Source: a virus. Taken from it: a stretch of 64,000 bases of DNA. The stretch lies in the IMG/VR virus record IMGVR_UViG_3300031088_000734, one strand, 5' to 3'. Shown here piece after piece: positions 1 to 64,000 of this stretch. The notes beneath the pieces were generated by a model. The model saw only the letters and a list, made by a program, of their open reading frames with translations. It did not search any database and was not told the origin of the DNA. Made by a program: the position numbers and the translations under genes. Within the stretch, counting starts at the first letter, position 1. Each line of letters starts with the position of its first letter.

Positions 1-1
1 G

Positions 2-748
2 GGAGCTTATATTACCAGCCATATTGAAAAGAAAAGCTCATGTGAAGGTGACTATCCTTTTGATACTGACGATATTATTGCTGGCTACGCAGAAGAGAAC
101 CGTGACAAATACCCAGATTATTTGTGGTGGAATGCTAACACTCAATTCAAAGGTCGAAACAATGAAGACCCTTACCTTTTGGCTTCTGGTAAAGGTTCTT
201 TCTACGAAAAGAACTTTCCTGATATTATCTTTTCAGTAGGCGATACTGATGAGTATGTTCGTTCTAAGATCAAAGCTGAAATCTTTAAAAGGTTTAATGC
301 GATTGTTGACCCAGTTGATAATTCGACATTGATTGATGAAGTCAACGTATTGATTGACTCTGATGTCTTCACTGCTCGTTTTACAAAAGAATATTGCCAT
401 GCTGTTGTTGAAGACTATAACATGATGGAAAAATTATTTGCTGGTTATGTGTTTGATAAAGTTGAAGTCCCATCTGAAATCAGTAATAGATCTTCAATGG
501 TGTTCTTTCTTGGAAAAGAACCAACCAAGGAAATTGTTGAGAACATGATTACTCGTATTCATCAATTCATTGACAACTATGAAGCTATTGTGGCTGAGAC
601 GAGTTCAGGCTTTAGATATTTTTTTGAATCCGGCATTGATGAAGTCATCACTATTGATGCAGTCCTTACAGATCCTGCTAACTTTAAAGTAGTGTCTGTT
701 GAATTAGTGGAACATGTTACAGAATCAACCACTAAAAAACTTGTGTAA
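2..748 (+). CDS. Hypothetical protein, 5'-truncated by window edge
   Basis: Frame of ORF 122..748 stays open back to base 2 (GAYITSHIEKK...DYLWWNAN). Confidence 0.8.
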   Translation, partial: GAYITSHIEKKSSCEGDYPFDTDDIIAGYAEENRDKYPDYLWWNANTQFKGRNNEDPYLLASGKGSFYEKNFPDIIFSVGDTDEYVRSKIKAEIFKRFNAIVDPVDNSTLIDEVNVLIDSDVFTARFTKEYCHAVVEDYNMMEKLFAGYVFDKVEVPSEISNRSSMVFFLGKEPTKEIVENMITRIHQFIDNYEAIVAETSSGFRYFFESGIDEVITIDAVLTDPANFKVVSVELVEHVTESTTKKLV

Positions 749-841
749 TATTTGTTACAAAAATAACCCAGCCTTGTGTTGGGTTTTCGATTGAATGTTC
801 ATTTTTTCGATGATATACTGTAATTCATTTTGGAGAATTAC

Positions 842-895
842 ATGTTTCATATGCAGGAAGCCAACAACATTGTTGAGTTACTTAGAGCTATTTAA
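842..895 (+). CDS. 17-aa small ORF MFHMQEANNIVELLRAI upstream of the methyltransferase
   Basis: Promoter-like TTGAAT-17-TATACT, then GGAG SD and ATG at 842. Confidence 0.45.
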   Translation: MFHMQEANNIVELLRAI

Positions 896-964
896 GGTGA
901 CGGAGCAACAAGTCTTTTAAATAGACAAGTACATTTTTTTAACAATTAATAATAGGCGATTACC

Positions 965-1984
965 ATGACTTTCGAACGCGATCTTGATCAATTTTACACC
1001 AACAGTGACATCGCTCTTAAATGCTATGACTTACTGCAAGGTGTACTGGCACAAAACAATATCAAACCCACAATATGGTTAGAACCCTCAGCCGGTTCTG
1101 GTGCGTTCTTTTCTATTGTCTCTGGTAGTAAGCTTGGTATTGATATTGATCCGAAAATTGATAAAGTCGTCAAGGCAGATTTTTTGGAATACCCTTTGAA
1201 AGACGAAGGTTATATCACCATTGGTAATCCTCCATTTGGCAAGAATTCCAGTTTAGCCATCAAGTTTTTTAACAAATGTGCAGAAGTTTCCAAAGTCGTC
1301 GCCTTTATTGTGCCGAAGACCTTTAAGAAAGACAGTGTGCAAAAGAAGTTGAATAACCACATGCACCTTGCGTTTGAATGGGATGTGCCCAGCAACTCTT
1401 TTAACATTAAGAAAGAAATTGTGGATGTGCCTTGTGTCTTTCAAGTTTGGATTAAACAAGACATCGTTCGTCAAAGCACCAACAAAAGCTCGCTGGCGGA
1501 AGATTTCATCTTCACTAATAGAACCACGGCTAACATCGCATTTCAACGAGTAGGGGTAAGAGCTGGCACCATTAAGGGCTGTGCGGCGTTCCCTGAAATT
1601 GCTGATGCCTCACATTTGTTTATCAATACCTTACAACCTGATGTTGTGAAAATTTTAAAAGTGATTGACTGGTCAGCTATTAAGTTTAATACGGCTGGTA
1701 ACCCAAGTATTTCAAAGCGTGAATTGATCAGCGAATACACTCGATACAAAGCGAGCCTTGTGGGTATTATTGATGACTATCTGTTGTTTAATTTCGACGG
1801 CGTTATCTCTATTGTGTTCTTGGTGAATGGCAATGTGTTCAACATCAAAGTTGAAAACGATAACCTTGTGTTCCATGATGCTATTTTTAAAATTCAAGTC
1901 GGTAATGTTGACTTTAATTTGGTGAAAGCGGCTTATCTTGATTTCAAAAAAATGTTGAATGAAAACATCACTAAAAAAAGTTAA
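965..1984 (+). CDS. SAM-dependent N6-adenine DNA methyltransferase-like protein
   Basis: DQFYT, motif I LEPSAGSGAF, catalytic motif IV IGNPPFG. Confidence 0.85.
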   Translation: MTFERDLDQFYTNSDIALKCYDLLQGVLAQNNIKPTIWLEPSAGSGAFFSIVSGSKLGIDIDPKIDKVVKADFLEYPLKDEGYITIGNPPFGKNSSLAIKFFNKCAEVSKVVAFIVPKTFKKDSVQKKLNNHMHLAFEWDVPSNSFNIKKEIVDVPCVFQVWIKQDIVRQSTNKSSLAEDFIFTNRTTANIAFQRVGVRAGTIKGCAAFPEIADASHLFINTLQPDVVKILKVIDWSAIKFNTAGNPSISKRELISEYTRYKASLVGIIDDYLLFNFDGVISIVFLVNGNVFNIKVENDNLVFHDAIFKIQVGNVDFNLVKAAYLDFKKMLNENITKKS

Positions 1985-2002
1985 AATATTTGAAAAAAAA
2001 GG

Positions 2003-2031
2003 TTGCCTTACCGATAAAGTTTTGATAGAAT
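2003..2031 (+). promoter_or_regulatory. Sigma70-type promoter of tRNA-Cys
   Basis: TTGCCT-17-TAGAAT followed by leader CTACATTGAATGAG. Confidence 0.7.
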
Positions 2032-2077
2032 ATCTACATTGAATGAGCAAAGCAACACGCTCTCAATGCCTTAAAAT

Positions 2078-2151
2078 GGCTGCTTGGCAGAATGGTCATG
2101 TACCGGATTGCAAATCCGAGTATGGGGGTTCGATTCCCTCAGCAGCCTCCA
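2078..2151 (+). tRNA. tRNA-Cys(GCA)
   Basis: Acceptor GGCTGCT/AGCAGCC, anticodon loop TT-GCA-AA, T loop TTCGATT, U73 discriminator, encoded CCA. Confidence 0.95.
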
Positions 2152-2163
2152 ACTTTAAAACAC

Positions 2164-2192
2164 AAAAAAAGACATCTTCTGATGTCTTTTTT
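2164..2192. terminator. Bidirectional intrinsic terminator
   Basis: A7-GACATC-TTCT-GATGTC-T6. Confidence 0.8.
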
Positions 2193-2206
2193 ATTGTCTT
2201 TATTTT

Positions 2207-2740
2207 TTAATCTTTTGTTGTTTCTTCTGTCTCGAATGGATCAATTGCCATTATTATTTTTTCATCGTTGCTTTTAAGAACATCAGTTTTGACTACATAT
2301 TCTGGTTTATTCATTTCTTCATAAAGATAGTAAGCCACATTTCCTGTTATTCCCATATATTTTTTCATGTCGTATTCGATAACATGTTTTGCATTAATAA
2401 TGGCTTGATGATTTAGATCTGGGAATAGATCTTCTAATTTTCCTTTATAAACCATTTTATCGAACATGATTGCTTTCATATTTCTTAAATCATGAATAAC
2501 CATAATCAGTATGACCAATGGGATACTTACTGCAGCATATCCAACCATTAAGTAATAGTACCAGTTTGGTATTATTGACAGTGGAGCAAATAACACCATC
2601 ATCATGACCACCAAAGGAGCCATTAAAAAAAGAGTTAATTTAAATAATTTAGGATCTCTTTTTTTATCATATTCTGCTACATTTCTTTTGAAATATTCGA
2701 AATTTTTTATAAATTCTTTTTTTGCTAATTTCTCTTTCAT
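2207..2740 (-). CDS. Two-TM membrane protein, paralog of 6117..6641
   Basis: Shared KEF.[KE]NFE..K.N and F.KM.YKG...DLFP motifs flanking two hydrophobic helices. Confidence 0.75.
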   Translation of the reverse strand: MKEKLAKKEFIKNFEYFKRNVAEYDKKRDPKLFKLTLFLMAPLVVMMMVLFAPLSIIPNWYYYLMVGYAAVSIPLVILIMVIHDLRNMKAIMFDKMVYKGKLEDLFPDLNHQAIINAKHVIEYDMKKYMGITGNVAYYLYEEMNKPEYVVKTDVLKSNDEKIIMAIDPFETEETTKD

Positions 2741-2886
2741 ATTATTTATCCTTCCTTGCAATTATCCTATTATCTTATAATAAAATGTCAAACGACTATT
2801 CATTCGAATACAATTTTGTTAAATAAACTTGACATTATATATTTTTTTTGGATACAATACAGTCTCAACTTATCGGAGAATCAAAA

Positions 2887-3222
2887 ATGAAAAAAATGTC
2901 TATTTGTGCTACTATTAGTATGTTGCTTGCCTTTGTTATTGGTTCGCAAGCTATTGCTTCAGAAACGGTTGTTCAAAGCCAACATGTAACCTCTGTTATA
3001 CCTCTTGTTGTTGAAGCCACTCCATTCATGGATGTAAAACAGGTGATTTCTGATAGTCCATTGGTTGCACATACAGCCGAATATATTGCACATGTTCGTT
3101 GTCAAGATGAAGCTCGTGTAATGGTATTTAAAGATAGTCACGGCGTATTGAAGTCGGTTCAATATACTGCCAGTAATATGAATGGTTGCACTGACGGTGA
3201 TGGTGGGATTAATTATCTTTAA
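2887..3222 (+). CDS. Secreted DUF2790-like protein
   Basis: Signal peptide; MDVKQVIS..C..M.FKDSHG....QY....GC pattern recalled from Pseudomonas DUF2790 proteins. Confidence 0.55.
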   Translation: MKKMSICATISMLLAFVIGSQAIASETVVQSQHVTSVIPLVVEATPFMDVKQVISDSPLVAHTAEYIAHVRCQDEARVMVFKDSHGVLKSVQYTASNMNGCTDGDGGINYL

Positions 3223-3270
3223 CTAGAGTACAAGAAAAAAGGTTAGTAAACACTAACCTTTTTTATTTTT

Positions 3271-5103
3271 TTACTGTCTACATATCCTGTACATCTCTTC
3301 AGAAGAACCTACTTCATCTATTATGGCAGAACCTACATAAGTACTTCTTGTGTAAGTATAGCCTCCTGCACTTGCAGATGTTGCATTTGATCTTATTGTA
3401 TAAACTGTAACTCCAGAAAATCTCCATACTTGGTTTCTAGTTGCACTGTTATATATTACACTATTTGATGTGCTATACGCTGGGCAAACAATACTACTTG
3501 TTGTGGTTACTGATACAGATTTTACTGGACTATATCTTGTCACTCCATTTAAAGATTTCTTAGCACTTGCATAATATGTCGTTGTTGTTACAGCAGATGA
3601 TGCGGTTGAAGGCAAGTTTGATTCTGCAGTTCCTGCACTGTTCATTCCCTGTAACGTAGAGCCAGCACTATATCCAGATCCAGCAAACGTAATTGCAGTG
3701 GATTGCACAACCGATGTACTTGCAACTCCATTCACAGTAAACGTTGTAAATGTTGGATTGCTTTCAACAACAACAGTTTTAGTTGATTCAGTTTCAACAT
3801 TGGCTTCATTTATAGCTATTACCGTGTAAACATATGTGCCTGCCGCTGTTGGTGTTATTGCTGTTGATGTCGAAACACCTAAATCAACATTATTCGTAGC
3901 AATACCTGAATTAGCATTATTTGATTTTATCTTATAGCTTGTAGCACCGCTTGATGAGAATGATAATGTGAATGGTGCATTTGCAAACACTGTAGATGGT
4001 GCTGTAATTGAAGGTGAAGTTGCAGGCTGTATCACATTGACTGTAATTTTTTCCTGTACACTCTTTCCAGCTCCGTTTTTGTTTACATATATATAATCTT
4101 TCGAACCTGTTGTTGGTGCTACTAATGTTTTGTTTTGACCAGTTACATTTAAATTATCTAGTAATTGTTCTTCGAAACCACTTCCGCTCCAATTGAAATC
4201 AAGATTGCTATTTGGCCCTACTTTAATGGTAGTTGGCACACCGTTCACAGTAAATGAACTAATTATTGGCTCTGGGTATACTGTTATACTTTTCTTTTTA
4301 TTAATTTTAGTTCCACTAAAACTTGTTGATTCTAATGTATAATCAAAAGTTCCAATTGTGTTTGTTACGATTTCTTTTGTGCCTGATGGTGAGTTTGCTG
4401 GTGAACCATCAAAAGTTAACAATTCAGATCCTTCAACACTCCAATTGAAAATAGCGGTGTCACCAACAGTTAATTTTTCTTTGTCCACATTGAAAGAATT
4501 TATTAGGGAGTCAGGAACAACTTCAATGGATAGTGATTTAGATTTATCAGATATTCCAGTATATCCTTTCGCAGTTAACGTATATGTTGTTGTGGTTTGC
4601 GGATAGACAGTTGTATTACTGTTAAATGAGATTCCACCAATCCCGTTATCAATACTAGCAGAAGCAGCATCAATTATATTCCAATTTAATGTTGCAGATT
4701 GACCAAATCCAATTCTTTGAATATTACTTGTAAACGTAATTTCTTGTTCAGGTTGAATAACATTCAATGTGAGTTTTTCTTGTTTAGTGTTTGAACCATT
4801 ACTTATTGTAATTAGGTATTCTGTTGTTTCAATAGGAGAGACACCTGCAAGTCCTTTTTTTGAATTATAAGAACCAATATTTTCTATGTTAATTTTATTA
4901 GCATATTTATAATCCCAAATAATACTGGTTTCTTCGCCTCTTTTTATTGTTGAGTTTTTTAGTTTTATCTCTCCATTAACTTCGCTGTCTTTTATAATTA
5001 TTTTGTTACCATCCAATGGAACGTAAACATTATAGTCTGCAAAGCTATTGCCACTTAGTAAAGCAATTAATATTAGATATTTATTTTTATTCATTTTAGT
5101 CAT
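3271..5103 (-). CDS. Secreted Ser/Thr-rich protein with tandem Ig-like beta-sandwich repeats
   Basis: Signal peptide then ADYNVYVPLD; repeated I.SF......G....L.W...A/G and Y.L.A.G/N motifs. Confidence 0.75.
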   Translation of the reverse strand: MTKMNKNKYLILIALLSGNSFADYNVYVPLDGNKIIIKDSEVNGEIKLKNSTIKRGEETSIIWDYKYANKINIENIGSYNSKKGLAGVSPIETTEYLITISNGSNTKQEKLTLNVIQPEQEITFTSNIQRIGFGQSATLNWNIIDAASASIDNGIGGISFNSNTTVYPQTTTTYTLTAKGYTGISDKSKSLSIEVVPDSLINSFNVDKEKLTVGDTAIFNWSVEGSELLTFDGSPANSPSGTKEIVTNTIGTFDYTLESTSFSGTKINKKKSITVYPEPIISSFTVNGVPTTIKVGPNSNLDFNWSGSGFEEQLLDNLNVTGQNKTLVAPTTGSKDYIYVNKNGAGKSVQEKITVNVIQPATSPSITAPSTVFANAPFTLSFSSSGATSYKIKSNNANSGIATNNVDLGVSTSTAITPTAAGTYVYTVIAINEANVETESTKTVVVESNPTFTTFTVNGVASTSVVQSTAITFAGSGYSAGSTLQGMNSAGTAESNLPSTASSAVTTTTYYASAKKSLNGVTRYSPVKSVSVTTTSSIVCPAYSTSNSVIYNSATRNQVWRFSGVTVYTIRSNATSASAGGYTYTRSTYVGSAIIDEVGSSEEMYRICRQ

Positions 5104-5449
5104 CTATTATAGTTATTTATAAATATTATTGTATAACATATTTAACACATAACAATATCTTTATTCTATTTTCTTCTTTTTTTTATTCATTCATTGAAAA
5201 TTTACAGACTATATATTTGAATATATTTTTCTATATCGAATATTATTCATGAATTATTTTTATTATAAAATGCAGATTATAATGAAAACAACACATGATA
5301 TGATTAAAGATTCTTTTTTTGTCACTCCCATTAATTTATTATAGAAATAATTAGAATATAGTGCGAAGAACATGAAAAAGTCAACTATTTTTCATAACCC
5401 GTCAAGAAAATTGAACAGGAATTAATTATTAGTCATAATAATGTTAGCA

Positions 5450-5477
5450 CAAAGTATCAAAATATTTTGATACTTTG
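5450..5477. repeat. Perfect 28-bp palindrome
   Basis: CAAAGTATCAAAATATTTTGATACTTTG equals its own reverse complement. Confidence 0.9.
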
Positions 5478-5578
5478 AGTATGCTTGTATAAAAAATCTT
5501 GCAAAAAAAATAATTGCGAACACACATGTTTTGTGTTAAAATCATGTGATTAAAAGATGTTTCATTTAGGAGAACGTT

Positions 5579-5728
5579 ATGCCTAAGATTTCTATTGAAC
5601 AGATCCGATTAGCGAACCAAAAGCTTATGGCGGGTGAAGGTGGTTCTGTTAAAAGTTATGCTTCCAAGCTTTCTAAAAATGACATCAATGAGATGTTAAA
5701 GAAAGCTTTCCACTCATTGCCACAATAA
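5579..5728 (+). CDS. 49-aa hypothetical protein (below ORF-track cutoff)
   Basis: TTGCGA-17-TAAAAT promoter, AGGAG SD, MPKISIEQIRLANQKLMAG...; next gene starts 12 nt after its stop. Confidence 0.7.
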   Translation: MPKISIEQIRLANQKLMAGEGGSVKSYASKLSKNDINEMLKKAFHSLPQ

Positions 5729-5740
5729 TTGGAGGTCATT

Positions 5741-6067
5741 ATGACCAAGAAAAAAGTATTTGAACCTATTTTTAATGCTGATGGTAATTTCGTAGTGCTT
5801 GGTTATGATCCATTTTATTGCCAAAGGGATAATCCAGCTCATCGTGCTATTCATGATGTTTTGTTTGATTCAGATGGTAATTTGAATGAAGCACTGGATG
5901 CTAATTATACTGATGATATTCAGGATCTCGAAGAGTTCGTTCAGGAATTATTTAAGAAAAATCCTTCAGTCTCTCCATTATGTGATGCGGTTCATTTGTA
6001 TTTTGCTGAACTGGCATCCAGTGCGACCAATCAGCAGTATTCAGTTGCCAGTATGTTCAAGCGTTAA
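5741..6067 (+). CDS. Hypothetical protein
   Basis: GGAGG SD, ORF, downstream terminator. Confidence 0.75.
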   Translation: MTKKKVFEPIFNADGNFVVLGYDPFYCQRDNPAHRAIHDVLFDSDGNLNEALDANYTDDIQDLEEFVQELFKKNPSVSPLCDAVHLYFAELASSATNQQYSVASMFKR

Positions 6068-6116
6068 TATAGTTAACCAACTCAGTAAAAAAGACATCCT
6101 AGATGTCTTTTTTGTT

Positions 6117-6641
6117 TTAATCTACTTCTAAATCTTTTAAACCATGAACTCTACCAATTTCATCAATGGCTTGTTGTTGAATGGTAGGCTTAGGAGCGTT
6201 ATTGATAAAGTCATTATCATTAATTCCCTGATAGATTGCGTAAGCAGTTTCTCCTTTAAGTCCACCTCTGTAATGAATATCGGCTCTTATCTGTTCTTTA
6301 TAATAATTGATGACTGGGTGTTCGATATTTGGGAAGAGATCAGACGTTAATCCTTTGTAAATCATTTTATTAAATTTTGTTATTTTTCTATTTAAAAAAG
6401 ACTCAATGAATGATATAGTAAATGTGAAAAACAATCCAAAAACAAAAAATGTCCATAAATAGTTCATATAAATATTAGATTTTTCTTCATCTAATATTGT
6501 TGCTACTTTTGTTCCAAATCCTATTAATGCGAATGAAAATATCATTAGTGTAACAAGTCCATACGATTTCATTTTATATCTGTATTCTGTAGGATTTTTT
6601 TTGTAAAACTCAAAATTTTCTAAAAATTCTTTATTGATCAT
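6117..6641 (-). CDS. Two-TM membrane protein, paralog of 2207..2740
   Basis: Shared motifs as above. Confidence 0.75.
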   Translation of the reverse strand: MINKEFLENFEFYKKNPTEYRYKMKSYGLVTLMIFSFALIGFGTKVATILDEEKSNIYMNYLWTFFVFGLFFTFTISFIESFLNRKITKFNKMIYKGLTSDLFPNIEHPVINYYKEQIRADIHYRGGLKGETAYAIYQGINDNDFINNAPKPTIQQQAIDEIGRVHGLKDLEVD

Positions 6642-6719
6642 GATAAACTCCTTTATTCTTTTACATTTTATTAGTAAAAAAAAATTAATCAAATGCAAAA
6701 AAAAACTGTTTGAAAGGTC

Positions 6720-6748
6720 TTGATTGCTTCGTTTCTTTTTGCTAGAAT
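6720..6748 (+). promoter_or_regulatory. Sigma70-type promoter of tRNA-like gene
   Basis: TTGATT-17-TAGAAT followed by CTACATTGAATGAG, identical to the tRNA-Cys leader. Confidence 0.7.
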
Positions 6749-6796
6749 GGCTACATTGAATGAGACGACAGCTTCAAAGTCACTCAGGATTGTCAT

Positions 6797-6899
6797 GTGG
6801 ATGTGTGAGCGTAATAGGAGAGTTGGCCCTCCGTCCTTGAATAAAGGTTACTCTACTGTTGTATTGGTAACGTAGGTTCAAATCCTACCATCTGCACCA
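6797..6899 (+). tRNA. Aberrant 103-nt tRNA-like gene, identity unclear (G3-U70 and A73)
   Basis: Acceptor GTGGATG/CATCTGC, A discriminator, CCA; perfect T arm GTAGG-TTCAAAT-CCTAC; D-like arm GGAG-AGTTGGCC-CTCC; long variable arm TTAC..GTAA; non-canonical anticodon arm. Confidence 0.7.
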
Positions 6900-6905
6900 A
6901 ATTGC

Positions 6906-6934
6906 TTGATTGTTGTGATGGATTGTGGTATAAT
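6906..6934 (+). promoter_or_regulatory. Sigma70 promoter with extended -10 driving ncRNA copy 1
   Basis: TTGATT-17-TATAAT with TGn. Confidence 0.75.
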
Positions 6935-6943
6935 CATCACAGC

Positions 6944-7102
6944 AAACGAATTAGGAGCCTTCGTCAAAGAAGGTTGGATAGCAGCGGTGTCGCGGGCGAG
7001 CTATCACGAAAGGTGAGGAATACTCCCTTTCATAGTAACAAAGTCCATCGGGGTGTTTTCTGCCTTTGATTAAAACGCTTGGGTGAAGCGGTTCTTTGTT
7101 AC
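6944..7102 (+). ncRNA. Unassigned structured RNA, full copy 1
   Basis: Three hairpins then a three-way junction closed by GTAACAAAG/CTTTGTTAC, containing GATTAAAA-CGCTT-GGGTG-AAGCG. Confidence 0.75.
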
Positions 7103-7117
7103 GAACTTATTTGTCAA

Positions 7118-7182
7118 TTAGCGAAGGAATTATAGTCCTAGTGGCTATGATTAAAACGGTTGGGTGAACTGGCCTTCGTTAA
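7118..7182 (+). ncRNA. Unassigned structured RNA, three-way-junction-only copy 2
   Basis: TTAGCGAAGG/CCTTCGTTAA outer stem, GATTAAAA-CGGTT-GGGTG-AACTG. Confidence 0.75.
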
Positions 7183-7197
7183 GACCAATTTTAAAGG

Positions 7198-7226
7198 TTG
7201 TTATTTACAGGCGTTTGATGTATAAT
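7198..7226 (+). promoter_or_regulatory. Sigma70 promoter driving ncRNA copy 3
   Basis: TTGTTA-17-TATAAT with TGn-like context. Confidence 0.7.
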
Positions 7227-7237
7227 AGCGACATGTT

Positions 7238-7399
7238 AAACGAATACGGAGCAGCAGTTAAATGTTGCTGAATGGTAGCGGTGGTCGGGCGAGCCATTGT
7301 TTGAAGGAGAGGTGATTTCTTAGTCCCTCTCTTAGCAACAAGGGAATTGAGATGTTGTTGGTCTTGATTAAAACGGTTGGGTGAACCGGCTCTTGTTGC
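7238..7399 (+). ncRNA. Unassigned structured RNA, full copy 3
   Basis: Same AAACGAAT..GGAGC start and AGCGGTG..GGGCGA loop as copy 1; junction closed by GCAACAAG/CTTGTTGC with GATTAAAA-CGGTT-GGGTG-AACCG. Confidence 0.75.
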
Positions 7400-7463
7400 A
7401 AACCCTATTCCAAAGAGTTGTTAAATGACAGCTTTTTTCTTTTTAGCAGTGATGGAGATTGTC

Positions 7464-7676
7464 ATGATTGAGAATAATGAATTTGCAAGTGATTATGCTA
7501 CACAACTTGTATCTAATATGACGCTTGAACAACGCCAAATGGCATTTAAACATCTTGAAAGTTTTTTTGATGAAGTTACTATTTCAACAATGAAACATGA
7601 TGCACAATACATTGGCGAAGAGCGAGCAGCGATGGATCGTTCTCTTGCGGAGCTGGATGCTAAACCTGCTGTTTGA
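7464..7676 (+). CDS. Hypothetical protein
   Basis: GGAG SD, ORF. Confidence 0.65.
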   Translation: MIENNEFASDYATQLVSNMTLEQRQMAFKHLESFFDEVTISTMKHDAQYIGEERAAMDRSLAELDAKPAV

Positions 7677-7748
7677 TGAAATACCTTTTTATTGGTGAAT
7701 ACTCAATTTATTGAGGTCGTAGGCTAGTCCCTTCTTCACCAGCCAGAT

Positions 7749-7861
7749 TTGCTGTAGGCTCTTGTAGCCTGTCCGACCGGGTTGTGACCGGGCAGCACCA
7801 GACGGTGCCCACCTAACAGTGGAGTCGATATGGCGTAGGTAATCGGTTCCTATTGCAGCAA
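7749..7861 (+). ncRNA. Candidate structured RNA A
   Basis: GC-rich island closed by TTGCTGTA/TGCAGCAA with internal hairpins AGGCT/AGCCT, TGTCCG/CGGGCA, GCACC/GGTGC, CCAC/GTGG. Confidence 0.55.
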
Positions 7862-7891
7862 TGAAATTATTAACATTATTGAGAGATTCTT

Positions 7892-7927
7892 ATGCCGACA
7901 TACGAAAAAATCTGGACACGATTATAA
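7892..7927 (+). CDS. 11-aa micro-ORF MPTYEKIWTRL
   Basis: GAGAG upstream; stop lies just before the SD of the next gene. Confidence 0.25.
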   Translation: MPTYEKIWTRL

Positions 7928-7952
7928 AATGTTAGCCCTAGGAGGGTCAATT

Positions 7953-8114
7953 ATGTCTAGAAGTGTAAAAGGTAGTAAAGGTTGTGGTTATGAATACTGG
8001 TCTAAACGTCCTATGTGCTATTCTTCTCCCGGTCGTTGGGCGAAGCAAAAATGCCATAGAATTGAAAGACAACATGACAAAGAGTTAATCAGAACTGAAC
8101 TCAAAGATCTTTGA
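7953..8114 (+). CDS. 53-aa basic protein (MSRSVKGSKG...)
   Basis: AGGAGG SD 7 nt upstream; Lys/Arg-rich. Confidence 0.75.
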   Translation: MSRSVKGSKGCGYEYWSKRPMCYSSPGRWAKQKCHRIERQHDKELIRTELKDL

Positions 8115-8268
8115 GTGGTTCTTACAGAGCAAGACCTGCATTAAGCGAAGACTGGCAGCTTGATACGGGATTTATACCGGCCCAGCGGAGTAGTGGAGTG
8201 ATAGGTGTATGCCTTGACCTTAGAAGCGATAATCTTCGGTGACTTGGTGGTGGAAAAAGATAAACCAC
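8115..8268 (+). ncRNA. Candidate structured RNA B
   Basis: GC-rich, no ORF, closed by GTGGTT/AACCAC, followed by terminator; shares AGTGGAGT(C)GATA(T)GGYGTA with RNA A. Confidence 0.5.
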
Positions 8269-8275
8269 ATAGAGT

Positions 8276-8302
8276 AAAAGACTTCTTCGGAGGTCTTTTT
8301 TT
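8276..8302 (+). terminator. Intrinsic terminator ending the RNA island
   Basis: AAAAGACTTC-TTCG-GAGGTCTTTTTTT. Confidence 0.85.
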
Positions 8303-8365
8303 ATTTGGTCATTTTTTAAAATTATGGTATTATAATTATAATAAACAAAAATTCATCAGGTATAT

Positions 8366-9418
8366 ATGAATATAAACAGAGATGTTATAATTAATCACTT
8401 TGAACATTTAAAAGGATTAATGGAAAAAGAAGATCAAGCAGTAGCACATATAGATTCTCTTAAAGATAATGGTGTTAGTTTGAATGATAGATCTCATATG
8501 AAAATGGCTGCACTTCAAGAGACTTCATTTTATAATGATTTAACAAATAATGCGTTATTGGAAAACTTTAAACAACTTCCTGATGATGCGGGTTATATTA
8601 AACATTTAGCAGCAATTTCAATTAATGTGTACACCAGTGCTGATCATGGAATGCTTAAAGATTTCTTAAAATCTAAAGGGTTTTTATCTAACGAATTCAA
8701 TTTACTAGATGATTTAAATAATAAAGAACCTGCATTTAAGGCTCTCATTGGATCGGATTCACTAGATGGTTTGAATAGTATTATTTCTGATATAGATACT
8801 CTTTGTGGAAAAAATGATATTCTTTTTGAACGCTATAAATCTCTTATCAATAACAGTATTAATAATGTTGAAGTAAAAAGTAATGTTGAATCTGTTTTTT
8901 GGATAATGAATAAAGTGGATAGCCCTATTGTTTTGGGCAGTAAAATAGATGACATTATTGTATTTGATGTTGGTGGCAAGCATGATTTCACACTTTCCAC
9001 TCATAACATCAGCAATCCATTGGTTTCATATAATGCACCAGAAGATAAAAAAACTGTTAAAAAAACTGGACTTATTGCTGGATTCTTGAATAATCATTTG
9101 GAAAAGACAGAAAATGCAATCAAGGCAGAAGTTTTGAAAGAAACCTTAGCTGGTTTTGAAAGCTCTTGTTTGCGTTATCAGGATAACATTAGAAATTTAA
9201 CTGATTCTGTTATTGATTTCAATCTTCGTTCACATGCAGAAAAAGATCCAAATATTTCTATACTGAGATCGTATCAAATAGAACATGGACGATTAAATGA
9301 TCTATTCCGTACTATTGTTCGTAATAATTCAGACTATGTTGAAAGATCGATTGATAATAATCCTGAACAACTTAAGATTCATCAAGAAATAATTAAAAAA
9401 TATGGCTTTAAACCTTAA
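8366..9418 (+). CDS. Hypothetical helical protein
   Basis: 350-aa ORF with promoter and terminator. Confidence 0.75.
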   Translation: MNINRDVIINHFEHLKGLMEKEDQAVAHIDSLKDNGVSLNDRSHMKMAALQETSFYNDLTNNALLENFKQLPDDAGYIKHLAAISINVYTSADHGMLKDFLKSKGFLSNEFNLLDDLNNKEPAFKALIGSDSLDGLNSIISDIDTLCGKNDILFERYKSLINNSINNVEVKSNVESVFWIMNKVDSPIVLGSKIDDIIVFDVGGKHDFTLSTHNISNPLVSYNAPEDKKTVKKTGLIAGFLNNHLEKTENAIKAEVLKETLAGFESSCLRYQDNIRNLTDSVIDFNLRSHAEKDPNISILRSYQIEHGRLNDLFRTIVRNNSDYVERSIDNNPEQLKIHQEIIKKYGFKP

Positions 9419-9474
9419 GTTCTTCACAAAAAAAAGACTTCTGATGAAGTCTTTTTTTTTGTTTTTTTTAACTA

Positions 9475-10107
9475 TTACATTTTAAAGCGTCTTTTTGTTT
9501 CTAACTTTGGTTTTGGTGTTTCTCTGTTTGCTGCCAAATTAATCCACTGAGTGTCTTCTCTACCTTGTTTATCTATACTGTGAGATAATTTTACATTTCC
9601 AAAAAGTTTTGAATCATCAATTATTTTTGTTAATTCTGGTATGGTGTAGTAACTGAAAAATCTTCCTTTGGGATCACTGGATTCGCCTTCACCTGCCTTG
9701 AAGCTTGCATATATTTTTGCACCTTCTTTCATGCTTTCGGCAATATTCTTTAAAGCATCTTTCAATTCATTTTTGTTCAAATGAAGTAATGAAGCCATAC
9801 ACCAAACACCATCAAATTCATTTTTCCAGTCTATTTCTGCAAATGTCTTATTTTCTACTTTTACAGCAGAATTGTTTTTAGCAATTTCAACCAATTCTTT
9901 GGAAGCATCTATACCTTGTACATTAAATCCTAAATTTTTGAAAGCCAATAAATCACGGCCTGAACCGCAACCAGCATCTAATATTTTTGCACCCACTGGT
10001 AAGCCCTTGGTGAATTCCTTGTGGAGATCAGAAATGTCTAAATTTATAGTGCTTTGAGCATATTCATCAGCATTCTTATTGTAATAATCTATCGTCTCTT
10101 TATTCAT
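9475..10107 (-). CDS. Class I SAM-dependent methyltransferase
   Basis: Motif I ILDAGCGSGRD, post-I GIDAS, FDGVWCMASLLH. Confidence 0.85.
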   Translation of the reverse strand: MNKETIDYYNKNADEYAQSTINLDISDLHKEFTKGLPVGAKILDAGCGSGRDLLAFKNLGFNVQGIDASKELVEIAKNNSAVKVENKTFAEIDWKNEFDGVWCMASLLHLNKNELKDALKNIAESMKEGAKIYASFKAGEGESSDPKGRFFSYYTIPELTKIIDDSKLFGNVKLSHSIDKQGREDTQWINLAANRETPKPKLETKRRFKM

Positions 10108-10213
10108 AATATTCTTTTCTGTTGATTATTTACATTGTACCACATTTTTTTGTTGTTTAAAGCTTGAAGAAGTGCTATAATCTTCCCATACAAACACACA
10201 AAGGTGCTTTACC

Positions 10214-10480
10214 ATGATCAGTGAACGAGTTTCGGTTAATAACTATGTTGTTCGTTTCTACACTAAAGTAGAAGACGCCCGTGATGCGGCTAAATACGAA
10301 CATATGCAAGTCTGCCAGTATGGTAAAGACAATCGTTTTATCATCACACCAGACAAAGATGCTGAGCACCCTGAATTGATTGATACCACTGGCGTTATTT
10401 TCAGTAAGCGTTCGCAGGAAAATGACAGCACTGTTAAGGTTTGGATGACTGAGTTTGTAGCTGAACTCACCGTTGTCTAA
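10214..10480 (+). CDS. Hypothetical protein
   Basis: AAGGTG SD, ORF. Confidence 0.7.
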   Translation: MISERVSVNNYVVRFYTKVEDARDAAKYEHMQVCQYGKDNRFIITPDKDAEHPELIDTTGVIFSKRSQENDSTVKVWMTEFVAELTVV

Positions 10481-10641
10481 GTAGGAACTGCTGGGGAGCA
10501 GCGTAAGACCATTAGGAGCAGTTGTAACGACCTCGCACATGAGAATGTCCGGGGTTTTTTGTTGCCTATCAAAAATAAATAGATGACAGGTTTATCTATT
10601 TTTGATAGAATAGAGACATAATTTAATCGGAGACATTTGTA

Positions 10642-10863
10642 ATGACCAGTAAACTTAACAAAAAAATTGATGAAGAAATGTCCGTATTTATCGCTAAAAT
10701 GGAGAGTGGTTTCACACCAGACGCGGCATTCAAAGCCATTCTTCGCCGTGTCTTGAAAGAGCAAGATCGGGATACTCGCCATGCGTGTGCCGAAAGCGTT
10801 TTGCAAACCAATAATTCAGATGAAGCTCACGAAGCCTGTATGAATTGCAATACGTTTGGTTAA
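10642..10863 (+). CDS. Hypothetical phage-type protein (KEQDRDTRHACAE motif)
   Basis: GGAG SD, promoter and terminator. Confidence 0.7.
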   Translation: MTSKLNKKIDEEMSVFIAKMESGFTPDAAFKAILRRVLKEQDRDTRHACAESVLQTNNSDEAHEACMNCNTFG

Positions 10864-10981
10864 TTCAAGTCTATTATTTTTTGACTAATTTAAAGAGCCG
10901 ACGAATGGCTCTTTTTTTTGTTTAACTCTTTCATTTTTTACAATTTAAGCTATAATGGATGTGCAAACTAAGGAGCTTACT

Positions 10982-11665
10982 ATGTTTAAACTAATGTGTA
11001 TTATATTTTCTAGCTTATTGATGACGGGGTGTGCTATTAACAACATTGGTAACACAGTGAATCGAAAAATGGATAATTATTCAATTATTGATACCATTAC
11101 AGAACCACAAAGCAAGCTGGATTACATTCGTTTTGAATCACGTAAAACGGAAGCTGCAGACACCTATTTCTCAGTATCGAGTGGTGTTCAGTGGAATGAT
11201 GATTATGTGGTGGCTTTAAAAACAACTGAAAGTGCAAATGATAAGTTTGCGTGTCTTGATGAATGTGGTGTTGTGTTTATTAAGAAACATAAACAAGCAC
11301 CGGTACCGGAATGGCGTCATCGCATCAGTAATGAACCTGTTACCTTGTTAGGGGCTTCGGACGAAGTTGATGAAACCTTTGTTTATAAATCAATGGATAT
11401 AGATGTTTCTGCTATCAGTGCAGACATCACACCATATCCAGTATATGCGGTACCAACCACCATTGTAGAAAACAATGCAGAAGGTGGCCCAGTCTATGGC
11501 ACTGATGGTAAAGTGATTGGTATCATTTCTGGTTTTGTGAATACTGTTGATGATACAGGTGAACGTTTGACTTATCTGGATGGTTTTGATTCTGGTTATT
11601 TTGCTTTGTATATTCCTTATAGTGAATTGATTAGAGCTTGGGATTTAGTTAAGCCAACTAAGTAA
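10982..11665 (+). CDS. Lipoprotein, trypsin-like fold, probably catalytically inactive
   Basis: Lipobox LMTGC; SGVQWNDDYVV and GGPVYG..G.VIGI; nucleophile position is E (NAEGGP) and no catalytic His. Confidence 0.65.
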   Translation: MFKLMCIIFSSLLMTGCAINNIGNTVNRKMDNYSIIDTITEPQSKLDYIRFESRKTEAADTYFSVSSGVQWNDDYVVALKTTESANDKFACLDECGVVFIKKHKQAPVPEWRHRISNEPVTLLGASDEVDETFVYKSMDIDVSAISADITPYPVYAVPTTIVENNAEGGPVYGTDGKVIGIISGFVNTVDDTGERLTYLDGFDSGYFALYIPYSELIRAWDLVKPTK

Positions 11666-11766
11666 ATATATTCTTATTAATATTAAGGACTTTTTAGTCC
11701 TTTTTTGTTGCTTAAAATTCAATAATTTGGTATAATAGCACTTCACTATTCCATCGAGTAAAATCA

Positions 11767-12492
11767 ATGTTTAGATACGTCATTCTTGTTGCCATTACAA
11801 GCCTTATTGTAGGTTGTTCGTTTAATGCTTCCAATTATGAAGCAGAGCAAGCTAAACAGCCTGTTAATGGTCTTAAAAACTACAATGTGGTTCAAGACGC
11901 CAGTATCAACATGGGTGGACGCGATTTGAATTTCGTTACCTTTGAAAAAACAGTTGAAGTTCATGTTATTCAAAATGGTAAAATCATCACTGATACGCAA
12001 TCTCAATATGGCAGCGGTGTTCAATGGAATGAAGATTATGTAGTGACGACTAAAGCTGTCAATTTTGTAAATGGATCTTCTCAGCCATGTATCAAAGATT
12101 GTGAAATTCAATTTATCAAACGAAAAGCAACCGCTCCGGTTCCTGATTGGCGTTCTCATGTTGCCAATGAACGAATCACCTTTGTAGGCATTGAAAGCGA
12201 AGCTCGTTTTCGTGCTGAATTTGGTATGGATTTGAACGTTAAGACCTATACCGAAACCAACACAAGCACGTTGCTCAATGTAGCCGACAATCAAATTGTT
12301 AACAACATGTCAGGTGGGCCAGCTTATGGTCTGGATGGTAAAGTAGTTGGTATCTTGACGGGTTCTACTGAGACGGCTAATCTTCGTAATTCAACCAATC
12401 GTAATTTGAGTGCCCGTGGCGAACGTTTGTCAGTCTATCTGTCCTATGAAGATGTGCAGAAAGAATGGGTTAAGTTTCAACAATCACATTAA
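11767..12492 (+). CDS. Lipoprotein, trypsin-like fold, His-less paralog
   Basis: Lipobox LIVGC; GSGVQWNEDYVVTTKAV, NMSGGPAYG. Confidence 0.65.
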   Translation: MFRYVILVAITSLIVGCSFNASNYEAEQAKQPVNGLKNYNVVQDASINMGGRDLNFVTFEKTVEVHVIQNGKIITDTQSQYGSGVQWNEDYVVTTKAVNFVNGSSQPCIKDCEIQFIKRKATAPVPDWRSHVANERITFVGIESEARFRAEFGMDLNVKTYTETNTSTLLNVADNQIVNNMSGGPAYGLDGKVVGILTGSTETANLRNSTNRNLSARGERLSVYLSYEDVQKEWVKFQQSH

Positions 12493-12516
12493 TTATTTTA
12501 ATATTAGGAGAATACA

Positions 12517-12726
12517 ATGGAAGCAAAACTTAAAGAATTTCAAACCATGACTGAACGTTTTCGTGTTCTGGAAACCGAGATCCTGACTGCTATTCAAACC
12601 GTAGGTAAATCAAAAGGCTTTAACTGGCCGCTTCATGCTATTTCGAATTTGTTTGTGGGTGAAAACTATGTTTCCTTTAAAGTCAACGGCCTTCCAAAAC
12701 GTCTTGAAATGCACGAAATCGTTTAA
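12517..12726 (+). CDS. Hypothetical protein
   Basis: AGGAG SD. Confidence 0.7.
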   Translation: MEAKLKEFQTMTERFRVLETEILTAIQTVGKSKGFNWPLHAISNLFVGENYVSFKVNGLPKRLEMHEIV

Positions 12727-12756
12727 TATTAATCATTTTAATTAAAGGTTTTGACT

Positions 12757-13539
12757 ATGAAAAATATTATCAAACATCATTTAAAGCAATTGTTCGAAGA
12801 AACTTTTAACATCACTGTTAATAATATTCTTTTCTCTAAAAATAAGTATAATTCTCAACTTTTTGCTGGTAATGTTTATTATGGTGACAACAAAAAATTA
12901 AAATATAAATTTACGACAACTCCTATTAATGAAGACTCATTTACAACTAAGTTAGTTATTCCGCCTGATGATGATTTGTATCATTCTGCTTATTTTTCTG
13001 GTTTGCTTGACAATCATATTATTTATCAGAAAGTTAGAAGTTGTTATAATTTAAACCATAAGTACAAACAGTTTCGTCTTGACGAATATGATTCGCCTAT
13101 TGTCGTCAAACAGACTGTCAAAAACAACAAGGCTGAAGTTACTCATGAGTTTAAATTACATATTTTTTCTGTTGTCGGTTTGAGTTCAAAAACTGCTTCA
13201 GAAGGTCAATTGGATACTAACCTTGTGCTTGAATGGACAGATGATGGCCTCATTAATGTTAGGGATTCTTATTTGAAGCAAAATATGCATTATCCTAACA
13301 GGAGACGTATACTTTCTTTTCAAGGGCATGGTGATCAAAAGATGGAGAGAAATGAAGAAACTTACGATTTCATTTTAGATATCATCCATCAAAACTTCAT
13401 TCACTTTATCGCATATCGTCAACAGGCCGACTTACCGATTGATGATATGACAATTGAAGACGTTTACAAGACAAATCATGTTGACTTAAATTATAAGTTC
13501 ATTGCTGCTAGTTTGGTGCGGGATATGGTTTCAATTTAA
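12757..13539 (+). CDS. Hypothetical protein with C-terminal DMVSI tail
   Basis: ORF; tail resembles the M-x-x-I ends of the paralog families. Confidence 0.7.
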   Translation: MKNIIKHHLKQLFEETFNITVNNILFSKNKYNSQLFAGNVYYGDNKKLKYKFTTTPINEDSFTTKLVIPPDDDLYHSAYFSGLLDNHIIYQKVRSCYNLNHKYKQFRLDEYDSPIVVKQTVKNNKAEVTHEFKLHIFSVVGLSSKTASEGQLDTNLVLEWTDDGLINVRDSYLKQNMHYPNRRRILSFQGHGDQKMERNEETYDFILDIIHQNFIHFIAYRQQADLPIDDMTIEDVYKTNHVDLNYKFIAASLVRDMVSI

Positions 13540-13608
13540 ACTTTTCACGTTGTATAAATGCATCTAATATGGTATACTTATGCCATCAAATCACTGAGGT
13601 ACAGGTTC

Positions 13609-14145
13609 ATGAAAAAAAGCATTAAACTTCTTTTGTCTGTTTTGGCAATCACTTCCACAATGGTATTCGCAGAAGTTCCTGTTGAGAAACAGTTCTCACT
13701 GGATAAATTCAGTTATCTGGGTGTTGGCTTTAAAGATAGCAAGGCAGATCTTGTTGCCAAAGGGTTTGAATGTGTTGCATCGGAATGTAAGCGAGAAACT
13801 AAATCTGACAACATCAAAGTCACTTTTTCTGGTGAAAAACTTCAATATGTTGTTGCACAAGTTTATTATCCGAAATTTATTCATTGTGATGTTAATCAAA
13901 AACGAATTCGGGACTTTTTAACAGAGCACTATGCGTTTGAATATGTCAATCAAGACCGAAATTTCTTAGGTATGCATGTTACCAGTCGGAGTATGGGTGG
14001 CAATATTAACACCACAGAAGGTTTGATTTTTGTTAATGTTTCTTGTTCATATAATGGCGAAACAAAAAAAGATTATTCTCTGATTGAGTTTAATCTGGTC
14101 GATATTGTTTATCAAGACTTTAAAAATGATTTTAAATATCAATAA
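13609..14145 (+). CDS. Secreted protein, paralog of 14269..14808
   Basis: Signal peptide; LDKFSY.GVGFK.SKADL and FEYVNQD shared. Confidence 0.8.
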   Translation: MKKSIKLLLSVLAITSTMVFAEVPVEKQFSLDKFSYLGVGFKDSKADLVAKGFECVASECKRETKSDNIKVTFSGEKLQYVVAQVYYPKFIHCDVNQKRIRDFLTEHYAFEYVNQDRNFLGMHVTSRSMGGNINTTEGLIFVNVSCSYNGETKKDYSLIEFNLVDIVYQDFKNDFKYQ

Positions 14146-14268
14146 TTCAACAGTTACATCAAAATAGATAAAAAAAACAAACCCATTGTCCTCAGTGGGT
14201 TTTTTGTTGTTTTAATGAATAAAATAGTGTATAATCCATCTATTAAATTTAATGAAGGTCAAAAAATT

Positions 14269-14808
14269 ATGAAAAACAGTTTTCGCATTCTTCTGTCCAT
14301 TTTGGCAATCACTTCAACAATGCTTTCAGCGGATGAAACTGTTGAAAAAGTTCGTCAGCTTGATAAATTCAGCTATCATGGCGTTGGCTTCAAGTCGAGT
14401 AAAGCAGATTTGGAAGGTCAACGATTCACTTGTAATCAAATGCGTTGCTCTCGTAATGAAAAAGACACTCAGATTGATGTTATATTTACTGGTGATAGGA
14501 TTCAGAAGATTGATGCACGAACCCGCTACAATAGCCGTATTGATTGTCTTGACAATCAGAAAGAAATTAAAAACTTTTTGGCAGACACCTATGATTTTGA
14601 ATATGTCAATCAAGACTACAAAGTGCTTGGCATGAATGTTAAGAGTGAGGATTTGGGTGGTAACATTAAAACGAAGGATGGTTCTATTTGGGTGAATGTC
14701 TCTTGCATGAATGATCCTAAGATTAATATGAGTTACGTCAGCACCCTGTTTGACCTCAAAGATATTTCCTATCAGAACTTTAAGGATGCCTTTAAATATG
14801 AACAATAA
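14269..14808 (+). CDS. Secreted protein, paralog of 13609..14145
   Basis: As above, conserved Cys pairs. Confidence 0.8.
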   Translation: MKNSFRILLSILAITSTMLSADETVEKVRQLDKFSYHGVGFKSSKADLEGQRFTCNQMRCSRNEKDTQIDVIFTGDRIQKIDARTRYNSRIDCLDNQKEIKNFLADTYDFEYVNQDYKVLGMNVKSEDLGGNIKTKDGSIWVNVSCMNDPKINMSYVSTLFDLKDISYQNFKDAFKYEQ

Positions 14809-14870
14809 CAATTAAAAAATTGACAAAAACAACTTTATGCTATTATTTATTTCATAAAAAAGAGGTGTAT

Positions 14871-15323
14871 ATGGAAGATTCTAACGAAAATGAAATAAGA
14901 AAAATCGGGCCAGTTAATTTTATTATTATTTTACTAGGCTGTTGTGTTGTCGCTTTTTTTGCAGTTTCATCTTTATTTTTCTTATCATCAGGACATAAGC
15001 CTTCTTATTACATAAATAACGAAGGAACTGTCTCAGAATTTACTATTGTTGACAATGTTATGAATTTTAAAATGAAAGGATACCAAACAAAATTCATTAT
15101 GGAATTCAATGAAAATCCTGACATAAAACAAACAGATACTATTGAAATAGAATCTAATAACCATCAAGGTTTCGTACAGGTCTATGTAAACAGTAAATTA
15201 GTTTACGACAAATTATCTGATTTAACTTTTACAGAAATTACAGATGATGGTGTTAACACAGTATCCCGTGTTATTAAAAATATTAAAGACAATAAACTAA
15301 CCCCCACTACATCTATTTTGTAA
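14871..15323 (+). CDS. Single-TM membrane protein
   Basis: GAGGTG SD; N-terminal hydrophobic helix. Confidence 0.7.
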   Translation: MEDSNENEIRKIGPVNFIIILLGCCVVAFFAVSSLFFLSSGHKPSYYINNEGTVSEFTIVDNVMNFKMKGYQTKFIMEFNENPDIKQTDTIEIESNNHQGFVQVYVNSKLVYDKLSDLTFTEITDDGVNTVSRVIKNIKDNKLTPTTSIL

Positions 15324-15358
15324 ATTAATAACAATGTCTTCTGAGGATATTTTATAAT

Positions 15359-15898
15359 ATGAATAAAATTGTTAGCAATGGCTCAGTGCATCATCTTATT
15401 GATTTGAAATCAAGGGAAGCTATGCACCTTTATTACGGTTTAAAAAACAGGTTTGAATATACTGTTGAAAATCGTGAAGAAGTCATTAAAACCATTGCTG
15501 ATGATATTCGTTCTTTTGTCTTGCAGTATGACTTTTTGGTGTATCCAGAAAGCAGTGCATCGTTTATCAGTGATGTGCTGTCTCAGATTGATATTCCACA
15601 ATACCAAGTGGTTAAAAATTCTATTGAGAATGTGAGAGCATACTCTAATACGCTCAATTTACAAAAGAAAGAACGTGAAAGCCATGAGGAACGTTTTGCA
15701 CTTATGGGACCAAAGTTTAAAATCAACCAGATGAAATCAACACAACGTATAAAATATGAAGATGTTATTTTTGACAAGATTGAATTGCCATCAGGTCGAG
15801 GTCTTGTGGTTGATGATAGTCATTTCTCAGGTACTACATACAGAGCGTTGGTCAGTGTTACGGGTGTTCATGAGTTCTTGGCGATATTTTCAAAATAA
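15359..15898 (+). CDS. Phosphoribosyltransferase-like protein
   Basis: PRPP-binding-like motif LVVDDSHFSGTT. Confidence 0.55.
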   Translation: MNKIVSNGSVHHLIDLKSREAMHLYYGLKNRFEYTVENREEVIKTIADDIRSFVLQYDFLVYPESSASFISDVLSQIDIPQYQVVKNSIENVRAYSNTLNLQKKERESHEERFALMGPKFKINQMKSTQRIKYEDVIFDKIELPSGRGLVVDDSHFSGTTYRALVSVTGVHEFLAIFSK

Positions 15899-15994
15899 TG
15901 AAGTGTAAAACACTATAATATCTGTTTAACCTCCATTTGACAGCATTTTTAAGTAGTGATAGCATGATATTAATATAATATTAGAAGTATAATC

Positions 15995-16588
15995 ATGACT
16001 AAGTTTTTGTGTTTTTCTGCTTTAATGGCTTGCATAGTATTTCCATCAGTTCATGCTGAATATAGAATGGTAGTTGGTCTTGAAGATACTTCTGGTGGTA
16101 GTCTTCCAAAAGATTCGATTGTGTTCACAAATACAGGCACTGTTCCCACTCAACCGGAAGGTGATGATTATTCTATTTTTGGTAGCTATGCGGCGGTTGC
16201 AAGAACAATTGTCGCTGAGAAAAATCCTGTCACTGTTATGACATATGAAAACGTTCGAGATGTTTTTAATGCTGGCTATAATTTGAACGATTATCGCACG
16301 CTGCAAATGGATGGTTATGGATATGGTTTGTTAGCGAATTATGTATGGTCTACTGATTTTACATTGAGTAATCTCATCTCTTTACACAATGAAGGATATA
16401 ATTTGTTAACGGTGGCTCAAGCTGGGAACTATATCTTTGATGTATACAATATTCCTACCAATGTTGGTATTCATAAGATTACAGAAAGCTATAAGGCCAG
16501 TTGTTTTCCTTCTTTAGTTTCTGTTTTCCCGCAAATAGATATTTCCCAATGGGACGCTTATGCTGGACAACAAAACTGTTTAAAATAA
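15995..16588 (+). CDS. Secreted protein (AEYRMVV N-terminus family)
   Basis: Signal peptide followed by A-E-Y-R-M motif. Confidence 0.7.
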   Translation: MTKFLCFSALMACIVFPSVHAEYRMVVGLEDTSGGSLPKDSIVFTNTGTVPTQPEGDDYSIFGSYAAVARTIVAEKNPVTVMTYENVRDVFNAGYNLNDYRTLQMDGYGYGLLANYVWSTDFTLSNLISLHNEGYNLLTVAQAGNYIFDVYNIPTNVGIHKITESYKASCFPSLVSVFPQIDISQWDAYAGQQNCLK

Positions 16589-16634
16589 TCTAGGTATGTG
16601 GTATAATAGCTTACACTTACAGAGGATGATGATT

Positions 16635-16784
16635 ATGTTGAAATGTCTTTTTGGTTTGAACTGCAATATGGTTTATTTTAAAGATGTTGTGATTAGTCAT
16701 GGGATCTTGGATGGTAGCACTGTCATGTCTGTTTACAAATGCACGGTCTGCAATCGAGAGAAAAACGAAGAATATTCACGTTAA
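16635..16784 (+). CDS. Small Cys-containing hypothetical protein
   Basis: GAGG SD; LKCLFG..C and CTVC motifs. Confidence 0.55.
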   Translation: MLKCLFGLNCNMVYFKDVVISHGILDGSTVMSVYKCTVCNREKNEEYSR

Positions 16785-16810
16785 AAAAAGGTAGCCTAGG
16801 CTACCTTCTT
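16783..16810. terminator. Bidirectional terminator, near-identical to 39058..39085
   Basis: AAAAAAGGTAGCCTAGGCTACCTT versus AAAAAAGGTAGCCTAAGCTACCTT. Confidence 0.75.
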
Positions 16811-16820
16811 TATTTTGTTA

Positions 16821-17123
16821 TTACTCTTTTTTCATGTCTTCGACATTATCTCTGAGATAACTCTCTTTTCTACTGGCTTTTAATTCGTCCCATTTTTTGT
16901 TTTGCTCTGGGGTGAGTACGCCTTGTATATCTTTATCTTCTGCGAGACGGTGTTTTTCATGAATGTCTCTTAATTGTGTTTTTTGTGTATCGTTAAGTTT
17001 TAAATCTTGATAATACTTACCAAAGAATCCTTCAAACCAGTTGTCATTTGTACTTGGGCCAGCGAAAGCAACTGATGATGTAAGTAATGCAGCTCCCATA
17101 ATTGCGATTAATGATTTGTTCAT
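16821..17123 (-). CDS. Spy/CpxP-like (LTXXQ) periplasmic protein
   Basis: Signal peptide; LKLNDTQK and VLTPEQ motifs. Confidence 0.7.
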   Translation of the reverse strand: MNKSLIAIMGAALLTSSVAFAGPSTNDNWFEGFFGKYYQDLKLNDTQKTQLRDIHEKHRLAEDKDIQGVLTPEQNKKWDELKASRKESYLRDNVEDMKKE

Positions 17124-17293
17124 AAAACATCCTCCTAATTATTGGTCTTACTAATATTAGCATAGAAAAACCAAAAGTCAATAGCAACCATTCGCATTTA
17201 CTTGTCTCTATTTCCTTTTAAACATGTAAAAACGTTTAACTTTTCCATATTCTTTGGTATAATACAAACACTTAAAACAGTGGAGATAAAAAT

Positions 17294-17614
17294 ATGGTTA
17301 GCTTTTTGAAATATACCTTTACCATCAGACCAGAATTTGTCCATGAATTGAAAGAATCCATGCTTGAATATGACTGGATGCCGAATTTTGTTTCGGTTGA
17401 TGATGCGGGTGTTGTTTCTTTATTTGACGTTCAAGATGGCCTTACAGAAGATGCTATTACGCAAGTTATGGGTTCGTTGTCACCAGAAGGTGTTGCCAGT
17501 ATGGAATGTGATATCATTGCGTGCGAATTCAATGAAGTGATTCGTTGCCGTGTTAAAAATGGTCGAGTTGTTAAGAACTATGCCTGCGATTTTGTGTGGA
17601 GTGCTACAACTTAA
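17294..17614 (+). CDS. Hypothetical protein
   Basis: GGAG SD, promoter, terminator. Confidence 0.7.
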   Translation: MVSFLKYTFTIRPEFVHELKESMLEYDWMPNFVSVDDAGVVSLFDVQDGLTEDAITQVMGSLSPEGVASMECDIIACEFNEVIRCRVKNGRVVKNYACDFVWSATT

Positions 17615-17806
17615 TACATAATTTATTGAGGGTAAAAATAAACCGCCATCAAGGCGGTTTTCCTTTTGGTTCAAATTCAAACGCTAGTAATCATGAATTG
17701 ATCAATTGTTGCTTGTTCATCAAATAGACTTTTTTTCACCAAAAGAATAAACATCTTCCTCAACATATATCATTACTGAGTAGGTTTATTTTTTAGAGTT
17801 CTCATT

Positions 17807-18346
17807 TCACTGCTCCCATTTTTTATTAACAGAAATTTTTTCTTGAATTTCTTGAACTTCTTTGATTGTAAGATCTTTTGAATTAATCTCAACCTTCAAC
17901 ATGGAGTGTAGTTTTAACAAAGACTCATTAACAGCTAAAAACAAAATGTTGTTACTGATAAGATCTTTGTCTACTTGTCCACAAATGAAGGGATCATTCG
18001 TTTTGAATTGTTTAAACCATTTATTTTCAAAATAACCAAATGATATTGACAATTCTTTTGTATCTTTATAGAGTTTTTGGAGTTCATCTTCAAAAAGACT
18101 GTAATCTAATTTAAAAACAGTATCATTCATTGAGCCAATAGGCAATTCAAGATTAGACACGAGCATTCTAGCTACTTCTTTTGCAAGCATTAAGCTGTTA
18201 GCACTTTTTGAATTAATGAATTTCATCAAATGAGAAGATGCTTCGTTTTTTATTTCAATGGCATTTATTCTTTCATGTATTCCTCGAATATCAAAAAAGA
18301 CATTTCCAATTTGTTGAATTAAAAAGTTGTATGTTTTTTGTGTCAT
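17807..18346 (-). CDS. Hypothetical protein
   Basis: ORF, start moved to MTQKTY. Confidence 0.65.
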   Translation of the reverse strand: MTQKTYNFLIQQIGNVFFDIRGIHERINAIEIKNEASSHLMKFINSKSANSLMLAKEVARMLVSNLELPIGSMNDTVFKLDYSLFEDELQKLYKDTKELSISFGYFENKWFKQFKTNDPFICGQVDKDLISNNILFLAVNESLLKLHSMLKVEINSKDLTIKEVQEIQEKISVNKKWEQ

Positions 18347-18538
18347 GGTTATTTCCATTGCAATGAAATGTATGGCTATTATACAGTGTGTACGCTCCTT
18401 TTTCAAGAAAAAATCGTAAACATATTAATGAAAATTGTATAAAGTTATTCGCTTATATTTTATACTTGTTTTTTCTTTCGGGTGGTTGAAAAACTTAATT
18501 TTTATGGTAATTTATTCATTTCAAATGAGGATTTTTCA

Positions 18539-18907
18539 ATGGCGTTAATTTTATACAGTAATGGTGAAGCTTCATTCATCAAGAAAGACATCAATCCAGA
18601 CTATTTTGATGACAGCGGTCGATTAAATATTGACTATGTACAATTCACATTGGATTCAGAAGACATCCATACAATCTTCATAGATGATCCAGAAACTGTC
18701 TTGACCATTGGTGAAGGTGAGTTTCAAGGTCATTACACCATGTTCCTTTACAACAGTGAGGCTGAATTTAAACAATTGCCAGTGAATGAGTTCATGACTG
18801 ATGTTGCGTTGCAAGTGGGAATGATACCTCCTGATACTAATATCAGAGGCACTGTCATTTGTTTGGAAATTGATGAGCTAGGTATGCCAGACATGTCGAA
18901 TATATGA
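18539..18907 (+). CDS. DUF3846-like protein, paralog of 18979..19323
   Basis: h.NSEAE.K.LPVN.F.T.V motif; shared MAL..[YF]..G start. Confidence 0.55.
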   Translation: MALILYSNGEASFIKKDINPDYFDDSGRLNIDYVQFTLDSEDIHTIFIDDPETVLTIGEGEFQGHYTMFLYNSEAEFKQLPVNEFMTDVALQVGMIPPDTNIRGTVICLEIDELGMPDMSNI

Positions 18908-18978
18908 TAAATTGTCTATTGTTTATTGAATTAACTTTACATCATGTTAATCTTTAATTAACAACATGGAGTTATTCA

Positions 18979-19323
18979 ATGGCATTAGTCATTTTTGAGG
19001 ATGGCACAGCGAATAGTGCAAATGCAGTAGATCAACCAGAATTTTATGATGAACTAGGTAGGCCCAACACCATGTTCATGCAAAGTGTTTTAGAAACAAC
19101 CAACATAGGGGCTATCTATTTTGAAGACCCAGAAGATGTCATTAGTTACAAAGGCGTTGATTATTCGTTAATTCTTGTCGATAACGAAGCAGAAGACAAA
19201 GGGCTTTCTGTCAACAAATTTGCTACTGAGGTCACTAGACGTATGGGGTTGATTGAAGAGGATGAAGTTCTTAAAGGAGTTGTTATGTTTGTGGCGGTTA
19301 CAGAATTAGGTCCAATGGAATAA
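18979..19323 (+). CDS. DUF3846-like protein, paralog of 18539..18907
   Basis: LVDNEAEDKGLSVNKFATEV. Confidence 0.55.
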   Translation: MALVIFEDGTANSANAVDQPEFYDELGRPNTMFMQSVLETTNIGAIYFEDPEDVISYKGVDYSLILVDNEAEDKGLSVNKFATEVTRRMGLIEEDEVLKGVVMFVAVTELGPME

Positions 19324-19338
19324 GTTTTTTAATAGGAG

Positions 19339-19599
19339 ATGTATATGAGTGTATTTAAGATTGAAGCTGATGGTAAGATGCATGTGTTTAATTTGGTAAA
19401 ATTTAACTTGTATGACAATCGTGGTAATGGTTATGTTCTACATACTGATAATGCTTCACAATTAAAAGCTTTAACAGTTGGACAGAATATTGACAGGTTA
19501 GATATTTTAGAAGGTGTTGGTCAAGTGGCTCGTGGCCTTATTGTTAAAGAAATAAATGATACAACGCTAACACTTGTTCATCATTATGTTTTAAAATAA
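19339..19599 (+). CDS. Hypothetical protein
   Basis: AGGAG SD. Confidence 0.65.
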   Translation: MYMSVFKIEADGKMHVFNLVKFNLYDNRGNGYVLHTDNASQLKALTVGQNIDRLDILEGVGQVARGLIVKEINDTTLTLVHHYVLK

Positions 19600-19724
19600 A
19601 AAAGCATTAATGACAGCTTTTAATAAAAAGACCTTTATGGTCTTTTTTACTTTAAATATAACCTTATTTGACAATTATTTGGCTTGCATTATAATATGAG
19701 TATATAACAGTTATTGTGGCTAAC

Positions 19725-20261
19725 ATGAATAATAAACTTTTTTTATTTGCACTTTTTGGATTAATTCCTGTCACTTCTATAGCTGAGTATAGAATGAATA
19801 TCAATTTCTCTGATCCATCCAGTATTTCTTTTGGAACAAACACCAGTGAACCGGGTGAAGGTACACCAGAAGAACCTACAGATCCAGTTGATGCTTGCCC
19901 AACCAGCTTTCCAACTCCTACATTAGCAGCAGGATTTCCAACGATTATAAAATCTGGTGCATCCGTTAATTATAGTGTTCAAATTACTTCGGCTGGGGGT
20001 TATGCTAGTATGGCAGAAGTGGGATCGGGACAGCGTTTTGTTAAAATTGTTACGACTCATGTATCAGGAGTTGGTTATGGTGATGGTGGTCTTTATGTAG
20101 GAACGACTCAAACATGGGGTGTAAATGCTGGTGAAACTCTCAATGTCGTTTTAACTCCAGTTGCTTATGACATGCAAGAAGGCACTCAATGTCCTATTAC
20201 TGGAACACCTTTTACATTGGTTAATAAAACACACGCCCAACTTTATTCAGAAGCACAATAA
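19725..20261 (+). CDS. Secreted protein (AEYRMNI N-terminus family)
   Basis: Signal peptide, AEYRM motif, Pro/Glu-rich linker. Confidence 0.7.
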   Translation: MNNKLFLFALFGLIPVTSIAEYRMNINFSDPSSISFGTNTSEPGEGTPEEPTDPVDACPTSFPTPTLAAGFPTIIKSGASVNYSVQITSAGGYASMAEVGSGQRFVKIVTTHVSGVGYGDGGLYVGTTQTWGVNAGETLNVVLTPVAYDMQEGTQCPITGTPFTLVNKTHAQLYSEAQ

Positions 20262-20367
20262 TTGTTTCAGTTATTTAAAGGAGCCTTTCGAGGTTCTTTT
20301 TTAATCCTTGATATTTGTCTTGGTGTTTGGTAAAATAGCTCCATATTTCATGAAGAGAGTATTAACA

Positions 20368-20706
20368 ATGACCACTACTATCCTTACTGTTGAACAGCAA
20401 CGTAATCGTTTTGTAAAACACCACAAAAACGCAGCACCTGTTGGTTTTGACTACACCTTTGAAGGTAATGGTTTTAAAGACATTATGCTGAATGGTATCT
20501 TTTTGGGGTGGCTGTTGGCGGTTGAAGCACAGACCAAAGACGAAGTGAATCTCTATTACAGCCGAACCTATGGTTGGAAACTTGAATCTGCTGATAGTGG
20601 TTTCACTGTTCCTTCGCCAGAATTCATGCGGCGGTCGGATGAATATAAAGTCATTGAATGGGCTAAAGAACATGGTTTCTTGGTGATTAAAGTTGATGAT
20701 GAATAA
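20368..20706 (+). CDS. Hypothetical protein
   Basis: ORF with promoter and terminator. Confidence 0.65.
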   Translation: MTTTILTVEQQRNRFVKHHKNAAPVGFDYTFEGNGFKDIMLNGIFLGWLLAVEAQTKDEVNLYYSRTYGWKLESADSGFTVPSPEFMRRSDEYKVIEWAKEHGFLVIKVDDE

Positions 20707-20748
20707 TGTTTGACTGCATAAAAAAGCCCAGCTAATGCTGGGTTTTCT

Positions 20749-21258
20749 TTATTTCTTATTCCATTTTTCCTGACAGACAAATCGTATGCGTTCTATTTCA
20801 TCCAAGAACCATTGATAATCAGTCGCAAGATAGATTTTGTATTTCCCGTTCTTTCCATACCAGTTGAAATGGATAAATGGTAATGTAGACGCCACCAACA
20901 TATTGAGCAAATCTCTATTTTGACGCAGCTTACACCTTAAACCTTCTAAGATATCTTCGACTTCTTCACTGGTCAATCCTGTTGTTCGTGGATTTAACTT
21001 ATCCATTTCATCACCTTTTTGTTTGGCTTCATAACCATACAGTGATCTTAACTCATCATGTTGTTGACCAGACCAAAGCCATGCCCAATACCCCTCTAAA
21101 CTCTCGAAGTGCCCGTGTTTGGGATGATTGAAGGGGTAGTGTGCGAAGTTGCTTAATGCTTTTCCAAGTTTTGTCTTTCCTTTGGAAGCCGCATTAATAA
21201 ATAGAATGCCATCGTTATCTGGCGAAATGTCTTCTTCTTGCAGAATGGTAATTGTCAT
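20749..21258 (-). CDS. NADAR-like (T4 gp30.3-like) protein
   Basis: LSNFAHYPF...G.FESLEGYW resembles the LSNF..PF / S.EG motif of phage NADAR proteins. Confidence 0.5.
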   Translation of the reverse strand: MTITILQEEDISPDNDGILFINAASKGKTKLGKALSNFAHYPFNHPKHGHFESLEGYWAWLWSGQQHDELRSLYGYEAKQKGDEMDKLNPRTTGLTSEEVEDILEGLRCKLRQNRDLLNMLVASTLPFIHFNWYGKNGKYKIYLATDYQWFLDEIERIRFVCQEKWNKK

Positions 21259-21331
21259 TGTTAATAACTCCTGAGATCTCTATTAACAATAACATGTTTT
21301 TTAATCTTTTCAATTTAGGTTAGTGACGCTT

Positions 21332-21778
21332 TTAGTCTTTTGGTGCTTCTTTAGTCAACCTTGCTTCAAAGTCTTTGTAGTTTTTGATAGCCACTCGCAT
21401 TTCAGATTCGAGCTTTTCTTTCTTTTGTTCATCAACAATTCTTTGATCCAAAGTGACTTTTGGTTTTTCATTGAGATCTTGAATGCAATCGGTAATCCAA
21501 GAAATAAAGACACCATGTCGAATAGCTTTCACAGCTTTATAAAGAAACAATAGTGTCATGATCCCCACACCAATGCAACCAATGGTGAACATCACTGTCG
21601 ATATAAGGAAATACAATGGAAAGAAAAAGTCAGATTCAGCCACGTAGCTTATACGGATAATGAACTGCAGCATAAACCCAAGCACAATCATTGCCATTGA
21701 TAAGCAGAAAACGGAACTCTTTACAGAGTTATCTACCAACATCCAGCTTGGTATTTTTGATTTTAGGTCTATGCTCAT
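21332..21778 (-). CDS. Two-TM membrane protein
   Basis: Two hydrophobic helices. Confidence 0.7.
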   Translation of the reverse strand: MSIDLKSKIPSWMLVDNSVKSSVFCLSMAMIVLGFMLQFIIRISYVAESDFFFPLYFLISTVMFTIGCIGVGIMTLLFLYKAVKAIRHGVFISWITDCIQDLNEKPKVTLDQRIVDEQKKEKLESEMRVAIKNYKDFEARLTKEAPKD

Positions 21779-21850
21779 TGTTCAAATCCTCATTAATTAC
21801 TGCAATTGTATCAAATGTAAACATACATTGCAATATATTATAACAATATA

Positions 21851-22378
21851 TTATATCGTTAACATGTTAGCTACAGTCAATCTCTGATTAAACTCAACAC
21901 TGTTGAAATCATATACACCCACTACATCCATTTCTGGCAACAACTCTTTTAGTTCTGACCCTTTGTAATGCTTGGACAGCATGAGTAATTTCAATAACTT
22001 TTGATCCAAACCCACATTAAAGTTACAGATGACTTTTTCATTGATATTACGTTCATAACGATAAACAATATCATTCAGTTCAAGATGGTTTTCACCTTTA
22101 ACATCTTCATAGAAAATCCAGAGCATGGCTCCGTTGGCTTTATTATAAAATGAGAAACGTAATCGTTTGAATTTACCATCGTCAAAAATGGCATCACAAT
22201 CTTCTAGCATCCCCGGAAAGGATATGCCTAATTTAATGGTGTCAAAGTTGAGTGTTGTCTTGTAGATTAATCCACATGTTCCTTTGATGGCTGCATGCTC
22301 ACAAAGAACTTCAAAATAGCCGGGAAGCCCCCATTTATTTTTATCTTTGAAGTCCGTTAAAACAAATTTTTCGTACAT
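21851..22378 (-). CDS. Family A paralog
   Basis: C-terminus ELLPEMDVVGVYDFNSVEFNQRLTVANMLTI. Confidence 0.75.
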   Translation of the reverse strand: MYEKFVLTDFKDKNKWGLPGYFEVLCEHAAIKGTCGLIYKTTLNFDTIKLGISFPGMLEDCDAIFDDGKFKRLRFSFYNKANGAMLWIFYEDVKGENHLELNDIVYRYERNINEKVICNFNVGLDQKLLKLLMLSKHYKGSELKELLPEMDVVGVYDFNSVEFNQRLTVANMLTI

Positions 22379-22379
22379 A

Positions 22380-22892
22380 TTAAATTAACACCATTTTAGC
22401 GAGATCCAGCCTTTGTCTGAAATTATCACTGTTTAAATCATATACACCTGTCTGATAAAATTCTGGAAATGTTTCTTCCACGAATTCTTTTTGACCTGTT
22501 TTGCTACTCATCAAGATTTTGATCATATCTTCATCAAGAATAGCTCCAAATCTATATTTTTGATGATCTTCAATATGTCCACCAGATGGGTTATATCCGA
22601 ATGCTGTTCTAATAAAGTTCAAATCTTTATCAACTGTAATGCTTAGTATTTTATTATATCTTCTGCTATTAAAAGCAAAATGAATATGTTTAAGACAACC
22701 TTCATCTGTAAAGTAAGCGTGACAGGTTTCTTCCAAATCATCAAATTTCATGCCTGTTTTAACATCAGGAAGACTTAGATTTTTATTGTTTGCATAACGA
22801 TTAATTTCTTTTTCAGCAATAGCTTCTACAAGATCGATAAAACCTGTTTTATCCGCTTGAAAAAAATTTGACATTTTAGGGTATTCCGACAT
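22380..22892 (-). CDS. Family A paralog
   Basis: C-terminus ETFPEFYQTGVYDLNSDNFRQRLDLAKMVLI. Confidence 0.75.
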   Translation of the reverse strand: MSEYPKMSNFFQADKTGFIDLVEAIAEKEINRYANNKNLSLPDVKTGMKFDDLEETCHAYFTDEGCLKHIHFAFNSRRYNKILSITVDKDLNFIRTAFGYNPSGGHIEDHQKYRFGAILDEDMIKILMSSKTGQKEFVEETFPEFYQTGVYDLNSDNFRQRLDLAKMVLI

Positions 22893-23064
22893 GAATAAAC
22901 TCCATTGAAAATTAGACATTTATTATAGCACAGAAGATTCCAAAAATGCAAATGTGAAATAAATCCGTTTTTGACATCAATATGTTTCTATTTATTACAA
23001 AATTTTCTTTGATCTATGTCAATAAATAGTGTATAATTCTAATATCATTTAAGGTACCTAAACT

Positions 23065-24063
23065 ATGCACAACTTTCATTCTCATCATGCTCACGACGAT
23101 CATGCTCATGATCCCGTTAACGTCGCTAATCATGACCATTGTCCAAGTCTTCATATTCATGACATCAATAAACAGAAATCGAGTGGTCGTAAAAAGCTTG
23201 CTATGATCATGACGATTACCTTTGCTTTTGCCATTGTTGAAATGGTCGGTGGTTGGTTCTCTGGGTCGTTAGCCTTGATTTCAGATGCTTTTCATATGCT
23301 GACTGATTCGTCTTCTCTTATGCTCGCTTTAATCATGGCAATTCTGGCTCAAAGACCAGCAGATGATAAGTATTCCTATGGGCATGGTCGTTGGGAGATT
23401 ATCGGGGCATTACTGAATGGTATTTTCATGATTGCCGTGATTGTCTTCTTAATTTATGAAGGTATTGATAGAATCTTGAACCCAAGACCTGTTGAATCGA
23501 CTACGATTATCTGGATTGCAACTATTGGATTGTTGATCAATATCTTTGCTGCATGGTTACTTCACTCCCATAGTCATTCATTAAACACCCGTGGGGCGTT
23601 TCTTCATGTCTTGGGTGATTTGCTGGGTAGTGTTGCTGCGATTGCGGCTGGTGTGCTTATCTACTTTACTGGCATGACCATTTTTGACCCAATTATCTCT
23701 ATCGTTGTTGCTCTTATTTTGGTTGCACCTACTTATAATTTATTGAAACAAACGTCTCGTATTATCTTAGAAGGTGTTCCAGAACATATTGATTATGTTG
23801 AAGTGGGTAAAAGTTTAAACGAAGTACAAAATGTCCTTTCCGTTCATGACCTTCACATTTGGTCAATGACATCAGAACATATTTCATTATCAGCACACGT
23901 TGAAATTGCAAGCATTGATCAATGGGAACAAGTATTAGCTGACATCCAGCTCATGTTGTCTAATAAATTCCAGATTAACCACATCACTCTTCAACCCGAA
24001 GTCCATAAAGAACATAAAGATGATCCTTTTGAAGACAATCATCTGGTTGAAGACGCTAACTAA
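23065..24063 (+). CDS. Cation diffusion facilitator (ZitB/CzcD-like) Zn/Co/Cd transporter
   Basis: His-rich N-terminus, GSLALISDAFHMLTD, FLHVLGDLLGS, VHDLHIW, HITLQPE; six TM helices. Confidence 0.92.
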   Translation: MHNFHSHHAHDDHAHDPVNVANHDHCPSLHIHDINKQKSSGRKKLAMIMTITFAFAIVEMVGGWFSGSLALISDAFHMLTDSSSLMLALIMAILAQRPADDKYSYGHGRWEIIGALLNGIFMIAVIVFLIYEGIDRILNPRPVESTTIIWIATIGLLINIFAAWLLHSHSHSLNTRGAFLHVLGDLLGSVAAIAAGVLIYFTGMTIFDPIISIVVALILVAPTYNLLKQTSRIILEGVPEHIDYVEVGKSLNEVQNVLSVHDLHIWSMTSEHISLSAHVEIASIDQWEQVLADIQLMLSNKFQINHITLQPEVHKEHKDDPFEDNHLVEDAN

Positions 24064-24128
24064 ATACTTCTATCTATCGTCCGTTGTTTGTGGTATACTC
24101 GCTATATTCTCAATAACGGACTTTTAAC

Positions 24129-24398
24129 ATGCACTATTTGAAATACCTGTTTGACTGGAACAACCATCCTATTCGTAGCCTCTACGTCTTAATTCCTATT
24201 GTTATCCTTAAATTTGGCTATTTGTTGGCATATTCTGTTGCACAGATAACGGTCAATCACTACTGGGTTCCCTTGATTATTACCGTGCTGGGGTTTATTC
24301 TGTTCATGGTTTGCGTTTGGCCGCTATATCAGATTATTCGTGATAAGGAAGCCGAAAAGAAAACTCAAAAAAACCAGAAACTTGACGAAAAACATTAA
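24129..24398 (+). CDS. Small two-TM membrane protein
   Basis: Hydrophobic helices, basic tail. Confidence 0.65.
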   Translation: MHYLKYLFDWNNHPIRSLYVLIPIVILKFGYLLAYSVAQITVNHYWVPLIITVLGFILFMVCVWPLYQIIRDKEAEKKTQKNQKLDEKH

Positions 24399-24521
24399 AA
24401 TAATTGACCGTTTTTAATTTTAGTGCTATAATTTAGTTCTCAATTAAACACCAACTAATGTCACCCCATTAGTTTAGATAACAACATTGACCATAACATT
24501 TACAATTTTTGGAGTCCTACA

Positions 24522-24854
24522 ATGACTAACGCTACTATCAAGATCGATAACAAAGAAATTTCTACTCTGGCCGCAGAATGGCTTGATGCTATTGAAAACA
24601 TTCCGAACGAAAGCATTTATTCTAAAATGAAAGTGCGAGAAGAGTCGATGAACTTGTGGAACATGTTCCGCACCAACTGCGATGTGCTGGTTAACGGTGA
24701 TGTTTCTATCGTGGTGGCCGAAACTGACATCATGGCAAAATCGAAGGCATATGCGATATTTGTGCATTCTTTGCCAGAAGATATTCGTGAATTGTTTAAT
24801 CACAAGTTTGAAAATTTCTGGGAAGCTGTTTGTTCTCATATGGTTCTTAAATAA
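24522..24854 (+). CDS. Hypothetical protein
   Basis: GGAG SD, terminator. Confidence 0.7.
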   Translation: MTNATIKIDNKEISTLAAEWLDAIENIPNESIYSKMKVREESMNLWNMFRTNCDVLVNGDVSIVVAETDIMAKSKAYAIFVHSLPEDIRELFNHKFENFWEAVCSHMVLK

Positions 24855-24894
24855 TTCAAAACATGTAGATATGAATAAAGCCTCTTCGGAGGCT

Positions 24895-25797
24895 TTATTT
24901 TTTGAACATTATATCTAGTTTACCTACATAATCATTTATGTTAGGAAGTCCATCACATAGGTAATCTGCATTAAAGCTACTGCCTATGTTTGAGAAATAT
25001 CTTCTTTCCATTGTACATATATAATCTTTTGGTGATTTTTCAGTTCTGATGATTACTTCGTTTGGAACATCTAATAATGTAGTTGATTGAACACCATCCA
25101 TTCTTATTTTTAGGGTTTGCTCCAAGCTTGGAATAATATAGTTTTCTGGATACACATCATTTTCTTGGCTTCTCATTGAGCCATTGACTTCATAAATGTC
25201 TCGTTGTGCTTTGTAGACATCATCACTGTAATCAAATGTAATTGCTACATTCAAATTACCTAATGAATTTTGTAATGATGTTGTATTTTCTATTATTTGG
25301 ATATCTTTATTACTCGCAATACCTTCATATTCTATATTGTATCTTTTATGATTTCCACTTGGCACTAATTGTGGGTTTCTTTTTAGTTCAATAGAAATAG
25401 TTGGAAATGAATAAGTTGGTTTATTTTCATTCATTTCATAATTCTCATTAGGCAACAATGACTTTAATGCTTCAGTTGTCGCTTGTCGTTCGATATCAGA
25501 AACAATAACTCTTCTTAATGGAATTTTAAAACTGTCGTCAATAGTATAACGTCTACCTTGTAAAAGCTTTTGTTCCTTTTGTCTGTATAATTCAGGATCT
25601 ATTTTATCTATGGCAGTATTTAACACTTCATCTTCAATACCTACAAACGAGTCTTTTTTAACGGTTTGAACGGTTTCTACTGTTTTTGCATGGTTAATGC
25701 CTTCGACTTCAACTACTTTTTCTTCTTTTACGCTGTAATATAAAATACCACTAATTGCTATTACTGGTATCCATATCAGTACATCTTTTTTAGCCAT
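24895..25797 (-). CDS. N-terminally anchored membrane protein
   Basis: Single N-terminal TM, AGGAA SD. Confidence 0.65.
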   Translation of the reverse strand: MAKKDVLIWIPVIAISGILYYSVKEEKVVEVEGINHAKTVETVQTVKKDSFVGIEDEVLNTAIDKIDPELYRQKEQKLLQGRRYTIDDSFKIPLRRVIVSDIERQATTEALKSLLPNENYEMNENKPTYSFPTISIELKRNPQLVPSGNHKRYNIEYEGIASNKDIQIIENTTSLQNSLGNLNVAITFDYSDDVYKAQRDIYEVNGSMRSQENDVYPENYIIPSLEQTLKIRMDGVQSTTLLDVPNEVIIRTEKSPKDYICTMERRYFSNIGSSFNADYLCDGLPNINDYVGKLDIMFKK

Positions 25798-26099
25798 CTT
25801 AAATTCCTGTAGGTATTCTTTAAATAAGACCATATAATCATTATAATGTCAATATATTCCTTTTTATATAATGTTATTTTTAATCATTAGAGTGTTGATT
25901 TAATTTGAATAATTGCAACAAAAATGTCATGTTAAAATTTTAACTTTTCTTATTTAATTGAGGATTAACCTTATATTTTATTTTTAAATCAATTAACCTA
26001 TTATTTATTGAAAATATTTTAAAATTTATTTTTAATCTTTATTTAAATTTTGACAACCTTAATTTTAAAGCAAAAAAAAGAGCCACAAGGCTCTTTATC

Positions 26100-26357
26100 T
26101 TATTGTTTTGGCACATACACTGGTGTTGGCACTGTCTTGCCATCAAAACAACGATGTGGCCCAGCTAAATGCCAGACTTTTTCGTCATCTTGTGTGCCAA
26201 TGTATTCACAATTTTCTATTTGGAATTTTTTGTAACTGAAACCATAACCTGTTGTTTGCAACTTAGTATCACTGAAACTACTGTCATTGACTGCGTTTGC
26301 ACAACCTGTTAACAAAACCGCACCCGCCAGTAAAACTCCATACATTAACTTATTCAT
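26100..26357 (-). CDS. Small lipoprotein
   Basis: Lipobox LLTGC; paired Cys. Confidence 0.75.
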   Translation of the reverse strand: MNKLMYGVLLAGAVLLTGCANAVNDSSFSDTKLQTTGYGFSYKKFQIENCEYIGTQDDEKVWHLAGPHRCFDGKTVPTPVYVPKQ

Positions 26358-26467
26358 TCAAACTCCTTTTAGTTATTAGACACTTTATAAAACAAATAAA
26401 ACTTTAAGTCAACCACTAATCAAAGTTTTAATTAAAATAATCAACGTTATACCACTAACAAAAGTAA

Positions 26468-26914
26468 TTAAACATTCACTTTTTTAACTTTACGAAGTTC
26501 TTTTAGTTTATGCTCAATTTTGCCTTTTTCGAAGTTGCAATCCATACACATAGTCTGGGTATTTTTTATGCTATCAGCACCACCCAAAGAACGAGCCAGA
26601 ATATGGTCGTGGGTCATGAGCACTTGTTGACCATTCTCACGAATAGCCCATAGATTAAGGTGGTAGTTTTCATCAATGGCATGACGTTCCATTGCAAAGA
26701 AGGCGGCTTTCACACCACAGTCAACACATTCGGTGCCATGCACAACAAATGTGAGTAGACGCAAAGAACTCAATTTAACTTGTTGTCCCGAAAACTCAAC
26801 TCGTTTTGATTTGTTCTTTTCTTTGTTGATTGGGGGATTGTCATTGTATGCTTTGATAGCTTGTAGAGTTTCATTAAGGTCGCACTCTTTCAGCCGAATG
26901 TAATTAGTAGCCAT
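26468..26914 (-). CDS. HNH endonuclease
   Basis: CVDC, then THDHILARSLGG.D...NTQTMCMDCN. Confidence 0.85.
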   Translation of the reverse strand: MATNYIRLKECDLNETLQAIKAYNDNPPINKEKNKSKRVEFSGQQVKLSSLRLLTFVVHGTECVDCGVKAAFFAMERHAIDENYHLNLWAIRENGQQVLMTHDHILARSLGGADSIKNTQTMCMDCNFEKGKIEHKLKELRKVKKVNV

Positions 26915-27014
26915 GATATTTTATTCCTTGCCTTTGTTCGATTAACCTAAGTATATCAAAATGCCTTCAAAAAATCCAGTATTTAGATAACAAAAAATCG
27001 CCATAAGGCGACTT

Positions 27015-27362
27015 TTAAGGTTTTGATGGCTTCCATCTTGGGTTTATGTCAGCAAGCTTGTTTTCAGTGATAGTTGCAGGTCTTAAAGATGATGTAATAA
27101 ATGCCCCTATTTCTCTCTCATTGACTTTGTAACTAGCTTTATTGTTTAAATTTTCAGTTTCAACTTTGTATTCCTGACCTCTAAATTCAACTCTTACCGC
27201 AGTGACTGGGCTGGATTCGTTGATTTTCAATCCTTCAATTCTTGGCTTGCCTACTTCGATTTCACCTGTTTGAAGGTTGACTAAACATTCTTTTTGAATG
27301 CTTTTTCCATCAGCTCTTGTTTCTACAAAGGACGCTTTCTTTTTAACATCAGTTTCTTTCAT
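27015..27362 (-). CDS. Hypothetical protein
   Basis: ORF with terminator. Confidence 0.65.
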   Translation of the reverse strand: MKETDVKKKASFVETRADGKSIQKECLVNLQTGEIEVGKPRIEGLKINESSPVTAVRVEFRGQEYKVETENLNNKASYKVNEREIGAFITSSLRPATITENKLADINPRWKPSKP

Positions 27363-27480
27363 AATTAAATCTCGTGTTTTTTATTATTATATCATATTTA
27401 AAATATTTCTCAAATTTCTTGTTGCCGATGGTTTCATATTCTGCTATAATCCACCCATTATTCATTATTGAGGATTCAAC

Positions 27481-27969
27481 ATGAACACTGTTCGTCTTAT
27501 TACCATCGTCAATGCTTATACCAAACATCCAGAATTTGACATGAAACATCTTGACGATGTGAATCATCTCTTAGATTCAGTAGCTCGAAAACAATTCGAT
27601 TCAGCCGCTTATGCTCTTAAATCGCTTTCTTCTGGCTTTGGATTCTACCCTGATGAACATAAAGCGGAAGAAGAATTTTGCAAAGCTATTCGTGTTGAAT
27701 TGATGGCTGTTGGTAAAGCTCACTATCATCAAGAAATGGCAAACCAGATTGATTTCATTATGGACAGTCCACATTTTAATCTGTTCATGCCTGTTCTGTT
27801 GCCAGCTCTTAGCACTGAACGCCATATTGTTTTGAACAGTGATAAGCTGGACGAAGCGATTACGTTTTATTCAGAACGTGGTGAGGTGTTCGACCTTGTT
27901 ATTGCTGGTCTTTTGGTTCAAATCGGAAAACTTAACAAACAAATGACTACTTATTGTGAAGGTCAGTAA
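27481..27969 (+). CDS. Hypothetical protein
   Basis: GAGG SD; first gene of a coupled run. Confidence 0.7.
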   Translation: MNTVRLITIVNAYTKHPEFDMKHLDDVNHLLDSVARKQFDSAAYALKSLSSGFGFYPDEHKAEEEFCKAIRVELMAVGKAHYHQEMANQIDFIMDSPHFNLFMPVLLPALSTERHIVLNSDKLDEAITFYSERGEVFDLVIAGLLVQIGKLNKQMTTYCEGQ

Positions 27970-27970
27970 A

Positions 27971-28435
27971 ATGAAGAAAACAGACGTACAGAAACCGCCA
28001 TTGCAAAAACTTAAGGCCCAACATCTGAGAAGTTTTCAGGAAGCCATTGTTGTCGCAGAAGCCATTGCGAAAGAACGAGCCGCTAACATTTGTTTTTATG
28101 CTGGTTCAAATCGTGTTGAAATGAATCGTATGATTGCCGCTAACAACGCAGAATGTGCTTTGTTTAGTGCTGTCTATGAAAAGTTTTATGATCATTTTGA
28201 GTCTCAGTTTTTGACTGATGTCGATATTGAACCTTTTTCAAACGATGATTTGGCTATTATGGAACAGTTGTTCCAGATTAAAACAGATAATATGAGCAAA
28301 GCAAAAGACGATCTATTACGTTATAGCACTGACAATATGGTTTCATTTAGCATCACGGCTGAAATTGGTCGAGTAAACTTTGTTTATAAAGATATTATTG
28401 ACATTGTTAAAGAACACTATATGTTGAAGCAATGA
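27971..28435 (+). CDS. Hypothetical protein
   Basis: Starts 1 nt after previous stop. Confidence 0.7.
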   Translation: MKKTDVQKPPLQKLKAQHLRSFQEAIVVAEAIAKERAANICFYAGSNRVEMNRMIAANNAECALFSAVYEKFYDHFESQFLTDVDIEPFSNDDLAIMEQLFQIKTDNMSKAKDDLLRYSTDNMVSFSITAEIGRVNFVYKDIIDIVKEHYMLKQ

Positions 28436-28980
28436 AGAAAAATATTGAAAAAATAAAACGCCAACTGAATAAACCCTTAGCGAGTAATGGAGTGTCCCTT
28501 GTTCGCTGGGGTGGTTTGTCGATGGTTCGCCAGAAAGGCAACTATGGTCGAGAGACATTCCATGCGGCACCCGAACGCTATGGCTTTTATGCCTTTCTTT
28601 TTCCATTTATTGATTTATTCTTAATCAGTTCAACTAAAAAAACTGAATTTGATGCAGGTGTTCGTAAAGAATTTCATGCCATTGATGGTTTTATCTGGAC
28701 GCACCTTAAACCTTATGACCCGTCCATGATTGTGGCTATCAAAGGCGAATGGTTCAAAGTTCATGTTAAACACCTTAACAAGATGGTGCAGAAAGCTTTT
28801 GCAGTTGAAAGTTCTGTTATTCAAGCTGACTACTTCTTTGAAAACCCAGAAAAAAGGGTGCCTTGGAAGTGCAATCAAGACAAAGAACTCAAAGTTCAAC
28901 GAGTGAATGCTTTTGGTGGCTATGGTCGTATGATTGATAATTTAGAAGTCTTTGTGTGCCGTGATACCAAAATTTCGTAA
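28432..28980 (+). CDS. Hypothetical phage-type protein (LVRWGGL / HAAPERYGFYAF motifs)
   Basis: ATGA overlap with previous gene. Confidence 0.7.
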   Translation: MKKNIEKIKRQLNKPLASNGVSLVRWGGLSMVRQKGNYGRETFHAAPERYGFYAFLFPFIDLFLISSTKKTEFDAGVRKEFHAIDGFIWTHLKPYDPSMIVAIKGEWFKVHVKHLNKMVQKAFAVESSVIQADYFFENPEKRVPWKCNQDKELKVQRVNAFGGYGRMIDNLEVFVCRDTKIS

Positions 28981-29037
28981 TTTCTCTTGTTTTTTCTTGC
29001 TATACTACACTCAATTAAACAGAAAAGAGAGTTTATT

Positions 29038-29337
29038 ATGAACGGTTTACATGTTTTTGATCTAACATCGGCACTCTTTGACACTCCGACTCCACAACCA
29101 GACGTGTATCTTGAAGTGCGTCTTCAATTCAATAGCAATCAAGAAATCGAAACCGTTAACTTTCAAAGCTTGAATGTTTTCAACTTTGTGGCTGATTCGG
29201 TGACTGTTCTTCGTTGGAAACACATCTCTGAATTGGATGGCGAAAAAGATGTGTTGAGTGATGGAGCTAGCTTGGACAGCATGAACAGCTACTTTGCTCA
29301 GTTGGAAGCAAACGCTAAAAAACAAACCAAACGCTAA
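29038..29337 (+). CDS. Hypothetical protein
   Basis: ORF with promoter. Confidence 0.65.
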   Translation: MNGLHVFDLTSALFDTPTPQPDVYLEVRLQFNSNQEIETVNFQSLNVFNFVADSVTVLRWKHISELDGEKDVLSDGASLDSMNSYFAQLEANAKKQTKR

Positions 29338-29350
29338 TAAGGACTATATC

Positions 29351-29545
29351 ATGACTCCTGAACAACGTATCTTGCACGGCCAACGCGAAAGCGACGATGA
29401 TGGTTTTACTTATGTGGCTGGTAAGCACAAAGCTGGTCGTGTTAAACGCACTCGTAACAAGCAGGCTACTGCTCGTTGCATCCGTAACGATAAACGCTCT
29501 GTAAAAGCCGCTGAAACTCAGCGTATGCTTAAAGAGTCTGTCTAA
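29351..29545 (+). CDS. 64-aa basic protein
   Basis: AAGGA SD; Lys/Arg-rich C-half. Confidence 0.7.
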   Translation: MTPEQRILHGQRESDDDGFTYVAGKHKAGRVKRTRNKQATARCIRNDKRSVKAAETQRMLKESV

Positions 29546-29602
29546 TATAACAAGGCTCAAAAGCCTTGTTTTTAATCCCCTAATTGTTTGTCGAGGTTTA
29601 TC

Positions 29603-30109
29603 ATGGAAAACGTCATTACTGCTATTCCATTTGTCTCGAAAGAAGTCCAATCTTTCGCTTCTTCTACTATTAAAGTTATTCCAGAAACTGAACGAGCTAC
29701 TATTGAACAGTTGGCTTCTATTCAAATTAAAGAACCCATGTTTGCCGTTGTTGAAGGTGAACGAAATTACATTTATTCTTTTTCGAAAGTTTTTGATGGT
29801 GTTAACAAAGAAATTGAAAAAATCAAGGGCAATAAAATTTCGAATATTGGTATTGCTGTAGCATCGGTTATAGTAGCTGCTATTTGTCTTGTATTATTAA
29901 AACATGGTTCTAGTAGTGATAGCATGCCAGATTTTATTGGCCTTTGTTCAACAGGGATTTTTTTATTATCTTTGTGGAAATTGGCTACCACTCGTTATAA
30001 GAAACTGATTAACAACCTTGAAGTCAAAAAGTCCTACGTTTTGAGTGAAAGTCAAGCTTATTTGAAAAACCTTGATGAAGAAGTCAAAAAGCCTGTTGTT
30101 GTCGTCTAA
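29603..30109 (+). CDS. Two-TM membrane protein
   Basis: GAGGT SD; two hydrophobic helices. Confidence 0.7.
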   Translation: MENVITAIPFVSKEVQSFASSTIKVIPETERATIEQLASIQIKEPMFAVVEGERNYIYSFSKVFDGVNKEIEKIKGNKISNIGIAVASVIVAAICLVLLKHGSSSDSMPDFIGLCSTGIFLLSLWKLATTRYKKLINNLEVKKSYVLSESQAYLKNLDEEVKKPVVVV

Positions 30110-30251
30110 CCTGATTGGATTTCAAAAGCCACTTCGGTGGCTTTTTTGTTGTCTAAATTTTATCAATTTTATGAAAATTTCAACCCTTATCCCTTTACCG
30201 TTGATTTTTTTTACAAATTGTGTTAGACTCAATTATTATCGGAGATTTCTT

Positions 30252-31754
30252 ATGTCTAAAATAACAACAGAAGATTGCAAATTATTCCTTTTTGATATAT
30301 ACAAAGATAAAAAAGTAACAGAATGGAAGCGAATTCGCAAATTTAAAGACGAAAATGGTGATTCATGTCGAGATTTTTCTCATTCTGATGGAACTTCTCT
30401 TACTTTGATCGAAAAAAATGGTCAATTATCCGTTCTGCCATTAGCAGTAATACAAAGTTTTATTAAAAGTGAAAAACCATCAGGAATTTCTACAAAAAGT
30501 GAAAAATCAAAGGGCGTTTCAATCTTGCCATTAACGCTTGAAAATAATAACGAATTGACTAGAAAAGCTCAATTTACAGTATTTGATGAAACACAACTAA
30601 AATCAGCTAAACGCTTAGTAAATGCGTTTGCTAAACCAAAAGAAGACCCAATTGAACCCAATTCCGACGCCAAAGGTTTTGACGCCATTCCCAACCTTAT
30701 TTACTTCTCATTTCTTGAAGACGCTAATTGTAATGAAATCGAATACTTAGAAACGATTGCTAAGGAGATGAACTTCAATGCCTTAATGAATGATATTGTT
30801 GTCTTCTTTATGCCATCGACGGTTTCATCCATGTGTGATCATCTGTCTCCATTGATTGAACCGTTGTTGCCGGTACCACTGCAGGAAATTGAAGAAATGT
30901 CGTTTACGTTGAATGATAGCAATTTGACGGTTACTGATGTCTTTGAACAACTCACCAAAGCAGGTTTTGTTTATAACCCAGATGGTTGTGCTTTGAGGTC
31001 ATTGTTTACTCAATACCAATTGATTGCCATTGATCCTGTTATCAATCCTGATGACAAAACTGCAGAATACAAGAAATCGTTCTTGGCTGCATTGAAAAAA
31101 GATGATGTGAACAAAATGAAAACTTTGATTGATTCGGGAATGCCATTGACATTTAAAGTCGGTGGAAAATCGTTATTAGCTAAAACAATGTATGAGAATA
31201 AGCTTGAATGTTTCAAGTATCTATTAACGCTCTATCCTAATACGGCTAATACAGGTAATGGGTCTGTTGATCAGGTGTGGGAAGGCGTCTGGTGGCCTAA
31301 TGATTGTTCTCGTTACTTCATGGCGAATGCTACTTATGACTTTACTCATTCCAATAAAACTGCACATCGTCATCTAGTTGGAACATTGGTTCATCATACT
31401 GAGTATTTTGACAGTATGAACCAACGAGTTAATCAAGAACTGTTCTCAGTAGCCTGTCTAGAATCTACATTAACGTATGATAGAGCTTATCCCGTGTTTA
31501 AGGATTTTGTCAAAAAAGCCATAGATGACTATCCAGTTACTGTTTCAAACAGCAAGGAAATGACTGAACAACTTGAACATGGTTTTATTATTCCACCTAT
31601 TTTAGAGCTTTTGGCTGGCAGTTCTTGTACGTTTGATGGAAAGACTGTCTTTGAAGTTGTACAGGCTAAAATTGATGAAATAGGCCATGATCCCAAAGGA
31701 TATATCAACAAGATTAATTATTATAAAGCTTTTTTGAGAAATCATAGTCGATAA
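30252..31754 (+). CDS. Multidomain protein with ankyrin-like repeats
   Basis: FLAALKKDDVNKMKTLIDSGM...G.SLLAKTMYENKLECFKYLL matches the ankyrin helix-turn-helix pattern. Confidence 0.6.
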   Translation: MSKITTEDCKLFLFDIYKDKKVTEWKRIRKFKDENGDSCRDFSHSDGTSLTLIEKNGQLSVLPLAVIQSFIKSEKPSGISTKSEKSKGVSILPLTLENNNELTRKAQFTVFDETQLKSAKRLVNAFAKPKEDPIEPNSDAKGFDAIPNLIYFSFLEDANCNEIEYLETIAKEMNFNALMNDIVVFFMPSTVSSMCDHLSPLIEPLLPVPLQEIEEMSFTLNDSNLTVTDVFEQLTKAGFVYNPDGCALRSLFTQYQLIAIDPVINPDDKTAEYKKSFLAALKKDDVNKMKTLIDSGMPLTFKVGGKSLLAKTMYENKLECFKYLLTLYPNTANTGNGSVDQVWEGVWWPNDCSRYFMANATYDFTHSNKTAHRHLVGTLVHHTEYFDSMNQRVNQELFSVACLESTLTYDRAYPVFKDFVKKAIDDYPVTVSNSKEMTEQLEHGFIIPPILELLAGSSCTFDGKTVFEVVQAKIDEIGHDPKGYINKINYYKAFLRNHSR

Positions 31755-31846
31755 TGTTAATTAAACCACTTCGGTGGTTTTTTTGTGACTATTTGAAAGA
31801 CAACAAAAAGCCCCACGATAGTGAGGCTTATTCAGTACATTAACGC

Positions 31847-32563
31847 TTAAAGAAAGTGAGCGGAACTTTTAGGCGTCAACTCATAACCAAACGACTGCAG
31901 GAATTTCTTGTCAAAAGCAATGATTTTATCCCGGTGTTTTTCACACTCTTCCGGCTCTTCAATTTTGTTGGCTTCAATGGCAGAAGCGGTGAACAAGTTA
32001 CCGTATATTTCAACCAGTGCCATCTGGTCAGCATCAATGGTTCCGATCTTGTGAATAGGTGTATGACCAATTTTATCTTCCCAGCCACGAATAACGGTTT
32101 GTTCGTTAATCAGTCCCGGCATGGAATCCATTGCAGCGACCATCAATGCAAAAGAATTGTCTGGCATAGAGCTTGTTTCGTCGGTGATATAACCAAACAA
32201 TGACACTTTCACGCCATCATTAGGCACCAGTTCAACCTTTTTACGCGATTTGGCGACACTGCCATAACGATACTTGCGATAACCAGACAGCATATTCTTT
32301 TTAGCGTCCGTAGGCTTACCATCCCGAGCATCTTGGAAGAGTTCAAGATAAACAGGTAGGCTTACCATCATCTTGTTGGTTACACCCAAGCAGATATGAT
32401 CCGAAGCGTGATGATAATGGGACACAATGATTTTGTCAGCAGTGTTGTAATTTTTTGGAAGACGTTCAGGATCATGAAGTCCTAGACGGTACTGTTCTTC
32501 AAACAGAGGGACATTATCACGGTCAATGTCATGACGGATAGCGATGACGACTTGGTTGCCCAT
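31847..32563 (-). CDS. Hypothetical protein
   Basis: GGAG SD; 238-aa ORF. Confidence 0.75.
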   Translation of the reverse strand: MGNQVVIAIRHDIDRDNVPLFEEQYRLGLHDPERLPKNYNTADKIIVSHYHHASDHICLGVTNKMMVSLPVYLELFQDARDGKPTDAKKNMLSGYRKYRYGSVAKSRKKVELVPNDGVKVSLFGYITDETSSMPDNSFALMVAAMDSMPGLINEQTVIRGWEDKIGHTPIHKIGTIDADQMALVEIYGNLFTASAIEANKIEEPEECEKHRDKIIAFDKKFLQSFGYELTPKSSAHFL

Positions 32564-32711
32564 TTTTTAAATCTCCAATAGTTTTGATGTGCCTATTTTA
32601 CTTAAATTGCATAAAGATGTACAGGTTTTTATTCATTATTATTTATCTTTCATTTTTGATGATTGTATGATATAATTGCATGTCATTTTGCTATTTTTTT
32701 AAGGTGTAATC

Positions 32712-33404
32712 ATGCTAACTCTTACTAAAACACATATAGAAACAGAAGTCTTTAAAGAGACTGTCTTGATTACGCCTGATCATGGTTCCTATGAGAATTT
32801 TGTGAGCGAATACAAAAAGAACATTTTTAATAAAGTTCAAGAAGTTATGGATTTTATCAGTCTTAAAATGGATGCAAAATTACGATTTCAAGTCAACGAA
32901 TTTGACAACATTTATGAAATTGCTTTGATGAAATTTAATTTCAGAAAGGTTACAGAAGGTAGATCGACCACTTGTATTATTACCTTTGATGGATATCTAA
33001 CTTTTGAGTGTAATAGATTTGCATTTAAATTTGACAATGCTTATTCATATTTCTACGCAATCTTGAATAAACAGTTAGATCTTGTTCAGTTTGAATACTC
33101 ATCAGTTCATTATAATAAACACAATGTTGATCGCAGTATCAACTTGAAATTTGATAAAGACACAAACATGACAGAATATCATTACACAGTTTGTTCTACT
33201 TTTTTTGGATGGGAGATTGGGCGGTTAAAAAGCAAAGACATGCTTTGCTCTTATGCTGATGAATTGTTTTTGCACACTACACTCACCAAAAGAACACCTT
33301 TGATGGATGAATTATTCCCAGAATTGTCTGTTGATGGTGTTTATGATTTTTCATCACAAGATTTTGCTGATCGATTGTCGATCTTTTCTATGCTAACTCT
33401 TTAA
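32712..33404 (+). CDS. Family A paralog
   Basis: ELFPELSVDGVYDFSSQDFADRLSIFSMLTL. Confidence 0.8.
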   Translation: MLTLTKTHIETEVFKETVLITPDHGSYENFVSEYKKNIFNKVQEVMDFISLKMDAKLRFQVNEFDNIYEIALMKFNFRKVTEGRSTTCIITFDGYLTFECNRFAFKFDNAYSYFYAILNKQLDLVQFEYSSVHYNKHNVDRSINLKFDKDTNMTEYHYTVCSTFFGWEIGRLKSKDMLCSYADELFLHTTLTKRTPLMDELFPELSVDGVYDFSSQDFADRLSIFSMLTL

Positions 33405-33416
33405 AGGTTTGACATA

Positions 33417-34025
33417 ATGAATATGGCAGATAACAGGCTAAAAGAAGCAGCAAATTTAGCGAAATCTAAAATTTGTGATTCTCTCTCACTCATTGAGCGA
33501 AAATTTAATATGAATTTTGATTTTAAAATCACCGAAAATGCTAAAAATATAGTATTTTCCAGTGTGAAAAACTATGATCTTAAATTCTATCAAACACACG
33601 GTAAAATTATATTTAAACCTGTTCATGATGAATTCATAGTTAAAGTTAATGACTTTAAACTGGCATTACCTAATGCCTTACAATCTTTTTTTATTATTAT
33701 ATTTAATGATAATTTTGATATCATATCCATAAAATTTACATCTTACAAAAAACTACCTTTTGGGCTTTCTAAAATAATTGTACTTTTTGATGATCAACTT
33801 GAACTTGATAATATTGAATACTATTCAACTTCCGGCAACTCTTTCAATAAATCTAAATGCTTATTAAACTCTTTTACGGATGAAGTTTTGCTGTTTATTT
33901 TATTCAACAATACCACTGATGTGGTAAAAGAATTGTTGCCAGAGTATCACATTCCATCGGCTTATGATTTTTCATCACAAGATTTTGCTGACCGATTAAA
34001 TGTTTTTTCCATGCTAACACTTTGA
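33417..34025 (+). CDS. Family A paralog
   Basis: ELLPEYHIPSAYDFSSQDFADRLNVFSMLTL. Confidence 0.8.
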   Translation: MNMADNRLKEAANLAKSKICDSLSLIERKFNMNFDFKITENAKNIVFSSVKNYDLKFYQTHGKIIFKPVHDEFIVKVNDFKLALPNALQSFFIIIFNDNFDIISIKFTSYKKLPFGLSKIIVLFDDQLELDNIEYYSTSGNSFNKSKCLLNSFTDEVLLFILFNNTTDVVKELLPEYHIPSAYDFSSQDFADRLNVFSMLTL

Positions 34026-34041
34026 TAATGGAACTTATATT

Positions 34042-34707
34042 ATGAACAAAATTGAGTATTATTACGAAGTAAAAGAAGAAGACTTAAAACTAAACGATAG
34101 CTTTGTCGCTGCAAAAAAAATAGTTATTGATAAAATTTTTGCAACTATCAAATATATTGAAGACAGATTTAATGTTTCTATTTCTTGTCTTTTAAAAAAT
34201 GATAATACAATTATTTTTGAGAGTATTGGACCAGTAGATTTCGAAATATCTATAAATAAAAACACTTCAGATGAAAAATTGTCTTATATTGCAAAATCTG
34301 ATACAAACTACATTTCGTTTTTAGTCTATGACTATGCTTTTTCTTTAAAAAACAAATGTAAATTCACTGTTGAATTTGATTCAAATTTAAATTTTCTAAC
34401 ACTTTCGATACTGTCATCAAGACTCAATAAATCAAGAACAAAATTTTCTTTTCTGTCTTTAAACTTTGACACTAATCTTAATTGCAGTAGTATTGAACAT
34501 ATAGATCAAGATAACGATTATAATCTTTCGAAGACTGTTGATACATTGTCAACTTATGAAGATGAGTTAATGTTATTTAAGATCTATGAAAGCAATCGAG
34601 AGACTTTGATAAATGATTTCCCTGAGTTCTATATTCCAGCAGCTTATGATTTTCAATCGGAACAATTTGCAAATCGTATCAAAGTTTTTTTAATGTTAAC
34701 TTTTTAA
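34042..34707 (+). CDS. Family A paralog
   Basis: DFPEFYIPAAYDFQSEQFANRIKVFLMLTF. Confidence 0.8.
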   Translation: MNKIEYYYEVKEEDLKLNDSFVAAKKIVIDKIFATIKYIEDRFNVSISCLLKNDNTIIFESIGPVDFEISINKNTSDEKLSYIAKSDTNYISFLVYDYAFSLKNKCKFTVEFDSNLNFLTLSILSSRLNKSRTKFSFLSLNFDTNLNCSSIEHIDQDNDYNLSKTVDTLSTYEDELMLFKIYESNRETLINDFPEFYIPAAYDFQSEQFANRIKVFLMLTF

Positions 34708-34723
34708 TTAGGAAAAACCCAAT

Positions 34724-35365
34724 ATGTTAAATACACAAGCTACATTACAAGAATTTAATGAGTACATTCAAGAAAAAAAGAAATCAATTATACAAAAGAT
34801 CCATGAATCCATTTTCAAAATTGAACAACATTTCAATATTAAATTTACCTATGATGTGATGGAATTTGATAATGATATCATTATTAAAGGTGTTGATGAG
34901 TATTCTTTTACTGTTTCCAAATGGTTTCAATCAAAAATACATCCTTATAATTTATTGAAATTTAATTGCACTGGATTTCCTTTTGTCCTTCCTAATAGTC
35001 ATAAAACGATTTTTTTTATTACGTTTAATGATGATTTTGATATTAAAGAAGCTCAATTTAGGACTTCATTTTTGACTAAGAAAGGCAATATAACTGGTCT
35101 AAAGATTTTTTTTGATAAATCACTTGAGTTGAATCTTATAGAAAATAGTTATATTCCAAGTGGTGGTGGCAAAAACAGTTATAGTTTAAAAACATCAGAA
35201 ATGATGTGTCCATTTTCAGATGAGGTTATTTTATTTCGATTGTCTTATAACACAAGTGAAGAAGTTCAAGAACTGTTACCAGAATTCTACATTCCATCAG
35301 CCTACAATTTCCAATCAGAAGATTTCAAAAATAGATTAGCCGTTTATGAAATGATGACTACTTAA
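34724..35365 (+). CDS. Family A paralog
   Basis: ELLPEFYIPSAYNFQSEDFKNRLAVYEMMTT. Confidence 0.8.
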   Translation: MLNTQATLQEFNEYIQEKKKSIIQKIHESIFKIEQHFNIKFTYDVMEFDNDIIIKGVDEYSFTVSKWFQSKIHPYNLLKFNCTGFPFVLPNSHKTIFFITFNDDFDIKEAQFRTSFLTKKGNITGLKIFFDKSLELNLIENSYIPSGGGKNSYSLKTSEMMCPFSDEVILFRLSYNTSEEVQELLPEFYIPSAYNFQSEDFKNRLAVYEMMTT

Positions 35366-35446
35366 ATAGATTGACTTTTTAATATTGTTATTATATATTA
35401 TGCAATTACTTTAAATATTGCTTATTAATTTAACTGAGGATTACAT

Positions 35447-35989
35447 ATGAATAGAGATTTTGTTATATCTGGCAATGCTAATTTGTTTGTAACTGCAGAT
35501 GATTTCAAAGTATATGTCTACGATATATTTGAAAAAGCAAAACCTGCTATATTTGATATGGTTGGTCAATCCTTTGACATGAACCTTGATGATCTTGATC
35601 CAACTGTTAAACCTGTCGCTATTAAAAAAGATCCTAATGTGCCAAAAATGGAATGGACTTACGAACTAACTTTTAAATATACACTTAAGTTCGAAGTTAG
35701 ATTAGATATGGTGCCACAATCAAAATTAATTATTAATCTTGATAATGATTTCAACGCATCTGGTGCTCTTGTTTCCTTTTCAACGATTAATGGTGTATCA
35801 GAAGATTTTAAATCAACCAAGATTTATTTTGGTGCTGATGAACCATCCTGTCGTATTGAAATTCGCCAAAAAGAAAATAAAGATTCAGATCTTGTTAGCC
35901 ATACTGAACTATTTGATGGTACGGTTATTGAAGCTGCTATTAAGGCAAAAACCTTTTTTGATAGAAGTTCAATTGAATCTTTAACTTAA
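35447..35989 (+). CDS. Hypothetical protein, probable distant paralog of 36054..36626
   Basis: GAGG SD; similar DF......FE.AK start. Confidence 0.65.
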   Translation: MNRDFVISGNANLFVTADDFKVYVYDIFEKAKPAIFDMVGQSFDMNLDDLDPTVKPVAIKKDPNVPKMEWTYELTFKYTLKFEVRLDMVPQSKLIINLDNDFNASGALVSFSTINGVSEDFKSTKIYFGADEPSCRIEIRQKENKDSDLVSHTELFDGTVIEAAIKAKTFFDRSSIESLT

Positions 35990-36053
35990 TTTTACTTTAT
36001 TTTTTTACAATATTATGATAATATACTACCTTATTCCAAATTATAGGTGATTC

Positions 36054-36626
36054 ATGTTGAAATTTAGATCTCATCTTCACAATTATGCATCCATTGCTGA
36101 TTTTGAAAAAGGCTGCCTTGAAAAATTTGAGTTAGCAAAAAAAGAGTTGATTGCTGTCTTAGGTGTAGACTGCAATATTGAATTGTCTGGTTTTAATCCG
36201 CAGTTTAATATTGAACCATTTTATTTAGAATCTTTTAATTTTTCGATGACCTGTTACGAATATGTGATGACATTCCAACATGGTTCTTCAACATTTGATG
36301 AGACGTTGGTGGGTTTGATTAAGTTACGTTTTGTTCAGCTTGATGAAAACTTAAATTTAAAAAGTCTTGCATTACAGCATCTGGTTATTGGTAAACTTTC
36401 AGAAAATGACCTTTCTCATTCTAGCGTTAAGGTTTCTTATTCTATTCCAGAAAAATGTGGTAATGTGATTATAAAGTATTCTCCTGATATCCATGATGGT
36501 ATGGTTAAGGAAAATTTAACTTTAAATGATACACTTGCTTCGATTGTTGACAAAGCTACTTCTGTTTTAAATAAGCTTAAAGAAGCTGTAAAAAACTCAG
36601 AAGCAATATTGGAACCAATTAAGTAA
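36054..36626 (+). CDS. Hypothetical protein
   Basis: AGGTGA SD. Confidence 0.7.
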   Translation: MLKFRSHLHNYASIADFEKGCLEKFELAKKELIAVLGVDCNIELSGFNPQFNIEPFYLESFNFSMTCYEYVMTFQHGSSTFDETLVGLIKLRFVQLDENLNLKSLALQHLVIGKLSENDLSHSSVKVSYSIPEKCGNVIIKYSPDIHDGMVKENLTLNDTLASIVDKATSVLNKLKEAVKNSEAILEPIK

Positions 36627-36757
36627 TTTGTTAGATTAAATAATTGAAGGCTCATTGTATATGAGCCTTTTTCATTTACAACAATTTAGTGTTACATATT
36701 GAAACATTATTGACTTCAATATATAATGAGACTACCTAATTAACAATCGGAATAATA

Positions 36758-37000
36758 ATGCACACTCGCAATACGCTTCATTTGAATGACCAACAACTTG
36801 ACCTTATTGAAAACATCCTCTCAAACACTCAACTTCATGTAACTGATGATTTTGTTGTTGAACAACTTGTCAATAAAGGCATTATGCGTTATCCAGCCGA
36901 AAAAGTGATGCAATATCGTTCTTTTTACTTTGAGCACAAAAATAAGGCCATTAAGACACCATTGCGTCATGGATTGTCAGCGTCCAATCAAGTTATCTAA
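36758..37000 (+). CDS. Hypothetical protein
   Basis: TTGACT-17-TATAAT promoter, ORF. Confidence 0.65.
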   Translation: MHTRNTLHLNDQQLDLIENILSNTQLHVTDDFVVEQLVNKGIMRYPAEKVMQYRSFYFEHKNKAIKTPLRHGLSASNQVI

Positions 37001-37117
37001 TCTTTTGTATTTTTGTAATCCTCACCATTGTGGGTATTTTTCATTTTCTAATGATTATTTGTTGTAAATCCTCATATATGTAAGGATTTTGTTATTGAAA
37101 ATATTATTTTTAGTGTT

Positions 37118-37735
37118 ATGTTGAAAAGAAGTAAACGTAACTATTATAATATTATGGATCAATTAGCCGAGTTATTTTCAAAGCAAACCTATCAAGAAGA
37201 TGGCATTACACAAGGACAAGTTATTAGTCTTGCTAAACATCATAAAAAAACACATTCTCAAATCATTGTAAGCCTTTCTAAGATAGAAGGCTTGAATTTG
37301 ATTACATCCGTCGATTCTTTCGCTAAACGAAGAACCAATATCAGACAACAAGAAGGATATCTTTTCAAAGATGGCTCTGTTCTTGTTAAATCTAATGGTG
37401 AGTTTGTTGCCTTCACTATTGATGAAAGCTCTCAATGGTTGAGAGGTTTAGGTACAAAACCATTTGATTTATCGGCTGTTGAGGCCGGGGCAGAATTTAC
37501 CCTTCGATCTGGTGTTGGATTTTCAGTAGTTGAAATTGATTATCAAAAAAATTTACCATTGACCATAAAATTGAATAATGATCATTCTATCATTGTATAC
37601 AAAAATGATGGTAAATCAGACCAATATCAGTTCGCTGCTTACGATTTATTGATTGTCACTCCAACCGAAAAACTATTCCCAGTAGACAACGGTAACAAGA
37701 AGAACACGAATATTTTATCAATGCTGTTGAAATAA
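37118..37735 (+). CDS. Hypothetical protein
   Basis: 205-aa ORF. Confidence 0.65.
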   Translation: MLKRSKRNYYNIMDQLAELFSKQTYQEDGITQGQVISLAKHHKKTHSQIIVSLSKIEGLNLITSVDSFAKRRTNIRQQEGYLFKDGSVLVKSNGEFVAFTIDESSQWLRGLGTKPFDLSAVEAGAEFTLRSGVGFSVVEIDYQKNLPLTIKLNNDHSIIVYKNDGKSDQYQFAAYDLLIVTPTEKLFPVDNGNKKNTNILSMLLK

Positions 37736-37771
37736 GTAACACATCATGCTATAATTGAGAAAAATTCGGAG

Positions 37772-38134
37772 ATGATCATGTTAAAGATGCTAAGTAAATT
37801 GTTTAGTACAGAAAAACGTGTGTTGGCAGTTGTTTTTGATGATGGCAGAGTGTTGATCTTCAATGAGAAGAATTTTGAGAGAAATTCTCATCTTGCTTCT
37901 TATGTGACAGATGACTTTGAAATTATTGGTAAACAAGTTGACGGTGTTCAATCGGCTAAAATTGATTATTACGATGGAATGGTTCACATGCCAGACCAAA
38001 CGTTGTATTCAATCCCTTATGACCAAGAGAAACGCCCAGACACTTCACCATCACTACCTAAGTCTGTTCGTAATGCTGTCTGGAACTATCTGGAAGGTGC
38101 AGAAGATAAGGTTCAAATTAAAATGGCGTCCTAG
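37772..38134 (+). CDS. Hypothetical protein
   Basis: GGAG SD. Confidence 0.65.
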   Translation: MIMLKMLSKLFSTEKRVLAVVFDDGRVLIFNEKNFERNSHLASYVTDDFEIIGKQVDGVQSAKIDYYDGMVHMPDQTLYSIPYDQEKRPDTSPSLPKSVRNAVWNYLEGAEDKVQIKMAS

Positions 38135-38264
38135 TGGCGTCTTTTTTTTGCTTTTAATTTCCTATCAATCATCAAGTTAAGGCCGCGTTTGGCACTAAAA
38201 ACTTGTATTAGATGGCGACATTTGGTATAATAACCTACTTTCAAAGAGCCTAGGAGCTTTTAAA

Positions 38265-38792
38265 ATGCCAACTAAATACATTCGTCATCAGTCTCGCTTT
38301 GTTGTTTTTCATGAAAAGATTGTCCACAGTGAAATGGCCCATCGTCTTTTTGGTCGTGACAAACTGATTCATGGGGCTGGTTTCATCAAACTGTTTCTTG
38401 ATGATGGTCAAGTGAAAGCTAACTGCTATGGTGAGAGCGAATCGTTGCGTGTAGGCACTCGACGTGATGACCATACTCATATCTTGGACGCCATCGGTGT
38501 TGAGAATGAAGGCGATGTAGAGCATGCTAAATACGTCATCTGGCGTGGTAAGGCGGTTGTCTTTTCTAATGATCTTGAACACAAAGCCGTAGCAGAAGCA
38601 GCGTTTTTGGGCAGTTCGGATTGTGAAAGTGCTGGTTTCATCAAGTTCATTTTTACAACGGCTGGTAAGGTCAAAGTCCATTGCTATGGTGAAAGCATGA
38701 GCCTTGGTGTTTCGTCTCAGCCAAAGGACTTCAGAACGATTGCAGACTTGATGGGCATTCCAGAAGCCAATCTGCATTTTAGTAAACAGTGA
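38265..38792 (+). CDS. Protein made of two tandem copies of one small domain
   Basis: KYI..VVF...H..A..AGFIK....VK..CYGES.SL.V occurs twice. Confidence 0.8.
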   Translation: MPTKYIRHQSRFVVFHEKIVHSEMAHRLFGRDKLIHGAGFIKLFLDDGQVKANCYGESESLRVGTRRDDHTHILDAIGVENEGDVEHAKYVIWRGKAVVFSNDLEHKAVAEAAFLGSSDCESAGFIKFIFTTAGKVKVHCYGESMSLGVSSQPKDFRTIADLMGIPEANLHFSKQ

Positions 38793-38823
38793 TAGGTAGT
38801 ATAGTCAATACGGAGTTTTGATC

Positions 38824-39039
38824 ATGAATAAACCATTGAATAAAAATGTGCAGTTTGTAAAGGTTAAACAAGATGGTGTTGGGATTGATATTCCTTACCG
38901 TGTAAAAACTTTTGGTGATAAAGAGTGCATCGTGATTGTAGATAAGAAGGCGACCACTTTCAGTAATGATAAACTTTATCAAGACATGGACTGCTATAAG
39001 GCCGATCAACAAGTGAAAGTTCAGCAATATAAAAAGTAA
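38824..39039 (+). CDS. Hypothetical protein
   Basis: GGAG SD. Confidence 0.6.
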   Translation: MNKPLNKNVQFVKVKQDGVGIDIPYRVKTFGDKECIVIVDKKATTFSNDKLYQDMDCYKADQQVKVQQYKK

Positions 39040-39083
39040 ACATAGTATCCAGAGAACAAAAAAGGTAGCCTAAGCTACCTTTT

Positions 39084-39974
39084 TTATTGACCGTTGTAAT
39101 GTATTTTCACGTCTGTATAATAACCTGTTGAAGCACCCGATCTTGTTGTAGGTGTTGCATAGGCTCCTATTCCTGCTGGTGTATTAACAAATTTATAGAA
39201 TACTGGTGAATATGACGTAGAGCCTACTTTTACGATTGAAATAGAATAATCTATTTTACCGCCAGTTGGCACATATAATTTTTCTGCAAGAACGAACTTA
39301 TTGAATTTATTATCTAGCATTGTGTTGGTGTCATAGGCTGGTGAAGATACACATGTTCCGTTTACACATGCTTTTAAGGTTAATTTGTAAGTAGATTTAT
39401 TTACATAGTTTGCAAATACTATAGATAGTGCCGTTACATCTCCTGATGGTATATTGGTTATGCTTGACGCAAATACACCCGTATTAGGCCAAATTAACAA
39501 ATCAGTTGATGTTTTAGGGATGTTTTCCGATAATGTAAATACTCCCGTAAATTTAGCTGTTGATACTTCTACACTTGTGGTTTTCTCAACAAACTCACCT
39601 TTTCCATTTACTGCTTTTATTGTAAAGGTGTATGTTCCTGATACGGGTGGAACAACATTGATTGACGTTCCGCTTATTTTTGTGAATTCTGTTCCTGTAT
39701 TTGCCGTAGCAATGTTACTTTTAATGTAAATTTCTTGAGTGCTTGTTGTTTCCCAATTAAGTGTTATTTGAGTGTTAGCTTCTACGCTTGCAGATGACGA
39801 ATCAAAAGAAATTATAGTAGGCGGTTGCTCTACTGGCGGCAATGGTTCTTCTGTTTCAGGAGTATTAATAAATCTTATTTGTGGTTTGGCATCAAATCTT
39901 ACTTCATATCCAGCGTAGGAAACTGACATGGCAATTCCAGCCAATATCGAAATGGTTAAGTAACTCTTTTTCAT
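39084..39974 (-). CDS. Secreted Ig-like protein (AGYEVRF N-terminus family)
   Basis: Signal peptide, Pro/Glu linker, IISFDSS...ITLNW and GTYTFTIKAVN shared with 3271..5103. Confidence 0.75.
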   Translation of the reverse strand: MKKSYLTISILAGIAMSVSYAGYEVRFDAKPQIRFINTPETEEPLPPVEQPPTIISFDSSSASVEANTQITLNWETTSTQEIYIKSNIATANTGTEFTKISGTSINVVPPVSGTYTFTIKAVNGKGEFVEKTTSVEVSTAKFTGVFTLSENIPKTSTDLLIWPNTGVFASSITNIPSGDVTALSIVFANYVNKSTYKLTLKACVNGTCVSSPAYDTNTMLDNKFNKFVLAEKLYVPTGGKIDYSISIVKVGSTSYSPVFYKFVNTPAGIGAYATPTTRSGASTGYYTDVKIHYNGQ

Positions 39975-40060
39975 ATTTATTATTTTTATTGTTTATTATT
40001 ACTATAATATAAAACAGATAAAAGTCAATTAATAATAAAGATAGTCAAGTATTTTCAATA

Positions 40061-40675
40061 TTAAAGTTTCCAGTTTTTACCACCAGTCATCAATGTGTAG
40101 ACATAAAATGGAATACCAACCACTATGATGCCAATAATCATTATTGGTGCAATCACAACAACACTAATAATCCACAAACCAATTCCTTTAAATATCTCAA
40201 CAACACCCATCATGTTTTCTTGAGCTGTTTGACTGAGTGGTTTCACTTCTATTTTATATTGATATTCTATAGACCTAGAAATGTTTGAATATTCAGCATC
40301 ACAAGGTTTTATATTTACACTGTAATCATTGTTTCTATAATGAAATTTAGATTCTAATTCTTTTTTTGTAAATGGGCCTAATTTTTCTTTTAAAATATCA
40401 TTTTCTAAAGATAAATATTTCAGGCAGACAGCCTCATCTTTGTAAATCGGACTCTCTTTTACTATAAGTCTTATAGAGTTATTATCTTTTACATATATTT
40501 TTAATGAAGACTTATCTTCAAAAATTTTGACGTTTAGTCCTATTTTTAAAGGTTCATCCATGTCTTGTTTATAAACTGGCATCTCTTTCTTTGGAGTACT
40601 GGAGCACCCTATTAAACTTATTATTGTTGCAATGACTGTTGTTGTTTTAAGTATGCTTTTTATTTTTGAATTCAT
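40061..40675 (-). CDS. Lipoprotein with C-terminal TM hairpin (array member 4)
   Basis: Lipobox LIGC; hydrophobic C-terminal pair of helices. Confidence 0.75.
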   Translation of the reverse strand: MNSKIKSILKTTTVIATIISLIGCSSTPKKEMPVYKQDMDEPLKIGLNVKIFEDKSSLKIYVKDNNSIRLIVKESPIYKDEAVCLKYLSLENDILKEKLGPFTKKELESKFHYRNNDYSVNIKPCDAEYSNISRSIEYQYKIEVKPLSQTAQENMMGVVEIFKGIGLWIISVVVIAPIMIIGIIVVGIPFYVYTLMTGGKNWKL

Positions 40676-40688
40676 TTTAATTTCCTTA

Positions 40689-41312
40689 TTAAAAATTGGG
40701 CTTGTGAATAAAATTAAAGTATATATAAATTGGAGTAACTACAATTGCTGCAAGAACTACTCCAACTATCATAAATGGAATAGCAATAACCAGTCCTAGT
40801 GCGTCTAGAATAGAATGTGTAATTTTTTTTGGTATATCTTTATTTGCATGTTCAGGAGTTATTTGAATATTATATTTGTATTTATCTTCATCTTTATAAC
40901 AATTTTTTACAACTATTTTAAACTCTTTGTTAGATGAGTGTAAGTATGTGTATTCACTGTAAGTCATGCTTTCATTTGTAAATTTACCACCATCACTATA
41001 TAAAGATTCTTTTACATTTTTATAATCCAGTGATAATTTAGTTTGGCATTGTTCAATATCATCATATAATGGACTATCTTTTGAAATTAATTTTATTTTA
41101 TGATTTTTATTCACAACCATTTCGATTTTCGATCCATCTTCTCCTTTAGCCGCTAATACACCTTCTGGTAGGTCATCTGTACTTTTATATTCTTTGAATT
41201 CATTTTTATATGTATATGGTTCTTTGGGTAAGCTTGAACATCCAACTATACTACTTATTATGGTCGCTACTGTTAGTAGTTTAAATCCTTTTTTTGTGGC
41301 GTTATATTTCAT
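40689..41312 (-). CDS. Lipoprotein with C-terminal TM hairpin (array member 3)
   Basis: Start moved to MKYNATKK after the repeated promoter; lipobox IVGC. Confidence 0.75.
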   Translation of the reverse strand: MKYNATKKGFKLLTVATIISSIVGCSSLPKEPYTYKNEFKEYKSTDDLPEGVLAAKGEDGSKIEMVVNKNHKIKLISKDSPLYDDIEQCQTKLSLDYKNVKESLYSDGGKFTNESMTYSEYTYLHSSNKEFKIVVKNCYKDEDKYKYNIQITPEHANKDIPKKITHSILDALGLVIAIPFMIVGVVLAAIVVTPIYIYFNFIHKPNF

Positions 41313-41330
41313 TAAAAAATCCATTATTAA

Positions 41331-41405
41331 CTTATATATATTATTATATAGCATACAATAATACTTATGGCAAACTAATAAAAAAGCTAACTCGATGTTA
41401 GCTTT
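41331..41405 (-). repeat. Terminator plus promoter cassette, copy 1
   Basis: AAAGCTAAC..GTTAGCTTT hairpin then TTGCCA-17-TATA on minus strand; about 90 percent identical to 42046..42119. Confidence 0.85.
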
Positions 41406-41419
41406 CATATGGTCATTAG

Positions 41420-42028
41420 TTATTGGAAGAGACTTTTGATTATATAGACTGGGTAGAGAATGATCATTCCTAATACGATGAATGGAAATGCTATAGTCAT
41501 TCCAAGAGCACGCCCAATTTTACTCATTGTAGATGGTTTACCACTTGATTTGTCATAGTTTTCAACTTTTATTTCATAGTTGTATACTTTTTGGTCTTTT
41601 TCAGCGACTGTTGATGTTTTATCTATTAATTCTTTGTTTTGCTTACAGCCTGTTTTAGTTATTTTGAAGTCAGATGTTTCAGTATGTGAGTATGATCCAA
41701 AATTGGTTTCACTTTCTAGTTTTGACTCTTTCAATATTATTTTAACAGTGTCACGATAATCTTTGTTAGACTGTGTTTGACATTCTTGATCAGTGTAGTA
41801 AGCACTTACTTTTTTGATTATAACAATTTCATTTTTACCATTTTTCACATATTCAAATGAATCACCATTTTCATTTTTGTCTGTTAGTTGAGTAATTTCT
41901 TCTGTTTTATCATTCATTTTTTTGTCATAAACCACTACTTGAGGTTTACCCGCACATCCTACTATACTCATTATCATTAACGATACAGTCGTTATCTTAA
42001 ATCCATTTTTTACCTTTTTAATATCCAT
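41420..42028 (-). CDS. Lipoprotein with C-terminal TM hairpin (array member 2)
   Basis: Lipobox IVGC; KGFK/NGFK N-terminus shared with member 3. Confidence 0.75.
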   Translation of the reverse strand: MDIKKVKNGFKITTVSLMIMSIVGCAGKPQVVVYDKKMNDKTEEITQLTDKNENGDSFEYVKNGKNEIVIIKKVSAYYTDQECQTQSNKDYRDTVKIILKESKLESETNFGSYSHTETSDFKITKTGCKQNKELIDKTSTVAEKDQKVYNYEIKVENYDKSSGKPSTMSKIGRALGMTIAFPFIVLGMIILYPVYIIKSLFQ

Positions 42029-42045
42029 AAAATCTCGAATGTTTT

Positions 42046-42119
42046 CTTATATACATATTATATAGCATACAATAGTACTTATGGCAAATTCATAGAAAAG
42101 CTAACTCAATGTTAGCTTT
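42046..42119 (-). repeat. Terminator plus promoter cassette, copy 2
   Basis: See copy 1. Confidence 0.85.
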
Positions 42120-42137
42120 TATTTTATCATTTTTAAA

Positions 42138-42857
42138 TTATATGTTGAATATTATTAAAAATGGAAATAAGAATATACTTCCAATTACTACACCAATACC
42201 CCAAAAATAATAGGGTAATGACATTTTTAATGATTCAATTTTACAAGAAATCTTTCTAAATAAACTGGCCTCTGCTACTATTTCATACGTGTAATATTGA
42301 TCTGTTGTTTTTTTTGAGTTGCATGATTCGGTGTCTACTACAGAACCTCCATTTTTTAGCATTTTTTTACATTCTCGAATTCTTTTTTTCTCAAATCGAC
42401 TAACTGTTTTATTACACTCAATTCCAGTAATATTGAAGTCTGTATACATATTTTTGGTTTTACCCCATGTTAACTGATAATTCTTTTTACATTCTTCTAA
42501 ATTAACATTTTCGTAATAATATGTCATTTTAACAATATTAAATGACATTTTTTCTTCTGTTATCATTTGTGAATTTTTAAAATATTCATTTGAAGAATAT
42601 CCTAAGTTTGGTGGCACTCTTTCCAATGATGCCCCCATATATACAAAAAAATTAAAACTTAATAAAAATACTAAAATTGTAATACTTATTTTCTTGAATG
42701 ATGAAAAAAATGTGACGAATGGCTTTAATGTAAAACAATAAATATTATATATTATTTTTACACAGATAAATTCAAAAAAATTATATAATAAATCACCCAG
42801 TCCCTCAGTGAGATTGGTATTTAATATCTTTTTTATTTTTTTCCATAGGTTCTTCAT
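42138..42857 (-). CDS. Membrane protein related to the lipoprotein array (member 1)
   Basis: N-terminal TM, Y.YEI.. motif, C-terminal hydrophobic hairpin. Confidence 0.65.
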   Translation of the reverse strand: MKNLWKKIKKILNTNLTEGLGDLLYNFFEFICVKIIYNIYCFTLKPFVTFFSSFKKISITILVFLLSFNFFVYMGASLERVPPNLGYSSNEYFKNSQMITEEKMSFNIVKMTYYYENVNLEECKKNYQLTWGKTKNMYTDFNITGIECNKTVSRFEKKRIRECKKMLKNGGSVVDTESCNSKKTTDQYYTYEIVAEASLFRKISCKIESLKMSLPYYFWGIGVVIGSIFLFPFLIIFNI

Positions 42858-42859
42858 AA

Positions 42860-43831
42860 TTAATTTAAACTCATTTTTGGTTTATTTTTATGTTCAATAA
42901 TTGGTATTACTACGTCTACCATTTCTGGTTGTTTTTTATTATTCATCTTTTCTAGTAACTTGATGGTGTAGTATGCATCATTTCCGCTGTTGTGCATTTC
43001 TGTTTTTACATGATCGATATCATACTCATGCAGCATGGTTTGTAATGGCTTTTGTCTGCCCTCTAATCGTTGAGTGTCAATAATCTGCAAGTTTTTGAAA
43101 TCGCTGATCCATATTCCATGTATTCCAAACAGTCTTAAATCTTCTTGATGAGAGTGGAACAACGCATAATCAGCTAGTTCCAGTTGTCCTTTGATAATGT
43201 CGGTCATCGTGTCTAACGAGATGATTTCAGTTTTCCCAAATCTAAATCTTCTTTGCAAGCTACTGTCGCTTTTAGTCTTATAGGCAGTATCAATCAGGTA
43301 ATGCTTGGATATCATGTTGTCACCTTGCTTCACCGTCATACCCATCTCAGTGATTAAATCTTTTTTGTTGGAAAACTCAAAGTCTATGGATACAATACGT
43401 TTTTCTTCAATGTCTTCTGGCATGGTATTGACCATCATCTTTTTTAAGGCGGTTTTTGTAATTGATATTTTTTCGGAAAGTCTTACACCACCAACTTCCT
43501 TCATTTTTGTTGACATAGCCCTTCTAACATCGCCTATGTTGGACACTGTAAACTCTTCCATCTCTTTATATATTTCTGGATTAGCCATGCCCACTCTTTT
43601 CACTTTGAAACCCCTTTCCATTTTTAAGGTCGCAAATAAGTTTATTTTTTCAAAGTCATCTTGTGAGATGTGAATTTCGTCCGTTCCTTTTGGGAAGTAT
43701 ACTTTTTCAACTTTTAAAATATTGAAAATGTTAGAATCACTGTAAAAGTCAATAATTTGTTTTTTCTTCTTCGGATCTTTTGTTGTATTTCCTAATGATT
43801 TTCGTATTTTGTTAGTGCTGTAATAGTTCAT
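42860..43831 (-). CDS. DEDDh 3'-5' exonuclease (Gfd2/YDR514C-like C-terminal domain)
   Basis: VSIDFEF, LFHS..ED, HNSGNDAYYT. Confidence 0.75.
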   Translation of the reverse strand: MNYYSTNKIRKSLGNTTKDPKKKKQIIDFYSDSNIFNILKVEKVYFPKGTDEIHISQDDFEKINLFATLKMERGFKVKRVGMANPEIYKEMEEFTVSNIGDVRRAMSTKMKEVGGVRLSEKISITKTALKKMMVNTMPEDIEEKRIVSIDFEFSNKKDLITEMGMTVKQGDNMISKHYLIDTAYKTKSDSSLQRRFRFGKTEIISLDTMTDIIKGQLELADYALFHSHQEDLRLFGIHGIWISDFKNLQIIDTQRLEGRQKPLQTMLHEYDIDHVKTEMHNSGNDAYYTIKLLEKMNNKKQPEMVDVVIPIIEHKNKPKMSLN

Positions 43832-43972
43832 GGAAATATAGATGTATGGTTATTTATTACATTTTACCATTAAACATTAAGAAGAAAAGCAGCAGATATT
43901 TTTTCACATTTAAAACTTGCCTTTTTTATCATTATTTACTATAATAATTTATTATTTTCTAGGAGTTGTGTC

Positions 43973-44968
43973 ATGGCAAAAATCTTAACCGGCGATAGAC
44001 CAACAGGTTCACTTCATCTTGGGCATTTTGTAGGTTCCTTACGCAACCGTGTTGAACTGCAGCACTTGCACCAGCAAACCATTTTGATTGCTGATAATCA
44101 GGCATTGACTGACAATATGGGTAATCCAACGAAAGTCCGTGATAACGTCATTGAAGTTGCCAAAGACTATCTAGCATGTGGTATCGATCCCACCAAGACC
44201 ACGATTTGTGTCCAGTCTCATCTGCCAGCGATTGCCGAATTGACGTTACTGTATCTCAACCTTGTCACTGTCTCCCGTTTGGAACGGAATCCTACTATTC
44301 GTGATGAGATTAAAGCAAAGAACTTCGAACGAAGTATTCCAGCAGGCTTCTTAGCCTATCCAGTGGCACAAGCAGCAGACATTACTGCATTCAAAGCCGA
44401 TCTTGTTCCAGTCGGTGAAGACCAGCTTCCATTGATTGAGCAAGCCAATGAAATCGTTCACAAATTGAACACTCAGCTAGGTTTTGAAATTGTTCCTGCT
44501 ATCAAAGCTATTACTTCGACAGTCGGAAGACTACCAAGCCTTGATGGTAAATCTAAAATGAGCAAATCGCTAGGTAATACGATTAGTCTATACGCAAGCA
44601 TGAAAGACATTCAAAAGGCCGTCAATTTGATGTTTACCGATAGCAACCATCTTCGTGTTGAAGATCCCGGTCAAGTCGAAGGCAACGTAGTGTTTACTTA
44701 CCTTGATGCGTTTGACCCCGATGTCAATGAGGTCGCTAACTTGAAGGAATTCTATCAGCGTGGTGGTTTAGGTGATGGCACTTTGAAAAAGCGTCTGGTT
44801 GGTGTTTTAGAAACTGTTATTGCTCCTATTCGAGAACAAAGACTGCTGTTAAATACTCAGCATGATTTTGTACTTGATGTGTTGAAGCAGGGCACATTGA
44901 AAGCACAAGCCGAAACCCATCAAAATGTCAATGAGATTAAAGACGCTTTTGGTTTTTTCAAATTTTGA
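43973..44968 (+). CDS. trpS: Tryptophanyl-tRNA synthetase (TrpRS II type)
   Basis: ILTGDRPTGSLHLGH (HIGH), YPVAQAADI, VPVGEDQ, KMSKS. Confidence 0.97.
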   Translation: MAKILTGDRPTGSLHLGHFVGSLRNRVELQHLHQQTILIADNQALTDNMGNPTKVRDNVIEVAKDYLACGIDPTKTTICVQSHLPAIAELTLLYLNLVTVSRLERNPTIRDEIKAKNFERSIPAGFLAYPVAQAADITAFKADLVPVGEDQLPLIEQANEIVHKLNTQLGFEIVPAIKAITSTVGRLPSLDGKSKMSKSLGNTISLYASMKDIQKAVNLMFTDSNHLRVEDPGQVEGNVVFTYLDAFDPDVNEVANLKEFYQRGGLGDGTLKKRLVGVLETVIAPIREQRLLLNTQHDFVLDVLKQGTLKAQAETHQNVNEIKDAFGFFKF

Positions 44969-45061
44969 AGCAATAAAAGAATTTATATTGATAAAAATAG
45001 CAATTTATTGTATAATTTTCATTGCAAGATTTACTACATTTTTTAACTACTATTAAAGGAA

Positions 45062-45574
45062 ATGACTATGCCTGACAATACTGAACTGAATGCTTATATC
45101 CAATCAGAAAAAGTTCGCTTTATTAACAAAATTAAAGGCCACATTCTAAGAATTGAAACTGAATTGAATATTACTTTTGATCACTCCATTACCGAAACTG
45201 ATTGTTTAGTTCTTGTTAATGGTGTAGATAATTATTCCTATCGTGCATCGAAATGGTTTTATTCTAAAATTGACTCCAGTGTAAAGCTAGTGTTCAATTC
45301 ATCATCGAATCCTTTCATGCTTCCAAACACTAATAAATCTCTTTTGTCATTTTCACTGAACGATGATTTTGAATTGGTCACGGTTAACCTTCGTAACTGG
45401 GTTCAATCAGCCGATGGTCGTTTTACTGATGTAAAGTTGACATTTGATAGTCAGCTTGTTTTGGTTCTGCTTGAAGAAAACAGCCATGCCAAATCTGGTT
45501 TACTGGAATCTTATGCGGTAGAAGCTGATTTGTTTAAACAGCGTAATGCTGCTCCAATTAAAAAGACAAAGTAA
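45062..45574 (+). CDS. Family A paralog lacking the conserved C-terminal tail
   Basis: GVD.YS...SKWF.SKI and PF.LPN...F..NDDF shared with 34724..35365. Confidence 0.7.
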   Translation: MTMPDNTELNAYIQSEKVRFINKIKGHILRIETELNITFDHSITETDCLVLVNGVDNYSYRASKWFYSKIDSSVKLVFNSSSNPFMLPNTNKSLLSFSLNDDFELVTVNLRNWVQSADGRFTDVKLTFDSQLVLVLLEENSHAKSGLLESYAVEADLFKQRNAAPIKKTK

Positions 45575-45725
45575 AAATTTGTGATCCAAAAAAGACCTAT
45601 TTCTAGGTCTTTTTTTTTGCATATATATACTAAAAAGTTCTTGCATTATATTTAAAAGTATGATCCACTCTTTACTTTTTGAATTTTTGTAGTATGCTAT
45701 TGAAGACCAACAGTAAGGAGGATGT

Positions 45726-46010
45726 ATGAGTAAAAATACAGTTCCGATTGCTTTGGTGGCTTTATTGCCGCTTTCTTATGGTTTAAGACGAATTGTTGAA
45801 AACAAGGCAAATGAAAAGACTGAAATGAATCAACTTCTCGGAGATCATTTCAAGGAAGATTATAAAAATTTGAAATTGACCTCCCGCCAAAAAAAAGAGA
45901 TTTATTCAGTGCTCAAGAATAAAGCTACTGACGCCAATCACGATATTAAACACATACTTAATGATACTCAGCTTAGTCTATACCAGCGACTTGGTAAAAG
46001 TTTACACTGA
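45726..46010 (+). CDS. LTXXQ-like (Spy/CpxP-related) protein
   Basis: LKLTSRQKKEI and ILNDTQ. Confidence 0.55.
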   Translation: MSKNTVPIALVALLPLSYGLRRIVENKANEKTEMNQLLGDHFKEDYKNLKLTSRQKKEIYSVLKNKATDANHDIKHILNDTQLSLYQRLGKSLH

Positions 46011-46067
46011 TTTTCTATTATACGATGATTACATTTAATTAACTAACTAACTTTGGAGGCTTCACCT

Positions 46068-46403
46068 ATGAAAAAATTAATACTTACCACTGCACTTGCA
46101 TCTTTAATGGCTATGTCAGCTACAGCGTTTGCTTATGACACAACTGGTGCAACAGACACTATGAGCAACACCGCTTCAGACATGAAAGGTCATGTTGCTG
46201 GTAAAATGATGAGAGACAAAATGGCCGCAGATTCGGCACGTCTAAACCTAACACCTGATCAAAAAACAAAAATTGATGCATTGATGAAAGAGAGCAAAAC
46301 TAAACTAGATACTGACATTAGAGCACTACTTGACGACAAACAAAAAGTAGAGTTTGACAAAATTAAATCTGAACACAAATCTGCTTGGTCGAAATCCCAG
46401 TAA
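46068..46403 (+). CDS. Spy/CpxP-like periplasmic protein
   Basis: Signal peptide, Met-rich segment, LNLTPDQK and LLDDKQ. Confidence 0.7.
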   Translation: MKKLILTTALASLMAMSATAFAYDTTGATDTMSNTASDMKGHVAGKMMRDKMAADSARLNLTPDQKTKIDALMKESKTKLDTDIRALLDDKQKVEFDKIKSEHKSAWSKSQ

Positions 46404-46520
46404 TTTGTTGAAATCCGTATAAAGACCTAGCTATAGGTCTTTTTTTTGATTAAAAATATTGTTATTTTCTTGGTGTTTTGGTATAATCAATGTCATCTAT
46501 TATTCCTTTGGAGCACTGCC

Positions 46521-47021
46521 ATGAATGAATTTGTCACCCTTCTGAATACTTTTGCTTCCCTAAAATTGACTGAGCATTCTAACCTCACACCAATGATGGA
46601 CATTAAATTCAACGTGGCAAGTGAGCAATATTCATTGGCTGCAAATCAAATTCGACAGAATATTCAAAAAATGCAACAACGCACTCCAAGTATGGCTTAT
46701 GATCATGCTGGTATTCAAGTGCTCGAAATGATTCATAATAGCATTCTTGACATGGATTATAAACACCACACCGAATACATGGTCGGTTTGTTTGAATTGA
46801 TTCAAAACAACCTTTTAATGGCTAATCTAAGACATGAACTAACCTTTGTTAAATCTTATAGTCAAAATCTCAATAAACAAGAATCAAAAGATGGTCTTAT
46901 TGAAATTACTCAATATCTTAATAAAAAAGATTTTAAACATAAAGAAGCAGTAATCCTTTTTATTGCTCAAATGTTGTCCACGCATGACTACTTGGTGTCA
47001 CTGAAGGATAAATATTTTTGA
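46521..47021 (+). CDS. Hypothetical protein, paralog of 47738..48232
   Basis: MN..V.LL.T..SLKL start and LK..YF end shared. Confidence 0.75.
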   Translation: MNEFVTLLNTFASLKLTEHSNLTPMMDIKFNVASEQYSLAANQIRQNIQKMQQRTPSMAYDHAGIQVLEMIHNSILDMDYKHHTEYMVGLFELIQNNLLMANLRHELTFVKSYSQNLNKQESKDGLIEITQYLNKKDFKHKEAVILFIAQMLSTHDYLVSLKDKYF

Positions 47022-47671
47022 ATACTGACACTGAGTTAGATGATGAATTCTCAATCGAAGATCATTATAATCATCAGATTGTAGTGCTTCATCAAAATTT
47101 ATTAAACCATATTAGTGATATTAACAAGAAATTTAACATTAATATGGTTATTGACTTTCAAATTCAAGATAATGTCATTATGATGTATGGTCAAAGTGAG
47201 CGTCCTATTAAAGTCTACAGTTGGTTCAAGGATGGTGCTTACTCTGTTTCAACTAACACTCTTGAATTTATTTGTGAAACCTTTCCTTTTTATCCTTATC
47301 AGCTTGATAAAGGTAAGATGACACTCTATATTGACACTTCTTCTTTTAACATTGTCTCTATGCTAGTTAAAGGTCATGTTACGATACAAGGTGTTAAATC
47401 TTATTTTAACTTGTCGTTTGATAATAATTTTGAATTACTAAAAATCACTTCGCAAATATTAGGTATCAATGCTAAAACAAATTATTCAATTATTAAAAAA
47501 GGCGAACAACTTTGTTCATTAGAAGACGAAAGTAACTTTTTTAAATACTGCCTTTACAGTCAGACAGACATCATTAAATTGTTGCCTGAGTGCTACCTAC
47601 CTTCGGCGTATGATTTCAACTCAGTCGATTTTCAAGACCGTTTGAAATTGTTTGATATGATTATTTATTGA
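47018..47671 (+). CDS. Family A paralog
   Basis: LLPECYLPSAYDFNSVDFQDRLKLFDMIIY. Confidence 0.75.
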   Translation: MNTDTELDDEFSIEDHYNHQIVVLHQNLLNHISDINKKFNINMVIDFQIQDNVIMMYGQSERPIKVYSWFKDGAYSVSTNTLEFICETFPFYPYQLDKGKMTLYIDTSSFNIVSMLVKGHVTIQGVKSYFNLSFDNNFELLKITSQILGINAKTNYSIIKKGEQLCSLEDESNFFKYCLYSQTDIIKLLPECYLPSAYDFNSVDFQDRLKLFDMIIY

Positions 47672-47737
47672 CAAATAAATTGTTGTTTTCTCTTTTCTCT
47701 GTTATACTTGCTTTCTTATTTTAATGGAGCTTTTATT

Positions 47738-48232
47738 ATGAATCAACTAGTGTCTTTGCTGCAAACTTTGAAATCTTTGAAGTTGAATGTTCGCACTGAA
47801 ATGCCATCGGTGGATGATTTTCAATTGTTGATTGCCACTGACAGTTGCAGTCTTGCAGCTCATCATATTCGTAAAGAAATCCAGTATCACCATACACACA
47901 ACAACCTGACCGATGATACACATCAAATCCAGCTTCTCAAAATGATTCACAATCAGGTTATTGATAAAAGCATTGTTCAAAAGCAAGATTATTTCGATAG
48001 TCTTTTTGACCTTATCCAGTCAAATGCTGAATTGAAACCTATTTTGGTTTTTCATGAATTTAAAAATAGTGGTTATAAGCTCACCGAACCAGAACATTAC
48101 GATAAATTTGTTAAAATGGGACGAAGCTTAAACAACAAAGAATTTCAAAATAAAGAGCTTATCATTTTCTTTTGCTCGAAAATTCTGGAAACCCATAATG
48201 AGATTCAAAAACTTAAATCTCAATATTTTTAA
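47738..48232 (+). CDS. Hypothetical protein, paralog of 46521..47021
   Basis: As above. Confidence 0.75.
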   Translation: MNQLVSLLQTLKSLKLNVRTEMPSVDDFQLLIATDSCSLAAHHIRKEIQYHHTHNNLTDDTHQIQLLKMIHNQVIDKSIVQKQDYFDSLFDLIQSNAELKPILVFHEFKNSGYKLTEPEHYDKFVKMGRSLNNKEFQNKELIIFFCSKILETHNEIQKLKSQYF

Positions 48233-48332
48233 ATTTTCTTGAAAAACACTTGCCATAATGTCTAAAATTAGGTATTATGGCTATCTCAACAACAAACACA
48301 TATTTTATTAATTATTTTAAAGGAGAATGCCC

Positions 48333-48347
48333 ATGTCTATTATTTAA
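48333..48347 (+). CDS. Leader minigene MSII-stop
   Basis: TTGCCA-17-TATTAT promoter; AAGGAG SD 7 nt before ATG TCT ATT ATT TAA. Confidence 0.5.
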   Translation: MSII

Positions 48348-48368
48348 ACTTAATAGAGGATATTAAAT

Positions 48369-48698
48369 ATGAGCAGAACAATCCGCCGCAAAAACGAAAA
48401 GAACAATTTCGGCAAACTCTTCTTGCTGAACGAGAAGGACTTGGACGAAAACGGGCTGGTCGAGTGGCACTGGAACAAAGCAATGGTCGGTTTGACCTTG
48501 GAAGAAGCAAACAAGAAAAGAATGCAGTGGTTCCACTCCTGCAGCGGCCCACGTTTCGATTACTGCCCCGGAAAAGCTTACCGTCAGGAATACCGGGCGA
48601 AAAGCAAGCAGCAACTCAGGGAGCAATTGAACGTGCTCGATGATTACGAAGCCGTAGCCATCGACAAGCTCTGCAACGATTGGCGTTACTGGATGTAA
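48369..48698 (+). CDS. Basic protein with MSRTIRRK N-terminus
   Basis: GAGGA SD; GC-richer codons than neighbours. Confidence 0.8.
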   Translation: MSRTIRRKNEKNNFGKLFLLNEKDLDENGLVEWHWNKAMVGLTLEEANKKRMQWFHSCSGPRFDYCPGKAYRQEYRAKSKQQLREQLNVLDDYEAVAIDKLCNDWRYWM

Positions 48699-48752
48699 CT
48701 TAAGAAGACCTTTCTTGTAAAGGTCTTTTTTCTTTTCTAAAAGGAATGTATT

Positions 48753-49154
48753 ATGAAGAAAATGATTGTGTATCGGCTGGAAAATAGCCAAGGTATTGGT
48801 CCGTTCCGTGGTGGTCATCGTGATGAAGCTGAATTGCTGAAAGGGCATCTGGGAATTCGTCAGTGTCTTGTTGAACGCGGACGTATGAAGTCAAGAGCGT
48901 TTAAGAAGTTGTCTAATTCTGGTTGGAATTGTGCTTGGAGTTCGGAAGTTGATTTTAACGAATGGATGAACAACAAAACCGAGTTTTTTGAAAAGCTTGG
49001 TTATTTCAAAGTAGCCTATCAAGTTGACCAGTATAAATTGTGCGATGAACAGCAGCTTTGCCAGTATGATGAAGTCTTGGAAGACTATGTGTCTTTCGAT
49101 ATTGATGGCTTTCAGGTCTTTTTTAATCCGAAGCGTGCAGTAAAGCTTAAATAG
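48753..49154 (+). CDS. Hypothetical phage-type protein (VYRLEN..G.GP motif)
   Basis: AAGGA SD; possible ART-like R..S..pattern, unconfirmed. Confidence 0.7.
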   Translation: MKKMIVYRLENSQGIGPFRGGHRDEAELLKGHLGIRQCLVERGRMKSRAFKKLSNSGWNCAWSSEVDFNEWMNNKTEFFEKLGYFKVAYQVDQYKLCDEQQLCQYDEVLEDYVSFDIDGFQVFFNPKRAVKLK

Positions 49155-49167
49155 TTAATAAAAAAGC

Positions 49168-49196
49168 TTGTGATGGGTCATTGATTGTTGTATAAT
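49168..49196 (+). promoter_or_regulatory. Promoter P1 of minigene array
   Basis: A-tract then TTGTGA-17-TATAAT with TGn. Confidence 0.75.
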
Positions 49197-49257
49197 GACC
49201 TCATTGAAAAAACGAAGAAACAAAAAAGATTATAGAAAAAAGAAGACGAAAAAAAGC

Positions 49258-49286
49258 TTGTTCAGGTTTCAAAATGGTGGTAAGAT
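49258..49286 (+). promoter_or_regulatory. Promoter P2 of minigene array
   Basis: A-tract then TTGTTC-17-TAAGAT with TGn. Confidence 0.6.
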
Positions 49287-49343
49287 AAGCTTCCTTAGAC
49301 AAACAACTAGCACACTAATGAAGGCCCGAGAGGTGAGCCAAAA

Positions 49344-49349
49344 ATGTAA
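49344..49349 (+). CDS. Start-stop minigene (M-stop)
   Basis: GAGGTGA-7nt-ATG TAA. Confidence 0.55.
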   Translation: M

Positions 49350-49451
49350 AATCTAGACTTAAATTAGATAACCATATTATAGAATTTGATAAGATTAAAA
49401 CAAACATTAACCGCTAGATATATTAGATTAAGTGCCCGAGGTGAACTACCG

Positions 49452-49463
49452 ATGCAGATTTAA
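49452..49463 (+). CDS. Minigene MQI-stop
   Basis: GAGGTGA-7nt-ATG CAG ATT TAA. Confidence 0.6.
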   Translation: MQI

Positions 49464-49564
49464 TTCAACTTATAGACTATTAATGTATAATATTGAATGA
49501 ATTTAGCAACACATTAAACATCAACCACTTGATAATTAGAGAAAGTGCCAGAGGTGAGCTACCG

Positions 49565-49576
49565 ATGCAGAACTAA
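49565..49576 (+). CDS. Minigene MQN-stop
   Basis: GAGGTGA-7nt-ATG CAG AAC TAA. Confidence 0.6.
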   Translation: MQN

Positions 49577-49693
49577 TTCAAATTATAGATAATCTAATAT
49601 TGAATGAGTATAATGATGTATAGGAATAGATCAACACGGTGTGGTTTTTTTAAGTGACAATTTAACGTCCTCCACCAAATTGATAAGCAACAC

Positions 49694-49722
49694 AAAAAGA
49701 CCTCGTTATGAGGTCTTTTTTT
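49694..49722 (+). terminator. Terminator closing the minigene transcript
   Basis: AAAAAGACCTC-GTTAT-GAGGTCTTTTTTT. Confidence 0.85.
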
Positions 49723-49797
49723 ATGTCTTCAAAAAAGATAGAGAGTTGACAAATATATTAAAAGGTATATTTGTACTAGCACACATCGGAGCGATTT

Positions 49798-49944
49798 ATG
49801 ATCTTACATTTCTTTCTTCATACCAAAAATCATCTTGTACTTAAACTGATTATTGCTACCATTGGTTTATTTTCGATTGTTTTTATCGGTCTACTGTTTA
49901 TTGCATTGGTTTTGCAGATACTATTAGCCATTTATCCTGTTTAA
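49798..49944 (+). CDS. 48-aa membrane peptide
   Basis: GGAG SD; MILHFFLHTKNHLVLKLIIATIGLFSIVFIGLLFIALVLQILLAIYPV. Confidence 0.6.
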   Translation: MILHFFLHTKNHLVLKLIIATIGLFSIVFIGLLFIALVLQILLAIYPV

Positions 49945-50014
49945 ATGGTTGCAATCCAGTCTTTTTTTGGTTATTATATAGATGTAGAAACTATTTCATA
50001 TTAAGGAGGTTCCT

Positions 50015-50035
50015 ATGTCTGGCGATGCGTCTTAA
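50015..50035 (+). CDS. Leader minigene MSGDAS-stop upstream of frr
   Basis: TTGCAA-17-TATTAT promoter (49949..49977); TAAGGAGGT SD 4 nt before ATG. Confidence 0.55.
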   Translation: MSGDAS

Positions 50036-50121
50036 CTCATAATTTTTTTATGTAACCAATATTGCACTGAATAGTCATCTATTCGGTGCTTTTCTTATTT
50101 CAAAATTAAAAGGATATTATT

Positions 50122-50676
50122 ATGACCAATGTCAAAAAAGAAACGCAAAAGGAACTGGCTAAAGCTATTGAATCTTTAAAGATAACCATAGCCAAAATCA
50201 GAACAGGTCGAGCACATCCTAGCCTGCTTGATTCCGTCATGGTTGAGCACCTTAACGTCAAGACTCCGATTAAACAAATGGCAAGCATTGTTGTGGAAGA
50301 TGCTAGAACACTCAAAGTAGTGGCTTTTGACAACAAATTGATAGGTGCTATTACCAAAGCCATCTTGAATGCAGGATTGGGATTAAATCCATCCAATACT
50401 GGTGTGGCTATCTATGTACCTTTGCCTGTCATGACTGAGGATACTCGCAAGATGTATATCAAACAGTTACGCCAGAGCATTGAAAATTCCAGAATTGTGG
50501 TTAGAAATCTACGTCGAGATGCGTTCTCTGTTTACAAGCGTCAATTGAAAAACAAAGAAATCAATGAAAATGACGAAAGACGACTCAGTAACTCCATTCA
50601 AAAAGAGATTGATGAAACGATGGCGGTCATTGATGGATTACTCGAACAAAAAGAAAAAGAAATTATGGCGATTTGA
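50122..50676 (+). CDS. frr: Ribosome recycling factor
   Basis: IRTGRAHPSLLD, NAGLGLNPS, P..TE..R, VRNLRRDA, IQK..D. Confidence 0.95.
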   Translation: MTNVKKETQKELAKAIESLKITIAKIRTGRAHPSLLDSVMVEHLNVKTPIKQMASIVVEDARTLKVVAFDNKLIGAITKAILNAGLGLNPSNTGVAIYVPLPVMTEDTRKMYIKQLRQSIENSRIVVRNLRRDAFSVYKRQLKNKEINENDERRLSNSIQKEIDETMAVIDGLLEQKEKEIMAI

Positions 50677-50756
50677 TGTTGATCTTGTTCGTTATATTTG
50701 CTATAATAGCTCTGTTGTAAAAATTCGATAACAGCCTTCTTAATAAAGGTGTTTCG

Positions 50757-50783
50757 ATGTGGAAAGCAGGTAATCAACCATAG
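50757..50783 (+). CDS. Minigene MWKAGNQP-stop
   Basis: TTGATC-17-TATAAT promoter (50679..50707); AAAGGTG SD 5 nt before ATG. Confidence 0.4.
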   Translation: MWKAGNQP

Positions 50784-51081
50784 TTTAGCCTTGAGTTCTA
50801 GGTTACTTGCTTAAAAAAATCAAAGGTGATGTCGCCGCTTAGGGATCTTTTGTGGATGACATGAAGTAACAAAATGAGAGGCTGTCCAGAGAGAGGCAAA
50901 ATCGAAAAAAGAAACAGCAACATGCGGCTAGTCCAGATGAATGTTGTGCTACCATCCCCGACACTTCCAACGAAAAGAAGGTCAAACTGGATAATACAAC
51001 TTGATTGTTTCCACCATGAGAGCTTGTGTGTCAGGTCTTTATCAAATGGCATTCATCGCCGCCTGATTTTTTATTCATAAG

Positions 51082-51113
51082 AAGGCCACTAGATTTGTCT
51101 AGTGGTCTTTTTT
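51082..51113 (+). terminator. Intrinsic terminator
   Basis: GGCCACTAGA-TTTG-TCTAGTGGTC-T run. Confidence 0.85.
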
Positions 51114-51179
51114 ATTTACTTTTTTCTTAAAATATGATACACTTATTTCGCTTAAATGTATTGATATTGGAGAACATCA

Positions 51180-51953
51180 ATGAGTTTTCAAGAAACCCTT
51201 CAACGAAACATAAATCATACCTTCTCGGTAGACTTTCATGTTGCCATCAAAAAGAAATTGGTGATGTTGTTGAAAAAGGTTTGTAAAATAGATATTTCTC
51301 ATTTTGATGAGAATGACCCCAACTACTTTCAATTCGATGAAACGTATCAACACCGTCATCGTATTAGGTATGACTTCAACTACACTGGGGATGATGTCGG
51401 TGAAGCCGAAGCTCATATCACTCTGGATGGTGGACGCTTCTTTGTAACTTTTTTGTTTTATAAAAAGGAAAAACATCCATCCTTGCCTGCTGGATCGCAT
51501 TGTGTCGATATAGATGTTGATCCTAAACTACGATATCGGTTTGCTAAGTTTTCAACACGATTTGATTTTGGTTGGCAATCCGCCGACATTCGTGAGCGTG
51601 GATTTTTCTTGTTTACAAAAGACATGGACAGTAGAATGAATGTGACGACATCTATTAAATGTTTTACGCAAAACCCCCGTAAAAAAACAAAGATATTAAG
51701 AAAAAAAGATTTACCAGCAGTATTCTTTGAAAATAATCATCATTTTTATGACCGATTGAATAATCTATTAGACTACTGTGAAATGCGACCAAAAGTCTTT
51801 TACGAAGTCTTTGATGAATATCCTGATCATGCCACGTTATCTAAGGGTAGTGATTCTATTACAAGTTTTTTGACGTTGTTTCATGAACAATATCAAATTG
51901 ATTTAAAAACTCTTGATTCAAAGCTTCTCTTGCTTGAAATGGACACTATATAA
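51180..51953 (+). CDS. Family B paralog 1
   Basis: F.EYP.H....FL.LF..QY...L...LLLLEMDTI. Confidence 0.8.
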   Translation: MSFQETLQRNINHTFSVDFHVAIKKKLVMLLKKVCKIDISHFDENDPNYFQFDETYQHRHRIRYDFNYTGDDVGEAEAHITLDGGRFFVTFLFYKKEKHPSLPAGSHCVDIDVDPKLRYRFAKFSTRFDFGWQSADIRERGFFLFTKDMDSRMNVTTSIKCFTQNPRKKTKILRKKDLPAVFFENNHHFYDRLNNLLDYCEMRPKVFYEVFDEYPDHATLSKGSDSITSFLTLFHEQYQIDLKTLDSKLLLLEMDTI

Positions 51954-51954
51954 T

Positions 51955-52752
51955 ATGACCAGTATTCATACACAATTACTGATGAGCAAAAATGTTCATG
52001 AGTTTGATGATGATCTTAACAATCAAATTATTGATAAACTTTTACACATATTCCAGTCTATCTTTGATGAAGATTTATCAACTGAACAGAATACTTTTAG
52101 AGTAAAGCCAGTTTCATTTGGTATGGCTATTCATGTTGAATACATGTTCAAATATGGAATGGTTTCCGTGATGGCAAAAAATAATGACATGACAGTTTCT
52201 TTTGTTTTTGATAGAGATAAATGCGATGATCTTTATATTCCATTTAACTGCACACGGTGCGAAGTTCAGGTTGATGATGATTTAAACTTTGAAAAAGCAG
52301 TGTTTAATTTTTATGCAACCATCAATAAACCTAAAATTGAAACTAAATACGCTTCAAAATATGTCGGTTCAGTTTTGGTTTCAGATCCACACCATGCGAC
52401 TATTGATATTCGTCGGACGATAGATAAACAACGGAAAGTTTCTACATGGATTACCTATGACAATTTTTATTCAAAACTGGGAGACTATACTGAATTAACT
52501 ATGTCAGAATTGCACAAGGTATACTTTAATCCAGATAAGGATTTTGAAGATTTCTTTGTTAAAATAATGATGACATTAAATACCCGACCACAACAATTTT
52601 CATCGGTCTTTACTGAATATCCAACGCATAATCAAATTATGCACAACAAAACAGCAGCGGTTAACTTTTTGAATTTGTTAGTCGATGACTATTTTAATCG
52701 TTTTCATTTGTTGGAAGCTAACCTGTTATTACTTGATATGCAGGTCATATGA
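51955..52752 (+). CDS. Family B paralog 2
   Basis: Ends LLLLDMQVI. Confidence 0.8.
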   Translation: MTSIHTQLLMSKNVHEFDDDLNNQIIDKLLHIFQSIFDEDLSTEQNTFRVKPVSFGMAIHVEYMFKYGMVSVMAKNNDMTVSFVFDRDKCDDLYIPFNCTRCEVQVDDDLNFEKAVFNFYATINKPKIETKYASKYVGSVLVSDPHHATIDIRRTIDKQRKVSTWITYDNFYSKLGDYTELTMSELHKVYFNPDKDFEDFFVKIMMTLNTRPQQFSSVFTEYPTHNQIMHNKTAAVNFLNLLVDDYFNRFHLLEANLLLLDMQVI

Positions 52753-52753
52753 C

Positions 52754-53539
52754 ATGGCTACACTCTTAGATAGAATTTCAGAAATAGAAAAAGAACAGCT
52801 TCCTGATGCTCTTGATTTTGACATTTCAAATAAATTAAAAACATTGTTGAATATTACTTTTAATGAAGACTTATCAGACCCGGATGATCTGAATTGCATT
52901 GAACTTGTAGAAGTATTTATCTATCAAAATAATGAACAAGTAGACATTTCCTATTGTTTTAAATTTGGTGTAGCTTTAATTTCTTTTCATCGTGATCTTG
53001 GCATGTTGAAAGTTTTATTTCTATGTCATCAAAATAGTCATGATTTATATAATTCTAATGTCAATTATGAAGTAGTTGTTGATGACGAGCTTAATTTTCA
53101 AAGTTTCTCATTCTGGCGATTATTTGAATTCTCGAAAGACTTTAAAGATAATAATAAATATACATCATCATGGTCTAACTTATTATTTGACATTAAAACG
53201 GATAGATTTTTAAATGTCAGTAAAAATCTTCTATATCGGAATGAAGAAATGTATACAATCTCTGCAGATGATAAAAAAAATCTTTTTGATTATGGCCTAA
53301 ATCCTGTTTTTTATCTTTCTAGCCGACACTTTGATGAGTTATTGTTAAAATTTTTAAAATATTGCATGAAAAACACTCAACATTTCTATTCTATATTTCC
53401 TCATTATCCAAATCATATTTGCTGTATGGAATCGCTCAGTAAAACAGTTGACTTTTTAAATATTTTTTGCAACGAATATAGAGACAATTTGACAATTTTG
53501 GAGTATAATATCCTACTACTTGATATGCAGGGCATTTGA
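52754..53539 (+). CDS. Family B paralog 3
   Basis: Ends ILLLDMQGI. Confidence 0.8.
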   Translation: MATLLDRISEIEKEQLPDALDFDISNKLKTLLNITFNEDLSDPDDLNCIELVEVFIYQNNEQVDISYCFKFGVALISFHRDLGMLKVLFLCHQNSHDLYNSNVNYEVVVDDELNFQSFSFWRLFEFSKDFKDNNKYTSSWSNLLFDIKTDRFLNVSKNLLYRNEEMYTISADDKKNLFDYGLNPVFYLSSRHFDELLLKFLKYCMKNTQHFYSIFPHYPNHICCMESLSKTVDFLNIFCNEYRDNLTILEYNILLLDMQGI

Positions 53540-53540
53540 A

Positions 53541-54305
53541 ATGACTAACATCTATGAGGCAATGGTACACTTTAAAAAGACCAAAGAATCCCTATGGGGG
53601 ATCAGTCCATTGATTAGCTCCAAACTTGTGCCCTTATTTTATCAAGCTACTGGCATAGAGCTTCTGGGTGATGAACAGCACTTCACCAACAATATCAGTG
53701 TTTGTGGTTTGGAAGTGGCGATGGATTACTTCTTTAAATACGGCTCAGCCACGTTGAGTTTGAAAAATGATGAACTAGAAGTAGGGTTTTATTTTATTAA
53801 TAAACCAGATGATGTTTATCCGACCCCTTTTAATGCCAAACAATGCAGGGTATATATTGATCGTGATTTGAACTTTAAACACGCTATTTTTCATTATCAT
53901 GTTAGCTTTTCAAAAGCTCTTCTAAATAATTACGATCAAAGTGCTGTCTATGCCGCCATTAAAATTCAAAAAATCATTGAACAAGGTTCAACAAGAACTA
54001 CTGTTGGCTATCAAAACCTGCTTTCTAAGGCCAAAGAGTATACATCACTTCATGATAAAGGGTTGGATCAGCACTTCTTTGAAACTGATGTTCAATTTGA
54101 ATTGTTTTTTGTTAAGTTCATGGAAGCTTGTTCTAAACGACCTTACCAATTCTATGAACTATTTCCAGAATATCCAAGCTATGTTGATTTTATGGAAAAG
54201 ATGCACAAAGCTGTTGAATTCTTGAACTTGTTCAATTTCCAATACATTAATCAGTTTGATGTGTTAGAATCTAAACTTATCTTACTTGATATGCAGGCGA
54301 TTTAA
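53541..54305 (+). CDS. Family B paralog 4
   Basis: Ends LILLDMQAI. Confidence 0.8.
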   Translation: MTNIYEAMVHFKKTKESLWGISPLISSKLVPLFYQATGIELLGDEQHFTNNISVCGLEVAMDYFFKYGSATLSLKNDELEVGFYFINKPDDVYPTPFNAKQCRVYIDRDLNFKHAIFHYHVSFSKALLNNYDQSAVYAAIKIQKIIEQGSTRTTVGYQNLLSKAKEYTSLHDKGLDQHFFETDVQFELFFVKFMEACSKRPYQFYELFPEYPSYVDFMEKMHKAVEFLNLFNFQYINQFDVLESKLILLDMQAI

Positions 54306-54306
54306 T

Positions 54307-55113
54307 ATGAAGACAATTTATGAGCAATTGATGGAATTGAAAGATGTCGAAAGTCTTCATAGATCGGAAACTACTTTATTTTTAGGTGCCGATTGTATTA
54401 TTGGCGACGATGTTATTGATGATATTTTAGTTAACGAGAAGCTTACAGAGTTGTTTTACAAAGTTTACAGTATTCAGAAACCTTATGAGCAACCTTTGTT
54501 TGAAAGAAATATATCATCTATTGGCCTTCAAATAAGTGTCGCTTATAATTTTCAATATGGTTCAGTTCACCTTGCGATTGAAGACAATAAATTATTAGTG
54601 ACTTTTTATCATAACGAGGACTGGTTTAAAGCTCCATTTGGCACAGACCGTTGTATTGTTTCTGTAGACCATGATTTAAATTTTATTCAATCTGAATACT
54701 CTACTTATTTTGCATTTTTAAACAGTATTTGGTATGAAAATGGTGGTTATGGCGGTTACAATCATATGCAAATTAAACAAGTGACTAATGCCTCTGGAAC
54801 ACGCAATCAACTTGCTTTTTGTCACTCTACTGATGATGATGATTTGCTTAAAGATGTTCAAGAAGGTAAACTGGATAAACGTTTTTCGACACCCAACGTT
54901 GAATTGGAAAACACATTTTTTCAAATTATTGATTTTGTGACAGATAAACCTCACGAATTTTATGCCATTTTTCCTGATTACCCTAGTTTTTCAGATTGTG
55001 TTGATAGCTCTGATCGTGTCATTGATTTTGTTAACTTGTTTGTTGAACAGTATTTTAATGATAATGAAGGCTTACAACAACACTTGTTATTACTTGACAT
55101 GCAGGCGATTTAA
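54307..55113 (+). CDS. Family B paralog 5
   Basis: Ends LLLLDMQAI. Confidence 0.8.
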   Translation: MKTIYEQLMELKDVESLHRSETTLFLGADCIIGDDVIDDILVNEKLTELFYKVYSIQKPYEQPLFERNISSIGLQISVAYNFQYGSVHLAIEDNKLLVTFYHNEDWFKAPFGTDRCIVSVDHDLNFIQSEYSTYFAFLNSIWYENGGYGGYNHMQIKQVTNASGTRNQLAFCHSTDDDDLLKDVQEGKLDKRFSTPNVELENTFFQIIDFVTDKPHEFYAIFPDYPSFSDCVDSSDRVIDFVNLFVEQYFNDNEGLQQHLLLLDMQAI

Positions 55114-55114
55114 T

Positions 55115-55864
55115 ATGACTACACTTTATAAACAGTTTACTAAAGTTAGAACAGCCAAGAAAAAATGGTTGTATACGCCAGATGTTCAACAAAAACTGAT
55201 TGAACTCTTTAAAATCGTTTGTAACATTGACCTTTCTACTGAAGAAACTCCATTTAAACCCGATGGTGCATCGTTCGGCATGGAAATTGTGTATAACTAT
55301 GCATTTAAGTATGGTAGAGTTTTTGTCCAAACGGCTAAAACAGAAATGCAAGTTACGTTTATTATTGATAATCCGCATGAACTAATTATTCCATTTAGTG
55401 TTTCAAATCGTTCACATACTTGTACAGTTAAGGTCGATCATGACTTGAATTTTATAGAAAGTCGAGTTAGTTTTTACAGTTCTTTCTCAAATAGAACGTT
55501 GGATAAAGATCGTTCTGGTTATGTTATCTTTTGTTTTGAAAATATTAATGATGGCACTAAAACCTTTAATAATGTTTCTTACAGTTACAAGTCGGAAAAC
55601 TATATAGATTTAACGCCCTATGGCCTTATCAATTACTCAACACCTAATAATGACTTTGAACAACTACTAATCGAGTTCATGATTTTCTGTTCAGAAGAAC
55701 CAGAAGAATTTTATAATATTTTTGTTGAATATCCAACCTACGAAGAACTTACTAACAGTGTTGATAATTTGGTTGTTTTCTTAAATCTTCTCAAACAACA
55801 ATACATTGAAAATAGAGAACTTTTGCAATCCCGTGTGTTGTTATTAAATATGCAGGCCATCTAA
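55115..55864 (+). CDS. Family B paralog 6
   Basis: Ends VLLLNMQAI. Confidence 0.8.
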   Translation: MTTLYKQFTKVRTAKKKWLYTPDVQQKLIELFKIVCNIDLSTEETPFKPDGASFGMEIVYNYAFKYGRVFVQTAKTEMQVTFIIDNPHELIIPFSVSNRSHTCTVKVDHDLNFIESRVSFYSSFSNRTLDKDRSGYVIFCFENINDGTKTFNNVSYSYKSENYIDLTPYGLINYSTPNNDFEQLLIEFMIFCSEEPEEFYNIFVEYPTYEELTNSVDNLVVFLNLLKQQYIENRELLQSRVLLLNMQAI

Positions 55865-55866
55865 TT

Positions 55867-56631
55867 ATGACCACTTTCTACGATAGACTTTTAATCGCAA
55901 AAGATTCAACTGATCTACTTTCCGATATGTTAGACGAAATTAGCCAAAAATTATTGCAATTACTGTATCAATCTTGTCATATTGATTTGTCTCACATTGA
56001 CGAACCTTTCGTGGCAAATCATGTTGGTGTTGATAATGACTTACATATTCAGTACAACACTATTTTTGGTGGAGCTAACCTTTCATTATTATCTTCTACA
56101 CATGAGTTAGAAGTTGAATTTGATTTTTCAAATGAATATCGCACCGAATATTATTACAAGTCAAAATATTGCCTTCTAGAAATTGATAACGACATGGTAT
56201 TAAAAAAATCTAGATTTAATAATTCTTTTCCATTTTCAAAGGCTGTCTTGGATAACGCTTATGCCAGTCATATTTTTTCTTCTCTTCGTATTGATACTTA
56301 TGTAGACTATCTATCGAATGTTTCTAAACATTTTAGCTATGAAAATTACCTTTATCATACATTTCCAAAAGATATGCGAGCTTATGGTTTGAGTGCTTAT
56401 TTCTATCAGACTGACAAATCTTTTGAAGACTTATTAGCCACTTTCCTAATTCATGCTGGCAATCATCCTTTTATCTTTTACGAGTTCTTTAACGAATATC
56501 CAAGCTATCTTGACTTAATGAATGGCATTGAACACATGATTCAGTTTCTTGAACTGTTTAAAACCCAATATATTAATGATCCTGATTTACTTAAATCAAA
56601 AATATTGTTAATTGAAATGAAGTTAATTTAA
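55867..56631 (+). CDS. Family B paralog 7
   Basis: Ends ILLIEMKLI. Confidence 0.8.
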   Translation: MTTFYDRLLIAKDSTDLLSDMLDEISQKLLQLLYQSCHIDLSHIDEPFVANHVGVDNDLHIQYNTIFGGANLSLLSSTHELEVEFDFSNEYRTEYYYKSKYCLLEIDNDMVLKKSRFNNSFPFSKAVLDNAYASHIFSSLRIDTYVDYLSNVSKHFSYENYLYHTFPKDMRAYGLSAYFYQTDKSFEDLLATFLIHAGNHPFIFYEFFNEYPSYLDLMNGIEHMIQFLELFKTQYINDPDLLKSKILLIEMKLI

Positions 56632-56694
56632 TAGACAAAATTGACATTAAAGTCATTTTAAATTAAACTTTCAAAACAACTATGAGGTGTTTGA

Positions 56695-57513
56695 ATGCTG
56701 GAACGTATATTTAAAGCAAAAACTGATTATGACAAAGCTATCTTGGACAAAGTATCTATACCCGACTACAAACCAAAGATTACCTTCTTTACGGGGTCTG
56801 GTATTTCTCAGGAGAGCGGTTTGGAGACGTTTCGTTCCAGTGATGGCCTTTGGTGCAACCATCGTGTTGATGAAGTGGCAACAGCCAAAGCTCTTCAAAA
56901 AGACTTCAAGAAGGTAAACAACTTTTTTAATGACAGGCGTAAAGAAGTGATGGCTGCTCAACCTAATCGTTCTCATTACATCCTTAAAGAACTCGAACAA
57001 TACTTTGAGGTCATTGTAGTGACCCAAAACGTCGATGATTTGCATGAACGAGCTGGTAGTTCAAAGATCTATCATTTGCACGGTGAAATCATGCGTTCTC
57101 GCCCTGTCGGCAACTCAAACGTGTTCTACGACCAGAAGAAAGACATTAAGGTTGGTGACAAGTGTATGTTAACTAGAGCACAAATTAGACCTCATATTGT
57201 TTTATTTGATGAGATGTTGGACGATGGTATCTTATCAGATGCTCGAAAGCACATCAGAGAGTCCGATGTGTTCGTGGTGGTGGGTAGCAGTTTACAAGTT
57301 GAACCTGCAGCTTCTCTGGTGGTTGAAGGCTTTGGCTTACGTGATTTTGTATTGGTCGATCCAAATACTGTCTTCATGAAATACAATGCCAACTATGTGC
57401 ATGTTAAAGAAAATGCATCAGTAGGACTTGAAATGATGTTGCCTCAGTTAATTATTAAAGCTGGTTTACTTCAAGAAGAATTCAAAGAAAACAAAGAAAG
57501 ATTGAAAACATAA
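56695..57513 (+). CDS. cobB: Sir2-family NAD-dependent deacylase (CobB-like)
   Basis: FTGSGISQESGLETFR, TQNVDDLHERAGS, HLHGE, RPHIVLFDE, VGSSLQVEPAA. Confidence 0.9.
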   Translation: MLERIFKAKTDYDKAILDKVSIPDYKPKITFFTGSGISQESGLETFRSSDGLWCNHRVDEVATAKALQKDFKKVNNFFNDRRKEVMAAQPNRSHYILKELEQYFEVIVVTQNVDDLHERAGSSKIYHLHGEIMRSRPVGNSNVFYDQKKDIKVGDKCMLTRAQIRPHIVLFDEMLDDGILSDARKHIRESDVFVVVGSSLQVEPAASLVVEGFGLRDFVLVDPNTVFMKYNANYVHVKENASVGLEMMLPQLIIKAGLLQEEFKENKERLKT

Positions 57514-57619
57514 ATAAAATTTGTTGATATTTTATAATATATGAAAAAAAATAGTTGTTTAAAAAAGAATTCTATGCTATACTTTTGTGCGGACATATTT
57601 TAATATCATGGAGGCTTCT

Positions 57620-58492
57620 TTGAAAAAAACTTTTCTATTTTTAATACTTATATTTTTAACATTCCAAGTTCAGGCTGGTTGGAAGAGCAAAGTTGCTATT
57701 GCTGGATTTAGTGAGCAATATATTGCTCGAACTATGATTACTGCTGTTTATGACGGAAAAAATATAGAACGGGCGATATCTATTGCAAAACAAGTATCAA
57801 AATCATCTTTTGGTCGCCAATATTTATATAATCTTTTATCTGATAATTTAATCACTGAGCCGTATGGCTTCGCTGCAACAAATGCGAAAACTATTATTGC
57901 TGGAGCTAACTTGGATACTCGTGATTTTAATAAAAAATTATCTTATGAGAAGTCTTATTATGATTCTCATGTTACACGATTAACTAATCTTGCTAGAGGT
58001 CTAAAAACTAATAAACGATATCAATGTATGAATAGACTTCAAATATATGATAAAGATGCTTACATTCCCATACATAATTATAGTTACCCTGTTAAAGAAT
58101 GGCATTTTGGCTCTTTTAAAGAATTAGCATCAGTTGATAAAATTTCTGATGACTTGGAGCATGATCATATCCCTTCTATAGCTGCTATATTAAGTTATCT
58201 TCAAAAAAGAGATGGTGGTAAACTACTAACTAGAAGTGATAAGTCTTATGGACAAATTGTTCATGATAATGCAACTTCATTAGAAGTTACAAAAAAAAAT
58301 CATCGAGCTGGTCGCACATCTGGCCGTAAAAACAGCCCAGCTCAAATACAACTCGATTCTTTGGATTTATCTTTAGCAACCATCAAGGACTTAGCAATAC
58401 ATTTCAAAACTAAAAAAACACTTACTCCACAAATGATACAATCATTTATTGATGTTTATGCAAGAAACCAGTATTTATGTTTATATATATGA
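57620..58492 (+). CDS. Signal-peptide-bearing protein with C-terminal His-Me/HNH-like nuclease toxin domain
   Basis: GGAGG SD before TTG; MKKTFLFLILIFLTFQVQA signal; LEHDHIPSIAA ... NHRAGRTSGRKN ... QLDSLDL motifs recalled from polymorphic toxin tips. Confidence 0.6.
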   Translation: MKKTFLFLILIFLTFQVQAGWKSKVAIAGFSEQYIARTMITAVYDGKNIERAISIAKQVSKSSFGRQYLYNLLSDNLITEPYGFAATNAKTIIAGANLDTRDFNKKLSYEKSYYDSHVTRLTNLARGLKTNKRYQCMNRLQIYDKDAYIPIHNYSYPVKEWHFGSFKELASVDKISDDLEHDHIPSIAAILSYLQKRDGGKLLTRSDKSYGQIVHDNATSLEVTKKNHRAGRTSGRKNSPAQIQLDSLDLSLATIKDLAIHFKTKKTLTPQMIQSFIDVYARNQYLCLYI

Positions 58493-58501
58493 GGATATTT
58501 A

Positions 58502-58957
58502 ATGAGAACTATTGATATTATGCGAAGTGAACTATATAAGAACTTATTGTTACAATCGTTCGATTTTGGCGAAAAAATTATTTTCAACAACATATTTCCA
58601 GATGATGTTTTAAATGATATACAGTCCCTTATAGCTTCTGAGACAATTGAAGACTACGCTTTTAAAACATTGAAAATATATGATTATGTTGAATTTTGCA
58701 TTATTTTTGATGATAGATATATAGGTGTTTTTAATAACAAGTATATTATTTGTTTTGATGAGCATACATTAGATTTTGAATTTATTGGTGATACTGTTTC
58801 TAATTGGATAGAGCATTTTGCTAAACATTCCTATGAAAAAGAAATCAATAATTTTAAATTAAAATGCCATGAACAATTTAATATTCCAGTCACTGACTAT
58901 GATGTATGGGATCGAGCACCATTGTTAGAAGTTGATGAGTTACTTTTAAAAAGATAA
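58502..58957 (+). CDS. Probable immunity protein (SMI1/KNR4-SUKH-like)
   Basis: Starts 9 nt after toxin stop; acidic; ICFDEHTLDFEFIGDTVSNWIE resembles the SUKH C-terminal pattern. Confidence 0.5.
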   Translation: MRTIDIMRSELYKNLLLQSFDFGEKIIFNNIFPDDVLNDIQSLIASETIEDYAFKTLKIYDYVEFCIIFDDRYIGVFNNKYIICFDEHTLDFEFIGDTVSNWIEHFAKHSYEKEINNFKLKCHEQFNIPVTDYDVWDRAPLLEVDELLLKR

Positions 58958-58967
58958 GGAAATTCCT

Positions 58968-60068
58968 TTGTTTAATTTATTTAATCGCTTCAAATCAAAA
59001 ATATCCCCTGCTGGTTTCTGGTGTGGAGATATTTTTGTGAGTCAAAATAATATTAATCTTGATGGTGGTGTTAAAACTATCTATTCTTGTTCTTTTTTAG
59101 ATTTCAAAATTGATCTTGAATATGACATCTATACTTATACAACTAATGTATTAGGTGTAAGCACAGCTTCTTTTAAGAATACGATTATCAATAAAGAAAA
59201 TCATAACATGAAATCAAGCTCATTGTCGCCTATTGAATATGCTAAAAAATATTTTAAAAACACCATTAAATATCTTCAAACACTGGACACAGAATCTTTA
59301 ACTGTTTCACTACCATTTTTTCAAACAGAAGCTTTACTTCAATCTAAAAGTCTTTGTATTAATTTGGCTTCTATATACATTTATGGACGTATTTACAATG
59401 TTGCCATAAGACAAGAAGAAACTGCCAGCTATAATTCTTACTTGAATAGATACAAAACATCTCTTCTGCATTCTTTTCAGATTATTACTTTTAACAATAT
59501 GGTATTTAATTATATTTATACTACTGAATATACATATCTTTCGAAAACATATAAAAAACAACTTGAACAACTTTATAAAATTAATAGTGATTTAACAACT
59601 TTATTAAAAAATGATATGTTTACATTACAACAATATAATTCAAAAGATCCATCAGTTCTTGTTAATCATGAGAAAAATGCTTTCTTGTTATATCAGGTCA
59701 TTAGATCTGAACAAGACTCTTTTGGTTCACATTTTGATCCTGTCGATGAGTTCTTTAATAATATCTCAATAGGTTTATTTTGGCTGGTTGATTTTGAACG
59801 GAAGCAAACTTCACTGCATATTTTAATTTATGATGATGACAAATTTGTTAAAGAATACAACCATTCGATGGAGACTAAATTTAATGATGATTTATTAGAT
59901 ATCAACTATTATTCAGGATATCTTAATAACATTGTTGATAAATTAGTTCATTGTTACTATCCACGACGCAAAATGATTGAGTTAATGGACAGTGAATCAT
60001 TGCTTGATACATTTGATGGAGTATTGAAAGAAGATGAATATTATTTGTTTAAGATGATGAATATTTGA
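58968..60068 (+). CDS. Hypothetical protein ending FKMMNI
   Basis: 366-aa ORF, AAGGA SD before TTG. Confidence 0.7.
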   Translation: MFNLFNRFKSKISPAGFWCGDIFVSQNNINLDGGVKTIYSCSFLDFKIDLEYDIYTYTTNVLGVSTASFKNTIINKENHNMKSSSLSPIEYAKKYFKNTIKYLQTLDTESLTVSLPFFQTEALLQSKSLCINLASIYIYGRIYNVAIRQEETASYNSYLNRYKTSLLHSFQIITFNNMVFNYIYTTEYTYLSKTYKKQLEQLYKINSDLTTLLKNDMFTLQQYNSKDPSVLVNHEKNAFLLYQVIRSEQDSFGSHFDPVDEFFNNISIGLFWLVDFERKQTSLHILIYDDDKFVKEYNHSMETKFNDDLLDINYYSGYLNNIVDKLVHCYYPRRKMIELMDSESLLDTFDGVLKEDEYYLFKMMNI

Positions 60069-60195
60069 TATTTTTTGCATTAATCATTAATGTATTTAAC
60101 AAATTTTTTCGTGTAATTTCTTTAATTTAATTTATTTTTTAATAATTTATGGTAATATATGAGTATTAGCTTATTAAAATAAGGAGTTTTAAGCA

Positions 60196-60576
60196 ATGCC
60201 GGTACAACATATTTCTTCAAATTATTCAGTAGAGGTTACACTTCAACAGTTTACAGACATTGAACATCGTGACAAAGAAGGAGCTAACATCCATGTTCGC
60301 TGGTTTGGTCTAAGTACATTACTTGAAGAAACTCTTAATTTTTACAATATCAAATATAATATTCATTTTGGCACTACTGTCTTTTTTCATGTGTTGGTTG
60401 AAGACTTAGCTAATATTGAAGTTGTCGAAGAAATCATTAATCAATACGCTAACAATATTTCTCTTTTGGATATTCTGGAATATGTAGACTCTAAAATAGC
60501 AATCAAAGAAAATTGTATCTCTCGCCTTGTTGCTGACAATGAATTTCTGGTTGGTTTGAACGACAGTTTCGATTAA
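60196..60576 (+). CDS. Hypothetical protein
   Basis: AAGGAG SD. Confidence 0.7.
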   Translation: MPVQHISSNYSVEVTLQQFTDIEHRDKEGANIHVRWFGLSTLLEETLNFYNIKYNIHFGTTVFFHVLVEDLANIEVVEEIINQYANNISLLDILEYVDSKIAIKENCISRLVADNEFLVGLNDSFD

Positions 60577-60599
60577 TATAATCTTTTGTCACAAATGTT

Positions 60600-61679
60600 T
60601 TAAATAAACATTGCTTCAATAACCATTAATTCATTTTTATCAAGTTCACCTTTTAATCTAAAACCAAAGGCTTCTCTGGATTCTTTGCTTATACACGTCT
60701 TATGTAATTCTGTCATCAACCATTTTCTAAATTTTTCGTCATTAATTGCCAGTTCTGTAAACATTGTTCTACCATTCCAAACGTAGTAATCGGAACTACT
60801 TTTTGAATGATAAATAACGTCAAAAGAATCTTTTTCGGCCATAATAACGTATGAAGGCACAGACATCATTTCTTCATTTCTTTTATTTTTAAAAATAGTT
60901 ATCTCTTGATTTTTTTTCCTATTTTCTTGTATATCTCGAATGGTCATATAATAGAAATTAATATCATTGAAACTTATTTCAATCACGCAATCTCTTGAAT
61001 GAAAAATGTCGCTAGTTGAGCTTAATTCAAAAAAATTAACTGGAGCAAATGTTAAACATTCACTTATCATCTGAAAATTATTTGATGTTTTTCTTTTATT
61101 GTAAAGATAATCACCAATTATTTTAACTTCGTTTTCAAATGCGTGATTTTTATGTTCTAGTCTATATAATCCTATATTATCTACAATGGTATAGGTATCT
61201 TTTATATTTTCTTTTTTCTTTATACTTAAGTTACTATTTTCTTTGCCTTTCAAAAAAGGATGTAATGGTAAATATTCAGATATATGTTTTGCGATTAACA
61301 GTATATGATTATTAAACTCTGTCGTCATCTTAAGATAGTTTTTACTTATCTTGTTTATTTTTGGAAACACTTGATTAACGTAGTCAAACCGTCCTTTTAA
61401 ATTATATTTATTATTCATCCTATAGTCTTTGCTATGTATTAGAAAGCTTTTAAAAATCAACAAATGCTTTACTTTATTTCTTCCGATAATAATGTATTCT
61501 TGCAATTCATTGCTCAATGATCTTTCAAAATACTTATTATCATCACTTTTTTCTTCAATATATTCATTGTTATTATATTTCTTAAAGTTTATTGCATATC
61601 TGTCAGATTGATTATAACCTTCTTGAATCAGTCTCCATGAGTAAGGTTTAAATATCTTTTGTATTATTTTCTTAAACAT
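60600..61679 (-). CDS. Family C paralog of 61692..62732
   Basis: KIIGD.LY, V.E..FN...FY, RKW.M.E..K.C.S...RE..G..L.G.L...EL.V.EA.FI shared. Confidence 0.75.
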   Translation of the reverse strand: MFKKIIQKIFKPYSWRLIQEGYNQSDRYAINFKKYNNNEYIEEKSDDNKYFERSLSNELQEYIIIGRNKVKHLLIFKSFLIHSKDYRMNNKYNLKGRFDYVNQVFPKINKISKNYLKMTTEFNNHILLIAKHISEYLPLHPFLKGKENSNLSIKKKENIKDTYTIVDNIGLYRLEHKNHAFENEVKIIGDYLYNKRKTSNNFQMISECLTFAPVNFFELSSTSDIFHSRDCVIEISFNDINFYYMTIRDIQENRKKNQEITIFKNKRNEEMMSVPSYVIMAEKDSFDVIYHSKSSSDYYVWNGRTMFTELAINDEKFRKWLMTELHKTCISKESREAFGFRLKGELDKNELMVIEAMFI

Positions 61680-61691
61680 TTCAAAATCCCT

Positions 61692-62732
61692 TTAAATAAA
61701 AATCGCTTCGACAACCAATAATTCGTCACCAGATAATGGGCCTTCCAATGTCAATCCTAGTTCTTCTCTATTTTTCAGACTCACACATTCTTTGCACATT
61801 TCAGATAACCACCATTTACGGATATCCTTATTTTCCATGAAATGGTTTCTCAACAGTGAATACACGACAAAGCTTGTTACCATATCAGTTGCTTCAATCC
61901 TGATTATTTTTTGAAATTTTGTATCGTCATGCATGATTCTAGAAAATGAGAATTTTGACATATCTGCATCTACGAGATTTTTAAAAACGATCATGTTTGT
62001 TTTTGGATTCTCTTGGTCATATTGACAAGCTTTTACATAAAAGAATACTTTGTTATTGAAATTGACCTCCATGACACTTTCTTTTTGCTGGGATTCATCG
62101 TCCAAGTGTGTTAGCCAGAACGTTTGTGCGTTTTCGAACTCAATACCACTGTCATCAAAATTTAATCCTAATGGCTTCATAGCGGTATCTTGAACTCGAT
62201 ATAAATGATCACCAATAATTTTAATGTCTTTTTCATCTAAACTTCCATCATGATTTAAATGATAAGTGTCTTTCAATTTTTTGTGCTTGGTTATAATGAA
62301 ATGACCATTATCATAGTTAAAGTTTTTTCTTTGGCTGACATAAAACCCTATTCTCGCTAAGGCTTTTTTATCCATTTCTTGGTATACTGATAGGTTTTTA
62401 TTGAATTCAGGTAGAAGGTTAACAACTGACATGTATTGTTGTCCGTTGGTTGGCCTTTTTGATTCGTAAGTCATTCGATAGACCATTAAGTCATCAATAA
62501 AAATCATGTGTACAATTTTTTCTTGATTGATGAATAAACAATCGTTGAATTCGTTTTCAGCTTCTTTTTTGAAAATGAGATAAGAGGATCTTGGATTAAC
62601 CTCACTTTTGACAATGCCGATATCTTGAAGGTATGATTCCTTAAAAAAATCTGGCTGCACTTGCACATAGCCTACATCATCCAATGTCAGATAATTAGGT
62701 TTAATGAGTGCGTTTACGAAGGATGTTAACAT
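61692..62732 (-). CDS. Family C paralog of 60600..61679
   Basis: As above. Confidence 0.75.
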   Translation of the reverse strand: MLTSFVNALIKPNYLTLDDVGYVQVQPDFFKESYLQDIGIVKSEVNPRSSYLIFKKEAENEFNDCLFINQEKIVHMIFIDDLMVYRMTYESKRPTNGQQYMSVVNLLPEFNKNLSVYQEMDKKALARIGFYVSQRKNFNYDNGHFIITKHKKLKDTYHLNHDGSLDEKDIKIIGDHLYRVQDTAMKPLGLNFDDSGIEFENAQTFWLTHLDDESQQKESVMEVNFNNKVFFYVKACQYDQENPKTNMIVFKNLVDADMSKFSFSRIMHDDTKFQKIIRIEATDMVTSFVVYSLLRNHFMENKDIRKWWLSEMCKECVSLKNREELGLTLEGPLSGDELLVVEAIFI

Positions 62733-62879
62733 AATAGTCCTCTTTATTTAAAATAACTTACATTGTATCAAAAAACCGTTAAATTGTCTATTTCTATTAT
62801 TTTTTTTTGTGATTGACATTGATCACCTTCTTTGTGATAATAATTGACTATTTTAAACCGAACAAAAAAGGTGATTACT

Positions 62880-63233
62880 ATGATTTTGAATAAATATGAG
62901 TTGGCACAAGCTGGTGATAAAATTACATTTCAAGTTCTTGTTAGAATTAAAGATGGATATAATTATAATCAAGGCAAGATTTATGATGGTCATGTTATTA
63001 AACACTACGGTTCTTCCACAGATGTCGAGTTTATTGGTGATGACGGATCTTTGGTTCAGACCACTATTGACCATAAACACGATCCAGAAAAAATTGAACT
63101 CATTATGAGTGATGAAGAATTTAAGAAACGTAAAGAAGAATGGCTTGAAAAAGCTATTGAAACAGCTAAAGTCAATGCAGAAGAAGCTTTTGTTAAACAA
63201 GTTGACTATCTGAAATCTATTCAATTCCGTTAA
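62880..63233 (+). CDS. Hypothetical protein
   Basis: AGGTGA SD. Confidence 0.7.
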   Translation: MILNKYELAQAGDKITFQVLVRIKDGYNYNQGKIYDGHVIKHYGSSTDVEFIGDDGSLVQTTIDHKHDPEKIELIMSDEEFKKRKEEWLEKAIETAKVNAEEAFVKQVDYLKSIQFR

Positions 63234-63308
63234 CTGAAAATAGTGTTGACCTCATTTTGTCATTTTGGTATAATCAAGTTGTCAAAATAATTTAATGAGG
63301 TTACCACA

Positions 63309-63683
63309 ATGCCTTCAAAAATTACGGTAAATCCTGTTTACAGCAGCAAAAAAGAAGCCGAAATTGTTAAATTATGCAAATATCACTTTATTGACCGATT
63401 GAACTTCTCAGGTGTTCAATATGACGCCATTCTCTTTGTGTCTACTGTCTTGAATGAAGGCATTAAACGTCTGGACACAGCAAAAATTGTCCACTTATCA
63501 CTTCCTGAACACTGTAAACCGACTTCTTTTGACATTTCCACTATTGAAATGTATTCAAAAGAATTCTTACACCACTTAAAAGAACGTCAAGTGTCTGGTA
63601 TGTTGTTTGATTACATCCACGGACTTGTTAAATCAGCAGTTGATGTTTTGGACAAAAGCCTCAATAGTTCAGTTAAACATTGA
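63309..63683 (+). CDS. Hypothetical protein
   Basis: GAGGT SD, promoter. Confidence 0.7.
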   Translation: MPSKITVNPVYSSKKEAEIVKLCKYHFIDRLNFSGVQYDAILFVSTVLNEGIKRLDTAKIVHLSLPEHCKPTSFDISTIEMYSKEFLHHLKERQVSGMLFDYIHGLVKSAVDVLDKSLNSSVKH

Positions 63684-63730
63684 TTAAATATTTGTTTTGA
63701 GTTATAATCCATTCATTTGGAGAGAACCTT

Positions 63731-64000
63731 ATGCGAAAATCAAACCTTGTTGAATTTACTGAACTGTTAGAGCATGCTGAAACTCTTGGTTATAACTGGA
63801 ATGACGCTTGTGTTTTTCTTGATGATTTTAGACCAAAGGATGAAGCTAACATTTGTTCTTTGAAGCTCAGTAATTTAAATAAAAAAGAAGGCACACCTGA
63901 ATTTGATACTATTATGGACGTTGAATATACAGCCAAAGTTAATCAAGTTCTAACTAGCTTTTTCCAAAAGCATAATGTTTTTGATATTGATATTTATTAA
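63731..64000 (+). CDS. Hypothetical protein
   Basis: GGAG SD; TAA at the last three bases. Confidence 0.7.
   Translation: MRKSNLVEFTELLEHAETLGYNWNDACVFLDDFRPKDEANICSLKLSNLNKKEGTPEFDTIMDVEYTAKVNQVLTSFFQKHNVFDIDIY

Follow-up and report, generated by a model that had tools for sequence, protein, structure and literature searches.

A modular, covarying RNA family with an A-loop-like three-way junction in the tRNA islands of giant phage-like elements

What kind of molecule is encoded where a phage-like element writes the same three-way junction three times within a few hundred nucleotides, and what might such a molecule do? The DNA analyzed here (the window, 64,000 nucleotides) is one end of a 179-kb IMG/VR record with a GC content of 33.9%. 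Two sister RNA genes were found on the plus strand at positions 6941–7440. RNA A (6941–7192, putative ends) consists of a head, a hairpin (Pc), and two three-way junctions, possibly closed by a helix, P0; RNA B (7233–7440, putative ends) consists of a head, Pc (7305–7333), one junction, a tail, and a terminator. The original prediction of a triplicated junction was confirmed, with copies at 7035–7102, 7118–7182, and 7335–7399 (junctions 1, 2, and 3) whose P1 and P3 stems form as claimed, and so was that of a 5′ head shared by copies 1 and 3 (6948–7005 and 7242–7298), including its exchanged stems. A 20-nt core was present three times in the window, did not appear in 100 shuffled sequences, and had no further occurrence in the rest of the 179-kb record. 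Folding compared with shuffled sequences gave z-scores of −3.0 for RNA A and −3.9 for RNA B, and the plus strand was the better folding one.

The head of RNA A begins with a conserved 5′ segment, RAAUWNGG (6948–6955), followed by hairpin Pa (6956–6975), whose 7 bp covary freely (100% of the alignment cells paired, double changes at 5 of the 7 pairs), and by hairpin Pb (6977–7005), with 6 bp, an A/RA internal loop, two invariant G-C pairs, and a G-rich loop of 8–10 nt. The optional hairpin Pc (7008–7031) contains a bulged U and holds an AGGTGA in paired form. In junction 1, P1 encloses P2 (7047–7070), the unpaired UAAAA (7071–7075), and P3 (7076–7090, loop 7081–7085). Junction 2, which has no head of its own, repeats this order (P2, 7129–7151; UAAAA, 7152–7156; P3, 7157–7171) and ends in a 3′ tail (7183–7192) resembling the NCCA-AAUU ends of the tRNA genes in the island; the tails of the family are also similar to the sequence 3′ of tRNA CCA ends in these islands. 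Junction 3 in RNA B (P2, 7346–7368; UAAAA, 7369–7373; P3, 7374–7388, loop 7379–7383) is followed by an intrinsic-terminator-like hairpin and U run (7416–7438), which is conserved in seven relatives and was not flagged by the scan that yielded the promoter sites described below. The conserved 5′ segment is complementary to the 3′ tail, with 73% of the cells paired in a sequence-only alignment, and in 9 of 16 folds the predicted probability of pairing with one tail reached 0.6 or more; this lends weak support to a P0 that may close the RNA. In several A-type RNAs the predicted folds favored pairing with the second tail, which fits a single transcript carrying two junctions.

The compensatory changes claimed for P1 and P3 held across the family: 95% of the stem cells pair across 27 distinct junctions, and six of the top seven column pairs by MI-APC in these junctions, with columns anchored on the junction, are predicted base pairs. 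Because the alignment register was picked for maximal pairing and the sequences are related, this support for covariation is strong yet uncorrected for phylogeny. Among 18 full-length RNAs, Pa, Pb, and P3 were 100% paired with many double changes; P2 is misaligned in the sequence-only alignment of these RNAs, and its pairing was taken from the junction-anchored alignment. The originally proposed linker, GATTAAAA, was upheld for its UAAAA part only, as its GAT pairs at the base of P2, forming an A-U and a U-A pair in all 27 junctions, and is thus the 3′ strand of P2. With the end of P1 being C-G in 16 junctions and A·G in 11, the junction strands are 0, 5 (UAAAA), and 0 nt long. Conservation was concentrated in the junction core, the P3 loop (RGGYG), and the Pb apex, with column values of 0.99 for the linker and 0.93 for the P3 loop as against 0.65 for P1 and 0.59 for outer P2. 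The GG at positions 2 and 3 of the P3 loop is invariant in 28 junctions, the last G of the loop is invariant too, and the fourth letter of the motif varies between U and C.

The search for homologs, which combined pattern scans, neighbor-protein searches, and two covariance models, recovered about 14 distinct related giant phage-like contigs carrying 1–4 copies each, mostly beside tRNA or tRNA-like genes. Close relatives retain the A-B layout. More distant architectures were modular, comprising the junction alone, a head with one junction, a head with two, and a different head: a 437-kb genome (G001) carries three copies of head plus junction as well as a junction headed differently, L008 has a single copy immediately upstream of a tRNA gene, and L006, in one of the tRNA islands, has a junction by itself downstream of a promoter-like site. 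L060, which was found only after the models were built and had no part in building them, carries one full copy whose stem sequences are new; it fits the fold with E-values of 4e-13 and 1e-10. Thirteen further loci picked up by a relaxed head pattern were all chance matches. When the 20-nt core was compared with 185,579 species genomes, only L005 and L006 matched, neither being a cellular-genome homolog; the former is a chance match in a coding region, and the latter is an element-like contig binned into a MAG. Blastn against cultured phages and plasmids returned nothing relevant, and the literal RNA sequence had no match in the literature.

As the original prediction proposed, comparison with Rfam 15 by Infernal gave no match at gathering thresholds or at E-values up to 10 for an identifiable family; the riboswitches, ribozymes, SRP, 6S, tmRNA, Csr, Y RNA, GOLLD, and ROOL families were covered, and the best score inside the RNA (E 0.6) was miRNA/snoRNA noise. 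The RNA copies share no conserved open reading frame. Together with the covarying fold, these data sustain the claim of a structured RNA family outside those described: it is a real, undescribed family belonging to a broadly known kind, the stable structured RNAs of phage tRNA islands, and the unnamed candidates among the 8,495 IMG/VR motifs of Fremin et al. 2023 (PMC10690425) may include it. New structured RNA families with such depth of covariation and such free modular recombination are uncommon.

Each full copy had been proposed to have its own near-consensus promoter. Predicted sigma70-like sites were indeed present on the plus strand at 6906–6934 (promoter A, 10/12 consensus positions, extended −10, conserved position) and 7198–7226 (promoter B, 10/12), and although AT-rich DNA of this kind has many of them, with 32 observed against 20.8 expected, 13 of the 15 heads examined have a −10 hexamer 9–16 nt upstream. 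Independent transcription and action in trans are probable, the downstream neighbors being variable and a terminator-like hairpin following RNA B. An imperfect inverted repeat (6911–6943) spans promoter A, is partly retained in relatives, and is a possible operator.

No gene neighbor was constant across all RNA copies, which are interspersed with tRNA genes, tRNA genes with amber anticodons, and tRNA-like RNAs of several kinds that contain long inserts. Amber-anticodon (CUA) tRNA genes of related islands were found in L022 (5948–6021) and L026 (13097–13172), and tRNA-like genes have been gained or lost beside the RNA in L012 (12650–12824), L040 (8082–8256), and L001 (460–538); one of these, in which a long insert separates the 5′ half of a tRNA from a T-arm, lies directly 3′ of RNA B, and another lies 5′ of RNA A. 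In the window, a tRNA-like RNA (6797–6899, plus strand) that has CCA and a T-arm yet lacks a proper anticodon arm follows a promoter at 6720–6748 and matches a tmRNA end weakly (E 2.5e-7). Its G3·U70 is retained in close relatives and is A-U in L007, so an alanine identity is not general. Also on the plus strand are a multi-hairpin RNA (7715–7855), conserved in close relatives with few compensatory changes and no Rfam match, and a structured RNA (8125–8272, terminator 8276–8299) conserved out to G001 and L060, with double changes at 11 of 31 predicted pairs. An 11-codon minigene, MPTYEKIWTRL (7892–7927, plus strand), shows synonymous changes, occurs at six loci, and immediately precedes a 53-aa basic ORF of phrog_7399; it is a possible leader peptide. 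Tandem arrays of paralogous proteins at 32712–35365 and 51180–56631 share an end motif with a Met four residues from the C-terminus.

The carriers themselves are odd. The element encodes RRF and TrpRS; for both, the closest relatives that bear a name are gammaproteobacterial (52% and 69% identity, respectively). An identical RRF and gene block lies on a 1.28-Mb contig (L036, ENA, 1,281,823 bp), the same RRF is also on a 1.86-Mb contig, and a relative is on one of 0.83 Mb (P0001, P0009), placing this neighboring protein and gene block on contigs of 0.8–1.9 Mb. Since terminases of two families (PF03237 and PF04466) were not found in the partial records, the label "jumbo phage" is uncertain, and the carrier could be a giant element that is extrachromosomal or integrated. 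About 61 kb from RNAs A and B, the same genome encodes a separate RNA that copies 23S H43 and H44 (blastn E 0.004) and is conserved in G001, G003, and G005, with compensatory changes in G001. It lies at about 125550–125970 on the minus strand (G000 C1, locus L053), has an insert of about 250 nt, and precedes a tRNA-like unit whose anticodon is CUA.

The junction core has counterparts of known structure. The A-loop, or lone-pair triloop, is a family C three-way junction known from picornavirus IRESs, solved in domain V of the HAV IRES and at U1082-A1086 of 23S rRNA (PMC6689051), and it also occurs at H90-H92 (U2562-A2566) of 23S rRNA (PMC2952862). By the definition in PMC6689051, strand lengths of 0/5/0 with U-N-A-A-A were found in 27 of 27 junctions, with UAACA in one lineage. 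The likeness extends to the U-NAA-A loop, the A-U and U-A pairs preceding it, the purine mismatch or C-G pair at the end of P1, and the helix order of H42-H44, and by this comparison with solved structures the junction would be an A-loop three-way junction. A descriptor built from the family invariants matched only 23S 1057–1102 in E. coli rRNA and 2 of 1500 shuffled sequences, but it was relaxed post hoc with the match already seen, and without the allowed 2-nt bulge in H44 it misses the GTPase center; covariance models had no significant match in rRNA, the junction model finding nothing in 23S. The motif occurs three times in 23S rRNA and may therefore merely signal a stable fold. Unlike in H42-H44, the loops are unrelated to A1067/A1095 and there is neither a K-turn nor an A1088 bulge; the junction is a free-standing, repeated module. 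A mimic of the GTPase-associated center (the L11/thiostrepton site) was rejected on the variable P2 loop, the RGGYG of the P3 loop, and the missing U1060·A1088-type bulge. As the loops and K-turn of that center are absent, the junction is not a full mimic, and we conclude that it probably has the same three-dimensional building block as H42-H44, in the same helix order, and is not a functional copy of the GTPase center. Nature would here have put the ribosomal A-loop junction to a second use, as a portable scaffold for display.

The Pb apex also resembles ribosomal RNA, namely the apex of 23S helix 13 (E. coli 242–257), where a GGCGA loop sits on a two-pair stem above an A/GA internal loop. 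The flanks of the loop match, both having two G-C pairs above an A/RA internal loop, and both loops open with GGYG. Helix 13, an E-site helix bound by bL35 (PMC13372681), was the only rRNA match of a Pb apex descriptor, which also matched 6 of 1500 shuffled sequences. However, the Pb loop is 3–5 nt longer, that of L060 opens with GAGG, and the model E-value was 1.5, so that this likeness remains a mere lead. A likeness to the 690 loop of 16S rRNA was at chance level (E 5.4), with no descriptor match.

Our best guess as to function, and a tentative one, is that the RNA is stable and serves as a multivalent protein decoy or scaffold, with host translation or RNA surveillance as the target. On this reading, A and B would each fold independently into a stable RNA, would be transcribed from an island of tRNA and tRNA-like genes in a giant phage-like element, and would act in trans as part of the element's set of tRNA and rRNA look-alikes. 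Judging from known structures, P1 would stack on P3 and the UAAAA loop would dock through A-minor contacts, so as to display the conserved RGGYG loop at the tip of a rigid junction. Repeated rigid units may thus present G-rich loops (the P3 loop, the Pb loop, and the bulged U) to one protein factor, most likely in host translation or RNA surveillance, such as an anti-phage ribonuclease or a ribosome-associated protein, which would be sequestered during infection or maintenance. The free variation of the stems around near-fixed loops and a near-fixed junction core counted for this reading, as did the flanking tRNA and tRNA-like genes, the RRF and TrpRS of the element, and its separate H43/H44 copy, and the presence of 1–4 junctions per element suits titration. 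Of the original prediction, a covarying, modular RNA that is probably independent and trans-acting was supported, and the protein sponge that it raised corresponds to our best guess; the P3 loop is GGGCG in 5 of 27 junctions and also in L060. A wider reading, which we regard as doubtful, is that phage-like elements of megabase scale produce a whole set of small RNAs imitating the translation machinery (tRNA bodies, the GTPase center, and the present head-plus-junction RNA with its helix-13-like and H42-44-like modules), which would serve as decoys against host defenses or against stress sensors by which rRNA and tRNA are read or cut.

Conserved G-rich loops are as compatible with RNA pairing as with protein binding. 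The GG of the P3 loop could pair with CCA ends, either those of tRNAs or those of the tRNA-like RNAs in the island, which would make the RNA a tRNA chaperone, protector, or sensor. Pairing with CCA ends has precedents in the 23S P-loop, RNase P L15, and T-box antiterminators, and it would account for the invariant GG in 28 junctions and the location of the copies in tRNA islands; the U/C alternation at the third pairing position would suit A or G discriminators, and duplexes of −4.5 to −6.4 kcal/mol are possible. It leaves the invariant last G of the loop and the head unexplained, however, and a 5-nt loop on a 5-bp stem holds just 2–3 pairs; this alternative is unlikely. A self-assembling structural RNA, whose loops or CC tails would pair between modules, would resemble multimer-building RNAs such as GOLLD/ROOL and the phi29 pRNA. 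The modules are in tandem and CC or CU in the tails could pair with the loop GG, but U-to-C changes in the loop are unmatched in the tails (L001c, L011a) and single-module genes exist (L006), and we consider this quite improbable.

A decoy of the GTPase-associated center that binds L10(L12)4 or L11 would draw on the junction topology and flanking A-U and U-A pairs of H42-H43-H44, and an unpaired UAA, part of the L10 target (PMC4538822), is present in the linker. That target also requires a kink-turn (PMC4538822), and there is no K-turn at the base of P1; the rplJ leader was matched by neither descriptor nor model, the P2 loop is variable, the P3 loop differs from that of H44, there is no A1088-type bulge, and the faithful H43/H44 copy is present elsewhere in the genome, so that we hold this reading to be very unlikely. 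That the RNA is a ribozyme or a processing element, cleaving or shielding a polycistronic tRNA-island transcript, also seems very unlikely: the conserved core amid variable stems, the position between tRNA-like genes, and, in G001 and L008, a tRNA gene starting a few bases 3′ of the tail would suit it, while no Rfam ribozyme matched at E-values up to 10, a non-catalytic three-dimensional motif accounts for the conserved core, and the RNAs have predicted promoters and a predicted terminator of their own. A cis pseudoknot of the xrRNA type between the P3 loop and the tail was rejected, as GGGCG loops keep the same tails, no covariation was seen, and the linker is just 2–3 nt.

The original prediction had also raised GGUGA loops complementary to the anti-SD sequence, and hence an anti-SD or 30S sponge. 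The GGGUG and AGGUG loops of junctions 2 and 3 are accessible, and as unconstrained oligomers they pair with the 16S tail at −8.3 and −7.1 kcal/mol. However, these energies presume opening of the stem, the A following the P3 loop is paired, a true SD reaches −12.2, and the GGGCG variant weakens the duplex from −8.3 to −4.4 kcal/mol. The AGGTGA of Pc is paired save for one bulged U (unpaired probability of about 0), Pc is missing in two G001 copies, and AGGTGA is lacking in L008, L011c, and L060; being paired and unconserved, this hairpin makes anti-SD binding unlikely, and the sponge as a whole scarcely credible. Equally hard to credit is a cis riboswitch or attenuator, since the order promoter, structure, terminator, ORF in the window, L001, and L039 is offset by a variable downstream element (an ORF, a tRNA-like RNA, tRNA-Cys, another tRNA, or a further RNA copy), by the absence of a terminator directly behind the tail in most distant copies, and by the fact that no conserved antiterminator was seen.

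The decoy or scaffold reading can be set beside several known systems. The large GOLLD and ROOL RNAs and the YrlA Y RNAs are structured RNAs of phage tRNA regions. The present family is much smaller than GOLLD/ROOL and has no Rfam match to them; unlike Y RNA/YrlA, with its tRNA-like T-loop domain and nearby Ro60 gene, it has no T-loop, and no TROVE/Ro60 gene (PF05731) was found in four partial, fragmentary records. The CsrB/RsmZ sponges offer an analogy of mechanism as promoter-driven small RNAs with repeated hairpin loops, but they carry multiple GGA motifs in hairpin loops, whereas none of 28 P3 loops has GGA, the fold here is a rigid multiway one, and there is no Rfam match. Closest in setting are the species 1 and 2 RNAs of T4 (rnaC and rnaD), two small non-coding RNAs, functions unknown, from the tRNA region of that phage (PMC12685909), just as A and B form a pair in theirs. 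Homology was rejected, as neither model was matched; rnaC and rnaD end in tRNA-like 3′ ends, the A/B family lacks a T-arm, and the neighboring tRNA-like genes are closer to rnaC/rnaD than the family is. At 70–250 nt, the RNAs are small enough for direct probing, pull-down, and cryo-EM, and, if the decoy reading is true, they would represent a new RNA-based counter-defense and give a testable function to the stable RNAs encoded in phage tRNA islands, which have lacked an explanation since T4 species 1 and 2.

Follow-up and report, generated by a model that had tools for sequence, protein, structure and literature searches.

Positions 49160-49722 of the window, the 64,000-nucleotide stretch of DNA analysed here, form a predicted transcription unit that is bounded by promoters and a terminator of its own and contains no conserved ORF. 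Judged from its sequence, the region probably produces an RNA that encodes no protein and presents three tandem ribosome-landing modules, most likely acting in trans as a sink. Related modules make up a family with invariant bases, an early stop confined to one frame, framing by promoters and terminators and a spread into tRNA operons and a 3' UTR. Minigenes have so far mostly been single curiosities (lambda bar), laboratory constructs or one-ORF RNA toxins (CreT). Here they appear as a conserved natural RNA family of tandem start-stop modules in the largest phage-like elements. For its single units there are clear precedents (bar minigenes, CreT and Start-Stops), whereas the tandem family appears to be new, as no account of tandem minigene RNAs in large phages came up in literature searches. 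An earlier sequence-only reading of this DNA had proposed a dedicated, undescribed minigene RNA paired with the element's own ribosome recycling factor (RRF). The first part is supported, the selected features being those of a start with a stop right behind it, but the pairing with RRF is not.

The window comes from a 179-kb IMG/VR record of the provirus class (estimated completeness 55%), of which it covers the first 64 kb on the minus strand. The element carrying the array is huge-phage-like and AT-rich (~33% G+C). Pfam and PHROGs matches were sparse among the ORFs scanned in the window. They include a class I Trp/Tyr-type tRNA synthetase (43973-44968), a cation efflux protein, a Sir2-like protein and, on the plus strand, frr (50122-50676), which encodes a true RRF (Pfam RRF, 4.7e-50). 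A single tRNA-Cys was detected in the window. RRFs identical or nearly identical to that of the window sit on contigs of 0.83, 1.28 and 1.86 Mb, indicating that the element is integrated in, or assembled with, something much larger. The closest cellular relatives of this RRF belong to the Pseudomonadales, at ~52% identity.

All features of the array lie on the plus strand. It opens with an A-tract and promoter P1 (TTGTGA-17-TATAAT; 49160-49196, hexamers at 49168-49196), which matched 10/12 in a sigma-70 consensus scan. Both hexamers, -35 and -10, are retained in the related loci L031 and L002, and the spacer between them has diverged. A purine-rich 5' leader of AAGAAGA type, read directly at 49203-49257, comes next and also opens the related arrays L006, L044 and L048. 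Between the window and L031 this leader is ~58% identical, compared with 95-99% for the array body. A second A-tract is followed by a weaker promoter, P2 (TTGTTC-17-TAAGAT, 49258-49286). P2 lies under the threshold of the consensus scan, hence it was not listed there, and was assigned by homology in position: it stands where L044 and L048 have their sole promoter, GCTTGCCA-N17-TATTAT. P1 and P2 share the direct repeat AAAAAAGCTTGT. At the far end, a terminator scan placed a strong intrinsic terminator at 49694-49722, with a 12-bp stem (49694-49720) and a T-run. L031 has a different hairpin in the same place, and the L044 and L048 arrays likewise close with a hairpin and T-run. The frr gene starts 402 nt past the terminator.

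This layout bears out the earlier reading in its description of the region: two promoters, a terminator at 49694, no long ORF, three repeats of ~110 bp and frr about 400 bp beyond. The only long ORF (53 aa, 49195-49356) was rejected as a gene, being interrupted by a stop in the close relative L002. Two other layouts were discarded. A promoter for each unit fails since the TATAAT-like hexamers in the units have no workable -35 distance in L006, L044 and L048. A minus-strand RNA mimicking the anti-SD was rejected because promoters, terminators and neighbouring genes and tRNAs all agree with a plus-strand reading.

The three units are ~110 nt long and share a core of GAGGTGA, exactly 7 nt and ATG, with a stop after 0, 2 and 2 codons, exactly where the repeats had been reported. 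Unit 1 (49291-49398; nhmmer 2.6e-15) has its SD at 49330-49336 and its ATG at 49344-49346, directly followed by TAA at 49347-49349, so that its product is M alone. Unit 2 (49396-49509; 1.1e-22) has its SD at 49438-49444, ATG at 49452-49454, then CAG ATT and TAA at 49461-49463 (MQI). Unit 3 (49512-49615; 5.5e-21) has its SD at 49551-49557, ATG at 49565-49567, then CAG AAC and TAA at 49574-49576 (MQN). Unit 1 is the more diverged one; units 2 and 3 share 87% identity across a 55-nt stretch. In L031 the SD of unit 1 has changed to GGGGTGA with ATG TAA retained, and in L024, L026 and L027 unit 3 encodes MQS (AAC to AGC), again with its stop retained. GAGGTGA occurs seven times on both strands of the 179-kb record, three of them in the array. 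This count and the frame bias described below show that the arrangement exceeds chance. It precedes none of the 168 long ORFs of the record, whose upstream regions mostly carry the four-base cores AGGA or GGAG. The array SDs, at 7-8 nt, are predicted to be far stronger than those of the element's genes.

The unit family has 39 distinct members, from the window's lineage, phage records of 290 and 437 kb (estimated 96% and 98% complete) and ten metagenome contigs. A profile of the units led to a diverged five-unit array in the 290-kb record (L006). The pattern drawn from the window and L006 arrays gave three further sites in the 290-kb phage (L042 twice, L043), as well as arrays elsewhere in the L003/L004 genomes (L044, L047) and in the 437-kb record (L048). 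Run on five whole records, a covariance-free unit model returned 3, 10, 3, 3 and 3 units and nothing else, with 10 in the 290-kb and 3 in the 437-kb record. One metagenome scan added ten more loci. Spurious matches were set aside: 50 of 60 loci in this tandem-pattern metagenome scan were unrelated tandem repeats, and L041, L045, L046 and L049 from the viral scan were rejected as chance matches. A core-pattern scan of species genomes gave at least 120 single matches, mostly in GC-rich bacteria, and the unit profile confirmed none among those listed. BLAST of the region against deposited phage genomes gave no match. In the whole window, Rfam at gathering thresholds found the tRNA-Cys only and left the array unmatched; within 49100-50130, E values up to 10 gave just sub-threshold, terminator-driven matches, and the eight related loci scanned yielded tRNAs, one SRP RNA and nothing else. 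Across the family, arrays hold 1-5 tandem units per transcript with a period of 100-118 bp.

What the units conserve is an initiation site with an immediate stop. Among 20 aligned units from six records, the invariant columns are GGTG, a C two bases past the SD, and ATG, with no others. All individually read units have GGTGA and exactly 7 nt, except L048_b (GGTGG, 6 nt). In the ATG frame of the 39 distinct units, 0-4 sense codons precede the stop (mean 1.4), whilst the other two frames have means of 7.5 and 9.3 codons (Wilcoxon, 2e-8 and 7e-8). The stop is TAA in 34 units, TGA in 3 and TAG in 2, and there are 17 peptide/stop classes, indicating that the stop is retained for its function and free to vary in sequence. 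Peptides encoded by the units are M, MQ, MP, ME, MK, MQI, MQN, MQS, MQH, MQF, MPY, MVY and MQHKL, with MR additionally in L201, outside the 39-unit tally. Bare start-stops made up 4 of the 24 units examined first and 6 of the 39 in the later count. They read ATG TAA in window unit 1 and its counterparts in L031, L006 and L048, and ATG TGA in units of L201 and L210. Units lying outside the search patterns (window unit 1, L006 v1, L043 a, L044 c, L047 b and c, L048 b and c) still keep SD, ATG and stop, and profile searches of the five whole records found no unit lacking the SD, the ATG or the early in-frame stop. The sequence-only reading had named repeats that keep their flanks and lose ATG and TAA as evidence against minigenes. 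The reverse is seen: the flanks diverge, and SD, spacing, ATG and early stop stay. It is thus well supported that selection acts on the units as sites of ribosome initiation in which the reading frame has to end immediately. RNAalifold predicted zero pairs in the 20 units, suggesting that SD and AUG would be accessible. A structured-RNA reading of the units was rejected on this result and on the folding of 49285-49725, which gave a z of only -1.7 on either strand.

These observations also bear on the idea that the repeats work as DNA, as iterons or centromere-like sites, or are a functionless, tRNA-derived spreading repeat in which SD, ATG and stop are incidental. Copy number does shift by unequal crossover: the window has three units and L002 two, the second of them a chimera of units 2 and 3, and the loss in L002 is of this kind. 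The array also changes position within its neighbourhood, and over its initial 13 nt the unit core agrees at 12 positions with the 5' end of a tRNA-Leu(UAA) gene of these elements. Such a repeat, however, would not be expected to lie always along transcription, to close early in one frame only, to keep exactly SD and ATG invariant while its flanks decay, or to switch its stop among TAA, TGA and TAG. Nor would iterons be expected to have a 100-118-bp period, to lack dyad symmetry or to stand without a replication or partition gene beside them, and no rep or par gene was found among the neighbours scanned. We consider a DNA-level or selfish origin very improbable.

The codon after ATG follows a rule of its own. 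It ends in G in all 33 units with a sense second codon, and the extra L201 unit has CGG. CAG leads with 24 units of the 39-unit tally, then CCG with 6, then GAG, AAG and GTG. Across the long ORFs of the element, 14% of codons end in G; CAG accounts for 22% of those for Gln and CCG for 8% of those for Pro. The third codon ends in T or C in every unit with two sense codons. The last sense codon varies widely (CAG, CAT, AAC, ATT, CCG, TAC, TAT, AGC, CTT, TTT, TCT, CAC, GAG, AAG), which argues against the earlier suggestion that the array drains specific tRNAs (fMet, Gln-CAG). Drainage of a single tRNA does not characterise the family, but the constant G-ending second codon keeps a codon-class-selective version of the idea alive. 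This rule is not readily explained by ribosome binding alone. Two leads, which are not findings, follow from it: it is compatible with a sink for tRNAs reading codons that the phage avoids, and it also fits the preference of RelE for G-ending codons. RelE was first reported as specific for CAG, UCG and UAG, and it cuts preferentially after C and before G, with a higher kcat/KM for G-ending codons (PMC5224514).

Conservation extends to GUGCY before the SD, RCY after it and ATTAGATAA-like motifs on both sides. These bases exceed what ribosome binding explains and could mark a protein-binding or processing site. The array might then be a decoy, its core GUGCY-N-GAGGUGA-RCY-N4-AUG-NNG mimicking an initiation region to titrate a translational repressor or to bait a RelE-type A-site RNase. 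The extra conserved bases, a sense second codon that is always NNG and mostly CAG or CCG, the preference of RelE for CAG and G-ending codons (PMC5224514) and the likeness of repeated sites on a single RNA to sponge RNAs are all in keeping with a decoy. A repressor site, however, needs no in-frame stop, a stoichiometric bait counters a catalytic nuclease poorly, the ATG TAA and ATG TGA units have no NNG codon at all and the arrays are linked to no candidate binding protein. A decoy is very unlikely. The frame-specific stop, together with the strand asymmetry, makes both the decoy and the DNA-level readings less likely than ribosome engagement.

The genomic contexts of the units elsewhere were then compared. 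Everywhere examined they are co-oriented with local transcription, lying between a promoter and a terminator or within tRNA operons (Arg-UCU, Leu-UAA, Met). In L042 and L216 they come directly after tRNA-Arg(UCU) and tRNA-Leu(UAA) and before the terminator; in L197 they follow tRNA-Leu and in L205 tRNA-Met. They precede tRNA-Arg and tRNA-Leu in L201 and L233 and tRNA-Arg alone in L043, whose operon is followed by a phage-encoded SRP RNA, and in L224 they lie between tRNAs. Near 7711 in L042 a single unit sits between the stop of a protein gene and its terminator, that is in a 3' UTR, and near 11300 in the same locus a multi-unit array has a bare terminator as its cargo.

The 3' cargo of the arrays differs as well. 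In the window it is a conserved hairpin domain at 49630-49684 (AUCAA/UUGAU, GGUGNGG/CCUCCACC, GRC/GYC) that shows covariation. In six sequences, 96% of cells are paired, compared with 33-54% with slid partners, and four pairs have changed on both sides, including A-U to G-C at 49657/49668. This ~55-nt hairpin was found in the window, L002, L024, L031, L044, L047 and L048. L006 instead carries an unrelated domain of ~190 nt and L043 a tRNA. The possibility that the unit SDs pair with the CCUCCACC strand was rejected, since alignment by hand gave at most 4 contiguous pairs.

Such contexts suggest a role in cis, in which units load ribosomes onto untranslated RNAs (ncRNA, tRNA precursors and 3' UTRs), shielding them from RNases or Rho or guiding their processing, with the immediate stop merely avoiding wasteful translation. 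The modular placement of units 5' of a tRNA (L043, L201), 3' of tRNAs (L042, L197, L205), between tRNAs (L224) and in a 3' UTR is in keeping with a pad of this kind, as is cargo that ranges from the covarying hairpin (window, L044, L048) to the 190-nt domain and the tRNA. Meydan et al. argue, moreover, that an initiation site can simply be neutralised by a stop placed directly behind its start (10.1101/520783). Multi-unit arrays whose cargo is a short hairpin or a bare terminator nevertheless seem excessive for protection, and a start-less stabiliser SD would need no invariant AUG, no fixed 7-nt spacing and no G-ending second codon. AU-rich, C-poor RNA is also, as is generally known, a poor Rho substrate. 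A ribosome pad in cis has a modest probability. A trans sink, a cis role and a selfish repeat account equally well for the single 3'-UTR unit and the units behind tRNAs.

Recurrence of the module in related giant phages, often in tRNA operons, suggests that it probably works by engaging ribosomes. Each unit would offer an unstructured AU-rich stretch, a 7-8-nt SD, an AUG 7 nt further on and a stop after 0-4 codons. Ribosomes would initiate on every unit and then terminate or drop off immediately, so that the output of the array RNA would be ribosome engagement and not protein. Its most likely mode is trans action, in which the abundant RNA would occupy the translation machinery of the host as a sink or in futile cycles. 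The components engaged may include initiating ribosomes, fMet-tRNA, the factors for release and recycling, and the tRNAs for G-ending codons that the phage avoids. Trans action is slightly favoured over action in cis, which is nearly as likely. It is favoured by the strong promoters, the several copies, the arrays almost without cargo and the minigene and CreT precedent, whilst the occurrence of modules in tRNA operons and in a 3' UTR makes cis action nearly as good.

A more specific form of the trans sink is unlikely but consistent with the codon rule. The arrays of AT-rich giant phages could be a codon-class-selective weapon that spares phage translation. A G-ending codon (CAG, CCG, GAG, AAG, GUG or CGG), of a class that phage genes largely avoid, would enter the A site right after initiation. 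Either the tRNAs for host-preferred codons would be trapped as short peptidyl-tRNAs, or the units would serve as ideal bait for RelE-type A-site nucleases. Phage translation would be spared, backed by the phage tRNAs encoded in the operons (Arg-UCU, Leu-UAA).

The arrays neighbour phage tRNAs, a tRNA synthetase, SRP RNA and RRF. If ribosomes load on the units, giant phages would possess an RNA tool that acts on host translation by occupancy or futile cycling, a new layer on the known phage-encoded translation genes. The family supplies testable sequence rules, namely SD strength, 7-nt spacing, an NNG second codon and an immediate stop, and the array is a compact construct for work in E. coli or cell-free systems.

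Known systems resemble the array in part. The lambda bar minigenes, reportedly described by Hernandez-Sanchez in 1998, may share its output, as their product is ribosome and peptidyl-tRNA traffic and no protein. Like the array, bar and engineered 2-8-codon minigenes combine an SD, an AUG, few codons and a stop, and bar lies on a phage transcript; minigenes act through being translated, sequestering tRNA (PMC2490762). RRF promotes peptidyl-tRNA drop-off and stimulates the drop-off behind bar and minigene toxicity (PMC10192219). By contrast with the array, bar consists of single two-codon units with the rare last codon AUA and acts only when Pth is limiting. The array has 1-5 tandem units in which the SD is much stronger, the spacing is fixed at 7 nt and the 0-4 codons vary, with G ending the second codon and no constant last one; it belongs to a conserved family present also in tRNA operons. 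The elements of a minigene (SD, start, very short ORF and in-frame stop) are present in 3/3 window units and 39/39 family units, and bare start-stop units are shorter than any classical minigene. The scarce-tRNA last codon of toxic minigenes (AUA, AGA/AGG) is not a feature of the units, which keep no single last codon.

CreT RNAs of CreTA modules are, like the array, natural small RNAs with an efficient ribosome-binding site and a tiny ORF. They too act through being translated, sequestering tRNA, and their effect depends on translation efficiency (PMC8501985). They differ in carrying a single ORF in which two rare codons (AUA or AGA) stand side by side and in being repressed by the CRISPR-like CreA RNA with Cascade, whereas the units of the array are tandem and some are bare start-stops. 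Consecutive rare codons were present in no unit, and no CreA-like repeat-spacer partner was found in the ~0.5-1 kb read to either side of the window, L006, L042-L044 and L048 arrays. The Start-Stop sites detected by Ribo-RET have an AUG followed by a stop with an SD-like sequence upstream, exactly as in unit 1, and bind ribosomes in vitro and in vivo (bioRxiv 10.1101/520783). They are, however, single, lie inside protein-coding genes and slightly modulate the host ORF. The array is intergenic and tandem, has its own promoters and terminator and includes 1-4-codon versions as well.

CsrB/RsmZ-type sponge RNAs carry repeated protein-binding motifs (GGA loop), and Gram-positive mRNAs have start-less 5' stabiliser SD elements. 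The sponges share with the array many copies of a short single-stranded site on an RNA that runs from promoter to terminator, and the stabiliser SDs bind ribosomes or 30S subunits without productive translation, as the units may do. Unlike in either, the repeated site of the array is a full initiation region with AUG and stop.

Finally, the link between the array and frr was assessed using RRF-anchored loci from IMG/VR and public assemblies; the RRF-based IMG/VR searches returned three relatives only. The array is present upstream of frr in L002, L031 and L038. It is missing from the frr site in L003, L004, L030, L032 and L033-L037, whose RRFs, at 83-85% identity, are as close as that of L031. 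Several Logan contigs contain assembly breaks within the repeated core. Identity between the window and L031 is 70-78% for frr and for the upstream gene, well below that of the array body. This contrast, together with presence and absence at the frr site, indicates that the array is a self-contained cassette, repeatedly gained or lost. Recent transfer, as opposed to constraint, could account for the high identity of the array body.

The L003 and L004 genomes have a homologous array, complete with the 3' hairpin of the window, directly behind TrpRS and ~3.5 kb upstream of frr, and the L048 array precedes another gene of the same neighbourhood. No frr was found in the 290-kb and 437-kb array-carrying records, and a search of these two, the window's record and that of L003 detected no Pth in any of the four. 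The absence of the array beside such similar RRFs, its position behind TrpRS, the records with arrays and no frr, the missing Pth and the separate control of frr all speak against a pairing of array and RRF. The tempting idea of a toxin-antidote-like pair was removed as unsupported: frr is a neighbour in a shared translation-gene neighbourhood and no required partner.

The leader of frr itself (50003-50089, plus strand; nine loci compared) is not part of the array and has a promoter region separate from that of the array. It has a strong SD at 50003-50009 and a uORF at 50015-50035 that encodes MSGDAS in the window. Just before the frr SD a terminator-like hairpin, a putative attenuator (50064-50089, plus strand), is marked by a compensatory A-U to G-C change. 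Across the nine loci the six-codon leader peptide is MSGDAS or MSSDAS, conserved through synonymous TCT/AGT and GGC/GGA changes.

The frr gene, which encodes the ribosome recycling factor (RRF), is preceded by a leader and hairpin (window 50003-50089) that recur in the related loci L002-L004, L020, L024 and L030-L032. In the window and these relatives, the leader combines a strong SD, AAGGAGG, with a six-codon uORF encoding MSGDAS or MSSDAS before its stop codon, and the peptide is conserved despite synonymous TCT/AGT and GGC/GGA changes. Between the uORF and the frr SD, directly 5' of the latter, lies a hairpin that resembles a terminator and shows a compensatory A-U to G-C change. The frr leader is a candidate translation-sensing attenuator of the recycling-factor gene.

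A tiny uORF was also found before the 109-aa gene two genes upstream (window 48369-48698). In every relative, a promoter, a strong SD and this uORF precede the gene (window 48320-48347; L003 ~1975-2010; L004 ~1780-1800; L048 ~1375-1405). Its position is conserved whilst its sequence is variable, reading MSII, MSKFLR, MSIL or MLRF up to the stop. Between the minigene array and frr, a 48-aa hydrophobic ORF (window 49798-49944) probably encodes a small membrane protein, and is also present, with diverged sequence, in L004, L020, L024 and L031. In an L004-type genome, the hairpin domain 3' of the array is partly duplicated (L047:11567-11680), with TTAACGCCCTCCACCAACTGATTAAAGCAAC present twice.

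We also compared the core of the minigene units (window 49320-49345) with L197:802-815 and L224:1823-1840. At its 5' end, the core (GCCCGAGAGGTGA) agrees at 12/13 positions with the initial 13 nt of the L197 tRNA-Leu(UAA) gene, a match equalled by 0/300 shuffles, although 45 pairs were tried. From this resemblance, it is possible that the conserved GUGCC...GGUGA stretch of the core is tRNA-derived.

At L043, a locus from a 290-kb phage record, a phage-encoded small SRP RNA (L043:1923-2018, minus strand; Rfam RF00169, 58.7 bits) lies directly 3' of an operon of minigene units and tRNA-Arg. Between the two minigene units of this locus sit two SD-led, eight-codon ORFs (~2400-2480, minus strand), whose acidic peptides, MKEEFDDI and MKDEHDDL, are related. 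In the more distantly related L029 (RRF 66%), the stretch 5' of frr (L029:2040-2900) contains ~800 nt of ORF-free, G+C-richer sequence, which resembles a structured RNA or several. A Leu-like, tRNA-like sequence was read there by eye; ARAGORN and an Rfam gathering scan called no tRNA in this stretch.

Downstream of frr lies a promoter (10/12, extended -10) at window 50679-50707. No convincing ORF occurs in the ~450 nt between it and the next gene, and this ORF-poor stretch (window 50679-51180) may be another non-coding RNA. Beyond it, ~8 same-strand ORFs of 254-300 aa each run back to back or overlapping (window 51180-57513) and look like a candidate tandem paralogue family. The last (56695-57513) is Sir2-like, and the other ORFs scanned in the run had no Pfam or PHROG match.

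Near-identical loci (L033, L038, L197, L203 and that of protein P0001) are carried by contigs of 0.68-1.86 Mb with ~33-36% G+C. These may represent prophages of hosts with low GC, or phage-like elements of much larger size. The 'proviruses' of 150-290 kb are IMG/VR excisions from these contigs.
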